A stretch of 64,000 nucleotides of DNA from the NCBI GenBank assembly GCA_036504095.1, contig DASXVS010000024.1, forward strand, positions 145,257-209,256. The letters run 5' to 3'. Made by a program: the position numbers and the translations under genes. The notes under the pieces are model-generated. The model saw only the letters and a program-made list of their open reading frames with translations. It ran no database searches and had not been told where the DNA came from. Shown piece after piece: positions 1 through 64,000 of this stretch; position 1 is the stretch's first letter, and each line of letters opens with the position of its first letter. This DNA is from Armatimonadota bacterium (GTDB lineage: Bacteria > Armatimonadota > DTGP01 > JAKQQT01).

Positions 1-450
1 GAACGCGATCATACGCTTGCGGCCGGTGGCGAACCGCGCGAGTTTGAAGGCGGCCTCCACGCTTTCGGTACCGCTGTTGGTGAAGAACACCCGTGTGTCG
101 TCGACTCCCCACGCCGTTGTCGCGGCAAGACGCTCCGCGAGGTTCGCCATGGGGGCGTACCAGAAGTCGGTGCCGCTCATATGCAGCAACCGGCTCGCCT
201 GCGCCTGAATCGCCTCAACAACCTTGGGGTGACAGTGCCCGGTGGAGCAAACCGCGATGCCGGCAGTGAAATCCAGGAACTCGTTGCCGTCCTCGTCCGT
301 GAGCCAGCATCCCTTGCCTGATGCGGCGACGATGGGATAGTCACGCGTGTACGACGGAGAGGTGAACCTGGCGTCCCTCGCGATGACTTCCTGAGCGCGC
401 GGCCCCGGCACATCCGTGACGATTCTCGGCTTTCGATTCGGTGTTTCCAT
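1..450 (-). CDS. Class-III PLP aminotransferase (GabT/ArgD-like), partial: N-terminal 150 codons; the C-terminus lies beyond the window edge
   Basis: The reverse strand from ATG (fwd 448-450) reads METPNRKPRIVTDVPGPRAQEVIARDARFTSPSYTRDYPIVAASGKGCWLTDEDGNEFLDFTAGIAVCSTGHCHPKVVEAIQAQASRLLHMSGTDFWY...FFTNSGTESVEAAFKLAR. This is a typical class-III aminotransferase N-terminus. It is absent from the ORF track because it runs off the window. Confidence 0.75.
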   Translation of the reverse strand, partial: METPNRKPRIVTDVPGPRAQEVIARDARFTSPSYTRDYPIVAASGKGCWLTDEDGNEFLDFTAGIAVCSTGHCHPKVVEAIQAQASRLLHMSGTDFWYAPMANLAERLAATTAWGVDDTRVFFTNSGTESVEAAFKLARFATGRKRMIAF

Positions 451-580
451 GTGATGTCCTTTCGAAATCAGTATCCCACACCATCGTCTGTTTGCCAACC
501 CCTGCTCCGTTAGCATTTTCCACGGTTTCCCAATCGTATAATGACCCGATGGCGCCAAAGCACAGAGATTTGGAGGAAAT

Positions 581-1879
581 GTGATGGTCCCGCAACCAGA
601 AACCACCGCCGGCGATACCTCCTGGTTCACGCACGATCGCTTCGGGATGTTTATCCACTGGGGCCTGTACGCCCTCGGCGCGCGCCACGAATGGCTCAAG
701 AGCATCGAGCGGATCAGCACGGAAGATTACGACAAGTATTTCAAACACTTCGACCCCGATCTCTACGATCCCAACCTCTGGGCGGAAGCGGCCTCCGGCG
801 CCGGGATGATGTACTTCGTCGTGACGACCAAACATCACGAAGGCTTCTGCCTCTGGGACACGGCCCTCACCGACTACAAGGCGCCCAACACGCCCGCCGG
901 TCGCGATCTTCTGAAGCCGATGGTGGATGCCTTCCGTGACCGCGACATGAAGGTCGGATTCTATCACAGCCTGCTGGATTGGCATCACGCGGACTACACC
1001 GTCGACCAGCACCATCCGATGCGCGAGAACGAAGCCTACATCGCCGGCGACTCGCAGCGCGACATGGACCGCTACGCCGCCTACCTGCGCGGCCAGACCG
1101 AGGAGTTGCTCACCCGTTACGGTAAGATCGATATCCTCTGGTTCGATTTCAGCGTGGCGGCGAACGAGCGGTTCGCCGGCAAGGGCAAGGACGCCTGGCA
1201 CAGCGAGGAACTGATCGCCCGCGTGCGGGAACTCCAGCCGGGAATCATCCTCAACGACCGCCTCCAGATCGACCAGGACGTGAAGACTCCGGAGCAGTAT
1301 CAGCCACGCGAGTGGGTCCGCGTGAACGGTAAACCGGTCGTCTGGGAGGCCTGCCAGACCTTCAGCGGCTCGTGGGGCTACCACCGTGATGAGGAATCGT
1401 GGAAAAGCGTGGACCAACTGGTCCAGATGCTGGTGGACAGCGTGAGCAAGGGCGGCAACCTGCTGCTGAACGTCGGCCCCACCGGCCGCGGCGAGTTCGA
1501 CGAGCGCGCCCTGAGCCGCCTGTCCGCGATGGGTGAATGGATGCGCCGCCACTGCCGCAGCATCTACGGCTGCACACAGGCGCCGGACGATTTCGATTGC
1601 CCGCCGGACTGCCGTTATACATACAACCCGGCCACCAACCGCCTGTACCTGCATCTCTTCGCATGGCCGTTCCGCCACGTCCACCTGGATGGCTTCGGCG
1701 ACCGCATCGAGTACGCCCAGCTCCTGAACGACACCAGCGAAGTGAAGATGCTGAGGAGCATCCCAGAAGCGAACTACGGTGCGATGAAGGAAATCCGCGG
1801 CGCCGAGACCGTGACGCTGGAACTGCCCGTGAAGAAGCCCAACGTAACGGTACCGGTGGTGGAGCTGTTCCTGCGGTGA
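581..1879 (+). CDS. alpha-L-fucosidase, glycoside hydrolase family 29
   Basis: FGMFIHWGLYA...HHEGFCLWDT...VGFYHSLLDWHH are GH29 hallmark motifs. GGAGG RBS sits before the ATG. Confidence 0.85.
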   Translation: MMVPQPETTAGDTSWFTHDRFGMFIHWGLYALGARHEWLKSIERISTEDYDKYFKHFDPDLYDPNLWAEAASGAGMMYFVVTTKHHEGFCLWDTALTDYKAPNTPAGRDLLKPMVDAFRDRDMKVGFYHSLLDWHHADYTVDQHHPMRENEAYIAGDSQRDMDRYAAYLRGQTEELLTRYGKIDILWFDFSVAANERFAGKGKDAWHSEELIARVRELQPGIILNDRLQIDQDVKTPEQYQPREWVRVNGKPVVWEACQTFSGSWGYHRDEESWKSVDQLVQMLVDSVSKGGNLLLNVGPTGRGEFDERALSRLSAMGEWMRRHCRSIYGCTQAPDDFDCPPDCRYTYNPATNRLYLHLFAWPFRHVHLDGFGDRIEYAQLLNDTSEVKMLRSIPEANYGAMKEIRGAETVTLELPVKKPNVTVPVVELFLR

Positions 1880-2009
1880 TTTCCGGATTCACCGGATAGG
1901 ACGCGGAGGAGCGCTTAGGTATCGCGGAGGGCGACCGGCGGCGAAGCCGCCCTCCAGACGGGTATTTCAATGCCAGGCACATTCGTGCCGATGTCCGGAG
2001 GTATCACCC

Positions 2010-2885
2010 ATGAAATGGACAATCGCTATCTGTTCCGCGCTGCTGGCTTCTGGCGGCGCCGTTGCTGCTCCCAAGCCCGCGCAGAGAGTCCCCGTCCCGC
2101 CGCCCATCCGAGGCGAGGGCTACGCTCTCGTCGAAGACTGGGACTTCGGGAAGACCATCAAGACCCTGGCCCAGCTGCGCGACCGGTTCTACACGCGCTA
2201 TGTCTACGACGACGGCAAGTGCGACACTCTTTCCGGGAACGGCGAATGGGAACGGTACCGGGACAACGATAATCACCGAATCGCGGGCGGCGACCTGCTC
2301 CTGATCGCGCGGGCGCAGGGCGGCTTGGTCAACGGCGGCATCGAGAGCGGCATGCTGCGCTCGAAGTGGACCGGCAAATACGGCTACTACGAGTGCCGTA
2401 TGAAAGTACCTGCCGGCCGCGGCCTGTGGCCCGCTTTCTGGTTGAACCCGCAGGATGCGAAGTGGCCGCCGGAGATCGACGTGATGGAGATTGTAGACAA
2501 CGGGCGAGACACCACGAAGAACAGCTTCCACAACGTCCACCCGGGCAAGTCCGAGACACCGGAGACTGTGTCCACGAAGCTCGACAAGTGGGGCTCCTAC
2601 CGCCCCGGCTTCGACTACAAGGACGGCTATCACACGTTCGCAGTGAAATGGACGCCGGACACCGTGTGCCATTACGTGGATGGGGTGATGGTCGCGGAGC
2701 GCCGCAATTACCATTGGCGCCACGATGACGGGACTGATGGCGGCACCGCTCACGTGCTGGTGAATCTCGCCGTCGGCGGCAGCTGGCCCGGGCCACCGGA
2801 CGCGGCGACCCCGTTCCCGGCCACCCTGGCGATCGACTATATTCGGGTGTGGCAAATGAAGGGCGCGGGCGGCTTACCACGGTAG
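2010..2885 (+). CDS. secreted glycoside hydrolase family 16 (beta-glucanase/laminarinase-like)
   Basis: Has a signal peptide. GH16 catalytic motif EIDVMEIV (ExDxxE) and GYYECRMKVPAGRGLWPAFWL are present. Confidence 0.8.
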   Translation: MKWTIAICSALLASGGAVAAPKPAQRVPVPPPIRGEGYALVEDWDFGKTIKTLAQLRDRFYTRYVYDDGKCDTLSGNGEWERYRDNDNHRIAGGDLLLIARAQGGLVNGGIESGMLRSKWTGKYGYYECRMKVPAGRGLWPAFWLNPQDAKWPPEIDVMEIVDNGRDTTKNSFHNVHPGKSETPETVSTKLDKWGSYRPGFDYKDGYHTFAVKWTPDTVCHYVDGVMVAERRNYHWRHDDGTDGGTAHVLVNLAVGGSWPGPPDAATPFPATLAIDYIRVWQMKGAGGLPR

Positions 2886-2912
2886 GTCGGGCACGGAGGC
2901 CCGACCTACCGT

Positions 2913-3830
2913 GTGAGGCATGGTCTGTTGAAACGTAAAGACCGCAGGAACCTCCTCTACTCCCTCCTCGGCGATCTGCCACCCCGGGACCGGCCGGTGT
3001 CAGCGGAAACCCTTCGCGTGGAGGAGCGCGGCAACTACACGCTGGAGGTTTTGCGGCTGGACCTGAACGGCGAGGAGCCGGTTCCAGCGTACTTCACCCG
3101 CCCGAAAACGCCCGGGCCGTGGCCGGCGGTGATCTATAACCACTCCCATGGCGGCAACTACGCCTTGGGCAAGGACGAGTTTCTCCATGGCCGGGAGTAC
3201 ATCGTGTCGCCCTGGGCGGATGAACTCGCCCTGAGGGGCATCTGCGCCCTCTGCATCGACCATCGCTGCTTCGGCGAACGGCGCGATTTGTCCGAGTCGG
3301 AAGCGTTCAAACTGGCGCTATGGCGCGGGCAGGTGTTGTGGGGCCTGATGGTCTACGACACTTTGAAGGCCACCGACTACCTCGTTTCGCGGCCGGACGT
3401 TTTCCCTTCCCGCATCGCGACGCTGGGGATGTCGATGGGCAGCGTGATGGCCCAGTGGCACGCCGCGCTGGACGAGCGGGTGGCCGCCTGCGTGGATATC
3501 TGCTGCCTCACGGATTACGCGTCGCTCATCGCGCGCCGGCGCCTCGACGCGCACGGTCTCTATTACTACGTTCCTGGACTGCTGAAGGAGTTCACCGCTG
3601 CCGATGTCAACGCGCTGATCTGTCCACGCCCGCATCTGGCCCTGGCGGGCAACATGGACGGTCTCACGCCGCCCGAAGGCCTCGACCGCATCGACGCGCA
3701 ACTGAGACAGGTGTATGCCGATGCCGGCGTGCTTCGGGCCTGGGAATTGGAGCGGTACCCGTGCGGCCACGTGGAGCTGCCGGAAATGAGAGAGCGGGCC
3801 ATCAGGTTCCTGGCAAATGCGATGCAGTGA
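2913..3830 (+). CDS. alpha/beta-hydrolase, acetyl-xylan-esterase/dienelactone-hydrolase-like
   Basis: Nucleophile elbow GMSMGS (GxSxG); overall AXE1-like arrangement. Confidence 0.6.
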
Positions 3831-3891
3831 TGGGGAAAGGGGAAATTGATGCGAGCCATTTTCCTCGTTTGCCCCTTCTCCCATTCCCGCA

Positions 3892-4938
3892 ATGACTATC
3901 CTGTCTTGCGTGAGAACCCTCGCGATGTTGATCCTTCTGGCCCTGCCGGCGGCCGCGGCGCCGCGGACCCAACCCGTTGCCCGTTTCGCGGACGAGATCA
4001 TCCGGAGACAGGCGCCGGATGGCGCCATCGTTCAGGATCGGCTGTCCCCCGCCACCAACCGGGTTGTCCCCTATTTCTCCAACCTCGCCGCCTTGGGCCT
4101 GTTGAGCGCGCATAGCGTCACCCACGATGTGCGGTACCTCCGATCCGCGAAGAAGTGGGCGGCCTGGTATGCCGCCCATATGAACGCGGATGGGACCGTT
4201 TATGACCACACCGGCGCGCCCGGCGCATGGAAGCCAACCGGCGAATACGATTCGACCGATTCCTACGCCGCAACCTACCTGGAGCTTCTGGATGGGATCG
4301 CCCGCGTTGACAAGCCCTGGGCGGTAGCGCGTTACGCTTCGGCCGGCAATGCGGTCAAGGCGATTATCCTGACGCTTCAGCCTGTCGGCCTGACGCTCGC
4401 GAAGCCGATGTGGCCGGTGATGTACGTGATGGATAACGTGGAAACCTCCCGCGGGCTGCGCGCCGCTGCCCACCTGGCGTCATTGTGCGGCAAGACGATT
4501 GACGGCAAGGACTGGGCTGCCAGGGCCGATCGCATGGAGAAGGCCATCGAAACGTCGTTGTGGGATCCCGGACGCAACTGCTATCTGGTGGGTCTCCAAC
4601 CCGACGGAGGGAAGATGCGAGCGGCTGGTGAATGGTATCCCGGAGTGATGGCGAACCTGATGGCGATCTCCTGGGCCGTTCCTTCAAAGCGCCACGCGAA
4701 ACTGTACGCCAATATGCTCAAGCAACCGTCCGCTGCGCTGCCCGCTTTGGTGAAGACCGAGGACGACATGGATCACCTTGTCTGGTGGGGGCTTGCGGCA
4801 CGCGCCGCGGGCGATGCGACGCGGCTCCGCGACATAGCGTCCAAGATTGAGGGCTGCGATCCTAAGGCGGTCCCACTACCCAATACGGCCCTGCTGGGCC
4901 AAGCGTGCCGCCTCTTGGCGTCGCGCAAGGAGAACTAG
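3892..4938 (+). CDS. secreted hypothetical protein
   Basis: N-terminal signal peptide LILLALPAAAA; no recognisable catalytic motif. Confidence 0.5.
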   Translation: MTILSCVRTLAMLILLALPAAAAPRTQPVARFADEIIRRQAPDGAIVQDRLSPATNRVVPYFSNLAALGLLSAHSVTHDVRYLRSAKKWAAWYAAHMNADGTVYDHTGAPGAWKPTGEYDSTDSYAATYLELLDGIARVDKPWAVARYASAGNAVKAIILTLQPVGLTLAKPMWPVMYVMDNVETSRGLRAAAHLASLCGKTIDGKDWAARADRMEKAIETSLWDPGRNCYLVGLQPDGGKMRAAGEWYPGVMANLMAISWAVPSKRHAKLYANMLKQPSAALPALVKTEDDMDHLVWWGLAARAAGDATRLRDIASKIEGCDPKAVPLPNTALLGQACRLLASRKEN

Positions 4939-6471
4939 ATGCAGGCAAGATCCCTCGCGCTCATCATACTATTGCCATTCGCGGCTCACGCCGCCCCGGT
5001 CATTCCGAAGGACGGGATGATCCTGAAAGAGAGCGCCACCTTGGAGCCGGGGACGTATGCCCTGCCCCACGGCATCGTCATCGGTGCGGACAACGTCACG
5101 CTGGATGCGAAGGGCGCGGTCTTCACCGGCGGAGGCGACGGCCAGGCCGTGTTCGTGAAGGGCAACAACGGCGTAACCATCAGGGGGCTTGAGGCATCAC
5201 GCTACAAATGGGGAGTGCGGGTCGAAGGCGGGAAGAACATCAAAGTGCAGGATTGCCGGATACGCGACACGCCCGAGGCTCCGCCGGACGACACCTGGCT
5301 GGATATCTGGCTCGGGCCGAAGGACGCCTACGGTGGTGCGATCATCTTGTTTGACGTGAAAGGCGGATTGGTGTCCGGCAACGACGTTCAGCACCAGCAG
5401 AACGGCGTCATGATGTACAGCTGCTCCGGGCTGACGGTGGAGAAGAACAACGCGTCATTCCAGAGCGGGTTTGGCATCCACATGTACGGCTCAAGCGACA
5501 ACATCGTCCAGGACAATATCGCGGACTGGTGCAACCGCATCCACAAACGCGGCGAACGATATTACTATCCCGGGGCCGATGCCACCGGAATCCTCATGGT
5601 TGTGAATTGCAGCCGCAACAAGATCCTCCGCAACTTCTTCCGGGGCGGTGGGGACGGCGTCTTTGTGGCGGGCTACAACCCCGACCTCGGAAAAGTACCT
5701 TGCAATGACAACCTCTTCGAGGACAATGACTGCTCCTATTCGCCGAACAACGCCTTTGAGGCAACCTTCTGCAAGGGGAACATCTTCCGCAACAATCGCG
5801 CGGGCTTCTCGAACTACGGGTTCTGGCTGGGCTACAGCATCGACACCAAGATCGAGGGGAATGAAGTGAGGCGCAACCGGATCGCCGGCATCGCGATTGA
5901 ACACGGTCTGCGGAACGAAATCGCGGATAACCACCTCTCCAGCAACGGCCGGGGGATCGCGCTCTGGGCGAACGCCGCCGCGCAATTCAATGCCGCGTGG
6001 CCGGACCAGGCCACCAGCGCGAACAATGTGATCCGCGGAAACTCCGTTTGTGCAAACGGCATTGGCCTTCTGGTGAAGGTTGAGGGCCAAGTCACCCCCA
6101 AGAGCCGCCCTCACGACGACACGGTTTCCGGCAACACCTTCTATGGGAATGATGTCGGCGCGTTGGTGATGAATGCGGACGCCGAAGTGATCAAGGGCAA
6201 CCGCTTCGAGAACAACACCGTCGCCGGTCTGCGCCTGGAATCCAACGCGAAGGCGTCTATCACGGGCAACGCGTTTGCGGATCAACCGCTGAACGCATGG
6301 TCGGACAGCGCCGGGGTCTGGGACGGCAACCAGTGGGCGGGAGCCGTAAACGGGCCTGTCAGTATTGCGGGAGGTCCAGGCAAAGATGAGCACCCGGCGA
6401 AGGAAGTAACGGCGCCGGCATCCACTACGCTTTCAACGATGATGGACGTGTTACGCGGAACGCCACGCTAG
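4939..6471 (+). CDS. secreted right-handed parallel beta-helix (PbH1/NosD/pectate-lyase-like) repeat protein
   Basis: Signal peptide. Multiple GN/NN-rich beta-helix repeat units (NNxxxGxxLxxxxN pattern). Confidence 0.7.
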   Translation: MQARSLALIILLPFAAHAAPVIPKDGMILKESATLEPGTYALPHGIVIGADNVTLDAKGAVFTGGGDGQAVFVKGNNGVTIRGLEASRYKWGVRVEGGKNIKVQDCRIRDTPEAPPDDTWLDIWLGPKDAYGGAIILFDVKGGLVSGNDVQHQQNGVMMYSCSGLTVEKNNASFQSGFGIHMYGSSDNIVQDNIADWCNRIHKRGERYYYPGADATGILMVVNCSRNKILRNFFRGGGDGVFVAGYNPDLGKVPCNDNLFEDNDCSYSPNNAFEATFCKGNIFRNNRAGFSNYGFWLGYSIDTKIEGNEVRRNRIAGIAIEHGLRNEIADNHLSSNGRGIALWANAAAQFNAAWPDQATSANNVIRGNSVCANGIGLLVKVEGQVTPKSRPHDDTVSGNTFYGNDVGALVMNADAEVIKGNRFENNTVAGLRLESNAKASITGNAFADQPLNAWSDSAGVWDGNQWAGAVNGPVSIAGGPGKDEHPAKEVTAPASTTLSTMMDVLRGTPR

Positions 6472-6502
6472 GGCGGAAGCGACCGGGGGGCGCGCTGCCG
6501 GA

Positions 6503-6868
6503 TCAGGGGCGGATGAGTTTGATCGCGTCCTCCACGTTCATAGCGACGTGCAGGACGTGGTCTACCTGAAGCACGCGAAGGCCTGTGAGCACAATGCCGG
6601 GCGATTTGACCGCCACGCTGAACAAAGCGTTATTGTCCGACGCCATCTTGGCGAGTCCAACCAGCATGCCGTAGCCCGCCGAGTCCATAAAGGCGACTTG
6701 CGTGAGGTCGATGACCACGGGCTGCCCCATCGTGAGCACCGGGGAGACCTCGAGGCGGACATAAGGCGTCGTGTGCATATCACAGTCGCCAATCAGGTGG
6801 AATACAGCGATGCCGTCCACGTCTTCGCGCTGCGTCTTCAGATGTTTGGTGGGGTCGAATTCATCCAT
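6503..6868 (-). CDS. STAS-domain anti-sigma-factor antagonist (SpoIIAA-like)
   Basis: STAS-like sequence VVIDLTQVAFMDSAGYGMLVGLAK. The start is taken at the internal MDEFDP, since the longer ORF N-terminus looks spurious. Confidence 0.6.
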   Translation of the reverse strand: MDEFDPTKHLKTQREDVDGIAVFHLIGDCDMHTTPYVRLEVSPVLTMGQPVVIDLTQVAFMDSAGYGMLVGLAKMASDNNALFSVAVKSPGIVLTGLRVLQVDHVLHVAMNVEDAIKLIRP

Positions 6869-7061
6869 GGTCTTGCGTCCGATGTGCCAAAAAACACTGT
6901 AACCAAATGCGACGCCGCTTGTAAAGCGGCGCGTTACTGGAGCGGGGCGGGCCGCACGCGATAAACTGAATTCAGCCAATGATTCAACGCCTCAACGAGT
7001 CCCTCATCCGTTGACCGCGGTTCCGGCCCGTGGGCCGGCATTTCGTAAGGAGAACACACAA

Positions 7062-7631
7062 TTGAAACGTCTCATTCCCGCGCTCCTGCTGGGCGCTTTA
7101 TGCTTGACCGGCGCCAAAGCCGCCGCGACCGACCCCACGGTGATTCTGACGACCAGCAAGGGCGTCATCACGATCAAGGTCTACCAGAACGAAGCCCCGA
7201 TCACGGCGGGCAACTTCCTCGACCTTGTGAAGCGGGGGTTCTACAGGAACATGGTCTTCCATCGCGTGGCCCAGGACCCGCCGGTCATCCAGACGGGCGA
7301 TCCGCTCGGCAACGGCACCGGCGGATTCATCGATCCGAAGACACACCGCGAACGGACCATTGCGCTTGAGACCAAGCCCTCCCTGAAGCATGACGCTGCG
7401 GGCGTGGTCGCCATGGCGCGTTCCCAGGAGCCGAATTCAGCGTCTTCGCAGTTCTACATCACAACGGCGCCCATTCCGTACCTGGATGGGGGTTATGCTG
7501 TGTTCGGCCGCGTGGTGAAGGGGCTGGACGTGGTGAAGAAGATCCGCGTGGGCGACAAATTCATCAGCGCCAGGCTCGTCGGCGGCAAGGTCTTGGTGAA
7601 GCCTGCCCCAAAGGCGAAGGCGAAGAAGTAG
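7062..7631 (+). CDS. ppiA: cyclophilin-type peptidyl-prolyl cis-trans isomerase, secreted
   Basis: Cyclophilin motifs FHRV...IQTGDP..GNGTGG and SQFYITT. AAGGAG RBS lies 9 nt before TTG at 7062, which gives a signal peptide. A longer ORF from 7011 is possible. Confidence 0.8.
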   Translation: MKRLIPALLLGALCLTGAKAAATDPTVILTTSKGVITIKVYQNEAPITAGNFLDLVKRGFYRNMVFHRVAQDPPVIQTGDPLGNGTGGFIDPKTHRERTIALETKPSLKHDAAGVVAMARSQEPNSASSQFYITTAPIPYLDGGYAVFGRVVKGLDVVKKIRVGDKFISARLVGGKVLVKPAPKAKAKK

Positions 7632-7719
7632 CGTTCCGGAGGGCCAATCGCGCCGGTTCCGGCCTGTCAAAGGCTGGAACCGGCGCTTTTTCATTTGCGT
7701 TAACACCCGCACTCCCGGC

Positions 7720-10074
7720 TCAGGCTTTCAAGCCCCGCATCAGCACATCGTAGGCGTAAACAGCGACCAGCATTTCCTCTCTGTCCGGGGGGCGGATGCG
7801 AGCCTGAACGGCGATCCAGTTCAGCGCATCGGCAGCCGGGTGAAGGTTCGGCGGAATCGAGCCCGCCTTGGCGGCGCTGAACCGCAGGTGGTGAATCGCG
7901 CGGGCCATTTCGTCCCTTCCAAGGGCGTTCAAGGCGGCCTCCGCCCGCAGCGCCGCTGAAAGGCGCCCCGATTTGCGGAGTTCCTTCGCGTGACCGGTGA
8001 GCATCTCCGACATCACCGCGTCCAACGCGTATTCGTCCATGGCCATCCACGCGTAGATCTCGCCTTCGGTGCCGATGAGTGTTGCCACCGCGTTGGCCAT
8101 TTCGCGCCGAAGCAGCACGGTGTCCACGGCCTCCAGCCGTTGGAGCAGCGGCACAACGGCGCGTTCGTCGCCCAGTTTGGCGAGCGCGTCGCCGAGGGCG
8201 CTCACCTCCTGCGGCTCCAGCGCTTCGTTCGACCTCAACATTTCCGTCAGCGGTTCCGCCATGCTCTCGTCACCGAGCTCACCCAGGGACTGGATGGCGG
8301 CGGCGCGTGCGGGGTGTTCCGGCTCTTCCGCGATTTCCAGCAGCGTTTCGGCGGCCTGCGAGGTTCCAAGCTTTGCGATCGCCTGTGCAGCCGCCTGTGT
8401 GAACGCGGAATCGTGCCCGCCGTCCTCTTCCATCGCCCGGATGATCGCGATCGCTGCGCGATCGTCGCCCAGTTTGCCGAGCGAGACGACCGCCTGGACA
8501 CGGATCCCCGCGCCGGGGTTGTTCAGCGCCGCCAACAGCGGCTCGATGGCGCGCGTGTCCTCCATCTCACCCAGCGCCAGCGCGGCCTGGCGTCGAACCG
8601 CGAGAACGGGATCGTCCAAAGCTTCAACGAGTTCTTCAAATCCGATGCGGGCCTTCATGTGCCCGAGCGCCCGCGCGGACCGGGCGCGTACGCCGGGCTC
8701 CGAGGCCCCGCGGATGCGCCGGACGTGCTTCAGTGTTCCCATCGGGCTGGAAGAAGCCATGCGGCCGAGCACGTCGCGCACATCCTCGGAGCGCGGCTCG
8801 GAGAGGGACCGAAGAAGCGGGATCAGCGCGAGGCGCAGGACCATCGAAATCAGCATCGAGATCTTGTAGTTGTTGATATCGATGATGCCGACGTGGATAT
8901 GCGCCTGCTTCGTCGCGGTGACCAGCAAGCCTCCGACCGTCGGGGCGATGAACCCCGCCATCCCGACAACCGCCGTCCATAGCGCGCTGTATCGCGGCAT
9001 GTTGTCCGACGGCGAGAGGCGCAGCATCAGGTTGAACTGGGTGATTCCGAGCATCGCGCCCGCGACACCGGAGACCAGCTGCGCCACCATCAAGATGCCC
9101 AGAGTGACCCCAGGCAACTGGTTCGGCGTAAGCGCCCAGAGCAGCGGCACGAAGCAGATGACGACGTAGGCGATCTTGTAGAGCGCGCGATTGCCGTACT
9201 TGTCCACCAGGTAGCCCACAACCGGCGCCGCGCACAGCGTGCAGAGCGTCGCGAAGCCGGATACCACCTGCACCTTGAACGTGGGGTACTTCAGCGTGTC
9301 CAGCATATACACGCCAAAGAACGGCCCTGCGACGCCTTGCGCGAACACCCATAATGCGAAATGCGTCAGGAACCTGCGGAATGGCGCATTGCGGAGCGGC
9401 ACGCGGAAATACTCCACGCTGAACTCGGAGCGTGTCTTCGACGGCGCCTTTAGCGGCTCCGGCTGGCGCAGCAGCGTGAGCATATTCACGATGCCGACCA
9501 GTCCCGCGCATCCGAACAGGGTTCCGAACGCTATCCGCGGGGAGAACTGTATGCTGGCGAAATCCAGGTATCGCGTGAAGATCAGCGCCGCGATCAATCC
9601 GGCGATGTTGAGCCAGATGCTGCGTCGCGCGAAATAGCGCCCGCGCATGCCGGCCGGCACGAGATCGTTCATCCACGAAGTCCATGCCGGTACGCCGATC
9701 TGTACGCCTGCCCACGACACGAACATCACGATCAGCAGAACGCCGATCGCCCCGGAGCGCGGTAGGGTAAACGCCGCCAGCGCAACCAGGAACCATGAGA
9801 TGCGCCCGCTCCCGGCGACGATCGCCACGAATTTCCGCCGTTCGGAACGGCGATCCACGAAGATGGCGGCCGGCAGCGTGGTGAGCCCGGCCAGCGCCTG
9901 GAAAGCCGCGATGAGGCCCTGCACGAGGCCGGATGCACCCAGGGAAAGCGCGAATGCCTGGGGGATGGTTCCGAGCGAAAGGGAGGTCCACACCGTCGCG
10001 AGGATGCCCTCGGTGGTGCTCATCTTCATTCCGTGCAGTTTTTCGAGGCGGGATAATTCCTTTGGCATGGTCAA
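7720..10074 (-). CDS. MFS transporter (12 TM, N-terminal ~420 aa) fused to a C-terminal HEAT/PBS-lyase-like repeat domain (~360 aa)
   Basis: The N-terminal half is hydrophobic with an MFS-like loop (FVDRRSERRK). The C-terminal half has repeated LGxxGDxRAxxPL-type HEAT units. Confidence 0.7.
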   Translation of the reverse strand: MTMPKELSRLEKLHGMKMSTTEGILATVWTSLSLGTIPQAFALSLGASGLVQGLIAAFQALAGLTTLPAAIFVDRRSERRKFVAIVAGSGRISWFLVALAAFTLPRSGAIGVLLIVMFVSWAGVQIGVPAWTSWMNDLVPAGMRGRYFARRSIWLNIAGLIAALIFTRYLDFASIQFSPRIAFGTLFGCAGLVGIVNMLTLLRQPEPLKAPSKTRSEFSVEYFRVPLRNAPFRRFLTHFALWVFAQGVAGPFFGVYMLDTLKYPTFKVQVVSGFATLCTLCAAPVVGYLVDKYGNRALYKIAYVVICFVPLLWALTPNQLPGVTLGILMVAQLVSGVAGAMLGITQFNLMLRLSPSDNMPRYSALWTAVVGMAGFIAPTVGGLLVTATKQAHIHVGIIDINNYKISMLISMVLRLALIPLLRSLSEPRSEDVRDVLGRMASSSPMGTLKHVRRIRGASEPGVRARSARALGHMKARIGFEELVEALDDPVLAVRRQAALALGEMEDTRAIEPLLAALNNPGAGIRVQAVVSLGKLGDDRAAIAIIRAMEEDGGHDSAFTQAAAQAIAKLGTSQAAETLLEIAEEPEHPARAAAIQSLGELGDESMAEPLTEMLRSNEALEPQEVSALGDALAKLGDERAVVPLLQRLEAVDTVLLRREMANAVATLIGTEGEIYAWMAMDEYALDAVMSEMLTGHAKELRKSGRLSAALRAEAALNALGRDEMARAIHHLRFSAAKAGSIPPNLHPAADALNWIAVQARIRPPDREEMLVAVYAYDVLMRGLKA

Positions 10075-10402
10075 TTAGAGTATGTAACGCACCTTCGTGC
10101 GCCACGCCTGCCCGGTGCGCTGGACGGTTGAACGCGGGACGCCGGCACGGGCCGGATTGAGCGTTGGCCTTTCCGGCTGGTACATCGCCCATTCATGAGA
10201 TTGATCGGCTGCGACACGCCGTTAGCTTTCGTTAGCCTGCCGCTCCCCCTACGCCATAGGATGACGGAACTGGTGCAATCATGCAAGGCCGGCACGCGTT
10301 TGCCGAACACGTTGTAACACCTCGCCTCAATGCCCGGCTGGGATAGCATGTCCTTGGCGCCAGGAAGGGCGTCACATATTCCCATCCCCTTCAATCCCAA
10401 GT

Positions 10403-11053
10403 ATGGACCTTACACTCATCCTCGGCCCCATGAAGAGCGGCAAGTCGTTCGACCTGATCAGCCATTTCGCGCCGCTGCAGTATACCGACATTTCGTTCGG
10501 GCTCTTTCAAAGCGCGCGAAATCAGCGCGACGCCTCGATCTTCAGCCGCACGGGGAGCAGCCTCGCAGCCACGAAACTCTCCTCCCTGGCGCCGCTGCTG
10601 GAGCAGCAATACGAGATCATCGGCATCGATGAGGTCCACATGTTCGCGCCGGAGGAGGCGGAGATCGTCAACACGCTCATCAACCGCGGGGTTCAGGTGG
10701 TGGCGAGCGGGTTGGATATGGACTACCGGGGCAAACTGATGCCGACGATTCAGAGGCTGCTGGAACTCGGACCCGCCGTCGTGCGGTACCGCCGCGCCGT
10801 GTGCGAGGTGTGCCGCCGGCCGAACGCGACCCACACCCAGGTCTACCGAGGCACGCAACCCCTGGTCGAGGGCGCCCCGCCCGTTCTGCCGGAAGACGGA
10901 ACGTACGTATACAAGCCTGTATGCCGTCAATGCTTCGTCCAGAAGAGCCTCGGGTTCATGCTTTTCGAGGACGCTTCCGCCGAAGAGGGCGCGTCGCCGC
11001 CTTCAGCCGGCCTCGGCGCAGCGACGCTCACATTCGGCTCGCGCTCCGGTTAA
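10403..11053 (+). CDS. tdk: thymidine kinase
   Basis: P-loop ILGPMKSGKS and IGIDEVHMF. C-terminal zinc ribbon CEVC...CRQC. Confidence 0.85.
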   Translation: MDLTLILGPMKSGKSFDLISHFAPLQYTDISFGLFQSARNQRDASIFSRTGSSLAATKLSSLAPLLEQQYEIIGIDEVHMFAPEEAEIVNTLINRGVQVVASGLDMDYRGKLMPTIQRLLELGPAVVRYRRAVCEVCRRPNATHTQVYRGTQPLVEGAPPVLPEDGTYVYKPVCRQCFVQKSLGFMLFEDASAEEGASPPSAGLGAATLTFGSRSG

Positions 11054-11192
11054 GTGAAACGATGAGTGATGAGCGATGAACGATGAATGCCCGGAATGTA
11101 GCGCGGGCGCCTCGCCCTCATCCGGCATCCATCACTCCTCTGTGCTCTGTGGCTTTGTGGCTGATCGTCCGAACGGATACAAAGGGGAGACA

Positions 11193-12116
11193 ATGACGCC
11201 AAACGTTGTGGTGGTTGGGAGCGCCAATATGGACCTCGTCGTGCGCGCTCAGCGGGCGCCGTGGCCCGGTGAAACGGTCCAGGGGCGCTCATTGGACTAT
11301 CTGCCGGGCGGCAAGGGCGCCAACCAGGCGGTCGCCGCCGCGCGCCTCGGCGCACGGACGCACATGGTATGCCGGGTGGGCGACGATTCGCTGGGCGAGC
11401 CAGTGCGGCGCAACCTCGCCGATAATGGCGTGGACGTTTCGCGCGTGCGAATCGCCGCCGGCGCCCCGCAGGGCCTCGCGATTATCATCGTGGACGATGA
11501 GGGGCAGAATCGTATCGTCCTTGCTGCCGGCTCGAATGGCATGCTCGTCCCGGACGATATCGACTGGGCCGCCGCGGTGTTCAGCCCGGATTCCCTGGTG
11601 CTTCTTCAGAACGAAATCCGCCTCGAAACAACCATCCGCGCCGCACAGGTGGCCAAGGCCGCCGGCGCCACGGTGTTATGGAATCCGGCGCCGGCGCCGG
11701 ACAGCCTGCCGGACGAGATGATCGGCTGCGTGGACGTCCTGCTGCCGAACGAAAGCGAGGCGGAGAGCCTGACGGGCATAGCCGTCCACGACTCGCCGGG
11801 CGCCCACCGCGCGGCGGCCGCGATCGTCGCGAAGGGCATCCCCAATGTGGTCATTACACTCGGTGAGCGGGGCGCACTCTGGTTCAATGAGGACGAGGTG
11901 TTTGAACTCCCTTCATTTCCCGTGTCCGTGGTGGACACGACCGCGGCCGGCGACACGTTTGCCGGAGCGTTGGCTGTCGCCCTTGCGGAAGGGCGCGAGT
12001 CGCGGGACGCGGTGCGGTTTGCCTGCGGCGCTTCAGCCCTGGCCGTCACCAAACTCGGCGCCCAGCCGGGCATCCCCACGCGCGCGCAACTGGAAGCGTT
12101 CCTGGCGGAGCGGTGA
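11193..12116 (+). CDS. rbsK: ribokinase (PfkB family)
   Basis: VVVVGSANMDL, GGKGANQA and DTTAAGDTFAGAL motifs. GGGGAG RBS before ATG 11193. The longer ORF from 11076 is unlikely. Confidence 0.85.
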   Translation: MTPNVVVVGSANMDLVVRAQRAPWPGETVQGRSLDYLPGGKGANQAVAAARLGARTHMVCRVGDDSLGEPVRRNLADNGVDVSRVRIAAGAPQGLAIIIVDDEGQNRIVLAAGSNGMLVPDDIDWAAAVFSPDSLVLLQNEIRLETTIRAAQVAKAAGATVLWNPAPAPDSLPDEMIGCVDVLLPNESEAESLTGIAVHDSPGAHRAAAAIVAKGIPNVVITLGERGALWFNEDEVFELPSFPVSVVDTTAAGDTFAGALAVALAEGRESRDAVRFACGASALAVTKLGAQPGIPTRAQLEAFLAER

Positions 12117-12315
12117 GGGGGTGACGCGGCGAGGGGGCGGGGGGGTGCCTTTGTGTAGCGCGGGCGCCTCGCCCGCCAAACCTGCCGGATAGACCTGACC
12201 CGCCGGATGAATCCGGCGTCAGTTCAGGAAATCTGCCGCTGCGCGGCAGGCGTCCCTGCCCGGAGGGCAGGTTTTGTGTTCAGCCGTCGGATTCATCCGG
12301 CGGAAACGCAACCCC

Positions 12316-13119
12316 TCACTTCGGCCCCGCGTCGCCCTCGAGCGCTTTCAACTCAATCCGGGACAGCACGGCGGCAACCCCGTTGACGACCACCACGAAC
12401 CCGAGGAAAGCGTTGGTCGCCAGGTGTGGCGCGGGAGATATCAGCAGGAGAACCAGGGCCGGAACAGCGATGCAGGCGGAGCTAGTCCATTTAGCGTGCT
12501 CCGTCGATAACATGCGGCCAAACTTGACCGTCGCCCAACATACAAGGGCCACCCACGGCAGGGTGCGTGCCCATAGTCCGGCCAGGCCCAGCTCCTTCGA
12601 CATACAGAGCCAGAAAACCCATGCGATAATACCCGCAGTGATGATGCTGTTGGTCCACGATCGCGTCGCATCGATCAGCTTCAATACGACGTGAGCCACC
12701 AGTCCTAATAGGGCTGACTCGATGAGCAGGGCCCATCCGCGATCTGGCGGCGCATTGTTTGGAAACCACGCCCTGGTCAGATCCAAGACGATCACCGCCG
12801 CGAGGAAGGCGAGAGGCACAGGACCGACCTCCCGATGCACCCAGTTCACGATGAGTTCCCACGCGGTTGCCGTCAATCCCTTTCGACGCCCGAATACTCG
12901 CTCCTGGGTTGCATTCACCAGCGTATCGCTTAAGGTTCGCGCCCACAGCCCTATCAGACCGGCGGTTCCGGCCCACTGCCAGGCGGCGCGGGCAGCGTCA
13001 CGGAAGGCGCGCGCCATTTCGTCCCCGTACTGCTCGCGGAACGCGGGCGGATAGGCCCGCAGAAGCCGGCGGTACATCGCCAGGGAGCGTTCGACCGCTG
13101 ATGGTTCGGAGTGCTGCAT
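12316..13119 (-). CDS. PadR-associated integral membrane protein
   Basis: Multi-TM hydrophobic segments. Lies immediately downstream of padR in the same orientation. Confidence 0.55.
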   Translation of the reverse strand: MQHSEPSAVERSLAMYRRLLRAYPPAFREQYGDEMARAFRDAARAAWQWAGTAGLIGLWARTLSDTLVNATQERVFGRRKGLTATAWELIVNWVHREVGPVPLAFLAAVIVLDLTRAWFPNNAPPDRGWALLIESALLGLVAHVVLKLIDATRSWTNSIITAGIIAWVFWLCMSKELGLAGLWARTLPWVALVCWATVKFGRMLSTEHAKWTSSACIAVPALVLLLISPAPHLATNAFLGFVVVVNGVAAVLSRIELKALEGDAGPK

Positions 13120-13133
13120 CGTTACGCCTCTGT

Positions 13134-13505
13134 TCAGCCGATCATGGACTTGTGGGGCAATAGCTTCCGGCGGCGGGCTATCTCCACGAGGGTTTCGAGC
13201 CGTTGCGATTCTGCGCCGAGAGCGCGGCGTCCTTCGTCCGTCAGGCGGTAATAGCGGCGGCGCTCATCGTCCTGCTCTGGGTCAGGGCGTTCTTCGGTCT
13301 CTTCCAACAGACCCGCACCGGTCAGCCGCTTGATGTTCGTATACAGTGTACCGGGTCCCAGTCGCATCGCGCCGCGAGTGAGGGCGGCGACTTCCTGCAT
13401 GATCGCGTAGCCGTGGCGTTCGCCGTCGGCGACCGAGAGCAGTATGTGAAATGCCGCCGGCGCCATCGGCGAGGCGGGATCAGGCTGTGTTTGTGCGTGA
13501 GCCAT
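13134..13505 (-). CDS. PadR-family transcriptional regulator
   Basis: HGYAIMQEV...LGPGTLYTNIKRL is a PadR winged-helix signature. Confidence 0.85.
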   Translation of the reverse strand: MAHAQTQPDPASPMAPAAFHILLSVADGERHGYAIMQEVAALTRGAMRLGPGTLYTNIKRLTGAGLLEETEERPDPEQDDERRRYYRLTDEGRRALGAESQRLETLVEIARRRKLLPHKSMIG

Positions 13506-13536
13506 CGAGGCGCTCCCTTCAATGTGTCTTTAGAGG

Positions 13537-13557
13537 TTATATCCGATACGGATATAA
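13537..13557. promoter_or_regulatory. perfect 9-3-9 inverted repeat TTATATCCG-ATA-CGGATATAA just upstream of padR; candidate PadR operator
   Basis: Read directly from the sequence. Sits 32 nt upstream of the padR start codon. Confidence 0.5.
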
Positions 13558-13987
13558 TACCACAGCTCTCCAGGATTCGTCCAACCACGCGCGATCGCGC
13601 TGCCCGGAGTTGAGGGGGCGAAGCGGCGAGGGGGCGACAAGGTGACGCGGTCTACCGCAATTGGAAGCCTCATAGGTTATGGCGTACAGGGCGCCGCTCG
13701 GGCGCCAGATCGGTATCCGTGTCCGTGATCAGGATGCTCTTCGGTTTCGAGGGGCGTCTGCAAGGGTACATACGGATTACTATGGTGTACCATGCTTTGG
13801 AGACGTCCGTCGCATATGCCTGCCCGCCGGCGACCGATTTGCAGCCTACACCACGTTGTTAGTTTTATGGGGCATGGTGTCGGTCAGCTGGGTTTGCGCC
13901 GGCCCTGTTGCATCAGGCGCGCACCATTCGCGCACGCCATCCGAACCGGCGGAACGACGTTCCGCGTTGACTGAGGAGGTAGTGGTG

Positions 13988-14434
13988 ATGAATCGTTTGA
14001 TTTCCCTGCTGGCGGTCGCCGTGCTTGCCGCCGGCCTTTCGCCCGGCGCGCACGCATTTCCGAAAGAGGCCGCGAAGAAGCCGGTCCTCAGGAAGAATAT
14101 GCGGCCGGGCATGAACCCGGGCATGATGCCCGGGAAGAAGGCGCCGGGCCGGCAGATGATGGGCAGGGCGGTTTACGTTTGCAGGAAATGCGAACAGGCG
14201 TGGACGCCCGCGCAGGCCCGCAAAATGGGCTACAAAGACCCGATGGGCCACAGGCTGTTCAGGGTGGCCAAACTCCCGCCCGGCATGAAGATGGGCCGCA
14301 TGATGAGCGGCGACAAGATGCCGATGATGGGAAACATGCCCATGAAAGGCCAGAAGCCGCCGATGAAGGGCAGGAAGGGCCGCATGAAGGGCGATATGCC
14401 CATGAACGGGCGGATGCCGCCGAAGCCGCGGTAA
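13988..14434 (+). CDS. small secreted Met-, Lys/Arg- and Pro-rich protein (MxM/MMG repeats), putative periplasmic metal-binding protein
   Basis: GAGGAGG RBS then ATG at 13988. Signal peptide. Repeats PGMNPGMMPGKK, MPMMGNMPMKGQKPPMKG. CRKCEQ pair. Confidence 0.6.
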   Translation: MNRLISLLAVAVLAAGLSPGAHAFPKEAAKKPVLRKNMRPGMNPGMMPGKKAPGRQMMGRAVYVCRKCEQAWTPAQARKMGYKDPMGHRLFRVAKLPPGMKMGRMMSGDKMPMMGNMPMKGQKPPMKGRKGRMKGDMPMNGRMPPKPR

Positions 14435-14486
14435 TCGGCAGCCCGAAGACAGGGGGCCCGGTCCGCGCGGATCGGGCCCCTTATTG

Positions 14487-15809
14487 TTACGCGGCCTGCG
14501 TTGCCACCTTCGCGATCACGCGCTCCCGCACCGGCCGGATGAGCGCCACACCGGCGACGAAGTAAAGGATGACCATCAACAAGGCGATGCGGTATCCGAA
14601 TCCAGGCCCCGTGTTGTATCCCAGGATCGTGTGAATCCGGGTGTTGAACAGGTAAGCCACCGGCCCTCCGATCATCGGCGCAATCACCTGCGGCACCGTG
14701 AATGAGACGTGCCACACACCCATGAATTTCGCCTCATCGTGCTCCGGAAGCAGGTTGGTGGCCAAGGCCCAGTCGACCGCCGCGAATGCCCCGAATCCCA
14801 TGCCGAAGATGAAGGCCGCCACAAATGCCACATGGATGGAACTGGTGAGCAGGAACACCAGCGCCGCGACAGCGGTGATGCCCGCCGACGCGTAAACTAT
14901 CCGCTTTTTGGGCATTCTGTCGCCCAGGAAACCCGCGGGGAAATTGCCAACCAGACCCGCTACGGTGGTAATGAGGAAGATGGTGGTGACCGTATCCTCC
15001 GGCTTGGGCGCCCCCAGCGTGTCCCCAACGTAGTACAGCAGGAACTCCGTGGCGGTGTAGAACCCCATGTTGACCATGAAGCGGGACGCTATGAGCCAGA
15101 AGAAATCAGGGTGTTCGCTCGGTTTGACGTGGAACGACTGGACGAGCGTGCCCCACATGCCGATACGGGGCGCCGGGTTCTGCGCGGCGGATTGCTCCGG
15201 GATGCGTATCACCGTATAGATCATCGCCACGACGAGAAGCACTGAGAGCGTGACCATGATGATCCAGAGGCCGCCCGGCTTGCGGATCAGGGTGCCACAG
15301 AGAACGAGTCCCCCGAGTTGCCCCAGCAGGCTCGACATTCCCATATAGGCGGACGCGGCGCCCTGACGTTCTTTCGGCACCATGTCCGGAATCAGCGCCT
15401 GGTACGGTGAGGTCGCGACGTTTACCCAGAACTGGATCAGGCAGAACGCGCCGAGCATTGCCGGTATGCTCTGAACACGGGCCAGCCAGAGAAGCCCCGG
15501 CACGGAGAGCAGCGTACCCACGATCATATACGGACGGCGGCGCCCCATCACCCATCGCGACCGATCGCTCATCGCCCCTGTGATGATGACCACCACGGTG
15601 GAGATCATCGCGCCGATGCCCAGCGTCCAGCCCAGCGTGAGGTCCTTGGTGGGGCCGGCCATGTGCTTCACCAGCGTCTGGATAACGATGGTGATCATGC
15701 CCGCCCACAGGAACGAGAGCGCGAACCAGTACACGCTCAGCTCCAGGTAGAAACGCCCCGACTGCCGCTCGGAGTAAGCCCGCTCCATCGCCGTGCTGTC
15801 TTGTGCCAT
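14487..15809 (-). CDS. MFS transporter, glycoside-pentoside-hexuronide (GPH/MelB-like) family
   Basis: 12 TM. GAMSDRSRWVMGRRRPYMIVG is typical of GPH symporters. Confidence 0.75.
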   Translation of the reverse strand: MAQDSTAMERAYSERQSGRFYLELSVYWFALSFLWAGMITIVIQTLVKHMAGPTKDLTLGWTLGIGAMISTVVVIITGAMSDRSRWVMGRRRPYMIVGTLLSVPGLLWLARVQSIPAMLGAFCLIQFWVNVATSPYQALIPDMVPKERQGAASAYMGMSSLLGQLGGLVLCGTLIRKPGGLWIIMVTLSVLLVVAMIYTVIRIPEQSAAQNPAPRIGMWGTLVQSFHVKPSEHPDFFWLIASRFMVNMGFYTATEFLLYYVGDTLGAPKPEDTVTTIFLITTVAGLVGNFPAGFLGDRMPKKRIVYASAGITAVAALVFLLTSSIHVAFVAAFIFGMGFGAFAAVDWALATNLLPEHDEAKFMGVWHVSFTVPQVIAPMIGGPVAYLFNTRIHTILGYNTGPGFGYRIALLMVILYFVAGVALIRPVRERVIAKVATQAA

Positions 15810-15962
15810 CTCGTTACCTCCCGAGTGAACTATACGCTATACGGCAGCGTGCGGCGAGGTACCTTCGGCCCATTTCGGGAGACGGAAAGAAGGAAATGAG
15901 GAAATGAGGAAGCGACCGGACAATGGTCGTTTCCCCATTTCCTCGCTTCCTTCTTCCCGTCC

Positions 15963-17465
15963 TCACTCCGTTCCGTTGAACAGCGCCTGCGCCTTTTGCC
16001 ACACGGCGGCGCCGACCTTGTGCCCCACTTTACGGCCCTCAAGGTCGCCCGTGCTGAAGTGGATGCCGCCGTAAAGGCGCGAGATGCCGGCCTGGTTGGC
16101 GGCGTCCGTAAAGGTGGGCCAACTCAGGGTGACCGGCCGGGCCGGAACCAGCCCTGCTTCGAATTTGGAGGACCCCGCCGGGAACGTCACCGAACCGCCG
16201 AATGCATCGCTGCCGGTGTACAATTTCAGCACCTCGGAGGCGGCGCCGCTGAACGTGCTGTGTCCCGACACGCACTCCGGGAAAGAGGGTGTCACCACGT
16301 TCGGCGCCTGGTACGGCTGCCAGTTCTCTCCCCTCACCCACTGAGTTCCCTTGAGCGGGCCGCCCCAGGCCCGGATCCACTTGCCCTTGTACAGGTAGTG
16401 AATCGCGGTGATCGGCCGAGCGTAGTCAAAGGCGCGCTTGCAGTCCCACGCGGCGATACCGGCGTCAAACACCGCGTTGCTCACGGCAAAGAACATCTTC
16501 ACATCGTCGTCCAGTGTGTGCTGATCCCGGCGCGAGACATACTGGGCGACGAGGCACCAGTGCCCCGGCGGAAGCTCCGAGGCGGGGCCGTCCGCCCAGT
16601 ATTCAGCGATCATCTTCTGTTCATCCGTGAGGTTGGAGCTGATATCCACTATCTGCCGGGCCTGGTCGATGTACGCAATCGTCGATCTTTCGGTATCGCG
16701 TCCGGTCAGGCGCGTCGAAATGAACGCGAATGGGGCGCCCGGCATACGGAACTGCGAGCCGGATTTGAGGGCGAAAGGTGTGACCCCTCCCCACTGCGGC
16801 GTGAAATACTTCTGGATGGCGAAGCCGCCTTTGCCGTCCGGTATGCGCAGCGGCTGCCAGTGGTTGGGATTGACGATATGGTCCGGGTCGTTCACCGGCT
16901 TGTAGCCGGTGTAGTCGCTGTAGGCGCCGGCGTGCAGATCGCCCAGCTGGTTCGAACCGTCGTGATGGCGGAACTGGAGGAGGGCCTCGGCGCAGATGTT
17001 GCCCGTTCCGGCCGGTGTGGAAGCGTCCTGCAGGGAGTAGCCGGGATCGTATCCGAGGCTCACCATCAACGCTGCAAACTTCGCGACTTCGGCCGTCTGC
17101 GGGAAGAGATCGACCAGTGCGGCGAAAGCCGCGTAGGAGATCGCCTCGGCCTTATTGGCCTCGGTTCGCTCCGAAGCAGGGTGGCGGAGCGCTCCCCCGA
17201 GGCGCGTTCCGTGAGCGACGGCGTCGTATGTCGCCCAGGCGTCATACATCGCCGTGTGGACGATGGCCAGGTCACGTGCAACGACGGTTGGACCCGGTTT
17301 CGTGTCGCGAATTGCCTGAAGCAGCGCATTGTCCCACCGAACGACGATGGAATCGTGGTATTCCGGCGCGCCGGCGGGAATCGCGCTCGCCGCACGACCG
17401 GGAGTGGCGAATGAGTATGAGAGCGCCGCCACGGCGGCAAGAAAAAGAACCGCTCGATAACGCAT
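15963..17465 (-). CDS. secreted vanadium-dependent haloperoxidase / PAP2-superfamily protein
   Basis: PAP2/haloperoxidase motifs ARP, SGHSTFS, SRLYGGIHF. Signal peptide. Confidence 0.7.
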   Translation of the reverse strand: MRYRAVLFLAAVAALSYSFATPGRAASAIPAGAPEYHDSIVVRWDNALLQAIRDTKPGPTVVARDLAIVHTAMYDAWATYDAVAHGTRLGGALRHPASERTEANKAEAISYAAFAALVDLFPQTAEVAKFAALMVSLGYDPGYSLQDASTPAGTGNICAEALLQFRHHDGSNQLGDLHAGAYSDYTGYKPVNDPDHIVNPNHWQPLRIPDGKGGFAIQKYFTPQWGGVTPFALKSGSQFRMPGAPFAFISTRLTGRDTERSTIAYIDQARQIVDISSNLTDEQKMIAEYWADGPASELPPGHWCLVAQYVSRRDQHTLDDDVKMFFAVSNAVFDAGIAAWDCKRAFDYARPITAIHYLYKGKWIRAWGGPLKGTQWVRGENWQPYQAPNVVTPSFPECVSGHSTFSGAASEVLKLYTGSDAFGGSVTFPAGSSKFEAGLVPARPVTLSWPTFTDAANQAGISRLYGGIHFSTGDLEGRKVGHKVGAAVWQKAQALFNGTE

Positions 17466-17603
17466 CTTGAGACCTCCCTATGGGCTTGACATGATATCAA
17501 TGTGCTTGATACCCATAATTCCGTTCGATCGTTACCATTTATCGGCGCAGGGAGCTTTGGCCGGCCGTGGGCGGGAAGTTGCTTTGGCGGTTGATCGGGG
17601 AGA

Positions 17604-18452
17604 TCACCCTGCGTCGCCGGAGCGCTCCTTCCAGTCCCCTGTATACACGATGTAGGCCGGACCGGAGAGGGTCACCGCATCGTCCCCGTCCCAGGAGGCC
17701 TTCACTTCGCCGCCTTTGGAGACGACGGTGACCGGGTTCGCCGAGATCCCGAGCAGGTGGCCGATAACCGCAACCGCCGCGGCGCCGGTTCCGCAGCCCA
17801 GCGTTTCCCCCACGGCGCGCTCCCATATGCGGATCTCCGCCCGGTGCGGTGATGTGAAATGGGTCCATTCCAGTGTCGTGCGCTCCGGGAACAGAGGGTG
17901 GTTCTCGATGAGGGGGCTGGCCGTCTGGAACGTCGCTTCATCAGGCATTTCGTCGACGAGGATGATCGCGTGGGGCGTGCCCGTTGAGCACGCGTGCAGG
18001 ATAAGGTTGCGGCCCGCGACCGTGACGGGGACGTTGAGCGCCCGGTCGCCGGCAACGGACATCGGAATGGCTATCGGGTTCAGCGCGGGGGCGCCAAGGT
18101 CGACGGTGACCGTGCAATCGTCCTCTTCGCACTTGTGGATCCAGAGGTGGACCGTCCCCCCGAAAGTATCGACAGCGACGTGGGTTTTCTGCGTGATGTC
18201 CTCGTCATGCAGGAAGCGCCCGAGGCACCGGAGGGCGTTGCCGCAACGGTCCTCGGAACCGTCCGGGTTGAAGAACAGCATCCGGACGTCGGCTGTATCC
18301 GAGGGGAAGGCGACGAACAGCCCGTCCGCGCCGGCGCCGTAGTGACGATCGCACATGTCGATCGCCAACTGCCGCCAATCGTGGGGCGGCAGGTCGTATC
18401 CGTTCAGGGCAATGAAGTCGTTGCCCAACGCGTGCATTTTCGTGAATCGCAT
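17604..18452 (-). CDS. dapF: diaminopimelate epimerase
   Basis: MRFTKMHALGNDF N-terminus and GNALRC/GCGTGA active-site regions. Confidence 0.85.
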   Translation of the reverse strand: MRFTKMHALGNDFIALNGYDLPPHDWRQLAIDMCDRHYGAGADGLFVAFPSDTADVRMLFFNPDGSEDRCGNALRCLGRFLHDEDITQKTHVAVDTFGGTVHLWIHKCEEDDCTVTVDLGAPALNPIAIPMSVAGDRALNVPVTVAGRNLILHACSTGTPHAIILVDEMPDEATFQTASPLIENHPLFPERTTLEWTHFTSPHRAEIRIWERAVGETLGCGTGAAAVAVIGHLLGISANPVTVVSKGGEVKASWDGDDAVTLSGPAYIVYTGDWKERSGDAG

Positions 18453-18462
18453 ACGATCATTC

Positions 18463-18566
18463 TAGTTCCGAGTTCCTAGTTCCGAGTTTCGAGACCCAAA
18501 ACCCGGAAATCGAAACCCGGCACTCGAAACCCGGAACTCGAAACTCGGAACTCGGAACCCGGAACT
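18463..18566. repeat. ~100 bp imperfect palindrome built from 7-mer units (AGTTCCG/AGTTTCG/CCCGGAA/TCGAAAC); candidate intergenic terminator or REP-like element
   Basis: Left arm agttccgagttcctagttccgagtttcgag. Right arm ctcgaaactcggaactcggaacccggaact. Lies between the serine-hydrolase stop and the dapF start. Confidence 0.6.
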
Positions 18567-20796
18567 ATGTCAGCGAGTCCGCGACGCTTGTCAGGAACTG
18601 CTTCAGGTACTCGTCGTATTTCGGGCCGGCTGTCGCGCGTATCTGCGCGATGACCAGCTCGTGATCCAGATCGACGCGGAGTATGCAGGCCGTCGCCGAG
18701 CCATGGCCGATGACACGATTGCCGAGGATCATGTCCTTCGGGTCTGTGGAGTTGGTTGGCGCCCCCGGTTTCGTCTCCCGGAACCACGTGAGACCGATGC
18801 CCCATTCCACGTCAACTTCCGGGTAGAACTCCTTCAGGCTTCGCGGAAGCATCTGGGCAAACGTCTCCTCGGAGACGAACTGCTTATCGCCATACCTTCC
18901 GTGATTCGCGAGAACCTGGCCGAGCGCCCCGAGCTGGTACGCGGTCAGCCGCGCCCCGTAGGCGAGGTCCGCCATCGGGACGTCGCCGATACCGAGCGGG
19001 CGATACAGGTTGTCGTGGAACAGCCGGATGATGCTCTTGCCGGTCATGGCCTCCATCGCCTTGCCGGCCAGGTCGTAGCCCATCCCGTTGTAGTTATGGG
19101 CGGCGCCCGGATCCAGGCTGTCGAGGCCGTTCAGCACCACGTTGTCCAGGTACGGGTTGTGGATGCCGCCCCACTCGCCGTGGCCAGCGAGCCCGCTCGT
19201 GTGGGTGAACAGATGGCGAAACGTGAGCGCCTTCTTGCCCTTGGTGGGGAACCCGGGGAGGTACTTGCCGATGGGATCGTCGATAGCGGTGAATCCCTGG
19301 TCAACAAACTGACTGAACAACATGCCGCTGACGGCCTTTGTGATCGAGGCCACATCATGGCGGTAGTCGAGCGGCAACGGGGTTCCGTCTGCCGACTTAC
19401 CGAACGCTTGATGCGTGATGATGGCGCCATGCCGCGCCACGAGGATGGTGAACGGCTCGCCGGAGTCCTCGGCCCACTTGCGGCATACGGCGTCGATTCG
19501 CTCTTTGGCATCCGCCTTCACGCCGGCCTCTGCCGGCGTTCCGGCGTGAAGCACTTCGGCCGGGCTGCCGGACACCGTTTTCGGCGGCGCCAACGGACGA
19601 ACCTTGTCCGCGCGCTTCTCGAGTTTCAGCCTGAGGGCCAGGTGATAGTCATCGTACTTGACGTCCGGGCCATCGAGGACGCCCGCCGGCGATCCCGTAG
19701 GCTTGGCGTCGATGAGCGCCGCAAGCACGCCCGCGCCGGCCTGGGACGACAGAAACGACTCCCGGAAGATGCCGCCGGCGGCGTTGGCGACATTTATCCG
19801 CTGCTCATCCCACACTTTTGGATCGATGGGCGAACCCAGATACGGCACGTCCAGACCCCATTCCGCGCCAAAGAGCGAAGCTGCTGACACGCCGCAGAAC
19901 GTCATCGCCCGCTTCACGACCATACCGTCCTTGGTTTTGCCTTCGATATATGCCCCATAGCGGCCGGGAGCCTTTGGCGCCTTCACCTCATTCAGGTCTT
20001 TGTCAAACCATCGCACCGTTAGCGGAACGTCGCCGGCCAGTTCCCGCACATGGTCGACATCACGCCATACGATTCTGGGGAAGCGGCCCTCCTCCGCCGA
20101 GAAGGCGTAGCCGGGCCACATGGTGGCCGGCACAACCTCCTGGTTCTGGAAATCGCGGTTGTCTTCGGCCTTTTTGAGCGCGAGAGTGATGTCTTCGGCC
20201 TCTTTACCGGTGAACGCTTCCATCCCCAGGACCCAGGCTCCGGTGGCGTTTTCCACTTTCGCCAGAATGGTGTTCGTGCCCTTGCGCAAGCGAACGTTGA
20301 ACCGGTCCTGGCGCGCGACGTAACCCCGGCCCGGGAATAGCAGTGTCTCGAAGACGTTCTTGCCATTGACGAATACCTTGACGCCATCGTCCGATCCCAG
20401 GAAGAAGACCGCTTCCTGGTCCGCCGGAGCGTTCAGTTCCGCGTAGGCGTAGGCGAGCTTGTGGTCGGTGAACGGGTAATGAAGGGCGAAATCCAGCGTG
20501 TTTCCGGAAAGCCGAACGCTTTTGGCGGAGACGGTATCGCCGCCTGGCGTGGCCAATGTCGTTTCCGGCCGGATTCTGGCCTTCGCCTCTCCGCCGATGG
20601 GCGAGAGGTAATCGGTATCGAAAGCGCCCCGGTCGTCCGGTCCCGATCTCTCGGGATTCTGGAAGGGGCCGATGATCACCCAGTCCTTGATGAACCCGCT
20701 GAACGGGGGAGGTGTCTCAGCGGCCAGGGCAGGAGCAGCGATCGCCGAGACGGCAATCACAGCCGGAATCAGCAGGGGAAGTGTGCCGATACTCAT
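18565..20796 (-). CDS. secreted serine hydrolase of the beta-lactamase/PBP-like family with a large N-terminal domain
   Basis: SxxK motif VASITKAVSG. Signal peptide. Confidence 0.65.
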   Translation of the reverse strand: MSIGTLPLLIPAVIAVSAIAAPALAAETPPPFSGFIKDWVIIGPFQNPERSGPDDRGAFDTDYLSPIGGEAKARIRPETTLATPGGDTVSAKSVRLSGNTLDFALHYPFTDHKLAYAYAELNAPADQEAVFFLGSDDGVKVFVNGKNVFETLLFPGRGYVARQDRFNVRLRKGTNTILAKVENATGAWVLGMEAFTGKEAEDITLALKKAEDNRDFQNQEVVPATMWPGYAFSAEEGRFPRIVWRDVDHVRELAGDVPLTVRWFDKDLNEVKAPKAPGRYGAYIEGKTKDGMVVKRAMTFCGVSAASLFGAEWGLDVPYLGSPIDPKVWDEQRINVANAAGGIFRESFLSSQAGAGVLAALIDAKPTGSPAGVLDGPDVKYDDYHLALRLKLEKRADKVRPLAPPKTVSGSPAEVLHAGTPAEAGVKADAKERIDAVCRKWAEDSGEPFTILVARHGAIITHQAFGKSADGTPLPLDYRHDVASITKAVSGMLFSQFVDQGFTAIDDPIGKYLPGFPTKGKKALTFRHLFTHTSGLAGHGEWGGIHNPYLDNVVLNGLDSLDPGAAHNYNGMGYDLAGKAMEAMTGKSIIRLFHDNLYRPLGIGDVPMADLAYGARLTAYQLGALGQVLANHGRYGDKQFVSEETFAQMLPRSLKEFYPEVDVEWGIGLTWFRETKPGAPTNSTDPKDMILGNRVIGHGSATACILRVDLDHELVIAQIRATAGPKYDEYLKQFLTSVADSLT

Positions 20797-20998
20797 TTCG
20801 TGGTCCTCGTACTAACGTTTCAGCGATGCGGTTACCTGTGACCGGCGGGTGGATCGCAGCCGGTTATTGTCCTCGTGACCCGTCGGGGCCAGGAGGAATA
20901 TCGTATGGCAGGCGACCGATGCTCAATGACAAACGATATCACTTCCGGCTTGGCGGTTCCAACCGGAAGGGCGGCGGGCGGCACGGTGAGGGGTGAAT

Positions 20999-21301
20999 TT
21001 ACCGGCCGAATCGGACGGCTGAGCGCGCTCTGGCCTTGGCGGCCTCTCCCTGGCGGTCTTTCGGCGCGGAGGTTGATTCCAAGGACGTAAGGAGGCGGCC
21101 GGAAGCCGCGGCGATTTCATCAACAGCCCGTGCGAAGGCGGCATCGTTTGCCTTCGACGGGCTGTTGAACCCGCTGATTTTGCGAACGAACTGCAGCGAC
21201 GCGGCGCGAATCTCGTCGTCCGTGGCCGGCGGCTCGAAATTGTACAGCGTTCGGATATTCCTGCACATACCTTCCTCCTCCGCCGGCCCGTATCCACTCA
21301 A
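20999..21301 (-). CDS. DUF2277-family protein
   Basis: N-terminus MCRNIRTLYNFEPP is characteristic of DUF2277. Confidence 0.6.
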   Translation of the reverse strand: MSGYGPAEEEGMCRNIRTLYNFEPPATDDEIRAASLQFVRKISGFNSPSKANDAAFARAVDEIAAASGRLLTSLESTSAPKDRQGEAAKARARSAVRFGR

Positions 21302-21314
21302 ACGCCAGTGTCTC

Positions 21315-21728
21315 TCACTCCGGTTTGTCGCAGTTGATCATCCAGGGGATGCCGAACCGGTCCACGAGCATGCCGAAACGCGCAGCCCAGAAGGTCTCCT
21401 GAATCGGCATCTTGATCGTACCGTTTTCGGCCAGTAGGCCGAATATGCGATCGGCTTCGGCCGGTGAACCGGCCGAAAGTGATACCGAGAATCCTTTCGG
21501 CGCCTCATACCATTCCGGCGGGGAGTCGGAGCCCATCAGTACCGTGCCGCCCAGTTCAAGACGAGCGTGCATGATCTTGTCCTGCCATTCCGGGGGCGTC
21601 TGCGGCCCAGCCGGGGTTTCCCGGTGAGTGTGCATGGCTGTGATCTTGCCTCCCAGGCACTGCGCATAGAACTTGAAAGCCTCTTCGCACTGACCGCTGA
21701 AAAACAGGTAAGGTTCAACTTGCATCAT
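21315..21728 (-). CDS. VOC/glyoxalase-superfamily protein, PhnB-like
   Basis: YLFFSGQCEEAFKFY is a PhnB/3-demethylubiquinone-methyltransferase-like N-terminus. Confidence 0.65.
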   Translation of the reverse strand: MMQVEPYLFFSGQCEEAFKFYAQCLGGKITAMHTHRETPAGPQTPPEWQDKIMHARLELGGTVLMGSDSPPEWYEAPKGFSVSLSAGSPAEADRIFGLLAENGTIKMPIQETFWAARFGMLVDRFGIPWMINCDKPE

Positions 21729-21770
21729 ATTTTCCTTTCACGGAGTTCAAATGAACGACCCGGACCAGGC

Positions 21771-22067
21771 TTAACCCCCGGCTATGGCGCCTATCACGAG
21801 AAACGGTTCCTTCCCCGAAGCCACGTCGTCCGGCAGCGGGGCGTCCGGCGAATCCAGCGACAGGTCCTGACCGCACGCGAAGAAGCGGATGAACGCGCGG
21901 CGCGCCAGCGTGCCGTGGTCCCGTATTGTGCCCCGCAGCATGGGGTAGCGGGCCTCGAGGGCGTCGAGGACCGATCGCTGTGTGACCGGTCCTTCCACCT
22001 CCAATTCCAATTCCCCGTGGACGCCGGCCAGAGTCCGCAGGTTGGCCGGCAGCTCTAGCCGTATCAT
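21771..22067 (-). CDS. MoaD/ThiS/CysO-family ubiquitin-like sulfur-carrier protein (C-terminal Gly-Gly)
   Basis: [11 protein letters not shown]...[11 protein letters not shown]...VLDAL...[22 protein letters not shown] is a MoaD/CysO pattern ending in GG. The start ATG overlaps the upstream gene's TGA (ATGA). Confidence 0.7.
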
Positions 22068-23230
22068 TGAAGTGTTTGGACCTCCACCGACAGGACCGCC
22101 GGCAAGTCTCGCACGATGGGAGCCCACGTATCGCCGGAGTTTGCGGAAGCGTAGACCTGCCCGCCGGTTGTGCCGAAATAGATGCCGCAGGAATCGAGCG
22201 AATCCACGGCCATCGCGTCGCGCAGGACGTTCACGTAGCAGTCACTCTGCGGCAGCCCGTTGGTCAGGGCCTCCCATTCGTTGCCGCCGGTGCGGCTGCG
22301 GTAGACGCGCAGTTTGCCGTCGGGCACGAAATGCTCGGAATCGCTCTTGATCGGAACGACGTAGATCGTGTCCGGCTCGTGTGCGTGAACGTCGATCGGG
22401 AACCCGAAGTCGGACGGCAGGTTGCCGCTCACCTCGTACCACGAATCACCGGCGTTGTCGCTTCGCATGATGTCCCAATGTTTCTGCATGAAGAGCACGT
22501 CCGGGCGCGACGGGTGCATCGCGATCCTGTGGACACAGTGTCCGACGTCGGCGTCTTGATCCGGGATGTACTCGGAGCGCAGTCCGCGGTTGATCGGTTT
22601 CCACGTCGTGCCGCCGTCGTCGGTCCTGAACGCTCCCGCGGCCGAGATGGCGATGAACATCCGCCCCGGGTTGCCCGGATCCTGGATGATGGTGTGCAGA
22701 CACATTCCGCCCGCTCCCGGCTGCCAGCGCGGCCCCGACTCGTGCTGCCGCAGGCCGGCAACCTCCTGCCAAGAGGCGCCGCCATCGGCCGATTTGAACA
22801 ATGCGGCGTCCTCCACGCCGGCGTAAACGGTGTTCGGATCGGTGAGCGACGGCTCCAGGTGCCAGACCCGCTTGAACTCCCAGGGGTGCTGTGTGCCGTC
22901 GTACCACATGTGGGTGCCCGGCGTGCCCTCGTAGACGAACTTGTTGCTCTCTCCCATGGGCATGCCATCCGGCGTCGTCGACGGCCCGCCGCCCGGCGTT
23001 TCCCACGACTTGCCGCCGTCGCTCGATCGCTGGATCACCTGGCCGAACCAGCCACTGGTCTGCGAGGCGTATATCCGGTCCGGGTCGGCGGGCGAGCCCT
23101 TCATATGGTAAATCTCCCAGCCTGTGAACTGGGGGCCTGAAACGTCCCACTTTGCACGCTTTTCGTCCGATGTCAGGATGAAAGCGCCTTTCTTTGTGCC
23201 AACCAGCACGCGTACTCCGCTCATTGTCAC
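22064..23230 (-). CDS. BNR/Asp-box repeat protein (sialidase/xyloglucanase-like beta-propeller)
   Basis: Five Asp-box repeats: [39 protein letters not shown]. Confidence 0.75.
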
Positions 23231-23492
23231 TCCTCTCTATCCGGTTCCTTCTACGGGCCGAAAATCACTCCGGCCGGACCGTAAAACGTCGCGCATTTGC
23301 CACGAGTCACTAATGATGCCACGGGAGGCGGCGTTGTGGCTACATGAAGAAACACGGCGTCATCCAGCGGTGCTCCGGGTAATGGGGGATGAAAAATGGA
23401 GCGTGCAAAATGAAAAGTGGCGGACCGGGGCTGGTCCGCCACTCTGCACGATCTGTCATTCAGGCCGGGTTTGCCCGGTTTCAGTCAGGGTC

Positions 23493-23819
23493 CTACACGT
23501 TGTCTGCAATCGACACATGCGTGACTGCCCCATCGGCGTCAGGCTTCTTGGGCCGGATGACGATCTCAACATCCTGGTCGAGCGCATTCAAGCACTGGAA
23601 CAGCCGTTCAAGCGTAAAGCCTTTCAGCCTCCCACGCGTGATGTCCGAGACGTTCGGCTGTGTAAGGCCAGTTCGACGGGCCGCCTGCGCTTGGGTCAAA
23701 CCCAAGGAGGCGATGACCTCGTGAATACGATAGGCAACGCGCGCCTTGGCCAGGCGCTCCTCTGGTTCCGGCAGACCGAGATCGGCGAAAACGTTACCGC
23801 TTCCTGTTGTGAACTCCAT
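23493..23819 (-). CDS. higA: HigA-like XRE-family HTH antitoxin
   Basis: HTH LTQAQAARRTGLTQPNVSDI. Immediately downstream of the toxin gene with a 1-nt overlap. Confidence 0.7.
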   Translation of the reverse strand: MEFTTGSGNVFADLGLPEPEERLAKARVAYRIHEVIASLGLTQAQAARRTGLTQPNVSDITRGRLKGFTLERLFQCLNALDQDVEIVIRPKKPDADGAVTHVSIADNV

Positions 23820-24208
23820 CAGACCCTACCCCCAAAGTGCTCAGAGTGGTGCTTCGCGGCGTCGGCCAGTCGTTGTCGGATCAGTGCGAGGTCGTGCTGG
23901 CTTGTCTTGCGCCCAACACGGCTCTTCTTCTGGAACGCGTGCAACACGTAGATCGCATCAGCGAATCTCACCGTGAACACGGTCCGGTATGTGTCCCCAT
24001 CAAAGTCGTCCCGGATCTCGAGGACGCTCGCTCCACCGAACCCGCGCAACGGCTTGACGTGAGGCGCCGTGCCACCCTCCTGGACGATCTGAAGGGCATA
24101 GCCGAAGGTATCCTTCACGTCCTCGGGCATCCGGCGCAGGTCGTCGAGGGGCGAGCCAAGCCAAATCAGCGGTCGGTCTGCATCCATTCCGTGTAGTGCA
24201 TCGCTCAA
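23819..24208 (-). CDS. higB: RelE/ParE-superfamily toxin (HigB/Gp49-like)
   Basis: KPL.GFGG.SVLEIR...YRTVF...IYVLHAFQKKS is the Gp49/HigB signature. Alternative start at internal MDADRP (24187). Confidence 0.7.
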   Translation of the reverse strand: MSDALHGMDADRPLIWLGSPLDDLRRMPEDVKDTFGYALQIVQEGGTAPHVKPLRGFGGASVLEIRDDFDGDTYRTVFTVRFADAIYVLHAFQKKSRVGRKTSQHDLALIRQRLADAAKHHSEHFGGRV

Positions 24209-24298
24209 GGCATTATACCATTTCTAATATAAACCTGTCACTTTGGCAGCAGCGTGTCTCGAACCCAGTCTCTCGGAACTCGAAACCCCGAACCCCCC

Positions 24299-25582
24299 TT
24301 ACCACCTCGGCTGTTCGGCCTCGCTGGGCTTTGGGAGCACGGCTTCCGGCGCTTTCGCGTCCGGCTGCGGGGCTCGGAAGTCCGGGACCGGGACCTTCTG
24401 CTGGTACACTGTCTTGAGCAGCGTGTCCAGTTTGCTTGCGTCCTTCACCGTGGACTCGGGGTCCTCGCCCATCAGGCTGTCGAACGCGAAGAAGCTGATG
24501 CCCTGGACGCCCAGCGTGCGACCCACCTTCACCTTCTCGGCGTCGCTTGCCCCGGTGAGCAGCCAGTCGCCGATGCCGGCCCAAAGGTGCGTCTTGTGCC
24601 GGTTCTCCATCGCGGCCTTCACCCAACCGGCCCACTGGCCGGTATCCGTGTGGTACGTCATCGGGATAGCGATATCGAGGATGCCCTCTCGCATCCAGCC
24701 GAACCAGTCCTGGAACGTGCTGTTGTACGGCTCCGAATCCTCCCATTTAGTAAACGCGCCCCACGGGATGAGCGCGGCGGAAACCGCCACGTTGGGCTTG
24801 ATGGCCTTCACGTCCTTGTAGATGCGGCGCACGAGGCCCGTCACGTTGTCGCGCCGCCACTGCGCCCATTTCGCCGGGTACATCGCCGGCCAGGCGTCGC
24901 GTGCCGGCATCAGGTCCATCGCCTCGCGCTCTTCGGGAGTCAGCGCGGGCAGGATGGTCGATTTGAACGCCTTGATGTCGCTGTCATTGAAACCCATGTC
25001 GCGGTTAGGGTAGCGGACGTAGTCAAAGTGGATACCGTCCACGTTGTAGCGCCGCGCCACGTCCAGGAAGACATCGTGGATGTGCTTGCGGGCATCCGGG
25101 TTGCCGGGATCGAGGAACGCGCCTTCGAGGTTGGGGCTGGCGACGAGCGGCACGCTGCCCAGGCGGTCGGCCATCAGCCACTCGGGGTGCGCGTTGACGA
25201 CGTGCTTCGGATCCTTCGGTTTGGAGGTACCGCCCCACACGTAGCACGTGTTCAACCACGCGTGGACCTGGAGGCCGGATTTGTGGCCCAGGTCGATGGC
25301 GGTCTGCAGGGGGTCGAAATCGGCGGGCTGCTTGTCCAGCGCTTCTGCGCGCGGTTCGAGGCCGTTCAGGTAGTAGGCGTCGCCGCGGCCGCGCACTTGT
25401 ACGATAATCGCATTGAAGTTGTACTTCACCGCGGTATCGACCACGCGCTGGATATTCTGCGGGGTGGTCATGTCGTAGCGCACGACCCAGATTGCGCGCG
25501 CCTCCGGCTTGGTCGAGACGGCGTCTTCCGCCATGGCGAACCCTCCCATCAGGAGCAGGAGCGAGAACAACAGAACCTTCAT
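24299..25582 (-). CDS. secreted glycoside-hydrolase-like family 10 (GHL10/DUF187, YngK-like) protein
   Basis: Signal peptide. IWVVRYDMTTP...FNAIIVQVRGRGDAYY is typical of GHL10. Confidence 0.6.
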   Translation of the reverse strand: MKVLLFSLLLLMGGFAMAEDAVSTKPEARAIWVVRYDMTTPQNIQRVVDTAVKYNFNAIIVQVRGRGDAYYLNGLEPRAEALDKQPADFDPLQTAIDLGHKSGLQVHAWLNTCYVWGGTSKPKDPKHVVNAHPEWLMADRLGSVPLVASPNLEGAFLDPGNPDARKHIHDVFLDVARRYNVDGIHFDYVRYPNRDMGFNDSDIKAFKSTILPALTPEEREAMDLMPARDAWPAMYPAKWAQWRRDNVTGLVRRIYKDVKAIKPNVAVSAALIPWGAFTKWEDSEPYNSTFQDWFGWMREGILDIAIPMTYHTDTGQWAGWVKAAMENRHKTHLWAGIGDWLLTGASDAEKVKVGRTLGVQGISFFAFDSLMGEDPESTVKDASKLDTLLKTVYQQKVPVPDFRAPQPDAKAPEAVLPKPSEAEQPRW

Positions 25583-25726
25583 GCGGGCCTCCTGAGGAGA
25601 TGATAGGTGGTATTTTCACCACGGAGGAAACGGAGTACACGGAGGTGCACGGAGGAATTCGATGTCTGAATTGATCCTCTATGAACCTCCGTGCCCTCAG
25701 TGTCCTCCGTGGTTCATTTCGGAGCC

Positions 25727-25843
25727 TACAGGGTTCGGCCCAGCGCTTCCGCCAGCGGTTTCAGTTCGCCCATCAGGCGGTTGAAGTCGCTGAACGTGAG
25801 GCTCTGCATGCCGTCTTTCAGCGCGGTCTTCGGCCTGTCTCAG
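25727..25843 (-). pseudogene. 3'-terminal remnant (~38 codons, no start) of a second DAHP synthase gene
   Basis: The minus strand reads DRPKTALKDGMQSLTFSDFNRLMGELKPLAEALGRTL*. The C-terminus of the intact DAHP synthase at 27311.. reads NPKTALKDGMQSLTFSDFRRLMGELKPLVEALGRTM*. The two share ~80% nucleotide identity over ~110 bp, and a stop codon lies immediately upstream of the remnant. Confidence 0.8.
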
Positions 25844-26727
25844 TCTGCTGCGGGAGACACAGAGCCATCCTGATTGCTCGAAAGCAACCATTCGCCCGAC
25901 GCAGGATCATTCTCAATGAGCCCCTTCTTCTTCAGGGCCTGTTGCGCATGTCGCAACCGGTGTTGCCAAATCACGCGGCGATCTCCGCTGATGATCCGGG
26001 AAACTGAGTCGTCGCACAGATCTGGATGGATAGCAGGGACCATCTCGTAGAGGTCCTGCGTTGACAGACGGCGATCCGACAACAAGTAGAGTACCGTGTC
26101 AGCGAAAATGCTCTGCAGGGATCTGCCCTTTAGGCGGATACGGACGAGGTCGTCTTGAGCGTTCTGCCGCAATTCCGACGACGCGGCTCGAAGTTTCGCC
26201 CTGATTGACCTCTGTTCTTCGGAAACGGCAACGCGGATTTCGGTCACTTGGCTCTGAAGACTCAGCAAACGATCTGGGCTGACCAATCCGCCAAGCCGAG
26301 CGTAGCGCCGTATGTCGTGGTTTACGCGCTTCACGACTGACTCTTCAGTCACCCGCACGCCATACTCGAGGTTGCCTCGGAACCCGCCCTCTGTGAAGTT
26401 CGCAGAGCCGATCAATGCCAAAGAGTCTCCGGAAGTGAACACCTTGGCGTGAATACGTGGCAGGTAGATTAGTCGCGTCTTCGGCAGATGCTCGCACAGA
26501 TAGATTAACGCCGCGACATCGGTGCTTCCCTGGACCAAGTTGGATGCCGAGATGTCCGTGACAACAGTCACAGATACAGCATTCTGCGCACCCTTTTCAC
26601 GGACTCCATCTACCAACAGGCGCATTGGGCCTTGCGTGATGTATGGGGAGCAGATTACGCAGCGCGTCTGGACGCTGTCGATGAACGCGCCGAATGCCGA
26701 CGCAAACGGCGAGGCCATTAGTTCCAA
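25840..26727 (-). CDS. phospholipase-D-family nuclease with a single HKD motif, a coiled-coil middle region and a C-terminal putative winged-helix domain
   Basis: HKD motif IHAKVFTSGDSLALIGSANFT (HxKx4Dx6GSxN). C-terminal LYEMV...VIWQHRLRHAQQALKKKGLIE. Local GC is lower than the flanks. Confidence 0.7.
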   Translation of the reverse strand: MELMASPFASAFGAFIDSVQTRCVICSPYITQGPMRLLVDGVREKGAQNAVSVTVVTDISASNLVQGSTDVAALIYLCEHLPKTRLIYLPRIHAKVFTSGDSLALIGSANFTEGGFRGNLEYGVRVTEESVVKRVNHDIRRYARLGGLVSPDRLLSLQSQVTEIRVAVSEEQRSIRAKLRAASSELRQNAQDDLVRIRLKGRSLQSIFADTVLYLLSDRRLSTQDLYEMVPAIHPDLCDDSVSRIISGDRRVIWQHRLRHAQQALKKKGLIENDPASGEWLLSSNQDGSVSPAAD

Positions 26728-26892
26728 TGGTGTTTAACCTCTCGGTCCGGATTTAGCGGTTAGTTGTGTGTGTCCACCGCTCGGTCAGCGGTTTGGCAGG
26801 CATCTCCCGAGAATCGGCGTGGCCGATCCTGACGCTCAATGTGCTGCGCCAACGAGACTCCCCCCACGGCGGAACAAGCGCAAGATCCGTGC

Positions 26893-27138
26893 TCATTCAC
26901 CAAAGACGACTTCCACCGGTTCCTCTTCGAGGATGGACACGGCGACCTCATCGTCCAATTCGCCCTCCAAGTCGTCGTTCAGATCGACTACGACCGTTCC
27001 ATCCTCGGTCTCAAATTCCGTCCATACGTCCCCCATCGAGTCGTAATGGTCGCAAATCAGAATCCCATCTTCCCCGAGTACTAACGTCGCTCGGTCTACT
27101 TCCACGCAGGCACCGGGCTTGAGGATGATCCTTGCCAT
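26893..27138 (-). CDS. small (81 aa) highly acidic protein (D/E-rich C-terminal half)
   Basis: AGGAGGAG RBS 5 nt before the ATG. Sequence MARIILKPGACVEVDRATLVLGEDGILICDHYDSMGDVWTEFETEDGTVVVDLNDDLEGELDDEVAVSILEEEPVEVVFGE. Same strand and immediately upstream of the PLD nuclease. Confidence 0.6.
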   Translation of the reverse strand: MARIILKPGACVEVDRATLVLGEDGILICDHYDSMGDVWTEFETEDGTVVVDLNDDLEGELDDEVAVSILEEEPVEVVFGE

Positions 27139-27310
27139 GCTTCTTCTCCTCCTAGACTGTGCCCAGAGGTGAAGCCGCCGCGCTCGATCCGCTGTTTTCA
27201 GCGCGATTGTAACGCCCGCTGAGCGGCCGTATTATGACATAGTGCCGAGCGCCATGGCAAGGTGATTGTTCGTCTGCACGTCCCCGCGGCCTCCGCGTTG
27301 AAACCGCAGC

Positions 27311-28333
27311 CTACATGGTTCGTCCAAGCGCTTCCACCAGGGGTTTCAGTTCGCCCATCAACCTCCTGAAATCCGAGAAGGTGAGGCTCTGCATGCCGTC
27401 CTTGAGGGCGGTTTTCGGGTTGGGGTGGGTTTCGATCATCACGCAGTCGGCGCCGGCGGCCAGGGCGGCCTTGGTGCTGCCGCCAACCAGTTGCCAGCGG
27501 CCCGTTCCGTGGCTGGCGTCGCCGCAGATCGGCAGGTGGCTGCGCATGGCGACCTCGCCGATGGCGTTCACGTCCAGTACGTTGCGGTACGCCGTCTCAA
27601 ACGTGCGAATGCCGCGTTCGCAGAGGATGATGTCGTAGTTGCCGCGGCTGGCGATGTATTCCGCCGCCTGCAGCCACTCCTCGATGGTGCTGGCCATCCC
27701 ACGCTTCAGCATCGCCGGGATGCGCGTCTGGCCGATCTCCTTCAGAAGGCTGAAGTTGGACATGTTGCGCGTGCCGATCTGGAAGATGTCCGTGTACTCT
27801 CCCACCAGTTCCACGTCGCGCGTGTCCATCACCTCTGTAATGATGGGCAGTCCGGTCTCCTGCTTGGCTTCGCGGAGCAGTTTCAGGCCCTCGATGCCCA
27901 TGCCGTGGAAGGAGTACGGCGAGGTGCTGGGCTTGTACGCGCCGCCGCGCAGGATGCGCGCTCCCGCGGCCTTGACCACTCGCGCCGCCTCAAGGATCAT
28001 CTCGGGGCTCTCGACCGTACACGGCCCCGCCATGACGACGACCTCCGGTCCCCCGATCTTCACGCCGCACACGTCAATGACCGTTTTCTCCGGGTGGAAA
28101 TCGCGGTTGACGAGTTTGTACGGCTTCGCGACGATGACCACGTCCTCGACCTGCGGCAGGCCGATCAACTGGTCCTTCAGGACGTTCTTGTCCTTGTCCG
28201 TGAGGCCGACGGCGCCCATGATGGTCTTCTCCGCCCCCTGCGAAAGGTGGATGGAGAATCCCTGGCTTTCGAGAAAGGCTCTGACCTCCTGTATCTCCCC
28301 TTCTCCTGCACCTGTTTTCAGAATGACAATCAT
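27311..28333 (-). CDS. aroF: 3-deoxy-7-phosphoheptulonate (DAHP) synthase, type I-beta, with an N-terminal regulatory domain
   Basis: KPYKLVNRDFHPEKTVIDV...VMAGPCTVES...GAYKPSTSPYSFHGMG...ICGDASHGTGR are DAHP-synthase signatures. Confidence 0.85.
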   Translation of the reverse strand: MIVILKTGAGEGEIQEVRAFLESQGFSIHLSQGAEKTIMGAVGLTDKDKNVLKDQLIGLPQVEDVVIVAKPYKLVNRDFHPEKTVIDVCGVKIGGPEVVVMAGPCTVESPEMILEAARVVKAAGARILRGGAYKPSTSPYSFHGMGIEGLKLLREAKQETGLPIITEVMDTRDVELVGEYTDIFQIGTRNMSNFSLLKEIGQTRIPAMLKRGMASTIEEWLQAAEYIASRGNYDIILCERGIRTFETAYRNVLDVNAIGEVAMRSHLPICGDASHGTGRWQLVGGSTKAALAAGADCVMIETHPNPKTALKDGMQSLTFSDFRRLMGELKPLVEALGRTM

Positions 28334-28750
28334 AATCGCTTTCCCCTTTATGTTCAGACCTGCGTTATTGACTCATTCTAGCGCGAGCAGACCGGCGGCA
28401 TCGGCCCGGAGGGTTGGCGACAAGCGGCGTGGGGCACGCGCGCACGAACTACTGCCCTCAGCCCTTCTTGATCACCAATACGTTGGACGACGCATTCGAC
28501 GGCGTGGCGCCTCCGTCCAGGTTCGTGATGATCCACATCGATGCCGACGTGAAGTAGTACACGCTGGATTGACCGCGTACCCCGCCCGCTGCCAAGGATT
28601 AGTGTCGAAGGGAAAGCGTGACCGTGCCGTCTGGATTATCTCCTGATTTTCGGCTGCGGAAAAGTCGAAAGCGTCGATTGCGTGTGGACACGGAAAACGG
28701 CTACCAGACAGGCATGTGAGAGACGACCTGCAGGCTCGGGGAACCCCCGG

Positions 28751-29626
28751 TCAGCGCCTCGACTGTGCGGAGGGGATGATGATGCGTGGCGCCTGCGTGT
28801 GCGTGTTCCGCCATGCTCCAAACAGCAGGACGGGTATGAGCGCCAGGAGGGCGGAGGCTTTGGCCCGGCGGGGAAGCGGTTCCGTGCGGTCCCAGCGGAA
28901 CAGCCGCGTGGCGATTGTGAAGGCCGTCGCGGCCATCAGCGCCAGGGCGCACAGCGCCACGCCGTCGCTCTCCAGCGAAAAACCGCCCAGCATTACGTGT
29001 TTCAGCGGCGTTACCAGGTGGGTGGGAGGCAGAAATTGCGCGAACTGGCGGACCCGCAGGCTGTACATCTCCAGCGGAAAGGTGAGTCCGCTCAGAAAAA
29101 GCGTGCCCATGAAGGACATCTGCATGAGCAATTGGGCTTCCTGCATGGTCGATGCTATCGCCGCGATGACGAGGCCCAGGCTGGCCATCGAAATGGCCCC
29201 GACAACAGTCACGAGGAGAAAAGGTCCCACGGGGAAGTCGAGCGGAGCGTGGTATACGACCTTGAGCATCAACAACTGCACGCCCAACGTGAAAGTGAGC
29301 ATGGCCAGTCCCGCGAGCACCGTGCCGGCGAGCAGCCCTCCGGCGCCGAGCGGCGTCAGGCGATATCTCCGCAGCATCCCGCGCTCCCGCTGGACCACAA
29401 CGCCCAGACCCTGACCGAAGAACGAGCTTGTGATGATCGAGAGCCCCACGAGCATGGGCATGATCTCACGGACCTCTTCGCGCCCGCCCTTGCCCAGCGC
29501 GGCGCCGAATGCCACGGTGAAGAAGAGCGGAAACAGCAGGCTGAGCGCCATTGCTTTCCTGTCGCGCATATAGAGCTTCAGCGTGATTCGCGCGAGAGCG
29601 ATCGCGTTGGAGAGGACCCGGATCAT
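28751..29626 (-). CDS. ABC-2 type transporter permease
   Basis: 6-TM hydrophobic protein. Start MIRVLSNAIAL overlaps the ATPase stop (ATGA). The longer ORF N-terminus is spurious. Confidence 0.7.
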   Translation of the reverse strand: MIRVLSNAIALARITLKLYMRDRKAMALSLLFPLFFTVAFGAALGKGGREEVREIMPMLVGLSIITSSFFGQGLGVVVQRERGMLRRYRLTPLGAGGLLAGTVLAGLAMLTFTLGVQLLMLKVVYHAPLDFPVGPFLLVTVVGAISMASLGLVIAAIASTMQEAQLLMQMSFMGTLFLSGLTFPLEMYSLRVRQFAQFLPPTHLVTPLKHVMLGGFSLESDGVALCALALMAATAFTIATRLFRWDRTEPLPRRAKASALLALIPVLLFGAWRNTHTQAPRIIIPSAQSRR

Positions 29627-30585
29627 GGGGCAGCCTCCTCGGCGCCCGTGAGTTCCAGGTAGAGGTCCTCCAGCGTCGGTTGGATGATGGATATGCTCTC
29701 CAGCGATGATTCGCGGTTGTCGAGCATCCGCACGAGCGCGGCGACGGTCTCGGCCGGCCGCCGTGTGCTCAGCCATGCGATATCGTCTCGCAGCGTCACA
29801 TCCGCCACCGTTGGCAGGCTGCGCAGAACGTCCTCCCCAACTCCGGGAACGATTCGAACGCCAATCCGGGCCAGGCTGGACGCCCGCGACCGCAGTTCCT
29901 CGGGCGTTCCGATGGCCTTCAATTCACCCTGAGCGATGATCGCCACGCGGTCGCATAGCCGCTCGGCCTCCTCGATGTAGTGCGTCGTCAGGAGAACAGT
30001 CTTCCCGTCCGCGCGAAGTTGAAGTATGATCTCGTGCAGGTCGCGCCGCACCTGGGCGTCCAAGCCGGCTGTGGGTTCGTCGAGGAAAACGAGATCCGGG
30101 TCGTTCACCAGCGTCAGCGCGAGGGCCAGGCGCTGCTTCTGTCCGCCGGACAGCGTTTCGTAGGTGGCGTTGCGCTTGGCCTTCAGATCGAACCGGGCCA
30201 TCAGCGCGGAAAGGTCCACTCGGCGGTCATAGAACCCGGCATAAAGGGACAGCGCTTCGCCGACCTTGATCTTGTCCGGCAGCATAGTGTCCTGCAAGGC
30301 CGCGCCGATACGTTGTTTGAGATCCTGGGTCTGGCGCCATGGATCGAGGCCCAGAACGCTCACGCTGCCTGCATCGTAGGCGCGCAAGCCTTCCATGATT
30401 TCGATCGTGGTGGTCTTGCCGGCGCCATTGGGCCCCAGCAAGCCGAAGATCTCCCCTCGCCTGAGGTCAAAGGAGAGTCCGCGCACCGCCTCGACTTCCT
30501 TGTAGCGTTTGCGCAGGTCGCGAACGCTGGCGACGGCTGCGCCAGCCGTCTCTCGTTCTTCAGTGATTATTCGCGTGTCCTCCAT
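29623..30585 (-). CDS. ABC transporter ATP-binding protein
   Basis: Walker A GPNGAGKTT, signature LSGGQKQR, Walker B LVFLDEPTAGLD. Confidence 0.85.
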   Translation of the reverse strand: MEDTRIITEERETAGAAVASVRDLRKRYKEVEAVRGLSFDLRRGEIFGLLGPNGAGKTTTIEIMEGLRAYDAGSVSVLGLDPWRQTQDLKQRIGAALQDTMLPDKIKVGEALSLYAGFYDRRVDLSALMARFDLKAKRNATYETLSGGQKQRLALALTLVNDPDLVFLDEPTAGLDAQVRRDLHEIILQLRADGKTVLLTTHYIEEAERLCDRVAIIAQGELKAIGTPEELRSRASSLARIGVRIVPGVGEDVLRSLPTVADVTLRDDIAWLSTRRPAETVAALVRMLDNRESSLESISIIQPTLEDLYLELTGAEEAAP

Positions 30586-30610
30586 GCGCTGCGTAATGCT
30601 CCGCTACCTG

Positions 30611-31309
30611 TCAGCTTTCTGTCGGCATGTGGATGTACATGCTCTGGATGCCGAGTCGTCCGGGGCCGGTGAACCGGTTGAAGACGAATGAACCCGCGCT
30701 GGCGAAGAGCCCTGTGGCCAGCCCCTGCCGCACGGTCTCCATCTGGACGCTCTGATCCTTGTAGATCCAGCCGCCGGGCTCAACGTCGATCTGCTCGCCG
30801 GGCCCCAGGTTCACTTCAAATACGTTTCCGTATCCGTGCAGCCACAGGATGCCTTCGCCCGAGACGCAGCGAAAGGTGTCGATGAAGAAGCCCGTTCCGC
30901 CGAACATCATGTTGGCGATTCCCTTCACGCGCTGGAAGGAATAGTCCACGTTATCCGTGGCGGCGAGGAATTGATGCTCGCGGACGTCGATGCGCTGGCC
31001 CGTCGCGAGGTGCATCGCGAATACGTGGCCGGCGCCGTCCCGGCTGAACGCAATCTGGCCGACGCCTGTCGCCTGCGTCACGAATACCTGCATCCCGGCG
31101 AACATCCTCCGCATCGCGCCGGCCAGCGGCTTGACCCCCACGTTGACCTGGGGCGATTTCCACAACAGCGTGTAATGCTCGAAATAGATCGGCATCCTGC
31201 CGTCCAGTTCAACGTGCAACGCCGGCACGAGTTCGCCCTCGATGTGGTACGTAATATCCCCGAAGCGTTCATTCTGCAAGCTGGTTGGCAACAAACCTGG
31301 GAACTGCAT
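30611..31309 (-). CDS. AIM24-family (TIGR00266/DUF124) protein
   Basis: MQFPGL...ITYHIEGELVPALHVELD...FAGMQVF...GFFIDTF is an AIM24 pattern. AGGAGG RBS before the internal ATG. The upstream ORF extension is unlikely. Confidence 0.65.
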   Translation of the reverse strand: MQFPGLLPTSLQNERFGDITYHIEGELVPALHVELDGRMPIYFEHYTLLWKSPQVNVGVKPLAGAMRRMFAGMQVFVTQATGVGQIAFSRDGAGHVFAMHLATGQRIDVREHQFLAATDNVDYSFQRVKGIANMMFGGTGFFIDTFRCVSGEGILWLHGYGNVFEVNLGPGEQIDVEPGGWIYKDQSVQMETVRQGLATGLFASAGSFVFNRFTGPGRLGIQSMYIHMPTES

Positions 31310-31487
31310 CCATCTCCTCCTGATTCCATGAACAGTAATGCGTGGGCGCGGACGCCCAGCCTGATATCGGGCGCGCACGGCGCCATCTAGACGCTTCGGC
31401 GTCCAGCCATTTTTCGCGGTTCGCCCGCGCCGGGTTGCAGGCGATCGGCCATAGACGCCGCAGGCGTCGATACTGGAGCAATAACGT

Positions 31488-32759
31488 ATGTTGGGACGAA
31501 GATCGGCCCTTTCCGAGTATATCCCCTTGGCCCTCGCCGGAGCGCTCTGTGCAGGCTGTTCCGCCTCACGGCCCGCCCGCGCGCTGCCGGCAGCGACCGG
31601 TGATTCCGCCGCCGTTTCCCCGGCGGAAGGCAGGCCAGTGTCGCTTCCCCCACCGTTTGCGACGCCTTCGGCGAACAACGGCCCGCGCGTTGTGCCGCCG
31701 CCGGTCGATGCACTGCCAAAGGTCCCGGCCGGCTACACCGTGGCCTTGTGGACCGCCGATGCACACAACCCGCGCAACGTGGTGCTTGCGCCCAATGGCG
31801 ATGTGTTTGTGGTCGAATCCAACCGCGGCCGGGTTCGGGTCTTCAGGCCGGCGAAAGGCGATTACTCGAAGCCCGGCGAGCAGTTCGTGTTCGCCCAAGG
31901 CCTTCGTCAGCCGTTCGGGCTCACGTTCTATAAGAACTGGGTCTACATCGGCGACACCGACGCGGTTGTCCGGTTCCCGTACAAGCCGGGGCAGACGAAG
32001 GCAGTCGGTGAACCACAGCGCATCACGGAACTGACGCCGGGCGGTTACAACCAGCACTGGACCCGGAACGTCTTGGCCGATGTCCGTAACAACAAGCTAT
32101 TTGTCAGCGTCGGCAGCCGAACGAACGTGGATCCGGAGGAACCGCCGCGGGCGAGCATATTACAGATGAACCCGGACGGGTCCGCCCGCCATACATATGC
32201 GAGCGGACTTCGCAATCCCGTGGGACTTGCGATCAACCCGGATACCGGCCGACTGTGGACGGCTGTGAACGAGCGCGACAATCTGGGCGACGATCTCCCG
32301 CCGGATTTCGTGACGGAGGTCAAGCCCGGCGGTTTCTACGGCTGGCCGTACGCGTACATCGGGCCCCACGAAGACCCTCGGCGCAAGGGTGAGCGCCCCG
32401 ACCTGGTGGCGAAGACCATCGTGCCCGACGTGCTCGTCGGCGCCCACGTCGCCGCCCTGAACCTCGCCTTCAACCCCGGGAGAATGCTTCCCGGGAAGGG
32501 AGACGCGTTCGTCGCTCTCCACGGCTCGTGGAACCGCGCCCGGCGGGACGGATACAGCGTCATCCGCATCCCGGTGAGGGCCGGCCGCCCGGCCGGTCCG
32601 CCGTCGGCTTTCCTCACCGGGTTCGTACTCCCGGACGACAACGTCTGGGGCCGCCCGGTCGGCATCTGTTTTCTGCCGGATGGGTCCTTACTCGTCAGCG
32701 AAGACGGCAACGACCTTATCTACCGCGTAACGTACGGGAAGCGTCCAACCCGCCGCTAG
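31488..32759 (+). CDS. lipoprotein, PQQ-dependent soluble sugar (glucose/sorbosone) dehydrogenase family
   Basis: Lipobox LCAGCS. sGDH-like beta-propeller motifs (RNPVGLAINPDTGRLW, GGFYGWPY). Confidence 0.7.
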   Translation: MLGRRSALSEYIPLALAGALCAGCSASRPARALPAATGDSAAVSPAEGRPVSLPPPFATPSANNGPRVVPPPVDALPKVPAGYTVALWTADAHNPRNVVLAPNGDVFVVESNRGRVRVFRPAKGDYSKPGEQFVFAQGLRQPFGLTFYKNWVYIGDTDAVVRFPYKPGQTKAVGEPQRITELTPGGYNQHWTRNVLADVRNNKLFVSVGSRTNVDPEEPPRASILQMNPDGSARHTYASGLRNPVGLAINPDTGRLWTAVNERDNLGDDLPPDFVTEVKPGGFYGWPYAYIGPHEDPRRKGERPDLVAKTIVPDVLVGAHVAALNLAFNPGRMLPGKGDAFVALHGSWNRARRDGYSVIRIPVRAGRPAGPPSAFLTGFVLPDDNVWGRPVGICFLPDGSLLVSEDGNDLIYRVTYGKRPTRR

Positions 32760-32777
32760 GCCGTACTACAGCGCTTC

Positions 32778-35312
32778 TTGAGAGGAACTGAGCCCATGGA
32801 TTCTGGCGCGCCGACACCCACCCGGGGAAAGCTGCGGATGACGCTGGCATGCGCCCTTTCCCTTGTGATGCTTCACGGACCGCACTCCGCGGCTGCCGTA
32901 AACGTCCTGACATACCACAATGACAACGCGCGCACGGGGGCGAACGCGGCTGAAACCGTGCTGACGCCTGCCAACGTGAACGCGTGCGGGTTCGGGAAGG
33001 CCTTTTCGCAGGCGGTTGACGGCCAGATATACGCGGAACCTCTCTACATGGCGGACATGCCGATCAGCGGAAAGGGAACTCACAACGTCGTGTTCGTTTG
33101 CACGATGCACGACACGGTGTATGCCTTCGACGCAGACAGCGCGTCTGGCGACAACTCCGCGCCGCTGTGGTCGCGCACATTCACAAACCCGCCCGGTGTA
33201 ACGTCCGTGCCAACTACCGATCTGGGGAACGGCTACGGGGACATAGAGCGGGAGATTGGCATCTGTGGCACGCCGGTGATCGACGCAGGCACCAACACGA
33301 TGTACCTCGTGGCCAAGACGAAAGAGACCTCCGGCGCCACACCCGCCTACGTTCAGCGCCTTCATGCGCTTGATGTAGCCTCGGGAGCCGAGAAGTTTGG
33401 CGGCCCCCTCACGATCTCGGGTTCCGTTTCCGGCACGGGTTACAACGGCGCGTACGGGGTCATTGAAGACGTCTCGCACGGGGTTGCGTTCGATCCTCGC
33501 AATGAGAACCAGCGCTCAGCCCTCCTGCTTGTGAACGGGATCGTCTATGTCGCGTGGGCCGCGCACGAAGATCACGACGCCTATCACGGCTGGGTCATGG
33601 CTTTCACCGTCAACCAGCCCACTCAGACCCTGACCCGCTACGCGGTCTTCTGCGCGACGCCCAACGGCGGACGGGCGGGCGTCTGGCAAGGAGCGGGCGG
33701 ACCGGCGGCGGACGGATCGGGCGCTATCTATTTCGCCACCGGCAACGGCTCTTTCTCGCCCGCGACATCCAATTACGGTGATTCCTTCCTGAAGCTCAAC
33801 CAGGGAGTCGGCCCGCTGACGGTATCAAGTTACTTCACGCCGTCCAATCAGGCCGGCCTGGATGCCGCGGACGCGGACGTAGGTTCCGGCGGCCCCCTTC
33901 TCCTTCCCGATCAACCTGGAACACACCCTCACGTCATGGTGGGCTGCGGAAAGGAAGGCAAGATCTACCTTTTGAACCGCGACAGCCTCGGCGGATATGG
34001 CGCGGTGGATAACGTGTTGCAGGAGATCGGAGGGGCTAATAATGGCGTGTGGGGAGTGCCCGCATACTGGAATTCGCACGTCTATTTCGGCTCACAGGGG
34101 GATGCGCTCAAGTCATTCGCCCTAGCCAATGGCCAGCTGTCAGCCGGTCCGGACTCAAGGTCGGCGGCGACCTTCGGCTACCCCGGCGCCACGCCGGTGG
34201 TCTCGGCTAACGGGAACACCAACGGCATTTTGTGGGCCCTCAACGTGGGATCCTATGGCTCGGATGGTCCCGCGGTGCTGTACGCCTATGACGCCAGCAA
34301 CCTGGCGAGCGAGCTGTACAATTCGAACCAGGCCGGCGCGCGGGACGTCATGGGCCAGGCCATCAAATTCGCCGTGCCCACGGTGGCGAACGGCAAGGTC
34401 TACGTCGGCACGGGCACTGAATTGGACGTTTTCGGGCTTGGCGCGCCCCTTGGCATCGTGAACGCCGTCCCGATGGGTAACACCTCGGTCCGCGTAACGT
34501 TCACGTGCCCGTTGGACAGCACGACCTCGCAGGCTGCGTCGAACTACGTCCTGGACAATGGCGCCGCCGTCATCGCCGCGAATCTGGATTCAAGCGGCAC
34601 GGTTGTAACGCTGACGACATCGCCTCTTCTGACGTTTGTCCCTTATACCTTGCGCGTCACGGGCGTTCTTGACCGTTCCACCCCGCCCCGGGCCATTCCA
34701 CCCGGCGCCAGCGTCACGCTGTCGCTTTCCGGTCTTTCCGGTCTGACAGGGTCCTACTTCACGAACATCAACCTCAGCGGCTCGCCCGCCATTGTCCGCG
34801 TGGATCCGATCATCGATTTTGACTGGAATAACTCGCCTCCCGATCCGGCGATCGGGATGGTGACGTATAGCGTCAGGTGGACCGGATATTTGCGAGCGCC
34901 GACGTCGGGGCCTTACACGTTCTACACGGTGACGGACGACGGAGTGAGGCTGTGGGTGAACGGATCGAAGCTGGTGGATGCGTGGGTCGATCAGGCTCCA
35001 ACCGAGCACTCGGGCGCCATCACGCTTTCGGCCGGCGTGCGGTACCCTGTCACCGTCGAATTCTATCAGAACTACGGCGGTTCGGTGGCCCGGCTGCTCT
35101 GGAGCGGGCCTTCGATCGCCAAGGCCGTCGTTCCGTCCGCATCGTTGCTTGCGCGCGGTTACAACTATATGGACGTTGCCTACGCATTGAATGCAGCGGG
35201 CGGCCTTCAGAATGCTATGAGTGCGCCCGCCCTGATTTCCGGCGGACAACTCGATATTCGCGGCGTGACGCTGCTGATTCGCAAGGCCGCCGGACTGGAT
35301 GCCAACCCGTGA
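32778..35312 (+). CDS. large secreted protein: N-terminal PQQ-like beta-propeller, C-terminal PA14 domain
   Basis: Signal peptide [14 protein letters not shown] (a start at 32838 is possible). Propeller-like GS/GT-rich repeats. PA14-like segment [13 protein letters not shown]...[17 protein letters not shown]. Confidence 0.6.
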
Positions 35313-36019
35313 TAAACAATCCAGAGACCGGACGACGTGGTTTCACGCTCATCGAACTGCTGGTGGTGATAGCCATCATCGCGATTCTCGCCGCGATACT
35401 GTTCCCGGTTTTTGCGAGGGCGCGCGAGCAAGCGAAACGCTCCGCCTGCGTGAACAACCTGAAGCAGATCGGCACGGCGATGGTCATGTACCTGGACGAC
35501 AACGATCTCCGGATGCCGGACCGCCGCGATCTGAAGACGTCGCTCCCCGGCGGATACCACCCGTGGACATCCTGGCCGGCGTCTGACCCGCGTTGCGGAT
35601 GGGCTGCGCTCGTGCTCGGGCCCTACATCCGCTCTAACGATATATGGAACTGCCCGTCGATCGTCGGGTCGCCATTGGGAAAGGCCGTTCAGGTGGTCCA
35701 GCGACTGTCCAATACCGATACCGCGACGACGAGCTACTGGATGTGGAGGTTTGACCGCCCAGACGACCCGACGCCGCCGACGGATATGTGGGGCAAGACT
35801 CCGGAGCACGCCATTGCCGACCTCCGCGCGGCGAACGACCCGAACGCGGGGGTTCCGAACAGCGCCGCCGATGTCGAACTGGTGGTGGATCCGTACTTTC
35901 CGAAGACCATCCCGACGGTGGCGGCCGAGCTGAAAGGGCGGTCCGTGCATATGGGCGGGCGGAACCGCCTGTTTCTGGACAGCCACGTCGCATGGCTGCA
36001 GGACGCGCGCACGATGTGA
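35309..36019 (+). CDS. prepilin-type N-terminal cleavage/methylation domain protein with DUF1559 (H-X9-DG) C-terminal domain
   Basis: [25 protein letters not shown] pseudopilin N-terminus. C-terminal [17 protein letters not shown]. Start at GTG 35309 is uncertain. Confidence 0.65.
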
Positions 36020-36047
36020 TGGCGCCGCCGCCGGCGAACGCGACATA

Positions 36048-36686
36048 ATGCCCTTGATGAAGAACGATAAGCACGCGACTGAACACGAGGTGCGCGAGGC
36101 GCTCGCCCGCGGCGGGTGCGCTATCTGCGGGCTGAATCGACGGGCCGTCGAGGGCTGGATCCAGAGCCTGCTGCGCGAGGGCATCACGGATGTGAAGGCG
36201 CGGCTCCGCTTCCGGGAGGCGGGAGGGCTCTGCGGAGAACACACGAGGCTGCTTGAGGACAACGGCAGCCCGCTCGGCGTCTCCATCCTGCTTCACGATG
36301 TGCTTACCCAGACCTCCCCGGCGTCGTCCGGCCGGCGCCCCGCACCGAGGTGCGGCGCCTGCGCCTACCTGAAGGAGACCGAAGCGCGCTACGTGGACGC
36401 GCTCGCCACCGCCCTCGTCTGGCCGGAGGTTCAGGCATCGTTCCAGTCCTCACCAGGACTCTGCGTGCCGCATATCCAGCGCCTCGTCCGCCGCGCCCGC
36501 CGCGGGACCGACCACTGGGTCCGCATGGCCTGCGCCGCACATCTGGAGCCGCTTATCTCGGAACTCGCCGAGATCATCCGCAAGCACGATTACCGCTACG
36601 CCGCGGAGGCATGGGGCGACGAAGCAGATGCCTGGCGCCGTGCCGCCGCGCGCTGGAGCGGCGAATGCGTGGCGACTGAGAAGTGA
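36048..36686 (+). CDS. hypothetical Cys-rich protein with two internal repeats of CxxC-(x32-34)-CxxH (putative zinc binding)
   Basis: GGCAICG...GGLCGEH and PRCGACAY...PGLCVPH. Confidence 0.5.
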   Translation: MPLMKNDKHATEHEVREALARGGCAICGLNRRAVEGWIQSLLREGITDVKARLRFREAGGLCGEHTRLLEDNGSPLGVSILLHDVLTQTSPASSGRRPAPRCGACAYLKETEARYVDALATALVWPEVQASFQSSPGLCVPHIQRLVRRARRGTDHWVRMACAAHLEPLISELAEIIRKHDYRYAAEAWGDEADAWRRAAARWSGECVATEK

Positions 36687-36689
36687 GAG

Positions 36690-36760
36690 TTGAGTATTGA
36701 GAATTGAGGGTGACCGCCTGGCCTCAAATCTCAATTCTCAGGTCTCAGTTCTTGTTTAGC
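36690..36760 (+). terminator. stem-loop (11 bp stem TGAGAATTGAG/CTCAATTCTCA) followed by a T-rich tract; candidate intrinsic terminator
   Basis: gagtattgagaattgagggtgaccgcctggcctcaaatctcaattctcaggtctcagttcttgttt, directly after the 36048..36686 gene. Confidence 0.5.
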
Positions 36761-36882
36761 AAACCTCGCCCCCCGTTCTATATGTCTTTGAATGCGCGCG
36801 ATATCGCGCGCTATCATATTGCTTGCATCCGGCGGAATCACCCGCCGTGCGGCAAACCCACCGTCGGAAAGGAGACGAGAAA

Positions 36883-36948
36883 CGTGAAGAATATCTTGGT
36901 CAATGCAGCCCCCTGTTGCTCGCCCCGTTCCGGCAATCCCCGGCCGTA
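36883..36948 (+). CDS. candidate small ORF (21 aa) MKNILVNAAPCCSPRSGNPRP
   Basis: Strong RBS GGAAAGGAG 8 nt before the GTG start. Intergenic position upstream of the ECF sigma gene. Confidence 0.3.
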
Positions 36949-37069
36949 GGTTTCCCTTGAGGCGCTGATCGCCTCATACACCTCCCGGCTCTCCATTTCG
37001 AACCGCTGGAACGCGGGCCAAGCGCTCGTGCGTCGTATTCGTTCGTCTTGTATTGGAGAGTTACCCGGG

Positions 37070-37615
37070 ATGAATCCCCTGTTGGACAGCGCACGGACCG
37101 GTCATATCCGGCCGTGCTACGAAAATGCCAGAAACGGTGATCCGCGCGCCACGCGTGCCGTGGTGGATGCGCTGCGTCCGCGCGTCTCACGCCTGGCCCA
37201 GCACTATGCCCGCGTCACGGGCGAGGACGTGGACGACTTGCTGCAGGACGCGATGGTCGGCCTGCTGGAAGCCCTGCCCGTGCTCGATACGCGCATCGGG
37301 CAGCCGGAGCCGTACCTGATTCAGCGCGCCAAGTGGCGGATGCTGGACACGATCAAACGGCAGCGCCTTCGGCGCTGCGTGCCACTCGATGACGCCGTGC
37401 ACGAAGTGACAACCTCTCGCAGTGACGGCCCCGCCGCCACAGTCCACGTCCGGGAGTTCACCGGCCAGCTACCGGAGAACCAGCGCGCCGTCCTCGACTG
37501 CCTGATGGACGGAATGACGTGGCGTGAGGCCGGCGACGTTCTCGGCTGCACGTCCGCCAACGTCGCGTACCACGTACGCCGGATCCGGATGGCCTACGAA
37601 AAATGGTGTGGATAG
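37070..37615 (+). CDS. RNA polymerase ECF-type sigma-70 family factor
   Basis: Region-2 like VDDLLQDAMVGLLEA. Region-4 HTH MTWREAGDVLGCTSANVAYHVRR. Start chosen at MNPLLD. Confidence 0.7.
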   Translation: MNPLLDSARTGHIRPCYENARNGDPRATRAVVDALRPRVSRLAQHYARVTGEDVDDLLQDAMVGLLEALPVLDTRIGQPEPYLIQRAKWRMLDTIKRQRLRRCVPLDDAVHEVTTSRSDGPAATVHVREFTGQLPENQRAVLDCLMDGMTWREAGDVLGCTSANVAYHVRRIRMAYEKWCG

Positions 37616-37675
37616 CACGCATGCGGGGGGACGCCTCCCGTATGCGGGCATCTGGATCGGCAACGGAGGATCGAC

Positions 37676-38188
37676 ATGATCATCAGAACAGAAACCAGCG
37701 ACGATTTCCCGCGCATATACGAGTTGGTCAAAGTCGCGTTTCAGACGGCGAAGGTGAGCGGTGGAACCGAACAGGACTTTGTGAACCAGGTCCGGAGCGG
37801 CGATGCATACATCCCGGAACTGGCCCTGGTGGCCGAGGAAGGTGGGCAACTTATCGGCCACATTATGATGTCGAAGATCGACATCGTGAACGGGACCGGC
37901 AAGTCGGGTTCGCTCCTTCTGGCGCCCGTCTGCGTCGCCCTGGAGCATCGTGACAATGGAATCGGTTCCGCTCTGATCAGGGAGAGCATGGGGCTGGCAC
38001 GCGAGATGGGTTACACCTCCGTGCTGCTTCTTGGCGACCCGGCCTATTACCACCGGTTCGGCTTCAGAACGTCCACGGATTTCGGCATCACGTTCGCGCA
38101 CCAGACCCCGGAGATCGAAGCGAACGTAATGGCCTGCGAACTGAAGCCGAACGCCCTGGCTGGCGTCAACGGGTCTTTCGACTGCTGA
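37676..38188 (+). CDS. GNAT-family N-acetyltransferase
   Basis: Acetyl-CoA-binding motif (Q/R)xxGxG/A as HRDNGIGSALI. Confidence 0.7.
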   Translation: MIIRTETSDDFPRIYELVKVAFQTAKVSGGTEQDFVNQVRSGDAYIPELALVAEEGGQLIGHIMMSKIDIVNGTGKSGSLLLAPVCVALEHRDNGIGSALIRESMGLAREMGYTSVLLLGDPAYYHRFGFRTSTDFGITFAHQTPEIEANVMACELKPNALAGVNGSFDC

Positions 38189-39323
38189 GCCGTGGGGCCG
38201 CGCCGTCGATCTGCACGGTGTCGCCGCCGTAGTGGGTCGCGATGAAGAGCCCATTTCGCTCTCCGTATAGGCGTTCGGCGACGCGGTCGGCAACCGGCAG
38301 GACCGTCTGCTCGTGGGCACACACGATCGGGGAGACGCGCTCGAGGCGGCCGGTGGTCTGCTTGTTCTGGCAACCACAGGAGTGCATGCAGCGCGGGCGG
38401 ATGGCGCACTCGAGGCACTCCGGCGGGTCCTCCGTGCTAAGGTCTCGCAAGCGCGCGCGGGCGGCCTCATCAAGGCCCGTCCTCACGTCGCCGATGGCCC
38501 ACGCGTCCCCCTCGCCGTCATCAACGAACTGGACGCATGGGTAGAGACGGCCGTTCGGCGCAACCGAAATCTGCCGCTGCCCCAGATGGCACTGAGCGAG
38601 ATGGCCGCGATCCGGCCGTATGTGGGACTGGATCTTGTGGTCGAAAGGGCTGAACCGGACGGCCGTTCCGTCGGCGTAAGCCTGGTAATACCAGTCGGCA
38701 ACCAACTCGTACTGGTGCTCCAGCGTGCGGAAATGCCGCAGTTCCCACTTCGCGCCGTGATCGAGCGTGCTGACAATCGACCGAAAGCCCATGGAATGCA
38801 GACACTTCACCGACGCGGCGAGCCAGCGGGCGGTGAACGGCGTGACGACCATCTGCGCCTGAGCGTCCGGTTGATGCCGTAGCAGGAGTTCCGCTGCGCG
38901 CGCTACGGTCCCAAAGGAAGCGCGGCCCACCGCGTCCACCCGGTTGGCGTCGTGGGCGGATGGGGTGCCGTCGATGCTGAGGGCGACCTGGATCTCACGC
39001 GTGTCCTCGCCCGTGAGGAACGCCTCATCCAGAAGCAGCCCGTTGGTGGGCATATGGAAGACGAATCGGCGACTCGTCTTCCGCGAGACCTGCCGGCAGT
39101 ACCTTACCGTTTCCGCGATAAGGTCCCGGCGCAGGAGTGGCTCGCCCCCGAAGAACACGATCTCGACCGGCCATGCGGGCGTTTCGCGCTGCGTGATATC
39201 GACCCCCAGGTCCACGGCCGCGCGGGCTGTCTCGACGGTCATATCGCCACCCTGGTGGGTGGATTCGTAGCAGTACCGGCAGCGCAGGTTGCAGCGGGCG
39301 GTCAGGTGCAGGGACAGGTCCAA
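38166..39323 (-). CDS. radical SAM enzyme with C-terminal SPASM domain (anSME-like peptide/protein maturase)
   Basis: CNLRCRYC (CxxxCxxC). SPASM cluster CLECAIRPRCMHSC (CxxCx5Cx3C) with an upstream Cys cluster. Confidence 0.8.
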   Translation of the reverse strand: MDLSLHLTARCNLRCRYCYESTHQGGDMTVETARAAVDLGVDITQRETPAWPVEIVFFGGEPLLRRDLIAETVRYCRQVSRKTSRRFVFHMPTNGLLLDEAFLTGEDTREIQVALSIDGTPSAHDANRVDAVGRASFGTVARAAELLLRHQPDAQAQMVVTPFTARWLAASVKCLHSMGFRSIVSTLDHGAKWELRHFRTLEHQYELVADWYYQAYADGTAVRFSPFDHKIQSHIRPDRGHLAQCHLGQRQISVAPNGRLYPCVQFVDDGEGDAWAIGDVRTGLDEAARARLRDLSTEDPPECLECAIRPRCMHSCGCQNKQTTGRLERVSPIVCAHEQTVLPVADRVAERLYGERNGLFIATHYGGDTVQIDGAAPRLSSRKTR

Positions 39324-39354
39324 ATGAACGATCCTTCTATCCGGAGCGAACAGG

Positions 39355-39954
39355 CTACGGTCGGGGTAACCTCGGAGGCCCCATCATGCCCGGCGCCGGA
39401 GGGAGTTTGGGTGCGACGTTCTGAAGGACCAGCGCCTTGCGCCCCGTCGCGGAGAAAATCGCAACGTTTGCGCCACGCTTCGAGACGTTCAGACCCAGCG
39501 CCGACCCAACAGCCCGCGCCGGCACAAACAGCTCGCCTCGAATCAGGCGAGGCGCTTCCGAGAACCGCATCACCCGGCCGTTCACGGTGGAGGTTGTCTG
39601 TCCCGGCGCCAGGACAACCGTCGTCTCGCCGAGTTTCAGGGTCCAGGCCGGTGGATTCCCAGCGTGAGCCAGACGAACGTCCAGCGCGTCCCGCAGGACT
39701 GTAACCGGGACGAACGTGGTGCTCGACACCAGGATCCCGAAGCTGTTGAACACTCGCGTGGGAGGAACCGGGGCGGCGACCTCGCCGAGGAGTGGCATCG
39801 GCTTGGTCTCAACGGGCGGCAGTTTCGGGGGCGCGGGCCTTCCCTTGACGATTAGATTCGCCCCGTTCGCGGCGGCACCTGTACCGGCGAGTGCCGCCAG
39901 GAACATGGCCGGGTAATTAGGGGAGCTATAGTGTTTGGTGGGTCGTAGCCGCAT
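39355..39954 (-). CDS. secreted protein with a copper-amine-oxidase N-terminal-like (PF07833-like) domain, paralog 1
   Basis: ELFVPARAVGSALGL fits the CuAO-N tlvPlRavaealG consensus. Pro-rich flanking linkers. Confidence 0.55.
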   Translation of the reverse strand: MRLRPTKHYSSPNYPAMFLAALAGTGAAANGANLIVKGRPAPPKLPPVETKPMPLLGEVAAPVPPTRVFNSFGILVSSTTFVPVTVLRDALDVRLAHAGNPPAWTLKLGETTVVLAPGQTTSTVNGRVMRFSEAPRLIRGELFVPARAVGSALGLNVSKRGANVAIFSATGRKALVLQNVAPKLPPAPGMMGPPRLPRP

Positions 39955-40002
39955 GATGTCGTACCTCTATCCCGTTGTGCCGTGTCTGGCACGTTCTTCG
40001 AA

Positions 40003-40620
40003 CTAGCGCTTCGGCAGCGGCGGCGGGGCGGGGGTGCCCTGAAGCGGCTGTGGCGCGGCTGGTCCAGTCTTGTCCACAGGAACGGCCTTCAGGATGAGCA
40101 TTTTACGCCCCTTCGATGTGCTGAGGGCGATGTCCAACCCGCGTTGCCCGATGGTGAGTCCTAGCGCTTCACCCACAGCCCGCACAGGAACGTAAAGCGA
40201 TCGGCCCTGCATGAACGGGCGCACCGGCAACCGGATGGGCTTGCCGTTGGCGATCGCTTCGAGTCTCCCCTGAGTCAGAACGACGCGCTTAGTACCGAGT
40301 TCAAGCGTCCAATCGCTCTTGCTGGCAGGGTGGATCACGCGGACGCCCAGTTTATCCGCCAGCATAGCTGTTGATACGAATGCCGTATCGCTCCACAGGA
40401 CCGGCGCGCCGTCTACACCGTTCTTCGGCAGGAGCGGCGCGGCGATTTTTCCAAGCATAACCGGCGCTTTGGGCTCTGTCTGCGTGGTCTTCGGTGGCTT
40501 GGGCCCGCTCTTAATGATCAGGTTTGCCGCATTCGCATTGGCGCCCGCTGCCACGAGCGCTGCCATCGCAATGGCCGGGTAGCCTGGAACCGCGCACCGT
40601 GATACTGGTCGAATCTTCAT
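40003..40620 (-). CDS. secreted protein with a copper-amine-oxidase N-terminal-like domain, paralog 2
   Basis: SLYVPVRAVGEALGL. Same architecture as 39355..39954 (tandem duplication). Confidence 0.55.
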   Translation of the reverse strand: MKIRPVSRCAVPGYPAIAMAALVAAGANANAANLIIKSGPKPPKTTQTEPKAPVMLGKIAAPLLPKNGVDGAPVLWSDTAFVSTAMLADKLGVRVIHPASKSDWTLELGTKRVVLTQGRLEAIANGKPIRLPVRPFMQGRSLYVPVRAVGEALGLTIGQRGLDIALSTSKGRKMLILKAVPVDKTGPAAPQPLQGTPAPPPLPKR

Positions 40621-42206
40621 CTTCGTTCCCTCTTCGTGAGCGTTTGTCTTGTCTGACCCTTTGCCCGCGCGGAACCTTCAATCCGTTTTGGAGACGCTGC
40701 CTGGCCGGTTGCGTTCCACCGCTTCCCTATGGCCTGCAGGATACGGTTCTCGAGGCCGCCGGTGTACAGGTCCATATGATCGCGCCCGGGCACAATCTCG
40801 ACGTAGGCATCGCTATGGACGGACTTCAGGTAGTCTCGAAGAAGAACGACCGCTTCGTTGAGGTGGAAATTGTCACGGTCGCCCACGATGATATGGAGTT
40901 TCCCTTTTAGCTTCGCCATGAGCGGTTTCCCGCCGGCCGCGAGCACGCGGTGGATGTCGTAGCGGCGCCATGCGCGAGCCACGGCCGGATCGATGGCGCC
41001 GGTGTGGCGGTTGAACAGGCGCATCGGGCGGCCGTCCTGGCCTCGAGGGCTGAAGACGGCTTCGAACGACGCCATCTGTCCGCCGTACTCGCCAGCAACC
41101 ATTTCGTACCGCGCGAAGTCGCGGAACGACATAGTGTCCGCGCCGCCGAAGCGCACGAGGTTGCGGGCCGCACCGTCAGGACGCACGTAAGCGTTCTCAA
41201 GGGGCTTTGCATCGATGTTGATCGTGCAGAACGAGCGGAAATCGACCGGATCCGGCCCGGTGGACCACGTTCCGTTGAAGAACGTCGGGTAGTTCACCTG
41301 CAGCCAGAGCGTGCTCCATCCGCCAGACGAGTGGCCGGTAAGGAAGCGCCCGCGGGCGTCGGTTAGCAGGCCGAACCGCTTCTCCAGGAACGGGATGAAC
41401 TCGCGGGTAAGCGCGGCGCCCCAGGGTCCGTTGTTGACGGAGTCCGCGAACTCGGTATGCCCGAGAGATGTCTCCGGGTCAAGGAACACGTGCGCCATCG
41501 ACGGGATGACGCCGCGCTTCATCCGGTCCCTGAGCGATCTTGAGCTCCAGAATGCTCCTTCGTCTCCGCCGCCGAAACCGGGCACGCGGTAAACAGCGGG
41601 CCACCGCCGTTTCGAGGCGTCCGGCGGCATCACGACAGCGGCCCGCATCGTGACGGGGCGCCCCCAGAACCGAGACAAAATGGGGCTGGTGAACTTGACT
41701 TCGGTTACGCCGTCTACCGTCCGCTTGCGCGGAGCGGGCGTCACACGGGTCAGCAGAAGGGGAATCGTCCCGGCGTGCGCCGAATCCAGGTTCGAGAGTT
41801 TGACGACTGCGCTTGTGATGTCCCCCGGACCCTGCTCCGAACGCGCGAAGGAGTGGTCGGCATCCAGCAGCGCCATGGCCTGCCAGTCGCCCTTTGGAGC
41901 CGAGGAGAGTGGCGCCGGATAGGCCAGCGTGTCCGGGTTTATCACCACTGCTTCGCCGGGAGCCAGGCCCTCGACCTCCTGCGCGGCGGTGTATGTGGAA
42001 GCGCCTCCGAAGGCGCCGCCAAAGCCGGTGCTGATGGTATCCAGCGGCTGTTTGACGTTCGTGATGAAGACCAGCAGGCGGCCCGAAACCGGAGCGGAGG
42101 CCGCTTCCCTTGCCAGCTGAACCTCAAACCGGAGGGGGGCGGCCGTTTGTGTCCGCGCGCCTGAGGCCGCAAGGGCGAAGGCTGCGATTGTGATTCCCCA
42201 GCGCAT
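40617..42206 (-). CDS. secreted esterase (enterochelin-esterase/'putative esterase' alpha/beta-hydrolase family)
   Basis: Signal peptide. Nucleophile elbow GHSSGGW. Confidence 0.65.
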   Translation of the reverse strand: MRWGITIAAFALAASGARTQTAAPLRFEVQLAREAASAPVSGRLLVFITNVKQPLDTISTGFGGAFGGASTYTAAQEVEGLAPGEAVVINPDTLAYPAPLSSAPKGDWQAMALLDADHSFARSEQGPGDITSAVVKLSNLDSAHAGTIPLLLTRVTPAPRKRTVDGVTEVKFTSPILSRFWGRPVTMRAAVVMPPDASKRRWPAVYRVPGFGGGDEGAFWSSRSLRDRMKRGVIPSMAHVFLDPETSLGHTEFADSVNNGPWGAALTREFIPFLEKRFGLLTDARGRFLTGHSSGGWSTLWLQVNYPTFFNGTWSTGPDPVDFRSFCTINIDAKPLENAYVRPDGAARNLVRFGGADTMSFRDFARYEMVAGEYGGQMASFEAVFSPRGQDGRPMRLFNRHTGAIDPAVARAWRRYDIHRVLAAGGKPLMAKLKGKLHIIVGDRDNFHLNEAVVLLRDYLKSVHSDAYVEIVPGRDHMDLYTGGLENRILQAIGKRWNATGQAASPKRIEGSARAKGQTRQTLTKRERR

Positions 42207-42269
42207 GTTTCCACCTCGATATGTGCTCGTGCGCGTTACCTGTGGATAATATGTAACGGAGGAGCCGCT

Positions 42270-43277
42270 ATGTCGAACTCGGAACGCCGGGGCATTGCCG
42301 CCGCCGGCAACTGGATTGTGGACAACGTCAAGATCATTGACACATGGCCCGAGCAGGAAGCGTTGGCAAACATACTGGACGAACGGAAGGGCACCGGCGG
42401 CGCTCCGTACAATGTCCTGATGGACCTTGCGGCGTTGCAGGCACCTTTTCCACTCACGGGAATCGGCGTACTCGGTTGCGACGAGGACGGCGACGCGATT
42501 GAACGCGATATGCGCGAGCGCGGTGTCCGGTGTTTCCTCCGCCGAAGCGAGACAGGCAGAACATCATACACCTGCGTCATGACGGTCCGCGGCACGGGGC
42601 GCCGAACGTTCTTTCACAATCGCGGGCCAAATGCCGAATTCGCACCGCGGGATGTGCCGCTGGACATGCTTGATTGCCGCATCCTGCATCTGGGATACCT
42701 GCTTCTGCTGGAGTCGATGGACGCCGAAGACGAAGAATATGGCACCGCGGCGGCGCGGTTGCTCGCCGATGCGCGGCGTCGCGGCATCCACACTTCCGTG
42801 GACGTTGTGAGCGAGTCCAGTGACCGGTTTCAGCGCATCGCGCGGCCGGCTCTTCCGCACATCGATACGCTCATCTGCAACGAGATCGAGGGCGGTCGCA
42901 TCGCGGGCATCGACATCCGTGTGGGAGATGCGCTGGATAGAGACGCCATGTCGCGCGCGGCAGCCACACTGTTGGAACTCGGGGTGAACGAGACGGTTGT
43001 GCTTCATGCGCCCGAAGGCGGTTATGCTCGCGACAAAGCCGGCCGGGAGTGGTTCAGGTCCAGTCTGCGTCTGCCTCCGGGATACATTCAAGGCTCCGCG
43101 GGCGCGGGCGATGCGTTCTGCGCGGGATACCTTTACGGCGCCCACGAAGGCTGGGGGATGGAAGATCGGCTGACGCTGGCCGTCTGCGCGGCGGCGGCCA
43201 GCCTGAGCGACCCGACCTGCTCCGCCGGCATGCGCCCGCTGAACGAAGTGCTGGCCCTGGCCGGACAATATGGTTAG
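42270..43277 (+). CDS. PfkB-family carbohydrate kinase
   Basis: C-terminal GAGDAFCAGYLYG motif and N-terminal GG pattern. Confidence 0.7.
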   Translation: MSNSERRGIAAAGNWIVDNVKIIDTWPEQEALANILDERKGTGGAPYNVLMDLAALQAPFPLTGIGVLGCDEDGDAIERDMRERGVRCFLRRSETGRTSYTCVMTVRGTGRRTFFHNRGPNAEFAPRDVPLDMLDCRILHLGYLLLLESMDAEDEEYGTAAARLLADARRRGIHTSVDVVSESSDRFQRIARPALPHIDTLICNEIEGGRIAGIDIRVGDALDRDAMSRAAATLLELGVNETVVLHAPEGGYARDKAGREWFRSSLRLPPGYIQGSAGAGDAFCAGYLYGAHEGWGMEDRLTLAVCAAAASLSDPTCSAGMRPLNEVLALAGQYG

Positions 43278-43394
43278 GACGGGGGGCGAGCCACAGGAGT
43301 GCGCGACAAGGCTGCATGATTCTGTGTTGGTAGTTCCTGCTTCGCCGTTCGGGCGCCGGAACTATGGCGCGGGTCTTGCCGTCGGAAAAGGTAT

Positions 43395-45389
43395 ATGAAG
43401 ATGTTTAGACCGCGCTTATTGGCGCTTCTGGCCTGCTTCGGCGCCGTCGCCGGAGCGAACGGCGCGTTGCCGTATCTCTCGCGGTCCGAGCGGCCGTGGA
43501 CCACAGACCGCATCATGGTCAAGTGGCGCGACGGCAGCCCGCCCGTGCGCTTCCACTTCCCGGTCATCGGCACCCATACTCAGGGGGCCATGTCGATCCT
43601 CAGACTGCCCAGGGGCGCGCAGATGAGCGCCGCCCTGGCTGAGCTACGCGCCGATCCGCGCGTGCTGCGCGCGGAGCCCAATGTGCGGCGTCGGATTCTC
43701 ACCCTTAACCCGCCGAATGAGCCGGGTTGGACAGCCACCGACCCGCAGCCCGATTACACCACGCGGACCTACGGCGAGTCGATTGCCGCCGCGGACCAGA
43801 AAACCTACATGTGGGCGCTCCAGAAGATCAACGCTCTGGATGCCTGGCGCGATTACCCTGGCACATACTACATGTCCGCCACGAAGCCGGCGAACCCCGT
43901 CAAGATCGCCGTGATCGACACCGGGTGTGACCTGGCGCATCCGGACTGGCTGAACGTGGGGGGCAGCAGCGCTAACGCCGCGCAGGGGGGACAGCTCGAC
44001 CTGGCCGATGCCGTTTCGTTCCTCGGAGGCACCGGACAGGCGCAGCCGCTGACCGACGATCAGGTTGGGCACGGCACGTTCACAGCGGGAATCGTGGGCG
44101 CTGCCGCCAATAACGGCGGAACGGTCAACCCCGTCGGGGGGGCCATCGGGATCGCGTACGCCGCACAGGTGATGCCGATCCAGGTCCTGAACGACGCGTC
44201 AACCGGTTCGGTAGACGACGAGATCAGCGGCATCTACTGGGCGGTGGACCACGGCGCGCAGGTGATCAGTCTCAGTCTCGGCGACTATACGTACTCTTCC
44301 TTCGAGCAGGATGCGGTGGACTATGCCTGGCAGCATAACGTCCTGGTTGTCGCCGCGGCGGGCAACGATGGAGGCGCCGACGCGCTCGGAAACCCCGGGC
44401 AGAACCGTCCCCTGTACCCCGCGTGCGACAATCACGTGCTCGCGGTTGGCGCCACCGACCACTATGACACACCTGCCTCCTACTCGAATCACGGGCAGTA
44501 TCTGGGCATCGCCGCTCCGGGAGGCGATCTGGACCCGAATGTGACGGTGCCCATCTACGGGGTCCTGGATGTACCCGTTCAGTTCACCGTATGGTCCTGT
44601 ATGCCCACCCATCCGTTCCAATTGCAGGTGCAATCCGACGGTATGGGGGGTACTATCAACGATTACCTGCACGAGAACTATGACTACGCGCCGGGTACGT
44701 CGGCCGCGTGTCCTTTCGTGGCCGGCCTCGCCGGTCTGTACGCGCAGAAATTCGGGATCACCCGCAACACCCCCAACGCCGCCGCCACCCTCTACCAGGC
44801 GCTTCAGCGGAGCGCGGTCAATACCCAGGCCGTTGCCAATGGTGGATGGAGCGAGTACGGTGGTTTCGGGCGGATCGACGCGGCGAAAACACTCGGTAAC
44901 GTCGATACGCGCAACGCGACAGTTGGGTGCATTGTCGGTAAGGTGACGACCAATGCCAACGCCGAAACGGGAATCCGCATCACGGCGACCATGGGTACGG
45001 TAACGAAGAGCGTAAACACACGCAGCCCCGACGGCGGCTTCCGGATCGCCAACCTCGCGCCGGGACAGTGGGCAGTTACAGCGTCCACCACAACGTCCAT
45101 CGGCACTGTGGTAGTGACGGTTCGGCCCGGCGTGGACAATTTCGGTGCGGACTTCAACTTCCCATGGCCGTATGGCGATATCGATCACAACGGCATTGTG
45201 GATATGCGCGACGCGGTTGAGGCGGCGCGGATGATCGCCGGGACGGACCCCATGGACCCGTACGGCCAACAGCGCCTCGACATCTACCCATGGGCGGGTG
45301 TGGGCGGCCCCCTCCACGGGGACGGTACGCTGGACTATCGCGACGTTGCGCAGATCATGCGCATCGCGGCCGGCCTGCGGCTTCTGTGA
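43395..45389 (+). CDS. secreted subtilisin-like (S8) serine peptidase with a C-terminal dockerin-like module
   Basis: Catalytic triad regions AVIDTGCD, HGTFTAGIV, GTSAACPFVAG. C-terminal DIDHNGIVDMRDAVEAARMIAG...DGTLDYRDVAQIMRIAAG resembles dockerin repeats. Confidence 0.8.
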   Translation: MKMFRPRLLALLACFGAVAGANGALPYLSRSERPWTTDRIMVKWRDGSPPVRFHFPVIGTHTQGAMSILRLPRGAQMSAALAELRADPRVLRAEPNVRRRILTLNPPNEPGWTATDPQPDYTTRTYGESIAAADQKTYMWALQKINALDAWRDYPGTYYMSATKPANPVKIAVIDTGCDLAHPDWLNVGGSSANAAQGGQLDLADAVSFLGGTGQAQPLTDDQVGHGTFTAGIVGAAANNGGTVNPVGGAIGIAYAAQVMPIQVLNDASTGSVDDEISGIYWAVDHGAQVISLSLGDYTYSSFEQDAVDYAWQHNVLVVAAAGNDGGADALGNPGQNRPLYPACDNHVLAVGATDHYDTPASYSNHGQYLGIAAPGGDLDPNVTVPIYGVLDVPVQFTVWSCMPTHPFQLQVQSDGMGGTINDYLHENYDYAPGTSAACPFVAGLAGLYAQKFGITRNTPNAAATLYQALQRSAVNTQAVANGGWSEYGGFGRIDAAKTLGNVDTRNATVGCIVGKVTTNANAETGIRITATMGTVTKSVNTRSPDGGFRIANLAPGQWAVTASTTTSIGTVVVTVRPGVDNFGADFNFPWPYGDIDHNGIVDMRDAVEAARMIAGTDPMDPYGQQRLDIYPWAGVGGPLHGDGTLDYRDVAQIMRIAAGLRLL

Positions 45390-45766
45390 GTTAGCTGGAA
45401 ACGCCACGGCACGCCGTGGCGATTCCAGCCGCGGTTTCAAGCGCGCGGGGCGGTTCGTCCTCCGTGTGACATTGAGCTTCCACGGTCACGGCTGGACTCC
45501 GGTCTTCGTATCCCCTTCGCCGAAAACGGCTACCATGCCCGCGCGATCGGTATGGCTCCGCATCCGTCATCTCGACTCTCCTGAAAAAGCACAGACTCAC
45601 CACCACGCCTACCGAGGCGTCAGCCAAGCCTGGTGTTCTCCGCCCGGATGCCCGATTCCGTTCCCGGCGGATGAATAACACGGCTGTCTCCACCTGTAGT
45701 AATCCATGTCAGGCATACACGCACCGCTCAGCGGGGCAGGAACTACAGGAACCAAAGGAGAATCAG

Positions 45767-46267
45767 ATGAACAACGTCAGTTCGGGAAAAGCGATGGTAG
45801 GGGGCTTCGTCGGGACAGCGGTGATGACGGTTATGCTCTACGCCGCGAATATGATGGGCCTGGTCCAGATGGACCTTGCCGGGATGGTCGGATCGATGAT
45901 GAACGGCGGGCACCACCCGCCGATGATGAGCGGGATATGGTGGTTGGGTATGATGGTGCACTTCGTGAATGGCTCCATCGTCTTCCCGCTCGTCTACACG
46001 CACTTCGTTCACCGTATACTTCCCGGTGCTCCCGTTGTGCGCGGTCTGTTGTGGGGCACGGCGCTGTGGCTAGGCATGGAGACGATGGCCTTCCCCATGG
46101 TGGGGCTGGGCTTCTTCGGCACCAAGACCCCGAGTCCGATGATGATGGTTGCCGGGCCCATGATGTTACACATAGTCTACGGCGCCATCCTCGGCGCGAT
46201 TGCCGGCGCGCCGGCAAAGGACCACGGCGGCGAGTGGTCGAGTGGCGCGCCGATGTTGGCACACTGA
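45767..46267 (+). CDS. hypothetical Met/Gly-rich integral membrane protein
   Basis: AAGGAG RBS before ATG 45767. About 4 hydrophobic segments. The longer ORF from 45671 is unlikely. Confidence 0.5.
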   Translation: MNNVSSGKAMVGGFVGTAVMTVMLYAANMMGLVQMDLAGMVGSMMNGGHHPPMMSGIWWLGMMVHFVNGSIVFPLVYTHFVHRILPGAPVVRGLLWGTALWLGMETMAFPMVGLGFFGTKTPSPMMMVAGPMMLHIVYGAILGAIAGAPAKDHGGEWSSGAPMLAH

Positions 46268-46351
46268 GAGCGATTGACCAAGGATGCGGATGCTGGGGGC
46301 GAGATGCTTGTTGGCCGTTGGCCAGATGCGCCTCGCCCCCTGATCGCGCCT

Positions 46352-46921
46352 TCAGCGAGCCGCTTTCCGCACAGCATCGAGCACCTCTTCCGCCGCAGCG
46401 CGGATCCTGTAGTCCTCATTTTCATAGGCGAATGAAATGCGCCGCTTGCGGTCAATAACAAACGTGCCCGGCTTCAGTACCCCGTTCGTGTAGACCCCGG
46501 CGTACTTCCGTGCGGCTTCGCCGTTCCGGTCCGACAGGAAGGTGATGAAGTCAGCCTTCTCCCTGTCCTGCATCTGCTTCAGGGCGGTCCCGTCCTCATT
46601 CGAGATGGCGATAACGGCGGCTCCCGACTTCTGAAACTCTTGTTTGAGCCGGCCCAACTGGGCCAGTTGCGCATGGCAGTACGGTCACCACACACCGCGA
46701 TAGAACACAAGGACGATGGGTTTCCTGCCCATGATCCTCCCGATGTCCACCTTACGCCCGTCCTCATCCGGCAGCGAGAAGGCTGCTGCCTTCCGGCCGG
46801 TGAGGCTCTTTGGCGCCGAATCTGTCCCCGCCGGTTTCTGAGTATACCCCGGCTGCGCTGCCAGCAGCAATAGAACCGGAACCGCCATACCCGGTGGCTT
46901 GATGTGATCTCGCATCCCCAT
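46352..46921 (-). CDS. secreted thioredoxin-fold redoxin (AhpC/TSA-redoxin family); candidate selenoprotein with an in-frame TGA (fwd 46685-46687) in a UxxC motif
   Basis: One continuous frame: ...GRKPIVLVFYRGVW-[TGA]-PYCHAQLAQLGRLKQEF... is the canonical WCxxC position. AAGGAGG RBS before MGMRD plus a signal peptide. The ORF track splits it into 46352..46657 and 46685..47023. Confidence 0.6.
46649..46666 (-). promoter_or_regulatory. SECIS-like hairpin 19-36 nt downstream of the in-frame UGA
   Basis: mRNA cuggccc-aguu-gggccgg. 7-bp stem including one G.U pair. GU in the apical loop. Confidence 0.4.
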
Positions 46922-47035
46922 ACAACCTCCTTTGATTGCCGTCCGAGGCCTGTCACGTTCGGGGACCAATGTCGGTGATGAGACACAATCCCCAAGCATG
47001 GTTACACGCGGCGGCGGGTACATTATTCACGTTTC

Positions 47036-47069
47036 TTTTTTGAACAATCGGCCCGAGCGAGCCTGTAAG
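47036..47069 (+). promoter_or_regulatory. candidate ECF-sigma-dependent promoter TTTTGAACAAT-N14-CTGTAAG
   Basis: Shares TTTTGAACAAT-N14-CTGTA with the promoter in front of the ECF sigma gene at 47989. Confidence 0.5.
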
Positions 47070-47147
47070 ACCCTGTGAAAGCACGAGCGGCACGAGCCGC
47101 CAAGTCCCGGCCCGCTAGATGCGTGGGCCGAACGAAAGGAAACCGAG

Positions 47148-47927
47148 ATGAGACATATACCATTCCTGCTCCGAGCCGGCGCAGCCGTCGTCGCAGTATC
47201 CGCCCTCCAGGCCGCATCCGCATCAGCCGATCCCGGCGGGACCACGCCGACTCCGACAGGGTTCAACAAATACCTGGTCTACATGGCTGAATCCAGCGCC
47301 GCTCCAGGGGAATCCACCCTCGGCATGGATCCCGCCACGGTGAACTACTTCCAAAGCCATGTGATGGGCCGGACCCCGGCGCAGATCGCGGCCGACAAGA
47401 CCGCAGCGAAGGAGTTCTTCTTCGATCGCTTCGGCCTCGACTTCCGAAGCACCCAGGCGGACGCCATGGGCCAGGAGATGATCCCGGGCGCCATGTTCAC
47501 CGGCTTCTATCAGAGTCCGCAAGTGAACTACCGCGCTTACACCATCTCCGGTGAATCCGTTCCGGCGAGCGGTTGGGAGGTGCGGGATGGTGGCTGGGCC
47601 GTAATGCTGACTCAGGAAACGGTGGTCCACGGCGCGTTTGGCGGGCCGGACGGAAAGACGCTGCCAGCCGGTGCGATGTTGGTCTACGGGAACTACAACA
47701 TTCGAGTGGAGAAGCCCGGGAACCAATCCTCGCGACGGCCTCACCCGCAACCTGAACCGATCGTGATGCATTACCAGTCCTTCACTCCCATCGTGGCGGA
47801 CGCCAACGGGAATATCGGGTTCATCTGCGACCTCTTCCACCCGGTCTGGGGAGTGGGACGCGCGCGGGGTGTGGTGCAGGGCGGCTCGATTCGCAGCGTA
47901 CTCAGCTTCCCTCCCGGCCGTTCTTGA
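47148..47927 (+). CDS. secreted hypothetical protein
   Basis: Signal peptide AVVAVSALQAASASA. No recognisable motifs. Confidence 0.5.
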   Translation: MRHIPFLLRAGAAVVAVSALQAASASADPGGTTPTPTGFNKYLVYMAESSAAPGESTLGMDPATVNYFQSHVMGRTPAQIAADKTAAKEFFFDRFGLDFRSTQADAMGQEMIPGAMFTGFYQSPQVNYRAYTISGESVPASGWEVRDGGWAVMLTQETVVHGAFGGPDGKTLPAGAMLVYGNYNIRVEKPGNQSSRRPHPQPEPIVMHYQSFTPIVADANGNIGFICDLFHPVWGVGRARGVVQGGSIRSVLSFPPGRS

Positions 47928-47988
47928 TCGACGATGGCGGGGAGGCGCGTAGCCGTCTCCCCGCCAATCGGAGAACATCCTCAGTTAA

Positions 47989-48020
47989 TTTTGAACAATT
48001 TCCCTGGCGCACACTGTACA
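47989..48020 (+). promoter_or_regulatory. candidate autoregulated ECF promoter TTTTGAACAAT-N14-CTGTACA
   Basis: -35-like TGAACA and -10-like CTGTA with the same spacing as at 47036. Confidence 0.5.
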
Positions 48021-48063
48021 TTGAATGAATGCCGCTGGGAGAACGTGCGCGGCGAACAAACGA

Positions 48064-48636
48064 ATGATCTTTCAAGCTCCAGATGAAGTGCTGGCCCGCC
48101 GCGCGGCGGAAGGTGAGCAGAGCTGTTTCGAGAAGCTCATTGCCCGCCACCGCGACCGGGTCTACCGCATCTGCTATCGATGCGCGGGGAACTCGGAGGA
48201 TGCCGAGGACTGGGCCCAGGAGTGTTTCATACGCGGGTACACTCAGCTAGGCTATTATGACGCGTCCCGGCCGTTTGCGCCGTGGTTTTACAGGGTGGTC
48301 TCGAATGTCTGTATCAACCTGGCACATTCTAGGAACCGGTGGCGGGCAACTGTGGACCTGGGACTGCCGGACGACGGCGGCGAAGTGGCGGCTGAAGGAA
48401 CCGATCCAGCGGCAGCCATCCTCTCGATCGAGACACGGCGCGCAGTGCTCGAAGCCGTCGAGTCACTGGACCCGAAACTGCGACAGGTTGTGATCTTGCG
48501 CGTGCTGGACGGTATGTCGTTCAAGGAGCTTGGTGAGACCTTCGGGGTACCGCTCGCCACAACTTCGACCTGGTTACGGCGGGCGCTGGTGCAGGTGAGA
48601 CAACAACTTGCCCGGAAAGGCGTGGGGATAGGCTGA
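48064..48636 (+). CDS. ECF-type RNA polymerase sigma factor
   Basis: Region 2 FEKLIARHRDRVYRICYRCAGNSEDAEDWAQECF. Region 4 MSFKELGETFGVPLATTSTWLRRAL. The ORF may begin at 48025. Confidence 0.8.
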   Translation: MIFQAPDEVLARRAAEGEQSCFEKLIARHRDRVYRICYRCAGNSEDAEDWAQECFIRGYTQLGYYDASRPFAPWFYRVVSNVCINLAHSRNRWRATVDLGLPDDGGEVAAEGTDPAAAILSIETRRAVLEAVESLDPKLRQVVILRVLDGMSFKELGETFGVPLATTSTWLRRALVQVRQQLARKGVGIG

Positions 48637-48914
48637 TGGTAACGTGCGGCTGGGTGCAAAACCGAATACTGGCCTACTTATCCGACGAACTCGGCGTGTC
48701 CGAATCCAGCAAGTTGTACCGGCACGTCCAGAAGTGCCTCCGGTGCCAGAAGGCGATGGAACTCCTCTCCGAGACCCAGGACGTGGCAGGCGCAACCCTC
48801 ATGACCAACGTCCGAGCTCCGGCAGCGATCGACGCCCGTATCATGGCGGCCATCTCCGGCCGCCGGCCGGACCCGGTGCGGCGTTTCCGCTTCTGGAACT
48901 GGTGGAGAAAATGA
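48636..48914 (+). CDS. zinc-finger (zf-HC2, HxxxCxxC) anti-sigma factor, short cytoplasmic type
   Basis: HVQKCLRC motif. Start overlaps the sigma stop (TGATG). Confidence 0.65.
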   Translation: MVTCGWVQNRILAYLSDELGVSESSKLYRHVQKCLRCQKAMELLSETQDVAGATLMTNVRAPAAIDARIMAAISGRRPDPVRRFRFWNWWRK

Positions 48915-48999
48915 GCGCATCGCCGCGAAAGCTGGCCGCTCCCGAAGCCGGGTGGGAGCCGCACGGAGTTGACCCGGCAATGAGCCTCAGGAGGCAAAT

Positions 49000-49437
49000 A
49001 TGAAACGGTTCGCGATGCTCGTGTTGAGCGCGGCTATGGCCGCAGGAATAACGGGTTCGGCTTCGGCCGCGCCGAAGGACCAGCAGTCCACCCAGCGCAA
49101 GGTGGCGCAGGGTGGCACGATAAAAGCCATGCCTATGGGCGGAATGAAGGGCATGAAGGGCGGCATGGGCATGATGATGACCCCGGACGCCAGGAAGCTG
49201 CGCAAGCATGTAGATGCCGTCAAGGTTAAGGCGGCGAAGAACGGCCGATACGATTGCTGCATCGGCCCTTCGTGTGACTTCTGTGCGACGCATATGGGCT
49301 CGTGTTCCTGTGCGAAGGGCGTCGCCAGTGGGATGGGCAATTGCCGGGAGTGCAAGGGTGGCTGGGAAGCCGGTCAGGGCGATGTTCCTGGCAAGACGAA
49401 GGCAGACGTCCGCAAGATGAAGACCGTGGGAATGTGA
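49000..49437 (+). CDS. small secreted Met/Gly-rich and Cys-rich (9 Cys) protein, putative metal-binding
   Basis: AGGAGG RBS. Signal peptide. AMPMGGMKGMKGGMGMMM and CCIGPSCDFCATHMGSCSCAKG...NCRECKGGW. Confidence 0.6.
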   Translation: MKRFAMLVLSAAMAAGITGSASAAPKDQQSTQRKVAQGGTIKAMPMGGMKGMKGGMGMMMTPDARKLRKHVDAVKVKAAKNGRYDCCIGPSCDFCATHMGSCSCAKGVASGMGNCRECKGGWEAGQGDVPGKTKADVRKMKTVGM

Positions 49438-49636
49438 TCCCGCAGCGTGAGGGTGTCTCCCGGCGGGTCCAATCATCTACCGGGAGACCTTCATCTGCGC
49501 CAACCGCAGAGTGGTCCCGTCGGACATCTCCAGGTTTCGCCTAGCTCGTCCTTAAGATGCCGCGAAAACTGCTACCATACCCGCGGGAGCGGCATGGCTC
49601 CGCATCCCTCATCTCCACGCTAGAGAGGAAGCATCA

Positions 49637-51142
49637 ATGCACACCCGTTTGACGCTTGCCGCCTTCGCCATGGCGGCTTTCCTGCCTTGCACCGCAGGCG
49701 CACAGGCTCCCCGCGGCGGATTCGGCGGCGGCTCCGGAAGTCCGCTTGCCGGGCTAGCAAACCCCCACGCCGGCACGGCCAAACATGAAGGCTCCTGGGA
49801 TCGCTCAGGCGGCAATGCCGATATGCGTTTCATCAAGCCCGGAGAAACGCTGACCATCTTCGACGCGAAAGGCCCCGCGGTGGTCCACCGTTTCTGGGTG
49901 ACCATCGCCCCGCGAACCGATACGGAAATCCTGCGACAGACCATCATCCGCATGTACTGGGACGGCGAAAAGGACCCCAGCGTGGAATGCCCCATCGGCG
50001 ATTTCTTCGGGGTGGGCTTCGGGCAGCAGGTAGACTACCAGTCCATGCCGCTCAACGAAACCAGCGGCGGTTACAACTGCTACTGGCCGATGCCGTTCCA
50101 CCAGTCGGCTAAATGGACCATTGAGAACCGCAGCAAGAAGAATCTGGATGCATTCTACTACAACATCGATTACACTGCCCTCGAGACGATGAACCCGAAC
50201 ATGAGGCATTTCCACGCTTCGTGGCGGCGCGAGAACCCCACTTCTCCCGGCAAGAACTACACGATCCTCGAGGCCGAGGGCGACGGCCATTACGTTGGTA
50301 CCGCGCTCTTCATGCAGAACCGGCGGGGCCATGGTCTCGGCTTCCTCGAGGGGGACGAGATGGTTTACATCGATGGCGAAACCACGCCCAGCATCAACGG
50401 AACCGGCACTGAAGACTACTTCTCCAGCGGCTGGTACTTCGATCGAGGCACCTACTCCGCCAACTACCACGGCGTACAGATCAAAGATGAGACCCTCGGG
50501 CGCGTGAGCACCTATCGATGGCATATTGAGGACGCGATCCCGTTCCACAAGTCCATCAAGTTCACCATCGAGCACGGCACCAACAATGACCACGTGGCGG
50601 ACTACTCCAGCGTTGCCTATTTCTATCAGAGTGAGCCGCACAAGGCCTACCCGCCCCTGCCTGCCAACGCAGCCGACCTGCTGCCGACCGTTCCGCCGCC
50701 CCCGATGAAGATCCAGGGCGCCATTGAAGGCGAGAACCTCGTGGGCTCGGCAAAGGCCACCGTCGGCAACGTCCTCACGCAAGAACTGACGTCGGACGCG
50801 GGCGCCTGGAGCGGCGACAACCAGCTTTGGTGGATTCCCGAACGGGCCAACGGGGTCCTGACCTTTCAGCTTCCGGTCGCCAACGCGGGCACATATGATG
50901 CGACGGCCTACCTCACGAAGGCCCACGATTATGGCATCTTCCGCGTCTCGGTGAACGGCGTCTCCATTCCCGGCGAGATCAACCTCTACCACGATGGCGT
51001 GATGCCCTCCGGTCCGATTCCCATTGGCAGTGTGAAGCTGAAAGCCGGCGACAACGAGATCAAGGTCACCAATGCCGGCAAGGACCCCCTCTCCAGCGGG
51101 TACCTCTTCGGCCTCGACTGCGTCGTGCTCAAGCCGCAGTAA
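49637..51142 (+). CDS. glycoside hydrolase family 172 (DUF2961) protein, secreted
   Basis: WDRSGGNAD and DUF2961-like core. Signal peptide. Confidence 0.7.
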   Translation: MHTRLTLAAFAMAAFLPCTAGAQAPRGGFGGGSGSPLAGLANPHAGTAKHEGSWDRSGGNADMRFIKPGETLTIFDAKGPAVVHRFWVTIAPRTDTEILRQTIIRMYWDGEKDPSVECPIGDFFGVGFGQQVDYQSMPLNETSGGYNCYWPMPFHQSAKWTIENRSKKNLDAFYYNIDYTALETMNPNMRHFHASWRRENPTSPGKNYTILEAEGDGHYVGTALFMQNRRGHGLGFLEGDEMVYIDGETTPSINGTGTEDYFSSGWYFDRGTYSANYHGVQIKDETLGRVSTYRWHIEDAIPFHKSIKFTIEHGTNNDHVADYSSVAYFYQSEPHKAYPPLPANAADLLPTVPPPPMKIQGAIEGENLVGSAKATVGNVLTQELTSDAGAWSGDNQLWWIPERANGVLTFQLPVANAGTYDATAYLTKAHDYGIFRVSVNGVSIPGEINLYHDGVMPSGPIPIGSVKLKAGDNEIKVTNAGKDPLSSGYLFGLDCVVLKPQ

Positions 51143-51149
51143 GGGAGTT

Positions 51150-51192
51150 TCAGGTTCCGAGTTCCGGGTTTCGAGACCCGGAACCCGGAACC
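51150..51192. repeat. 7-mer-based palindrome GGTTCCGAGTTCCGGGTTTCGAGACCCGGAACCCGGAACC; candidate terminator or REP-like element
   Basis: Directly after the GH172 stop. Same family as 18463..18566. Confidence 0.55.
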
Positions 51193-51347
51193 CTCCTCTT
51201 TGGTACCCGGGTACTTCGAGACGGTGCAAATTACCCGTTTTGGATTCGGCTTTCTGCAGGGTAATAAACGCCCAAGGCGCTTGGGGCGGGGCTGCTTCTT
51301 CTCTTAGGCTGCCTGTCTTGATTGTCGCGTCGGAATGGGGGGCCCGG

Positions 51348-52157
51348 ATGAATCGTTTGGCGCTGTGTTCCGCTGTCGTTATTGGAGCATTTGAGCTGAT
51401 GCTGGGCGGCGACGCTGCCGCCGCGACCGTCACTTCGACCGGCGCCGGATCGTCTGTATCGTCGATTGACCGCTCCGCGACGTTCGACCGGCTGGACTGG
51501 ACGCACAACGGAACGCCGCTGAGCGACTACACCGAGGGCCTCCTCTTCATCGGCACTGATGGTGACAGCACCGTCGGATGGGGGCCAAGCGTCATACCCC
51601 CGTTTAATCCGTTCCATCTGCCGATGGACCCGGCTACCCAGGCCTTCTTTTTCCCTGACTTCGGTAACACGACCCAGGCCACTATTCGCACCACCGACCA
51701 GAAGCGGATCTACGCCATTGAGTTCCTGTACGGCAATGGTTGGACCACCGGCGACATCTACGGAGTCCCGTGGGGCGATAACCTCGGCTGGCTCGTGTGG
51801 GAGACGCTGCGGGGGACCGCCGTTGTGTCTTCGGGGCAGATCGGGCCTAACCCTTCTCTACCGGTCGGGACGATCGTCGGCTGGTATGATCCCGAAGGTT
51901 TCGATGAGCTGCACGTGAAGTGCGTGGTAGAGAACCCCACCCCTCCGAATTTCCAGGAACTCGCCCTCGATGATGTCCATGTTCAGTTGACAGCCGTGGG
52001 GGCGTATTCCGCGGCAGACGCCGTGCGTGCGCTGGAGGTCGCGCTCGGCTTCAACGTGGCGACGCCCGTTGATATGGCGCGTCTCAACGTGACGGGCGGC
52101 CCGTCCATCGAAATGGACGACGCAGTGTGGATTCTCCGAAAGACGCACGGCCTGTGA
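51348..52157 (+). CDS. secreted hypothetical protein with a C-terminal dockerin-like segment
   Basis: Start MNRLALC. C-terminal AADAVRALEVALGFNVATPVDMARLNVTG...MDDAVWILRKTHG. Confidence 0.5.
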   Translation: MNRLALCSAVVIGAFELMLGGDAAAATVTSTGAGSSVSSIDRSATFDRLDWTHNGTPLSDYTEGLLFIGTDGDSTVGWGPSVIPPFNPFHLPMDPATQAFFFPDFGNTTQATIRTTDQKRIYAIEFLYGNGWTTGDIYGVPWGDNLGWLVWETLRGTAVVSSGQIGPNPSLPVGTIVGWYDPEGFDELHVKCVVENPTPPNFQELALDDVHVQLTAVGAYSAADAVRALEVALGFNVATPVDMARLNVTGGPSIEMDDAVWILRKTHGL

Positions 52158-52220
52158 GAGTATTGAGTTTCGAGTTCCAAGTTCCGGGTCTCGAAACCCG
52201 GAACTCAAAACTCAATACTC
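52158..52220. repeat. long palindrome GAGTATTGAGTTTCGAGTTCC...GGAACTCAAAACTCAATACTC between convergent genes
   Basis: Read from the sequence. 7-mer units. Related to the elements at 51150 and 36690. Confidence 0.55.
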
Positions 52221-52244
52221 AAAACCTGTCACCCGTCGTCCAGC

Positions 52245-53555
52245 CTACGCCTGGCTGGCCGCGAGCGCCTGGTCCAGGTCGGCGATAATGTCGTCCACGT
52301 TTTCCAGACCGACGGACAGGCGAACGTAATCGGCGGAAACGCCGGAGTTCTTCTGTTCCTCGGGCGTCAACTGCTGGTGAGTTGTGGACGCCGGGTGGAT
52401 GATCAGGCTTTTCGCATCGCCGATGTTCGCCAGGTGTGAGAACAGCTTCACGTTGTCGATGAGTTTGGCGCCGGCCTCACTGCCACCCTTAATGCCGAAT
52501 CCGATGATCCCGCCGAAGCCGTCTTTCAGGAACTGCGTCGCGCGGGCGTGGTCCCTGTGGCTGGCCAGCCCGGGGTAGTTTACCCAGGCTACGCTCGGGT
52601 GCTTCTCCAGCCACTCCGCAACCTTCAACGCGTTGGCGCAGTGCTGGCGTATGCGGAGCGGCAGCGTCTCGAGACCCTGCAGGAAATAGAAGGCGTTCTG
52701 CGGCGCCAGCGTGGGACCGATGTCTCGAAGCAATTGAACGCGCGTCTTCAGGATGTACGCGATGCCGGGTACCACCGCCTTGTCGTGATTGCCGAAGGCC
52801 GCCCAGTAGGAGACTCCGTGGTAAGACGGGTCGGGTTCCGTGATCTCGGGGAATTTGCCGTTGTCCCACGGGAAGGCGCCCAGGTCCACGATCGCGCCGC
52901 CGATGCTGGTGCCGTGCCCGCCGATGTATTTGGTGAGGCTGTACACGATGATGTCCGCGCCAAGTTCCTTCAGGCGCAGGATCGGCGGCGGCGCCACGGT
53001 GTTGTCCACAACCAGCGGAATGCCGTGTTTGTGCGCGATCTCGGAGATCGCCGGGAAATCATCCACATTGTTGGCCGGATTGCCCAGCGATTCCGTGTAG
53101 AGCAGGCGCGTGTTCTCATCGATCGCCTTCTCGAAATTGGCCGGATCCGACGAATCGACGAACCGGACATCGATGCCCAGGCGCGCCAGCGTGTAGTGGA
53201 AAAGGTTGTAAGTTCCGCCGTAGATATTGCTCCCGGAAACGATGTTCTGCCCGGCGCTGGTGATGTTCAGGACCGCCAGTGTTATCGCTGCCTGCCCCGA
53301 GGAAAGCGCCAGCGCGCCTGTACCGCCATCCAACGCGGCCAGGCGTTTCTCCAACACGTCGGTCGTAGGGTTCATAATGCGGCTGTAGATATTGCCGAAA
53401 GCGCGCAACCCGAAGAGGTCGGCCGCATGCTGAGACGAATCGAATACGTACGATGCCGTCTGGTAGATCGGCACGGCGCGCGCGTTGGTGGCCGGGTCAA
53501 CAACCTGGCCGGCGTGAAGGGCGAGGGTTTCCACCCCCTGGTTCTGAGTGCTCAT
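52245..53555 (-). CDS. metY: O-acetylhomoserine (thiol)-lyase / O-acetylhomoserine sulfhydrylase
   Basis: PLP-dependent Cys/Met-metabolism family. LALHAGQ...[23 protein letters not shown]. Confidence 0.85.
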
Positions 53556-53629
53556 ATCTTGTATGTTCCTTTTCCCTAGTGTGGCGCCGGCCCCCGCGTC
53601 TGTCGCGCGGCGCCAGCCTCCGTGCCGGC

Positions 53630-54784
53630 CTACCGGCTTGAAACTGCCGCCTTAAGCGCGGCGTCCAGATCGTCAATGAGATCGTCCGAATCCTCGATGC
53701 CGACGGACAGCCGCAGTGTTCCGTCGGTGATGCCCCGGCGCTCGCGCTCCTCGCGGGCGACCGAGGCGTGGGTCATTTCCGAGGGGTAACAGCAGAGGGA
53801 TTCGACGCCGCCCAGGCTCTCCGCAAAGGCGAAGACCTTCAGGCTGCTCGCAAACGCCTCCACCGCCGGGCGGCCGCCCTTGATGGCGAACGATACCATT
53901 CCGCCGAAGCCGTCCATCTGGCGTTTCGCAAGCTCGTGCTGAGGGTGAGCCGGCAGCCCGGGGTAGTGGACGGCATCCACCTGCGGGTGGGTTTGCAGGA
54001 ATTCAGCGATCCGCTGGGCGTTCTGGCCATGCTGCCGCATACGCAGCTGCAGCGTCTTGACGCCGCGCAGCGTGAGCCAGGCGTCGAACGGCCCCGGGAC
54101 CGCGCCCGCGGCGTTCTGGTAAAACTGGATATCACGGTGCAGGACCGCGTCGTTCACCACCACCGCGCCGCCGATGACATCGGAGTGGCCGCCGATGTAC
54201 TTTGTGGTGCTGTGCACGACGATGTCCGCTCCCAGGGCGAGGGGTCGCTGCAGGGCTGGTGTAGCGAACGTGTTGTCCACGGCCAGAGGCACGCTGTGCG
54301 CGCGGGCGATAGCGGCAACCGCGGCGATATCGACGAGTTGCAGCAGCGGGTTCGTGGGCGATTCGATCCATATCAGTTTCGTGGCGGGCGTCAGCGGCGC
54401 CTCGAAATTGGCGGGGATCGCCCCGTCCACGTAGGAAAAGCTGACGCCCTGCGGCGTCAGAACTTTTTCGAAGAGACGGTAAGTCCCCCCGTAGATGTCC
54501 GCGGCGGAGACTACGTGGTCTCCCGGACGTAGAATCGAGAGAACAGCGGTCTCGGCCGCAAGCCCTGACGCGAACGCGAGGCCGTTCCCCCCACCCTCCA
54601 GGGAGGCGATGCATTCCTCCAGGGCGGCCCGCGTCGGGTTTCCCGAGCGCGAATACTCGTAGCCCTTGTGCTTGTGAACCCCCGCCTGCGTGTACGTGGA
54701 CGTCTGATAGATGGGAACAATAGTGGCTCCGGTGGATTCGTCCGCCGCCTGCCCCGCGTGTATAGCCTTCGTTGCGAATTTCAT
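53630..54784 (-). CDS. metB: cystathionine gamma-synthase / beta-lyase family PLP enzyme
   Basis: [36 protein letters not shown]. The long upstream ORF extension is spurious. Confidence 0.8.
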
Positions 54785-54886
54785 GCCGCTGCCTCCCGGA
54801 ATACAATGACCCGAATCCGACAATCGCCCTGGTTGACGTCGGCGCAATCCCTGGGGGACGCGTCGCCGACCGCTCTGGTTAAGTAA

Positions 54887-54916
54887 TATGATAAAGTAAC
54901 TCAGGTATATTGTCAA
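54887..54916 (-). promoter_or_regulatory. sigma-70-like promoter TTGACA-N17-TATCAT upstream of metB (~100 nt leader)
   Basis: The minus-strand reading is ttgacaatatacctgagttactttatcat. Confidence 0.4.
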
Positions 54917-55021
54917 GGATTCAGATTTGATTTTTCGCCGCCGTGCGCCCTGCCCCGTCGGCGATTTGGCTCCCATGTGGAGTGTGACGTATCCTTGGTC
55001 GTAGCGAAGAGTATATCCACT

Positions 55022-55438
55022 ATGAAGCCCGTACACACATATATCGAACTGGTGCAGTGCCCGCAGTGCCGGGACACGTTCATGGCGCTGGGGGATGATT
55101 GCTGCTGGCGGTGCGCCCCCGAAGGGCCGCCGCCCACCCACGCTGAGCTTGCCGCTGCCCGTCTCAATCGGGTGGGCGCCGAGATCGCGGAAGGCTCTCC
55201 GGGGAGCCTCGCCGGCCTGGGTTTCGCGCCCCTTGGATCGGCGCCGGTCGTCTTCGGCCCTCCGCAACCGCTGCGCGTCCCGACTCCACCCGGTGATGAG
55301 CCTGAACGGTTGCCGCGCGCTGAACCTTCCGACCCCTTGGCGATCCCTCGCTGGGCGGCCGTCATCGGATGGTTGCTGCTGATGATACACGCCGTCCAGG
55401 TAATCCTTCGCCAACACCCGCTCATCGGACCGAAGTAG
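55022..55438 (+). CDS. hypothetical zinc-ribbon protein with a C-terminal transmembrane helix
   Basis: CPQC...CCWRC, then a hydrophobic segment AAVIGWLLLMIHAV. Confidence 0.45.
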   Translation: MKPVHTYIELVQCPQCRDTFMALGDDCCWRCAPEGPPPTHAELAAARLNRVGAEIAEGSPGSLAGLGFAPLGSAPVVFGPPQPLRVPTPPGDEPERLPRAEPSDPLAIPRWAAVIGWLLLMIHAVQVILRQHPLIGPK

Positions 55439-55449
55439 GGGCAGACTCA

Positions 55450-55989
55450 GTGCCAACCTCAGACACCGGAATCACCATCCGGCTCGCATCTCTCGCCGAT
55501 GCCTTTGGGATCGCACGCGTCCACGTCTCTTCGTGGCGCTCGACCTACCGTGGCATCGTGCCTGAGGCGGTCCTGGACGGGCTTAGTGTGGAAGACCGCT
55601 CGGTGCGCTGGACGCAGAACCTGGCCCAGGACGTGGACAAGGGCTGGTTCACGCTCGTGGCAGAGGACGCCGGCCGCGTTGTCGGCTTCGCCAGCGCCGG
55701 GCCGGAACGAAGCGAAGACCCGGTGTTCACTGGAGAGCTTGGGGCCCTCTATCTCCTCGCGACGCACCAGCGCCTTGGCCTCGGGCGGCGCCTCGTATCG
55801 GAGGCTGCGCGCCGGTTGCGCGAAGCCGGGATGGACTCGATGCTGATCTGGGTTCTCCGCGACAACCCGTCGCGCGGTTTCTACGAGGCGCTTGGCGGCC
55901 AGTACGTCCGCCGACGGGTGCTCGCCATTGGCGGCGTGGACCTCGTCGAAGTGGCGTACGGGTGGAAGGACACGGCGGTGGTGCGGTGA
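55450..55989 (+). CDS. GNAT-family N-acetyltransferase
   Basis: ITIRLASLAD...RLGLGRRLV GNAT motifs. GTG start assumed; ATG 55369 would overlap the upstream gene. Confidence 0.6.
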   Translation: MPTSDTGITIRLASLADAFGIARVHVSSWRSTYRGIVPEAVLDGLSVEDRSVRWTQNLAQDVDKGWFTLVAEDAGRVVGFASAGPERSEDPVFTGELGALYLLATHQRLGLGRRLVSEAARRLREAGMDSMLIWVLRDNPSRGFYEALGGQYVRRRVLAIGGVDLVEVAYGWKDTAVVR

Positions 55990-56039
55990 CAATCGCCCTC
56001 GAGGGGCACCGACGGCCGGTATTGAGGCGCCGCTGTGAA

Positions 56040-57089
56040 TCACGGTACCCCACAACACCGCTCGATGTGCTCGATGGCCCTGAGGTCCGCATCGCGAATT
56101 CGGCGGATCGCGTCCGCGTAGGCCAGGCGGGTGGTGCGGTCGGCGACGCTTCTGGTCGTCGCCTCGCTGAAGTCCTCCGGCAAGACCGAACGCGCCTCGT
56201 CGCGCGCGGCGGCTGTGGACTCGTAGCAGGAGGCGGCGGCGAGGGCTTCGCCCGCCATGTCCGGTTCGTCGGAGGCAACCTGGTGGAGGAAGGGAATGGC
56301 GGCGCGGCGGTCATCGACCATCATCATATCGCAGAGCAGGCAGAGGTATCGGAAACCGAGGGTTTCCATGTCCCCGGGCGGGTACAGGCTGTCATCGAGG
56401 AGATCGTCCACCAGCGCATCGTAGCCCTCGAGGCCGCGCACCCAGTCGTCAGCCCGCGGGTATCGCACCAGCTCAACCGCCCAGCGAAGGGTATCGAGGA
56501 TCATCTCCCGGCGTGGTGGCGGGGCGACGGCCTCTCCAATCAGGATGAAGCCGCGTGTGTTGGCATGCCATTGCGACTTGCGAAAGTAGCCGGACTCGTC
56601 GGCGGGCTCGTTGTGGTCGACAGGGATGTCCTGGTACGTGCTCCAGCCCATCAGCACTTCGCCGCCACAATCGTAGCCGGTGATGAGGCTGTAGTCGGCC
56701 GGGCCGACAACGCCGGACGCGATGACGGGCACACCCCGGTCGATGCTCTCCGTGATGGAGGCCGCATCGCGTTTGGCATCGCCGCACTGGACCCACGTGT
56801 ACGGTCGGCCCACCATACGGAAGGCGCGGTCTGTGGGAGCACGAGGATCGGTGGTAATGCTGTCGACGCTGTAGTTCCCGGGGTTCCAGTGGTCCGGCGA
56901 GAGCGTGAATCGGAACGCGGCGCCGCAGGCCGCCATCACATCGTGGTACGGCACCGTCTGGCCAAGGCAGTCCAGGGCGGAGACCAGGCACGAGGCAAAC
57001 TCACACATCTGGCCGGTGTCCCACGTCACGCGCGGGGCGCCCTCGATGAAGACCCTCCCGCCGTCGCGCCGTATTTCCCGTGTTGGCAT
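56040..57089 (-). CDS. hypothetical protein
   Basis: ORF with start at MPTREIRRD. No confident family assignment. Confidence 0.45.
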   Translation of the reverse strand: MPTREIRRDGGRVFIEGAPRVTWDTGQMCEFASCLVSALDCLGQTVPYHDVMAACGAAFRFTLSPDHWNPGNYSVDSITTDPRAPTDRAFRMVGRPYTWVQCGDAKRDAASITESIDRGVPVIASGVVGPADYSLITGYDCGGEVLMGWSTYQDIPVDHNEPADESGYFRKSQWHANTRGFILIGEAVAPPPRREMILDTLRWAVELVRYPRADDWVRGLEGYDALVDDLLDDSLYPPGDMETLGFRYLCLLCDMMMVDDRRAAIPFLHQVASDEPDMAGEALAAASCYESTAAARDEARSVLPEDFSEATTRSVADRTTRLAYADAIRRIRDADLRAIEHIERCCGVP

Positions 57090-57169
57090 GATATCCTCCT
57101 CACCCAACGAGCGTTCCCCGGCATGGTGAACTGCATTGAGGCCCGGCGGCAAGCAGAACGGAAGCAACA

Positions 57170-57700
57170 TCACCCGGTTATGAACACGCGAATCCGCGCC
57201 AATGCTTCTTCGACCCCGCGCCGGGCGGTCTCAGTGAGGCCTTCGCGGAATCCCATGTCTTCGGCCGCAACGGTGACATACCACGCGGGCGGGCACTTCC
57301 CAAAAACGACCTGGGCCAGGCCGAGGAGCCTGGCCGGATCGCCCGAGTGAGCCGAAGATGCCGTGGGGTCCATCGGGTCCACTTCGGCTACGGTCACTTC
57401 CCCGGGGCTGCCCGGTGACGCGGCATCGGCAAAGATCACCAGACCGGCTTCCGAGATGTCTTCCGCGAGTTCCGGCGTGAGTTGATGACAGGCGATGACG
57501 CGGACGTCCGGGAGGTTCCACGCGTCAACGGCCTCCGCAATGATGATGCCGATAGCATCGTCGCCGCGAAGGCCGTTGCCGTAACCAATCAGGAGAACAG
57601 GATTCAGGATTCGGGATTCAGGATTCAGCCCAGCCACGGTAGGTCCGGCGTCTCGCCGGACAACTGGATCCTGAATCCTGAACCCTGAATCCTCGCTCAC
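57170..57700 (-). CDS. hoxW: [NiFe] hydrogenase maturation endopeptidase (HoxW/HybD-like)
   Basis: VLLIGYGNGLRGDDAIGI motif. The N-terminal 35 codons are encoded by the GGATTCAGG repeat element, so the start is uncertain. Confidence 0.7.
   Translation of the reverse strand: MSEDSGFRIQDPVVRRDAGPTVAGLNPESRILNPVLLIGYGNGLRGDDAIGIIIAEAVDAWNLPDVRVIACHQLTPELAEDISEAGLVIFADAASPGSPGEVTVAEVDPMDPTASSAHSGDPARLLGLAQVVFGKCPPAWYVTVAAEDMGFREGLTETARRGVEEALARIRVFITG
57598..57695. repeat. palindromic repeat of GGATTCA(G/C)G 7-mers with a central hairpin CCGGCGTCTCGCCGG
   Basis: Arms caggattcaggattcgggattcaggattcag and ctggatcctgaatcctgaaccctgaatcctc. Confidence 0.6.
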
Positions 57701-57706
57701 TAACTC

Positions 57707-59131
57707 CTATCCTCGCGTGATCGAGTCCGCCACGGTGCCGTCCGGGTTTACCAGCGTGATGATCATCGGCATCTGGCCGGCGGCGTGGGTGGAGCACGAG
57801 AGGCACGGATCGTAGCACCGGATCACCGCTTCTACGCGGTTCAGCATCCCCTCGTGGAGGTTCTTGCCATCCACGAAGCGCTGAGCGACCTGCAGGACGC
57901 CCTTGTTCATCGCCAGGTTGTTGTGACCGGTGGCGATGATGAGGTTGGCCTTGGTGATCAGGCCGTCGTCGTCGATTTCGTAGTCGTGGATCAGCGTGCC
58001 GCGCGGGGCTTCGGAAACGCCGATGCCGTGGCTGGCGTTCGGCGCGGCCTTAGCGCGAACGTGCGTATTCAGGATGTCCGTCTGGGTGAGCAACTCCTCG
58101 ATCTTCTCCAGCGCGTAGAGGATCTCGATGAGGCGCGCGGTGTGGTAGTGGAACGAGCTCAGGATCGAGCCCGAAGCCATTGCACGGAACTCGTGGAGAG
58201 CGGCGTCCGCTTCCGGCGTGCCGCACTTGTCCACGGTGTTCAATCGGGCAAGCGGGCCGACGCGGTAGAGACCGTACGGGTAGCCCAGCGGCTTGTAGTA
58301 CGGCATCTTCAGGTAGGTCCACTCCTCGGCGGCTTCCCCGATGATGTCCGCATAGTCCGCGGGGGCGACGCCGTCCGCAACGATCTTGCGGTCCGAGTCC
58401 ACCACGCGGAACTTGCCGTCGTAATGCTCCAGTTCGCCCTCTTTGCCCACGATGCTCATAAACAGCGACGGGAAGTTGGCGAAAGAGTCCAGTTCGTCGG
58501 CGAACTTGGGCGCGGTGCGGCGGAACAGGTCCAGCGCCAGGCGTGTGGTGTCCTTGGCTTCCGGCAGTCCGGCGAGGATGCGATCGCGTTCCTCAACGGT
58601 CAGCGGGTCGTTGACGCCGCCGGGGACGATCCACGCCGGGTGGATTTTGCGGCCGCCCAGCGTTTCGATGATCTCCTGGCCGTATTTGCGCAGGCGGATG
58701 CCGGCCAGCGCCAGGTCCGGGAACTTCTCGGCGAGGCCGAAGACGTTTCGGGTGGCGGGGTCGGAATCCATTCCCAACAGGAAGTCCGGCGAGGAGAGGT
58801 GGAAGAACGACAGCGCGTGGCTTTGCGTGATCTGTCCAAGGTTCATCAAGCGGCGCAGATTGGCGCCGGTTTCCGGTACCTTCACCGCCAGCAGGCCGTC
58901 GCAGGCCTTGGCGGAGGCTACCAGGTGACTCACCGGGCAGATTCCGCATATCCTCGCCATCAGGGAGGGCATTTCGTAGAAGGGGCGGCCCTCGGCGAAT
59001 TTTTCGAAACCGCGTACTTGCGTTACGTGGAACCTGGCGTCCGATACGCGTCCATCGTCACCCAGGGTCAGCGTAATTTTCGCGTGACCCTCAATGCGGG
59101 TGACGGGGTCTATGGTTATTGTTTGTGCCAT
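57707..59131 (-). CDS. hoxH: bidirectional NAD(P)-linked [NiFe] hydrogenase large subunit (group 3d)
   Basis: N-terminal [10 protein letters not shown] and C-terminal [10 protein letters not shown] Ni-binding motifs. N-terminus very close to the HoxH consensus. Confidence 0.85.
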
Positions 59132-59144
59132 TATTTTCCTTCCG

Positions 59145-59666
59145 TCATCCGAACTTGGGCGCCGGCGCGTCTTCGCGCTTCTGGCCGGCCAGCAGGTTGC
59201 TGATCGTATCGAAGATCAGGTCCGCGGGCGGCGGGCACCCCGGCACGTAGACGTCCACGTTCACGAACTCGTGGATCGGTCTTGATTTCCTCAGCAGCGT
59301 GGGAACGGGTCCGCCGCCCAGCGGGATGACCCCGTCGCCGTAGATGGCGTGGAGCATCCTGTTCGGTTCGAACTGGTTTCGCATGCTGGGCACGTTTGAC
59401 GTTACGCTGCAATCGCCCAGCGCCACCAGGATTTTGGAGCGCTCGCGGATTTTGAGGATCTTCTCCTCATCTTCGTCGCTGCTCACAGCGCCTTCCACCA
59501 GGGCGACGTCAACGTTCTCCGGGAACTCCTTCACGTCCGCGATGGGACTGTGGACCAACTGGATGAGCGGCGCGATGTCCAGCAGGCGCTCGTCCAAGTC
59601 CAGAAAGGACATATGGCAACCGGAGCAGCCATCCAGCCACACCGTTGCAACACGGGTTTTGCTCAC
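59145..59666 (-). CDS. hoxY: [NiFe] hydrogenase small subunit
   Basis: [11 protein letters not shown]...GCPP Fe-S ligands. Confidence 0.85.
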
Positions 59667-60376
59667 TTCTTCCCCTCCCGCATTTGCGTCAGGTAAGGCA
59701 GGAATGCCTTGCGTTTCACCATTTCACCCACGGACCGGCCCTTTTCGAAGAGCGCGCCGGTGGGGCATACGTTCACGCACTTGCCGCAGCTAGTACACGA
59801 CTCGGATTTGCCCCATGGCTCGTTCATGTCCGTGATGACCTTGGCGTCTATGCCGCGGCCCATGACGTCCCACGTGTGCGCGCCTTCGATTTCGTCACAA
59901 GCGCGCACGCATCGGGTGCAGAGGATGCAGCGGTTGTGGTCCAGCACGAAGCGTTCGTGCGAGGCGTCCACCGGCAGCGTCGGGTAGCGGTATGGCACCC
60001 GCATGTGGTCCACGCCGAGCCGCATGGCCATGGCCTGCAGTTCGCAGTGACCGTTGGACACGCAGACGGAGCAGATGTGATTGCGCTCGCTGAACATCAG
60101 CTCCACGATCGTCATGCGATAGTGCAGCAGACGCTCTGAGTCGGTGGTCACGCTCATGCCTTCGCTCACTTTCGTGACGCAGGCGGGCAGGAGCTTCGGG
60201 ATCCCTTTGACCTCGACCATGCAGAGGCGGCACGCGCCTACGTCGCAGAGGCCTTCGAGGTGGCAAAGGGTCGGTATTTTAACGTTCGCTTCCTTCGCGG
60301 CATCGAGGATGGTATAGTCCTCGCGCGCGCTGACGTCTCGACCGTCAATCGTCAGGGTTATGACTTTGGCAGGCAT
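59663..60376 (-). CDS. hoxU: hydrogenase diaphorase subunit HoxU (NuoG-like 2Fe-2S/4Fe-4S)
   Basis: [15 protein letters not shown], CxxCxxCxxxC clusters. Confidence 0.8.
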
Positions 60377-62007
60377 CAGGCCACCTCCGCGTGGATTTTA
60401 CTGGGCGATTTCATTTTGCAGACGCCGGCCGGGCACACGTGATCCCTGATGTGCGCGAGGTACTCGTCGCGGAAATAGCGCAGCGTGCTGAGAACGGGAT
60501 TCGGGGAAGTCTGGCCAAGGCCGCAGAGGCTAGAGAAGCGCACGACTTCGCAGAGTTCCTCCAGGAGGTCGAGGTCCTTCATAGACGCCCGGCCCTGGGT
60601 GATCTTTTCCAGGAGTTCGTGCATCTGCATGGTACCGACCCGGCAGGGTACGCACTTTCCACAGGATTCCGTCATACAGAACTCCATGAAGTAGCGCGCC
60701 ACGTCCACCATGCACGAGGTCTCGTCCATCACGATCATGCCGCCGGACCCCATAATCGAGCCCGCCTGCGCCAATGATTCGTAGGTGACAGCCATGTCCA
60801 GGAACTGTTCCGGGATACAGCCGCCGGAGGGTCCGCCCGTTTGAACGGCCTTGAATTTGCGGCCGTCCGGAATTCCCCCGCCGATATCGAAGATGATGTC
60901 GCGGAGGACGGTGCCCATCGGCACTTCGATGAGTCCGGTGTTCTGCACCCGTCCGGCCAGCGCGAAGACCTTGGTGCCCTTGCTCTTCTCGGTGCCGATT
61001 CCGGAGAACCACTCGCCGCCGTTACGTATGATGGGCGCCACGTTGGCGAAGGTCTCCACGTTATTGATGAGCGTGGGGCAGTCCCAGAGGCCGGACGCCG
61101 CCGGGAACGGCGGGCGGGGCCGCGGGCTGCCGCGGTTGCCTTCGATGCTGGAGATGAGCGCGGTTTCCTCGCCGCACACGAATGCGCCGGCGCCGAGGCG
61201 GATATCAACCGTGAAGCGGAACGAGGACCCGCAGATGTTGCTGCCCAGGAACCCCGCGCGCTCCGCCTGGCGGATCGCGTTCTTCAGGCGCTTGACCGCC
61301 AGCGGGTACTCCGCGCGGCAGTAAACGTAACCGCTGTCCGCGCCGACGGCGTAGCCGGCGATGGCCATGCCCTCGAGGACGCGGAACGGATCGCTTTCGA
61401 GGACGCTGCGGTCCATGAACGCGCCGGGGTCGCCCTCGTCCGCGTTGCAGATTACGTACTTGCGGGCGCCATCGGCCTTGGCCACGGTGCCCCATTTGAG
61501 GCCCGAGGGATAGCCGCCGCCTCCACGGCCCCGGAGGCCGCTGGTGACCATCTCGGAGATGACCTCGGACGGCTCCATTTCGCCAACCGCCTTGGCCAGG
61601 GCGTCATAGCCGCCCACCGCCGTGTAATCGTCCAGTTTGTCCGGGTCGACTTCACCGGAGTTCTCGAGGACGATCTTCACCTGTCGGGTGAAGAAGGACT
61701 GCTCGGCGTCACACTCAAGGCGCTTGACCGGCTTCTTGCCGATGCTTTCCACGATCTCGCCGGCGTCTTCCGGCACCATCGCCTGGTAGAGGATCCCGTC
61801 CGGGCTCACCCGGAGGAGCGGACCCGCCATGCAAAGGCCGAGACAGCCGACGCCGCGCACCGCAACCCGTTCCGCGAGACCGCGGGCGTCTATTTCCTTC
61901 TCCAGTGCTTCCTTTACGAGGTCGCCCTGGCAGGAGAGACAGCCGGCGGCGACGCAGATGTCCAGTGTTGTCTGGGCCTGCGTTCCGTTAGTGGTTTCTT
62001 CAGGCAT
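60376..62007 (-). CDS. hoxF: hydrogenase diaphorase subunit HoxF (NuoF-like, NAD/FMN binding)
   Basis: [23 protein letters not shown] and N-terminal thioredoxin-like Cys pairs. Confidence 0.85.
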
Positions 62008-62560
62008 TTGCCACCTCCGCTCCCGGCGATTCGAGCCAGTTCGTGATGCGTGCCTTCATATCGTTGTCGCCGATCCGTCCGACGACCTCGCCGTCCATCA
62101 CAACGGCGGGAGCGAGTCCGCAGGAGCCGAGGCAGCGGGCGCTGAGCAGCGACAGCTTGCCGTCTGCCGTGGTCTCGCCGGTGGAGATTCCGGCAACTTC
62201 GTTCACCGCGGCAACGAGTGTCGGCGCGCCCTTGATGTAGCAGGCGGTGCCCATGCAAACAACGCATGTGTGCTCGCCCTGCGGCTTCAGCGTGAAGAAA
62301 TGGTAGAACGTCGCCACGCCGTACACTTTGCTGAGCGGAACGCCCAGAGCGTGGGCTACCTGCTTCAGCGAGTCGTCATCCAGGTATCCATAGACTTCCT
62401 GAACGGTGTGCAGCGTCTCAATGAGGGCTTGCGACGAATGGCCGTGGCGGCGCATGGTAGCGCTTACGAGTTTCCACCGGCGGTCGTCGGAACCAGGCGC
62501 GCCTGGGGGCGCGGGGCCGGCTTTGCTTCCCTGAACCGTGGTTTGATCGCTTTGCATCAA
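62000..62560 (-). CDS. hoxE: hydrogenase diaphorase subunit HoxE (NuoE-like 2Fe-2S)
   Basis: [12 protein letters not shown]...CLGSCGLAP. Confidence 0.8.
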
Positions 62561-62918
62561 CAGAGGTCCTTTCGGTTGATATAGGAGTGCCCCGAGCCTG
62601 CGGGGTGCGTTTCAGCAGACGACCGGGGCGATGCGAGATCGCCGACCGCGAGCGAACCGTCGGGACGCCCGGCCGACCCCGATCGCAGACACGATTCCAC
62701 GGAGTCAACGGAGTCCAGCGGGCCGCACAGCCCCGGCACCAGCGTCAAAGGTTTATTCGTTCTGATTATCAATCTGGTCACCTGCCTCGTCATTTCGGAA
62801 TCTGCATGATTAGTCTCGTCATCTATGATGCCGAAGGTCAAGTCCTGGCGTGTTTATTAAACGGCGCGCCAACATGCGCGCGGTCATCGCGCGGGGAGAC
62901 CTTGGTCATAGCGAGGGC

Positions 62919-63986
62919 TTATGAATGCTTTGCCGGGAATCCCATTTCCTCAGCGTAGACGTCCTGAAAGCCCGGTTCTTCGCTGAGTGAAATGTGTTTT
63001 ACCCGGCCGAGGAGGTCCGCGAAATCGGGGTCGTGCGACCCATCCATGCAGAGCGCGATTTTAGCGCCGAGGAGGGCGCTGTTGCCTACCGGGGCGACCT
63101 GCTCCTTCGTGAACTTCAGCAGGCCGATGCGCTGCGCGCTGGCGCGGCTGATGTAATTGCCGAACGCGCCCGCCAGGTAGACCCGCTTGACGTCGCCCAA
63201 TCCGGCGCCCCATCGGTTCAACAACAACCGGATGCCGGCGGCGATGGCGCCTTTCGCCAGTTGCAGTTCGCGGATATCCGTCTGCGTGATGCGGATGGGC
63301 TCGCAGATGCTCATGTCCGCCTCGCCGTTCCAGAGGCGTCCGCCGGGTTTGATGCGCTGCTGGTCGAGGCCAACGGCCACCGCGTCCACCAGCCCGCTTC
63401 CGCAGATGCCCGTCGGTTCGACGCCCCCCAGAACCTCGCATTCCATCCGGCCATCCGATCCGGTGACCTTCCAGATGGCGCCGCTTGAAGCGCGCATCCC
63501 GCTGGAGATACGCGCCCCCTCGAACGCCGGGCCCGCCGCGGTGGAGGCGCAAAGCAGCCCCTCGCGGTTGCCCAGCACGATCTCACCATTCGTCCCCAGG
63601 TCTACCAGCGCGACGAGGTCCTCGCTCAGGTGCACGCCGGTCGCCAGCAGGCCGGCGAGGATGTCGCTGCCGACGAACCCGCCGAGGCAGGGAAGAAAAC
63701 GGACCTCCGGCTCGCCGATCCCGTCCCAGCCGAGTTCTTCGGCGGTCAGGATCTGCAGGCCGTCATCAACCGGCTCAAACGGCGTATGGGACAGCGGCTC
63801 CAAGGTGATGCTGCAAAACAGGTGATGCATCACCGTGTTGCCGACCAGCGCGACGGCGGCGATCCGTTCGCCGTCCTTCTCCGCGACGTGCAGCAACTGG
63901 TGGATGAGTTTCCCGATGGCGCCGCGAATCAGCGTCTGAAGGTGCTCCTGGCCGGGCGGGGTCATGGAGAACTCAACGCGGCTCAT
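62919..63986 (-). CDS. ASKHA-domain protein (DUF4445; C-terminal domain of corrinoid-activation RACo-like proteins)
   Basis: DLGTNGEIVLG...CGSGLVDAV...LAGAFGNYI are ASKHA ATPase motifs. An upstream gene ends at 63984 and may be the N-terminal part. Confidence 0.5.
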   Translation of the reverse strand: MSRVEFSMTPPGQEHLQTLIRGAIGKLIHQLLHVAEKDGERIAAVALVGNTVMHHLFCSITLEPLSHTPFEPVDDGLQILTAEELGWDGIGEPEVRFLPCLGGFVGSDILAGLLATGVHLSEDLVALVDLGTNGEIVLGNREGLLCASTAAGPAFEGARISSGMRASSGAIWKVTGSDGRMECEVLGGVEPTGICGSGLVDAVAVGLDQQRIKPGGRLWNGEADMSICEPIRITQTDIRELQLAKGAIAAGIRLLLNRWGAGLGDVKRVYLAGAFGNYISRASAQRIGLLKFTKEQVAPVGNSALLGAKIALCMDGSHDPDFADLLGRVKHISLSEEPGFQDVYAEEMGFPAKHS

Positions 63987-64000
63987 GACATCGCCCCCAT

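Follow-up and report, generated by a model that had tools for sequence, protein, structure and literature searches.

A split redoxin gene in an Armatimonadota genome probably encodes an exported selenoprotein with a UxxC active site

We asked whether two short open reading frames of an Armatimonadota bacterium are the parts of one gene and, if so, what is encoded by the TGA that stands between them. Both lie on the reverse strand of the window (the whole analysed stretch of 64,000 nucleotides), at 46685..47023 and 46352..46657. They share a frame that a single TGA interrupts, as an earlier note on this DNA had described and as both the sequence and its read-through confirmed. Translation from the ATG at 46921 through the TGA gives ...KPIVLVFYRGVW-[TGA]-PYCHAQLAQLGRL..., and the whole is an AhpC/TSA-Redoxin gene of 189 codons plus a stop codon in which this TGA is the sole interruption (Table 1). 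Judging from sequence comparisons, the active-site TGA almost certainly encodes selenocysteine (Sec). We put at about 85% the probability of the complete reading, namely that this is one intact Armatimonadota gene for an exported Prx-like protein of the Trx fold, ∼160 residues long when mature, with the active site Sec79-Pro-Tyr-Cys82 and a likely function as a thiol-disulfide oxidoreductase.

Table 1. Positions in the window of the proposed selenoprotein gene and its elements
Feature	Position	Strand	Description and basis
Selenoprotein gene, complete	46352..46921	-	Putatively exported Prx-like (AhpC/TSA-Redoxin) protein, proposed redox centre U79-P-Y-C82; frame, Pfam, alignment with Cys homologues
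Shine-Dalgarno sequence AGGAGG	46926..46931	-	4 nt 5' of the ATG at 46921 and 10 nt 5' of a second ATG at 46915; read from the sequence
Putative N-terminal export signal MGMRDHIKPPGMAVPVLLLLAAQPGYT	46841..46921	-	Reading of the sequence and signals of homologues
In-frame UGA, codon 79	46685..46687	-	Proposed Sec, N-terminal residue of UxxC; aligns with the first Cys of WCPFC
UGC, Cys82	46676..46678	-	Resolving partner in UxxC; equivalent to the peroxidatic Cys of peroxiredoxins; invariant in the family
bSECIS-type hairpin	46649..46666	-	7-bp stem CUGGCCC/GGGCCGG, apical loop AGUU, G30 and U31 counted from the U of UGA
True stop codon TGA	46352..46354	-	Homologues terminate at the equivalent place

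The JGI annotation places two genes here, of 78 and 101 amino acids, which is the division into fragments that had been predicted for this locus; its start codon is the same ATG at 46921. The strong ribosome-binding site that the earlier note assigned to this start is indeed present, 4 nt upstream. The putative signal begins with a basic n-region (MGMRDHIK) followed by a hydrophobic stretch (AVPVLLLLAA), and at the same position the homologues have either lipoboxes (VVGC, LTAC, LIGC, VSAC) or hydrophobic signals, so that the window protein, too, is putatively exported by way of its N-terminus. No match was obtained when 46100..47300 was scanned for promoter and terminator consensus sequences.

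What do related proteins carry at the position of the TGA? Cys-containing homologues (P0001-P0010, 50-56% identical) have FYRGVWCPFC aligned to FYRGVW-[TGA]-PYC of the window, which places the TGA on the first Cys of WCPFC and bears out the proposed TGA/TGT correspondence with Cys orthologues. The aligned column is TGA in 45 sequences (the window and 44 fetched loci) and TGY in 38. The TGA forms represent five or more phyla, and their lineages include Armatimonadota, Rokubacteria/Methylomirabilota, Acidobacteriota, Rubrobacteraceae and Anaerolineae; the closest relatives of the window (L001, L002 and L003/L004, 61-67% identical and from independent metagenomes) have TGA in this same column. 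Within the GTDB representative collection the best match was 54% identical. Among the TGA loci both flanks of the TGA are conserved. No family-invariant residue is missing from the downstream half of the gene. The dN/dS ratio was about 0.1-0.3 (up to 0.4) on both sides of the TGA, and about 0.26-0.43 on its downstream side, with dS above 1 and thus saturated, indicating purifying selection on both halves. Without exception the two gene parts lay next to each other in one frame, in the order found in single-chain homologues. The situation that the earlier note had set against its own proposal, orthologues with a genuine stop here and a separate downstream start, was therefore not what we saw, as TGA recurs in 45 sequences with conserved flanks and purifying selection. 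In a rough neighbour-joining tree, none of the major branches of the Armatimonadota clade lacked TGA forms, and the Cys forms were nested among these, a pattern that would fit an ancestral Sec state followed by repeated loss. A scan of the window for further TGA-split genes, judged by a coding-like composition or by a redox motif, gave this locus alone, without a second selenoprotein candidate.

We asked whether the TGA is accompanied by a signal for Sec insertion. A hairpin of the bacterial SECIS type had been reported 19-36 nt after the UGA, and this placement is exact; 25 nt separate the UGA from the start of the loop at 46659. Published bSECIS constraints (PMC13188914, Fig. 2A) specify an upper stem of 4-16 bp capped by an apical loop of 3-9 nt, a G at loop position 1 or 2 that is usually followed by G or U, a spacing of 16-37 nt and a minimum free energy (MFE) of at most -7.5 kcal/mol. 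The window hairpin lies within all four, with its 7-bp stem, its 4-nt loop in which G is second and U comes next, its spacing of 25 nt and an MFE of -13.8 kcal/mol for the 38-nt segment. By itself the hairpin is unremarkable (z = -0.01 for the 66-nt fold when compared with dinucleotide shuffles), and its significance comes from comparative data and not from its own folding energy. A hairpin with a stem of at least 5 bp and a loop starting at +22..+32 was found in 35 of the 43 distinct TGA forms as against 2 of the 38 Cys forms (Fisher p = 1e-12), and the mean MFE of the +13..+50 segment was -13.1 kcal/mol in TGA forms and -7.1 kcal/mol in Cys forms (Mann-Whitney p = 9e-9). The position of the hairpin is thus conserved in TGA forms whereas its sequence is not: the stems differ by clade (CUGGCCC/GGGCCGG, CCAACUG/CAGUUGG, CCAGCUC/GAGCUGG, CCAGUUC/GAACUGG, GCUCCAA/UUGGAGC), and a compensatory change from C-G to U-A distinguishes L016 from L017/18. 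The loops of TGA forms are AGUU, GGU or GGKC, with a G among the first three loop positions in 38/43 (a looser rule than the published first two). In addition, the rare Leu codon UUG, which makes up 8% of local Leu codons, is retained within the hairpin by each of the eight closest TGA forms.

The in-frame hairpin just 3' of the UGA, with G then U in a small apical loop, is shared with the E. coli fdhF SECIS and the bSECISearch consensus; compared with fdhF, however, the window hairpin has no sequence similarity, no visible bulged U and no Rfam model match. Rfam gave no relevant match either for the whole window at gathering thresholds or for 46560..46760 at E values up to 10. An alternative 6-bp hairpin, CAACUG-GCC-CAGUUG (46669..46655), can also form and is in register with the hairpins of Chthonomonadales and Fimbriimonadia, so that SelB may bind either stem. 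Cys forms also contain a small hairpin, UGC...GCA at +7..+21, and for this reason we did not count it as a component of the SECIS.

We looked for the Sec machinery in the window and in positions 1-74914 of contig Ga0376481_000103 (75 kb of 230,899 bp), and neither selA, selB, selD nor tRNA-Sec was found there by JGI Pfam annotation and ARAGORN. ARAGORN likewise detected no tRNA-Sec in the window, the rest of the 75 kb and 51 other fetched loci. An AIRS/AIRS_C protein next to HypD was examined as a possible SelD and rejected, as it scored 440 bits as HypE and 34 bits as SelD. Sec-type hydrogenases together with selABCD have been reported in Armatimonadota (PMC13582414).

Could the locus be something other than a selenoprotein gene? 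A recent nonsense mutation from TGY to TGA in an ordinary CxxC redoxin gene would leave a pseudogene, and TGA is indeed one transition or transversion away from TGC or TGT, automatic annotation shows a broken locus and Sec machinery was not seen within the 75 kb. Yet the same TGA is found throughout the 45 sequences, the four closest relatives among them, the low dN/dS (with saturated dS) and the retained family-invariant residues extend downstream of it, and a hairpin at a specific position co-occurs with it, which makes decay of the gene very unlikely. Equally improbable is a pair of small genes, in which translation would stop at the TGA and resume beyond it, so that a peptide of 78 aa with the signal and a C-terminal piece of 101 aa would be made separately. 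This is exactly what gene callers output (JGI, and the fragments P0011-P0013), and relatives have an ATG (MAQLGQ) six codons past the TGA. In the window, however, this ATG is CTG, and the downstream fragment has neither an ATG nor a Shine-Dalgarno sequence, the start chosen by the gene caller being a TTG within the hairpin. Neither fragment is a complete thioredoxin fold, as the Pfam domain spans residues 42-163 and so crosses the TGA; the 101-aa part would lack the signal peptide, strand β1 and the first redox residue; and the invariable adjacency of the two parts, in one frame and collinear with single-chain homologues, also argues against separate genes. We consider it practically negligible that TGA is generally reassigned or leaky (for example as Trp or Gly) or that it is an assembly or sequencing error. 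UGA is reassigned in some uncultured bacteria, but here TGA is the ordinary stop of 14 of the 20 neighbouring genes, with ends matching those of homologues, and of this gene itself, and therefore it is not generally reassigned. No other gene in the window needs read-through, the aligned residue is Cys and not Trp or Gly, and the TGA is reproduced in independent assemblies.

Another kind of alternative accepts the recoding and changes the amino acid. The UGA and SECIS could be decoded wholly or partly as Cys through a SelC*-type tRNA (tRNA-ReC) delivered by SelB, so that recoding, perhaps in a selenium-dependent manner, would produce a CxxC redoxin. Such a tRNA has been described as decoding UGA as Cys when a SECIS is present, and all 5 Armatimonadota genomes with UXXU-type hydrogenases were reported to have tRNA-ReC-like genes in addition to canonical SelC (PMC13582414). 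The window belongs to this phylum, and a TGA with a hairpin is as compatible with Cys as with Sec. On the other hand, tRNA-ReC occurs in ∼56% of UXXU genomes and in only ∼2.3% of other Sec-type genomes (PMC13582414), and no tRNA of any kind lies within the 75 kb examined. Moreover, TGA and SECIS have been kept over five phyla although TGY is one mutation away, and an advantage of Sec itself accounts best for this. We therefore regard decoding as Cys as quite unlikely. A facultative switch, in which SelB would deliver Sec-tRNA(Sec) or Cys-charged tRNA-ReC according to the selenium supply and one gene would give a UxxC or a CxxC enzyme, also appears unlikely.

We return to the reading of the locus as a selenoprotein gene and ask to which family its product belongs. 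With U written as C, the read-through product matched Pfam AhpC-TSA (PF00578; E = 1.9e-26, 92.8 bits against a cut-off of 26) and Redoxin (PF08534; E = 1.6e-20, 73.8 bits against 26.6). No NCBIfam model reached its cut-off for the window protein or for eight other TGA forms. The best match of the window protein was SelL_rel_redox (NF040769), with 58.3 bits against a curated cut-off of 120, and the eight other TGA forms scored 40-72 bits, all under this cut-off; ResA (41.6 bits against 170), DsbE (29.7 against 123) and TlpA (19.6 against 230) also remained below theirs. The SelL-related proteins, named for eukaryotic selenoprotein L, also combine a Prx-like fold with a motif of the CxxC type in the equivalent place, but at 58 bits the window protein is not a member of NF040769. 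Eukaryotic SelL itself is UxxU, not UxxC.

As the earlier note had recognized, such a protein is no new kind of bacterial selenoprotein, since UxxC members of the Prx-like and Redoxin types have been catalogued before. The window protein has its Pfam domains in common with the Prx-like thiol:disulfide oxidoreductases (PF00578, UxxC; 'Prx-like 1' in the GOS and Sargasso Sea surveys) and with the 'Redoxin family protein' (PF08534, UxxC). These, like the window gene, have Sec in place of the first Cys of CxxC, a SECIS within the ORF and many Cys homologues, and were predicted by the same logic of Cys/Sec pairs. The window protein may belong to the same subfamily as their published representatives (WP_010940744.1, HEU0032618.1). 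What sets the window clade apart is its occurrence in Armatimonadota in a putatively exported and often lipoprotein-type form. The concept is thus unchanged, Prx-like UxxC selenoproteins with hairpins of the SECIS type in the ORF having been catalogued since 2004-2008, but the evidence for selenium use in Armatimonadota, which is still scanty, gains a putatively exported and often lipid-anchored UxxC redoxin. Furthermore, dozens of homologues are likewise misannotated as fragments in MAGs of Armatimonadota, Rokubacteria/Methylomirabilota, Acidobacteriota, Rubrobacteraceae and Anaerolineae, and the selenoproteomes of these soil and freshwater phyla are therefore undercounted.

We also asked whether such a protein would act as a peroxidase. 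Among solved structures, BCP/PrxQ and AhpE peroxiredoxins (PDB 2ywn, 2cx3, 3hjp, 1xxu) come closest in sequence and fold (profile E = 7e-18). In the PDB profile alignment, however, the Sec/Cys column coincides with the TxxC Thr of peroxiredoxins and Cys82 with their peroxidatic Cys (2ywn, 2cx3), and the place of the Prx Arg is taken by the invariant Pro151, with KPGTFVID in the window family where peroxiredoxins have KRAVFVID. Among the Thr, peroxidatic Cys and Arg of peroxiredoxins, the Cys alone is kept. Known Sec-peroxiredoxins are TxxU, with Sec at the peroxidatic position, whereas the Sec of the window protein would stand three residues earlier. The structure was viewed in an AF2 model of the Cys homologue P0007 (pLDDT 88.4), not of the window protein itself. 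The features of Trx-fold oxidoreductases, C/UxxC at the N-terminus of helix α1 and a Pro before strand β3, are present in this model: C70 directly precedes helix 71-82 and P143 directly precedes strand 144-148, and both residues are invariant. The best folds for the model in Foldseek were BCP/PrxQ/AhpE (target-normalised TM 0.8-0.9), and ResA matched as well. ResA, TlpA and DsbE(CcmG) resemble the window protein in having an N-terminal signal for export or anchoring, a motif of the WCxxC type where helix α1 begins and a conserved Pro preceding β3. They are significant sequence and fold matches, yet with scores far under the family cut-offs, and they use Cys where the window protein is predicted to use Sec. 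With Sec in place of the Prx Thr and a thioredoxin-type Pro in place of the Prx Arg, a role as a Trx-like thiol-disulfide oxidoreductase is more probable than one as a classical peroxidase, as far as alignment and homologue model can indicate.

From the established bacterial pathway, one would expect SelB with Sec-tRNA(Sec) to bind the hairpin at its apical part when the UGA occupies the ribosomal A site, and Sec to be inserted there in place of termination. The protein would then be exported by its N-terminal signal. The alignment and the Cys-homologue model would put Sec at the N-terminus of helix α1, the nucleophilic Cys position of Trx-fold oxidoreductases, and Sec79 could cycle between a selenolate and a Se-S bond with Cys82. 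The most likely role would be that of a cell-envelope thiol-disulfide (selenenylsulfide) oxidoreductase similar to ResA or TlpA.

Finally, we looked at the genes around the locus. Near the window locus there were no genes for cytochrome c maturation and none for CcdA/DsbD. Across 20 Armatimonadota and metagenome loci, nothing beyond the gene itself was conserved in the neighbourhood, and no partner was indicated. One locus, L074, was the only one to share the ECF sigma/anti-sigma pair of the window.

The redoxin gene on the minus strand is interrupted by one in-frame TGA only, and the two ORFs described in the earlier note share a frame, as it had claimed. The strong ribosome-binding site proposed there corresponds to an AGGAGG motif, and the hairpin was located at the predicted distance past the UGA (see table). 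Read through from its ATG, the product is MGMRDHIKPPGMAVPVLLLLAAQPGYTQKPAG...KPIVLVFYRGVW-[TGA]-PYCHAQLAQLGRLKQEF... When the TGA was written as Cys, Pfam AhpC-TSA matched residues 42-163 (E = 1.9e-26) and Redoxin matched with E = 1.6e-20; as the AhpC-TSA match covers this whole range, one domain is continuous across the TGA. The fragmented annotation that had been anticipated exists: JGI (metagenome 3300035523, contig Ga0376481_000103, 230,899 bp) lists a 78-aa gene without a Pfam domain and a 101-aa AhpC-TSA gene. The split call at the redoxin locus is a real mis-annotation, and many MAGs show the same error. By the JGI annotation the gene is monocistronic, flanked on one side by a convergent DUF6789 gene and on the other by a divergent cluster; no neighbour gene was conserved across 20 related loci. 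The DUF6789 membrane protein (45767..46267, plus strand) is unusually Met-rich and its stop codon is ∼85 bp from that of the redoxin gene, a pairing that was not conserved in related loci.

Features of the redoxin locus and of other gene clusters (window positions)
Feature	Position	Strand	Details
Redoxin read-through gene	46921..46352	minus	ATG 46921; 189 codons; stop TGA 46354..46352
In-frame TGA	46687..46685	minus	sole break between ORFs 46685..47023 and 46352..46657, one frame
AGGAGG	46931..46926	minus	4 nt ahead of ATG 46921
Hairpin CUGGCCC-AGUU-GGGCCGG	46666..46649	minus	nt 19-36 past UGA
Four-gene cluster divergent from redoxin	47148..49437	plus	
Secreted hypothetical protein	47148..47927	plus	259 aa
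ECF sigma factor	48025..48636	plus	
zf-HC2-type anti-sigma factor	48636..48914	plus	92 aa
Secreted protein	49000..49437	plus	145 aa; Met-rich stretch MGGMKGMKGGMGMMM; Cys-rich stretch CCIGPSCDFCATHMGSCSCAKG...CRECKGGW
Bidirectional NAD-linked [NiFe] hydrogenase cluster	57707..62455	minus	HoxH 57707..59131; HoxY; HoxU; HoxF 60376..62007; HoxE-like 2Fe-2S protein

Alignment placed the TGA at the first Cys of WCxxC, in agreement with the earlier note: 10 full-length homologues (50-56% identical) carry FYRGVWCPFC in place of the window's FYRGVW-TGA-PYC. The three closest database relatives are C-terminal fragments starting with MAQLGQ, and their contigs showed the same architecture (FYRGVW*PFCHAQMAQLGQ, FYRGNW*PYCHTQMAQLGQ and FYRGVW*PHCQRQMAQLGQ). 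Scanning one genome for each GTDB species and adding the loci fetched earlier, we found the family motif in 80 fetched loci; including the window there are 83 occurrences, with TGA in the CxxC column in 45 and TGY in 38. TGA forms occur within Armatimonadota in Armatimonadaceae, Chthonomonadales and Fimbriimonadia, and outside it in Rokubacteria/Methylomirabilota (about 25 loci), Acidobacteriota, Rubrobacteraceae/Actinomycetota and Anaerolineae. The closest relatives of the redoxin are all from Armatimonadota MAGs, and the best named match of the window's DAHP synthase is also from Armatimonadota (82% identity), followed by Chthonomonadaceae and Chthonomonadales.

Could the TGA instead be a true stop, as the split annotation implies? 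Between the window and TGA-bearing relatives dN/dS was about 0.1-0.3 on each side of the TGA (with dS saturated, >1), and therefore both halves are maintained as coding sequence. The downstream fragment lacks its own start: where relatives have ATG the window has CTG, and the gene caller's TTG lies inside the hairpin loop and is not preceded by a Shine-Dalgarno sequence. TGA is not reassigned in this organism; it terminates 14 of the 20 neighbouring genes and the redoxin gene itself, and a scan of the window revealed no other gene requiring TGA read-through. The recurrent TGA, selection on both sides of it, its use as a stop and the missing downstream start together rule out that the locus is a pseudogene, a pair of separate genes or an assembly error, or that the genetic code is altered. 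The earlier note's counter-case, orthologues with a true stop and a separate start, does not describe this family, in which the TGA recurs and both flanks are conserved.

Taken alone, the window hairpin was unremarkable (66-nt fold z = -0.01 versus dinucleotide shuffles; the sequence is 63% GC), and Rfam gave no match. Across the family, the mean MFE of positions +13..+50 from the UGA was -13.1 kcal/mol in TGA forms compared to -7.1 in Cys forms (Mann-Whitney p = 9e-9), with fold z-scores of -1.5 and -0.34, respectively (p = 1e-6). We then asked whether the best local hairpin has a contiguous stem of at least 5 bp and a loop beginning 22-32 nt from the UGA's U; this was so for 35 of the 43 distinct TGA forms and for 2 of the 38 Cys forms (Fisher p = 1e-12). 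Its position was constant while the stem varied by clade: CUGGCCC/GGGCCGG and UGGCCC/GGGYCA with loop AGUU in the window clade, CCAACUG/CAGUUGG with loop GGU in Chthonomonadales, CCAGCUC/GAGCUGG and CCAGUUC/GAACUGG (a compensatory C-G to U-A change) with loop GGU in Fimbriimonadia, and GCUCCAA/UUGGAGC with loop GGGC, GGUC or GGAC in Rokubacteria. UUG makes up only 8% of Leu codons in the window's genome, yet it is retained in the hairpin in 8/8 of the closest TGA forms. The bacterial SECIS model comprises a 3-9 nt loop, a 4-16 bp stem, an MFE of -7.5 kcal/mol or lower, G in the first two loop positions, usually then G or U, and a UGA-loop distance of 16-37 nt (PMC13188914). The window hairpin agrees with 4/4 published constraints (4-nt loop AGUU with G second and then U, 7-bp stem, spacing 25 nt, -13.8 kcal/mol). 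We regard the comparative evidence as decisive for the predicted SECIS that the earlier note had proposed. The window can also form a 6-bp stem, CAACUG-GCC-CAGUUG (46669..46655), which shares its register with the hairpins of Chthonomonadales and Fimbriimonadia; it has no G-U in its loop and is mismatched in three of the closest TGA-bearing relatives (L001-L003). A UGC...GCA hairpin at +7..+21 (46667..46681, minus strand) was rejected as part of the SECIS. It consists of the second Cys codon UGC and the following GCA/CAG (e.g. UUGCA-AUA-UGCAA) and, because it is present in Sec and Cys forms alike, is a by-product of conserved C-x-x-Q coding.

That Sec-containing Prx-like redoxins form a known class also held: in a 2026 review the families predicted with high confidence include 'Prx-like thiol:disulfide oxidoreductase' (PF00578, UxxC/UxxU), 'Redoxin family protein' (PF08534, UxxC) is also listed there, and the GOS survey contained 225 'Prx-like 1' (pfam00578, UxxC) sequences. 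The window gene fits their defining features and works alike; it adds one member to an already catalogued kind of selenoprotein, as a specialist would expect. No curated NCBIfam family includes it: the highest score, to SelL_rel_redox, was 58 bits against a cut-off of 120 (eight other TGA forms, 40-72 bits). It also differs from the Sec-peroxiredoxins of TxxU type.

With the family profile, BCP/PrxQ/AhpE peroxiredoxins ranked first in the PDB (2ywn, E = 7e-18), followed by ResA-type oxidoreductases. In the profile alignment the Sec/Cys column corresponds to the Thr of peroxiredoxin TxxC, Cys82 to the peroxidatic Cys, and the invariant Pro151 (KPGTFVID) to the peroxiredoxin Arg (KRAVFVID). Thus the protein keeps only one of the three catalytic residues of peroxiredoxins and has a Pro of thioredoxin type; since Thr and Arg are absent, the protein is not a catalytic peroxiredoxin. 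In an AlphaFold model of P0007, a full-length Cys homologue (pLDDT 88.4), the first Cys directly precedes helix 71-82 and the invariant Pro directly precedes strand 144-148; its best structural neighbours were BCP/AhpE, and ResA also matched. The redoxin N-terminus has a basic and then a hydrophobic stretch, and relatives carry lipoboxes (VVGC, LTAC, LIGC, VSAC) or, in Rokubacteria, several transmembrane helices. The missing residues, the Pro, the model and the N-terminal signals suggest a thiol-disulfide oxidoreductase of the envelope, in which Sec79 would be the attacking nucleophile and would form an Se-S bond with Cys82. The fold similarity was computed with structure and sequence tools; we infer the catalytic cycle, export and the direction in which electrons flow.

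One of two L043 paralogues (a Rubrobacteraceae MAG; around 3115 and 5361, 2.2 kb apart) reads W-TGA-PYC and the other W-A-PYC; in the latter Ala occupies the Sec/Cys column and only the Cys that matches the peroxidatic Cys remains. In the Rokubacteria/Methylomirabilota clade (within L022-L084, e.g. L025 around 3196) FYRGYW-TGA-PFC is followed by GCUCCAA-GGKC-UUGGAGC, and standard gene callers would split all members. In the members translated (e.g. L025, and L058 from another clade) the redoxin domain is joined to an N-terminal segment that contains several hydrophobic helices.

We found no tRNA genes in the window, in adjacent contig stretches or near the related loci scanned, and no SelA, SelB or SelD among JGI Pfam calls for record positions 1-74914 of the 230,899-bp contig. 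The one AIRS protein, beside HypD, was assigned to HypE (440 bits, against 34 bits for SelD). Sec-type [NiFeSe] hydrogenases have been reported in Armatimonadota, and about 90% of Sec-type genomes carry selABCD (PMC13582414). SelC*-type tRNA-ReC genes, whose product inserts Cys at UGA given a SECIS, were present in 5/5 Armatimonadota genomes with UXXU hydrogenases (PMC13582414). Because the sequence evidence is equal for Sec and for SelB-mediated Cys insertion, a facultative Sec/Cys site at the redoxin UGA is conceivable; we consider it very improbable and unsupported. In a rough neighbour-joining tree without support values, no major Armatimonadota branch lacked TGA forms, and Cys forms were nested among these, which hints that Sec may be ancestral and was repeatedly replaced by Cys.

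The divergent four-gene cluster looks like a metal (copper?) or envelope-stress module. In a Chthonomonadales MAG (JBBRDM010000005.1; L074 1268..3549, plus strand) one same-strand operon contains an ECF sigma factor sharing 51% identity with that of the window, a zf-HC2 anti-sigma factor and a 246-aa Cys-form Prx-like redoxin with a signal peptide; the combination of this sigma factor and a Prx-like redoxin is thus seen again within Armatimonadota. The HoxH of the window's hydrogenase cluster is complete and has no in-frame TGA, and hypD and hypE are found outside the window, about 3-5 kb ahead of its start (positions 1..1898 of L089, the contig stretch just beyond window position 1). Adjacent genes for Gp49 (HigB-like toxin, 122 aa) and an HTH_37/HTH_3 protein (antitoxin-like, 108 aa) at 23493..24187 (minus strand) are a probable toxin-antitoxin pair.
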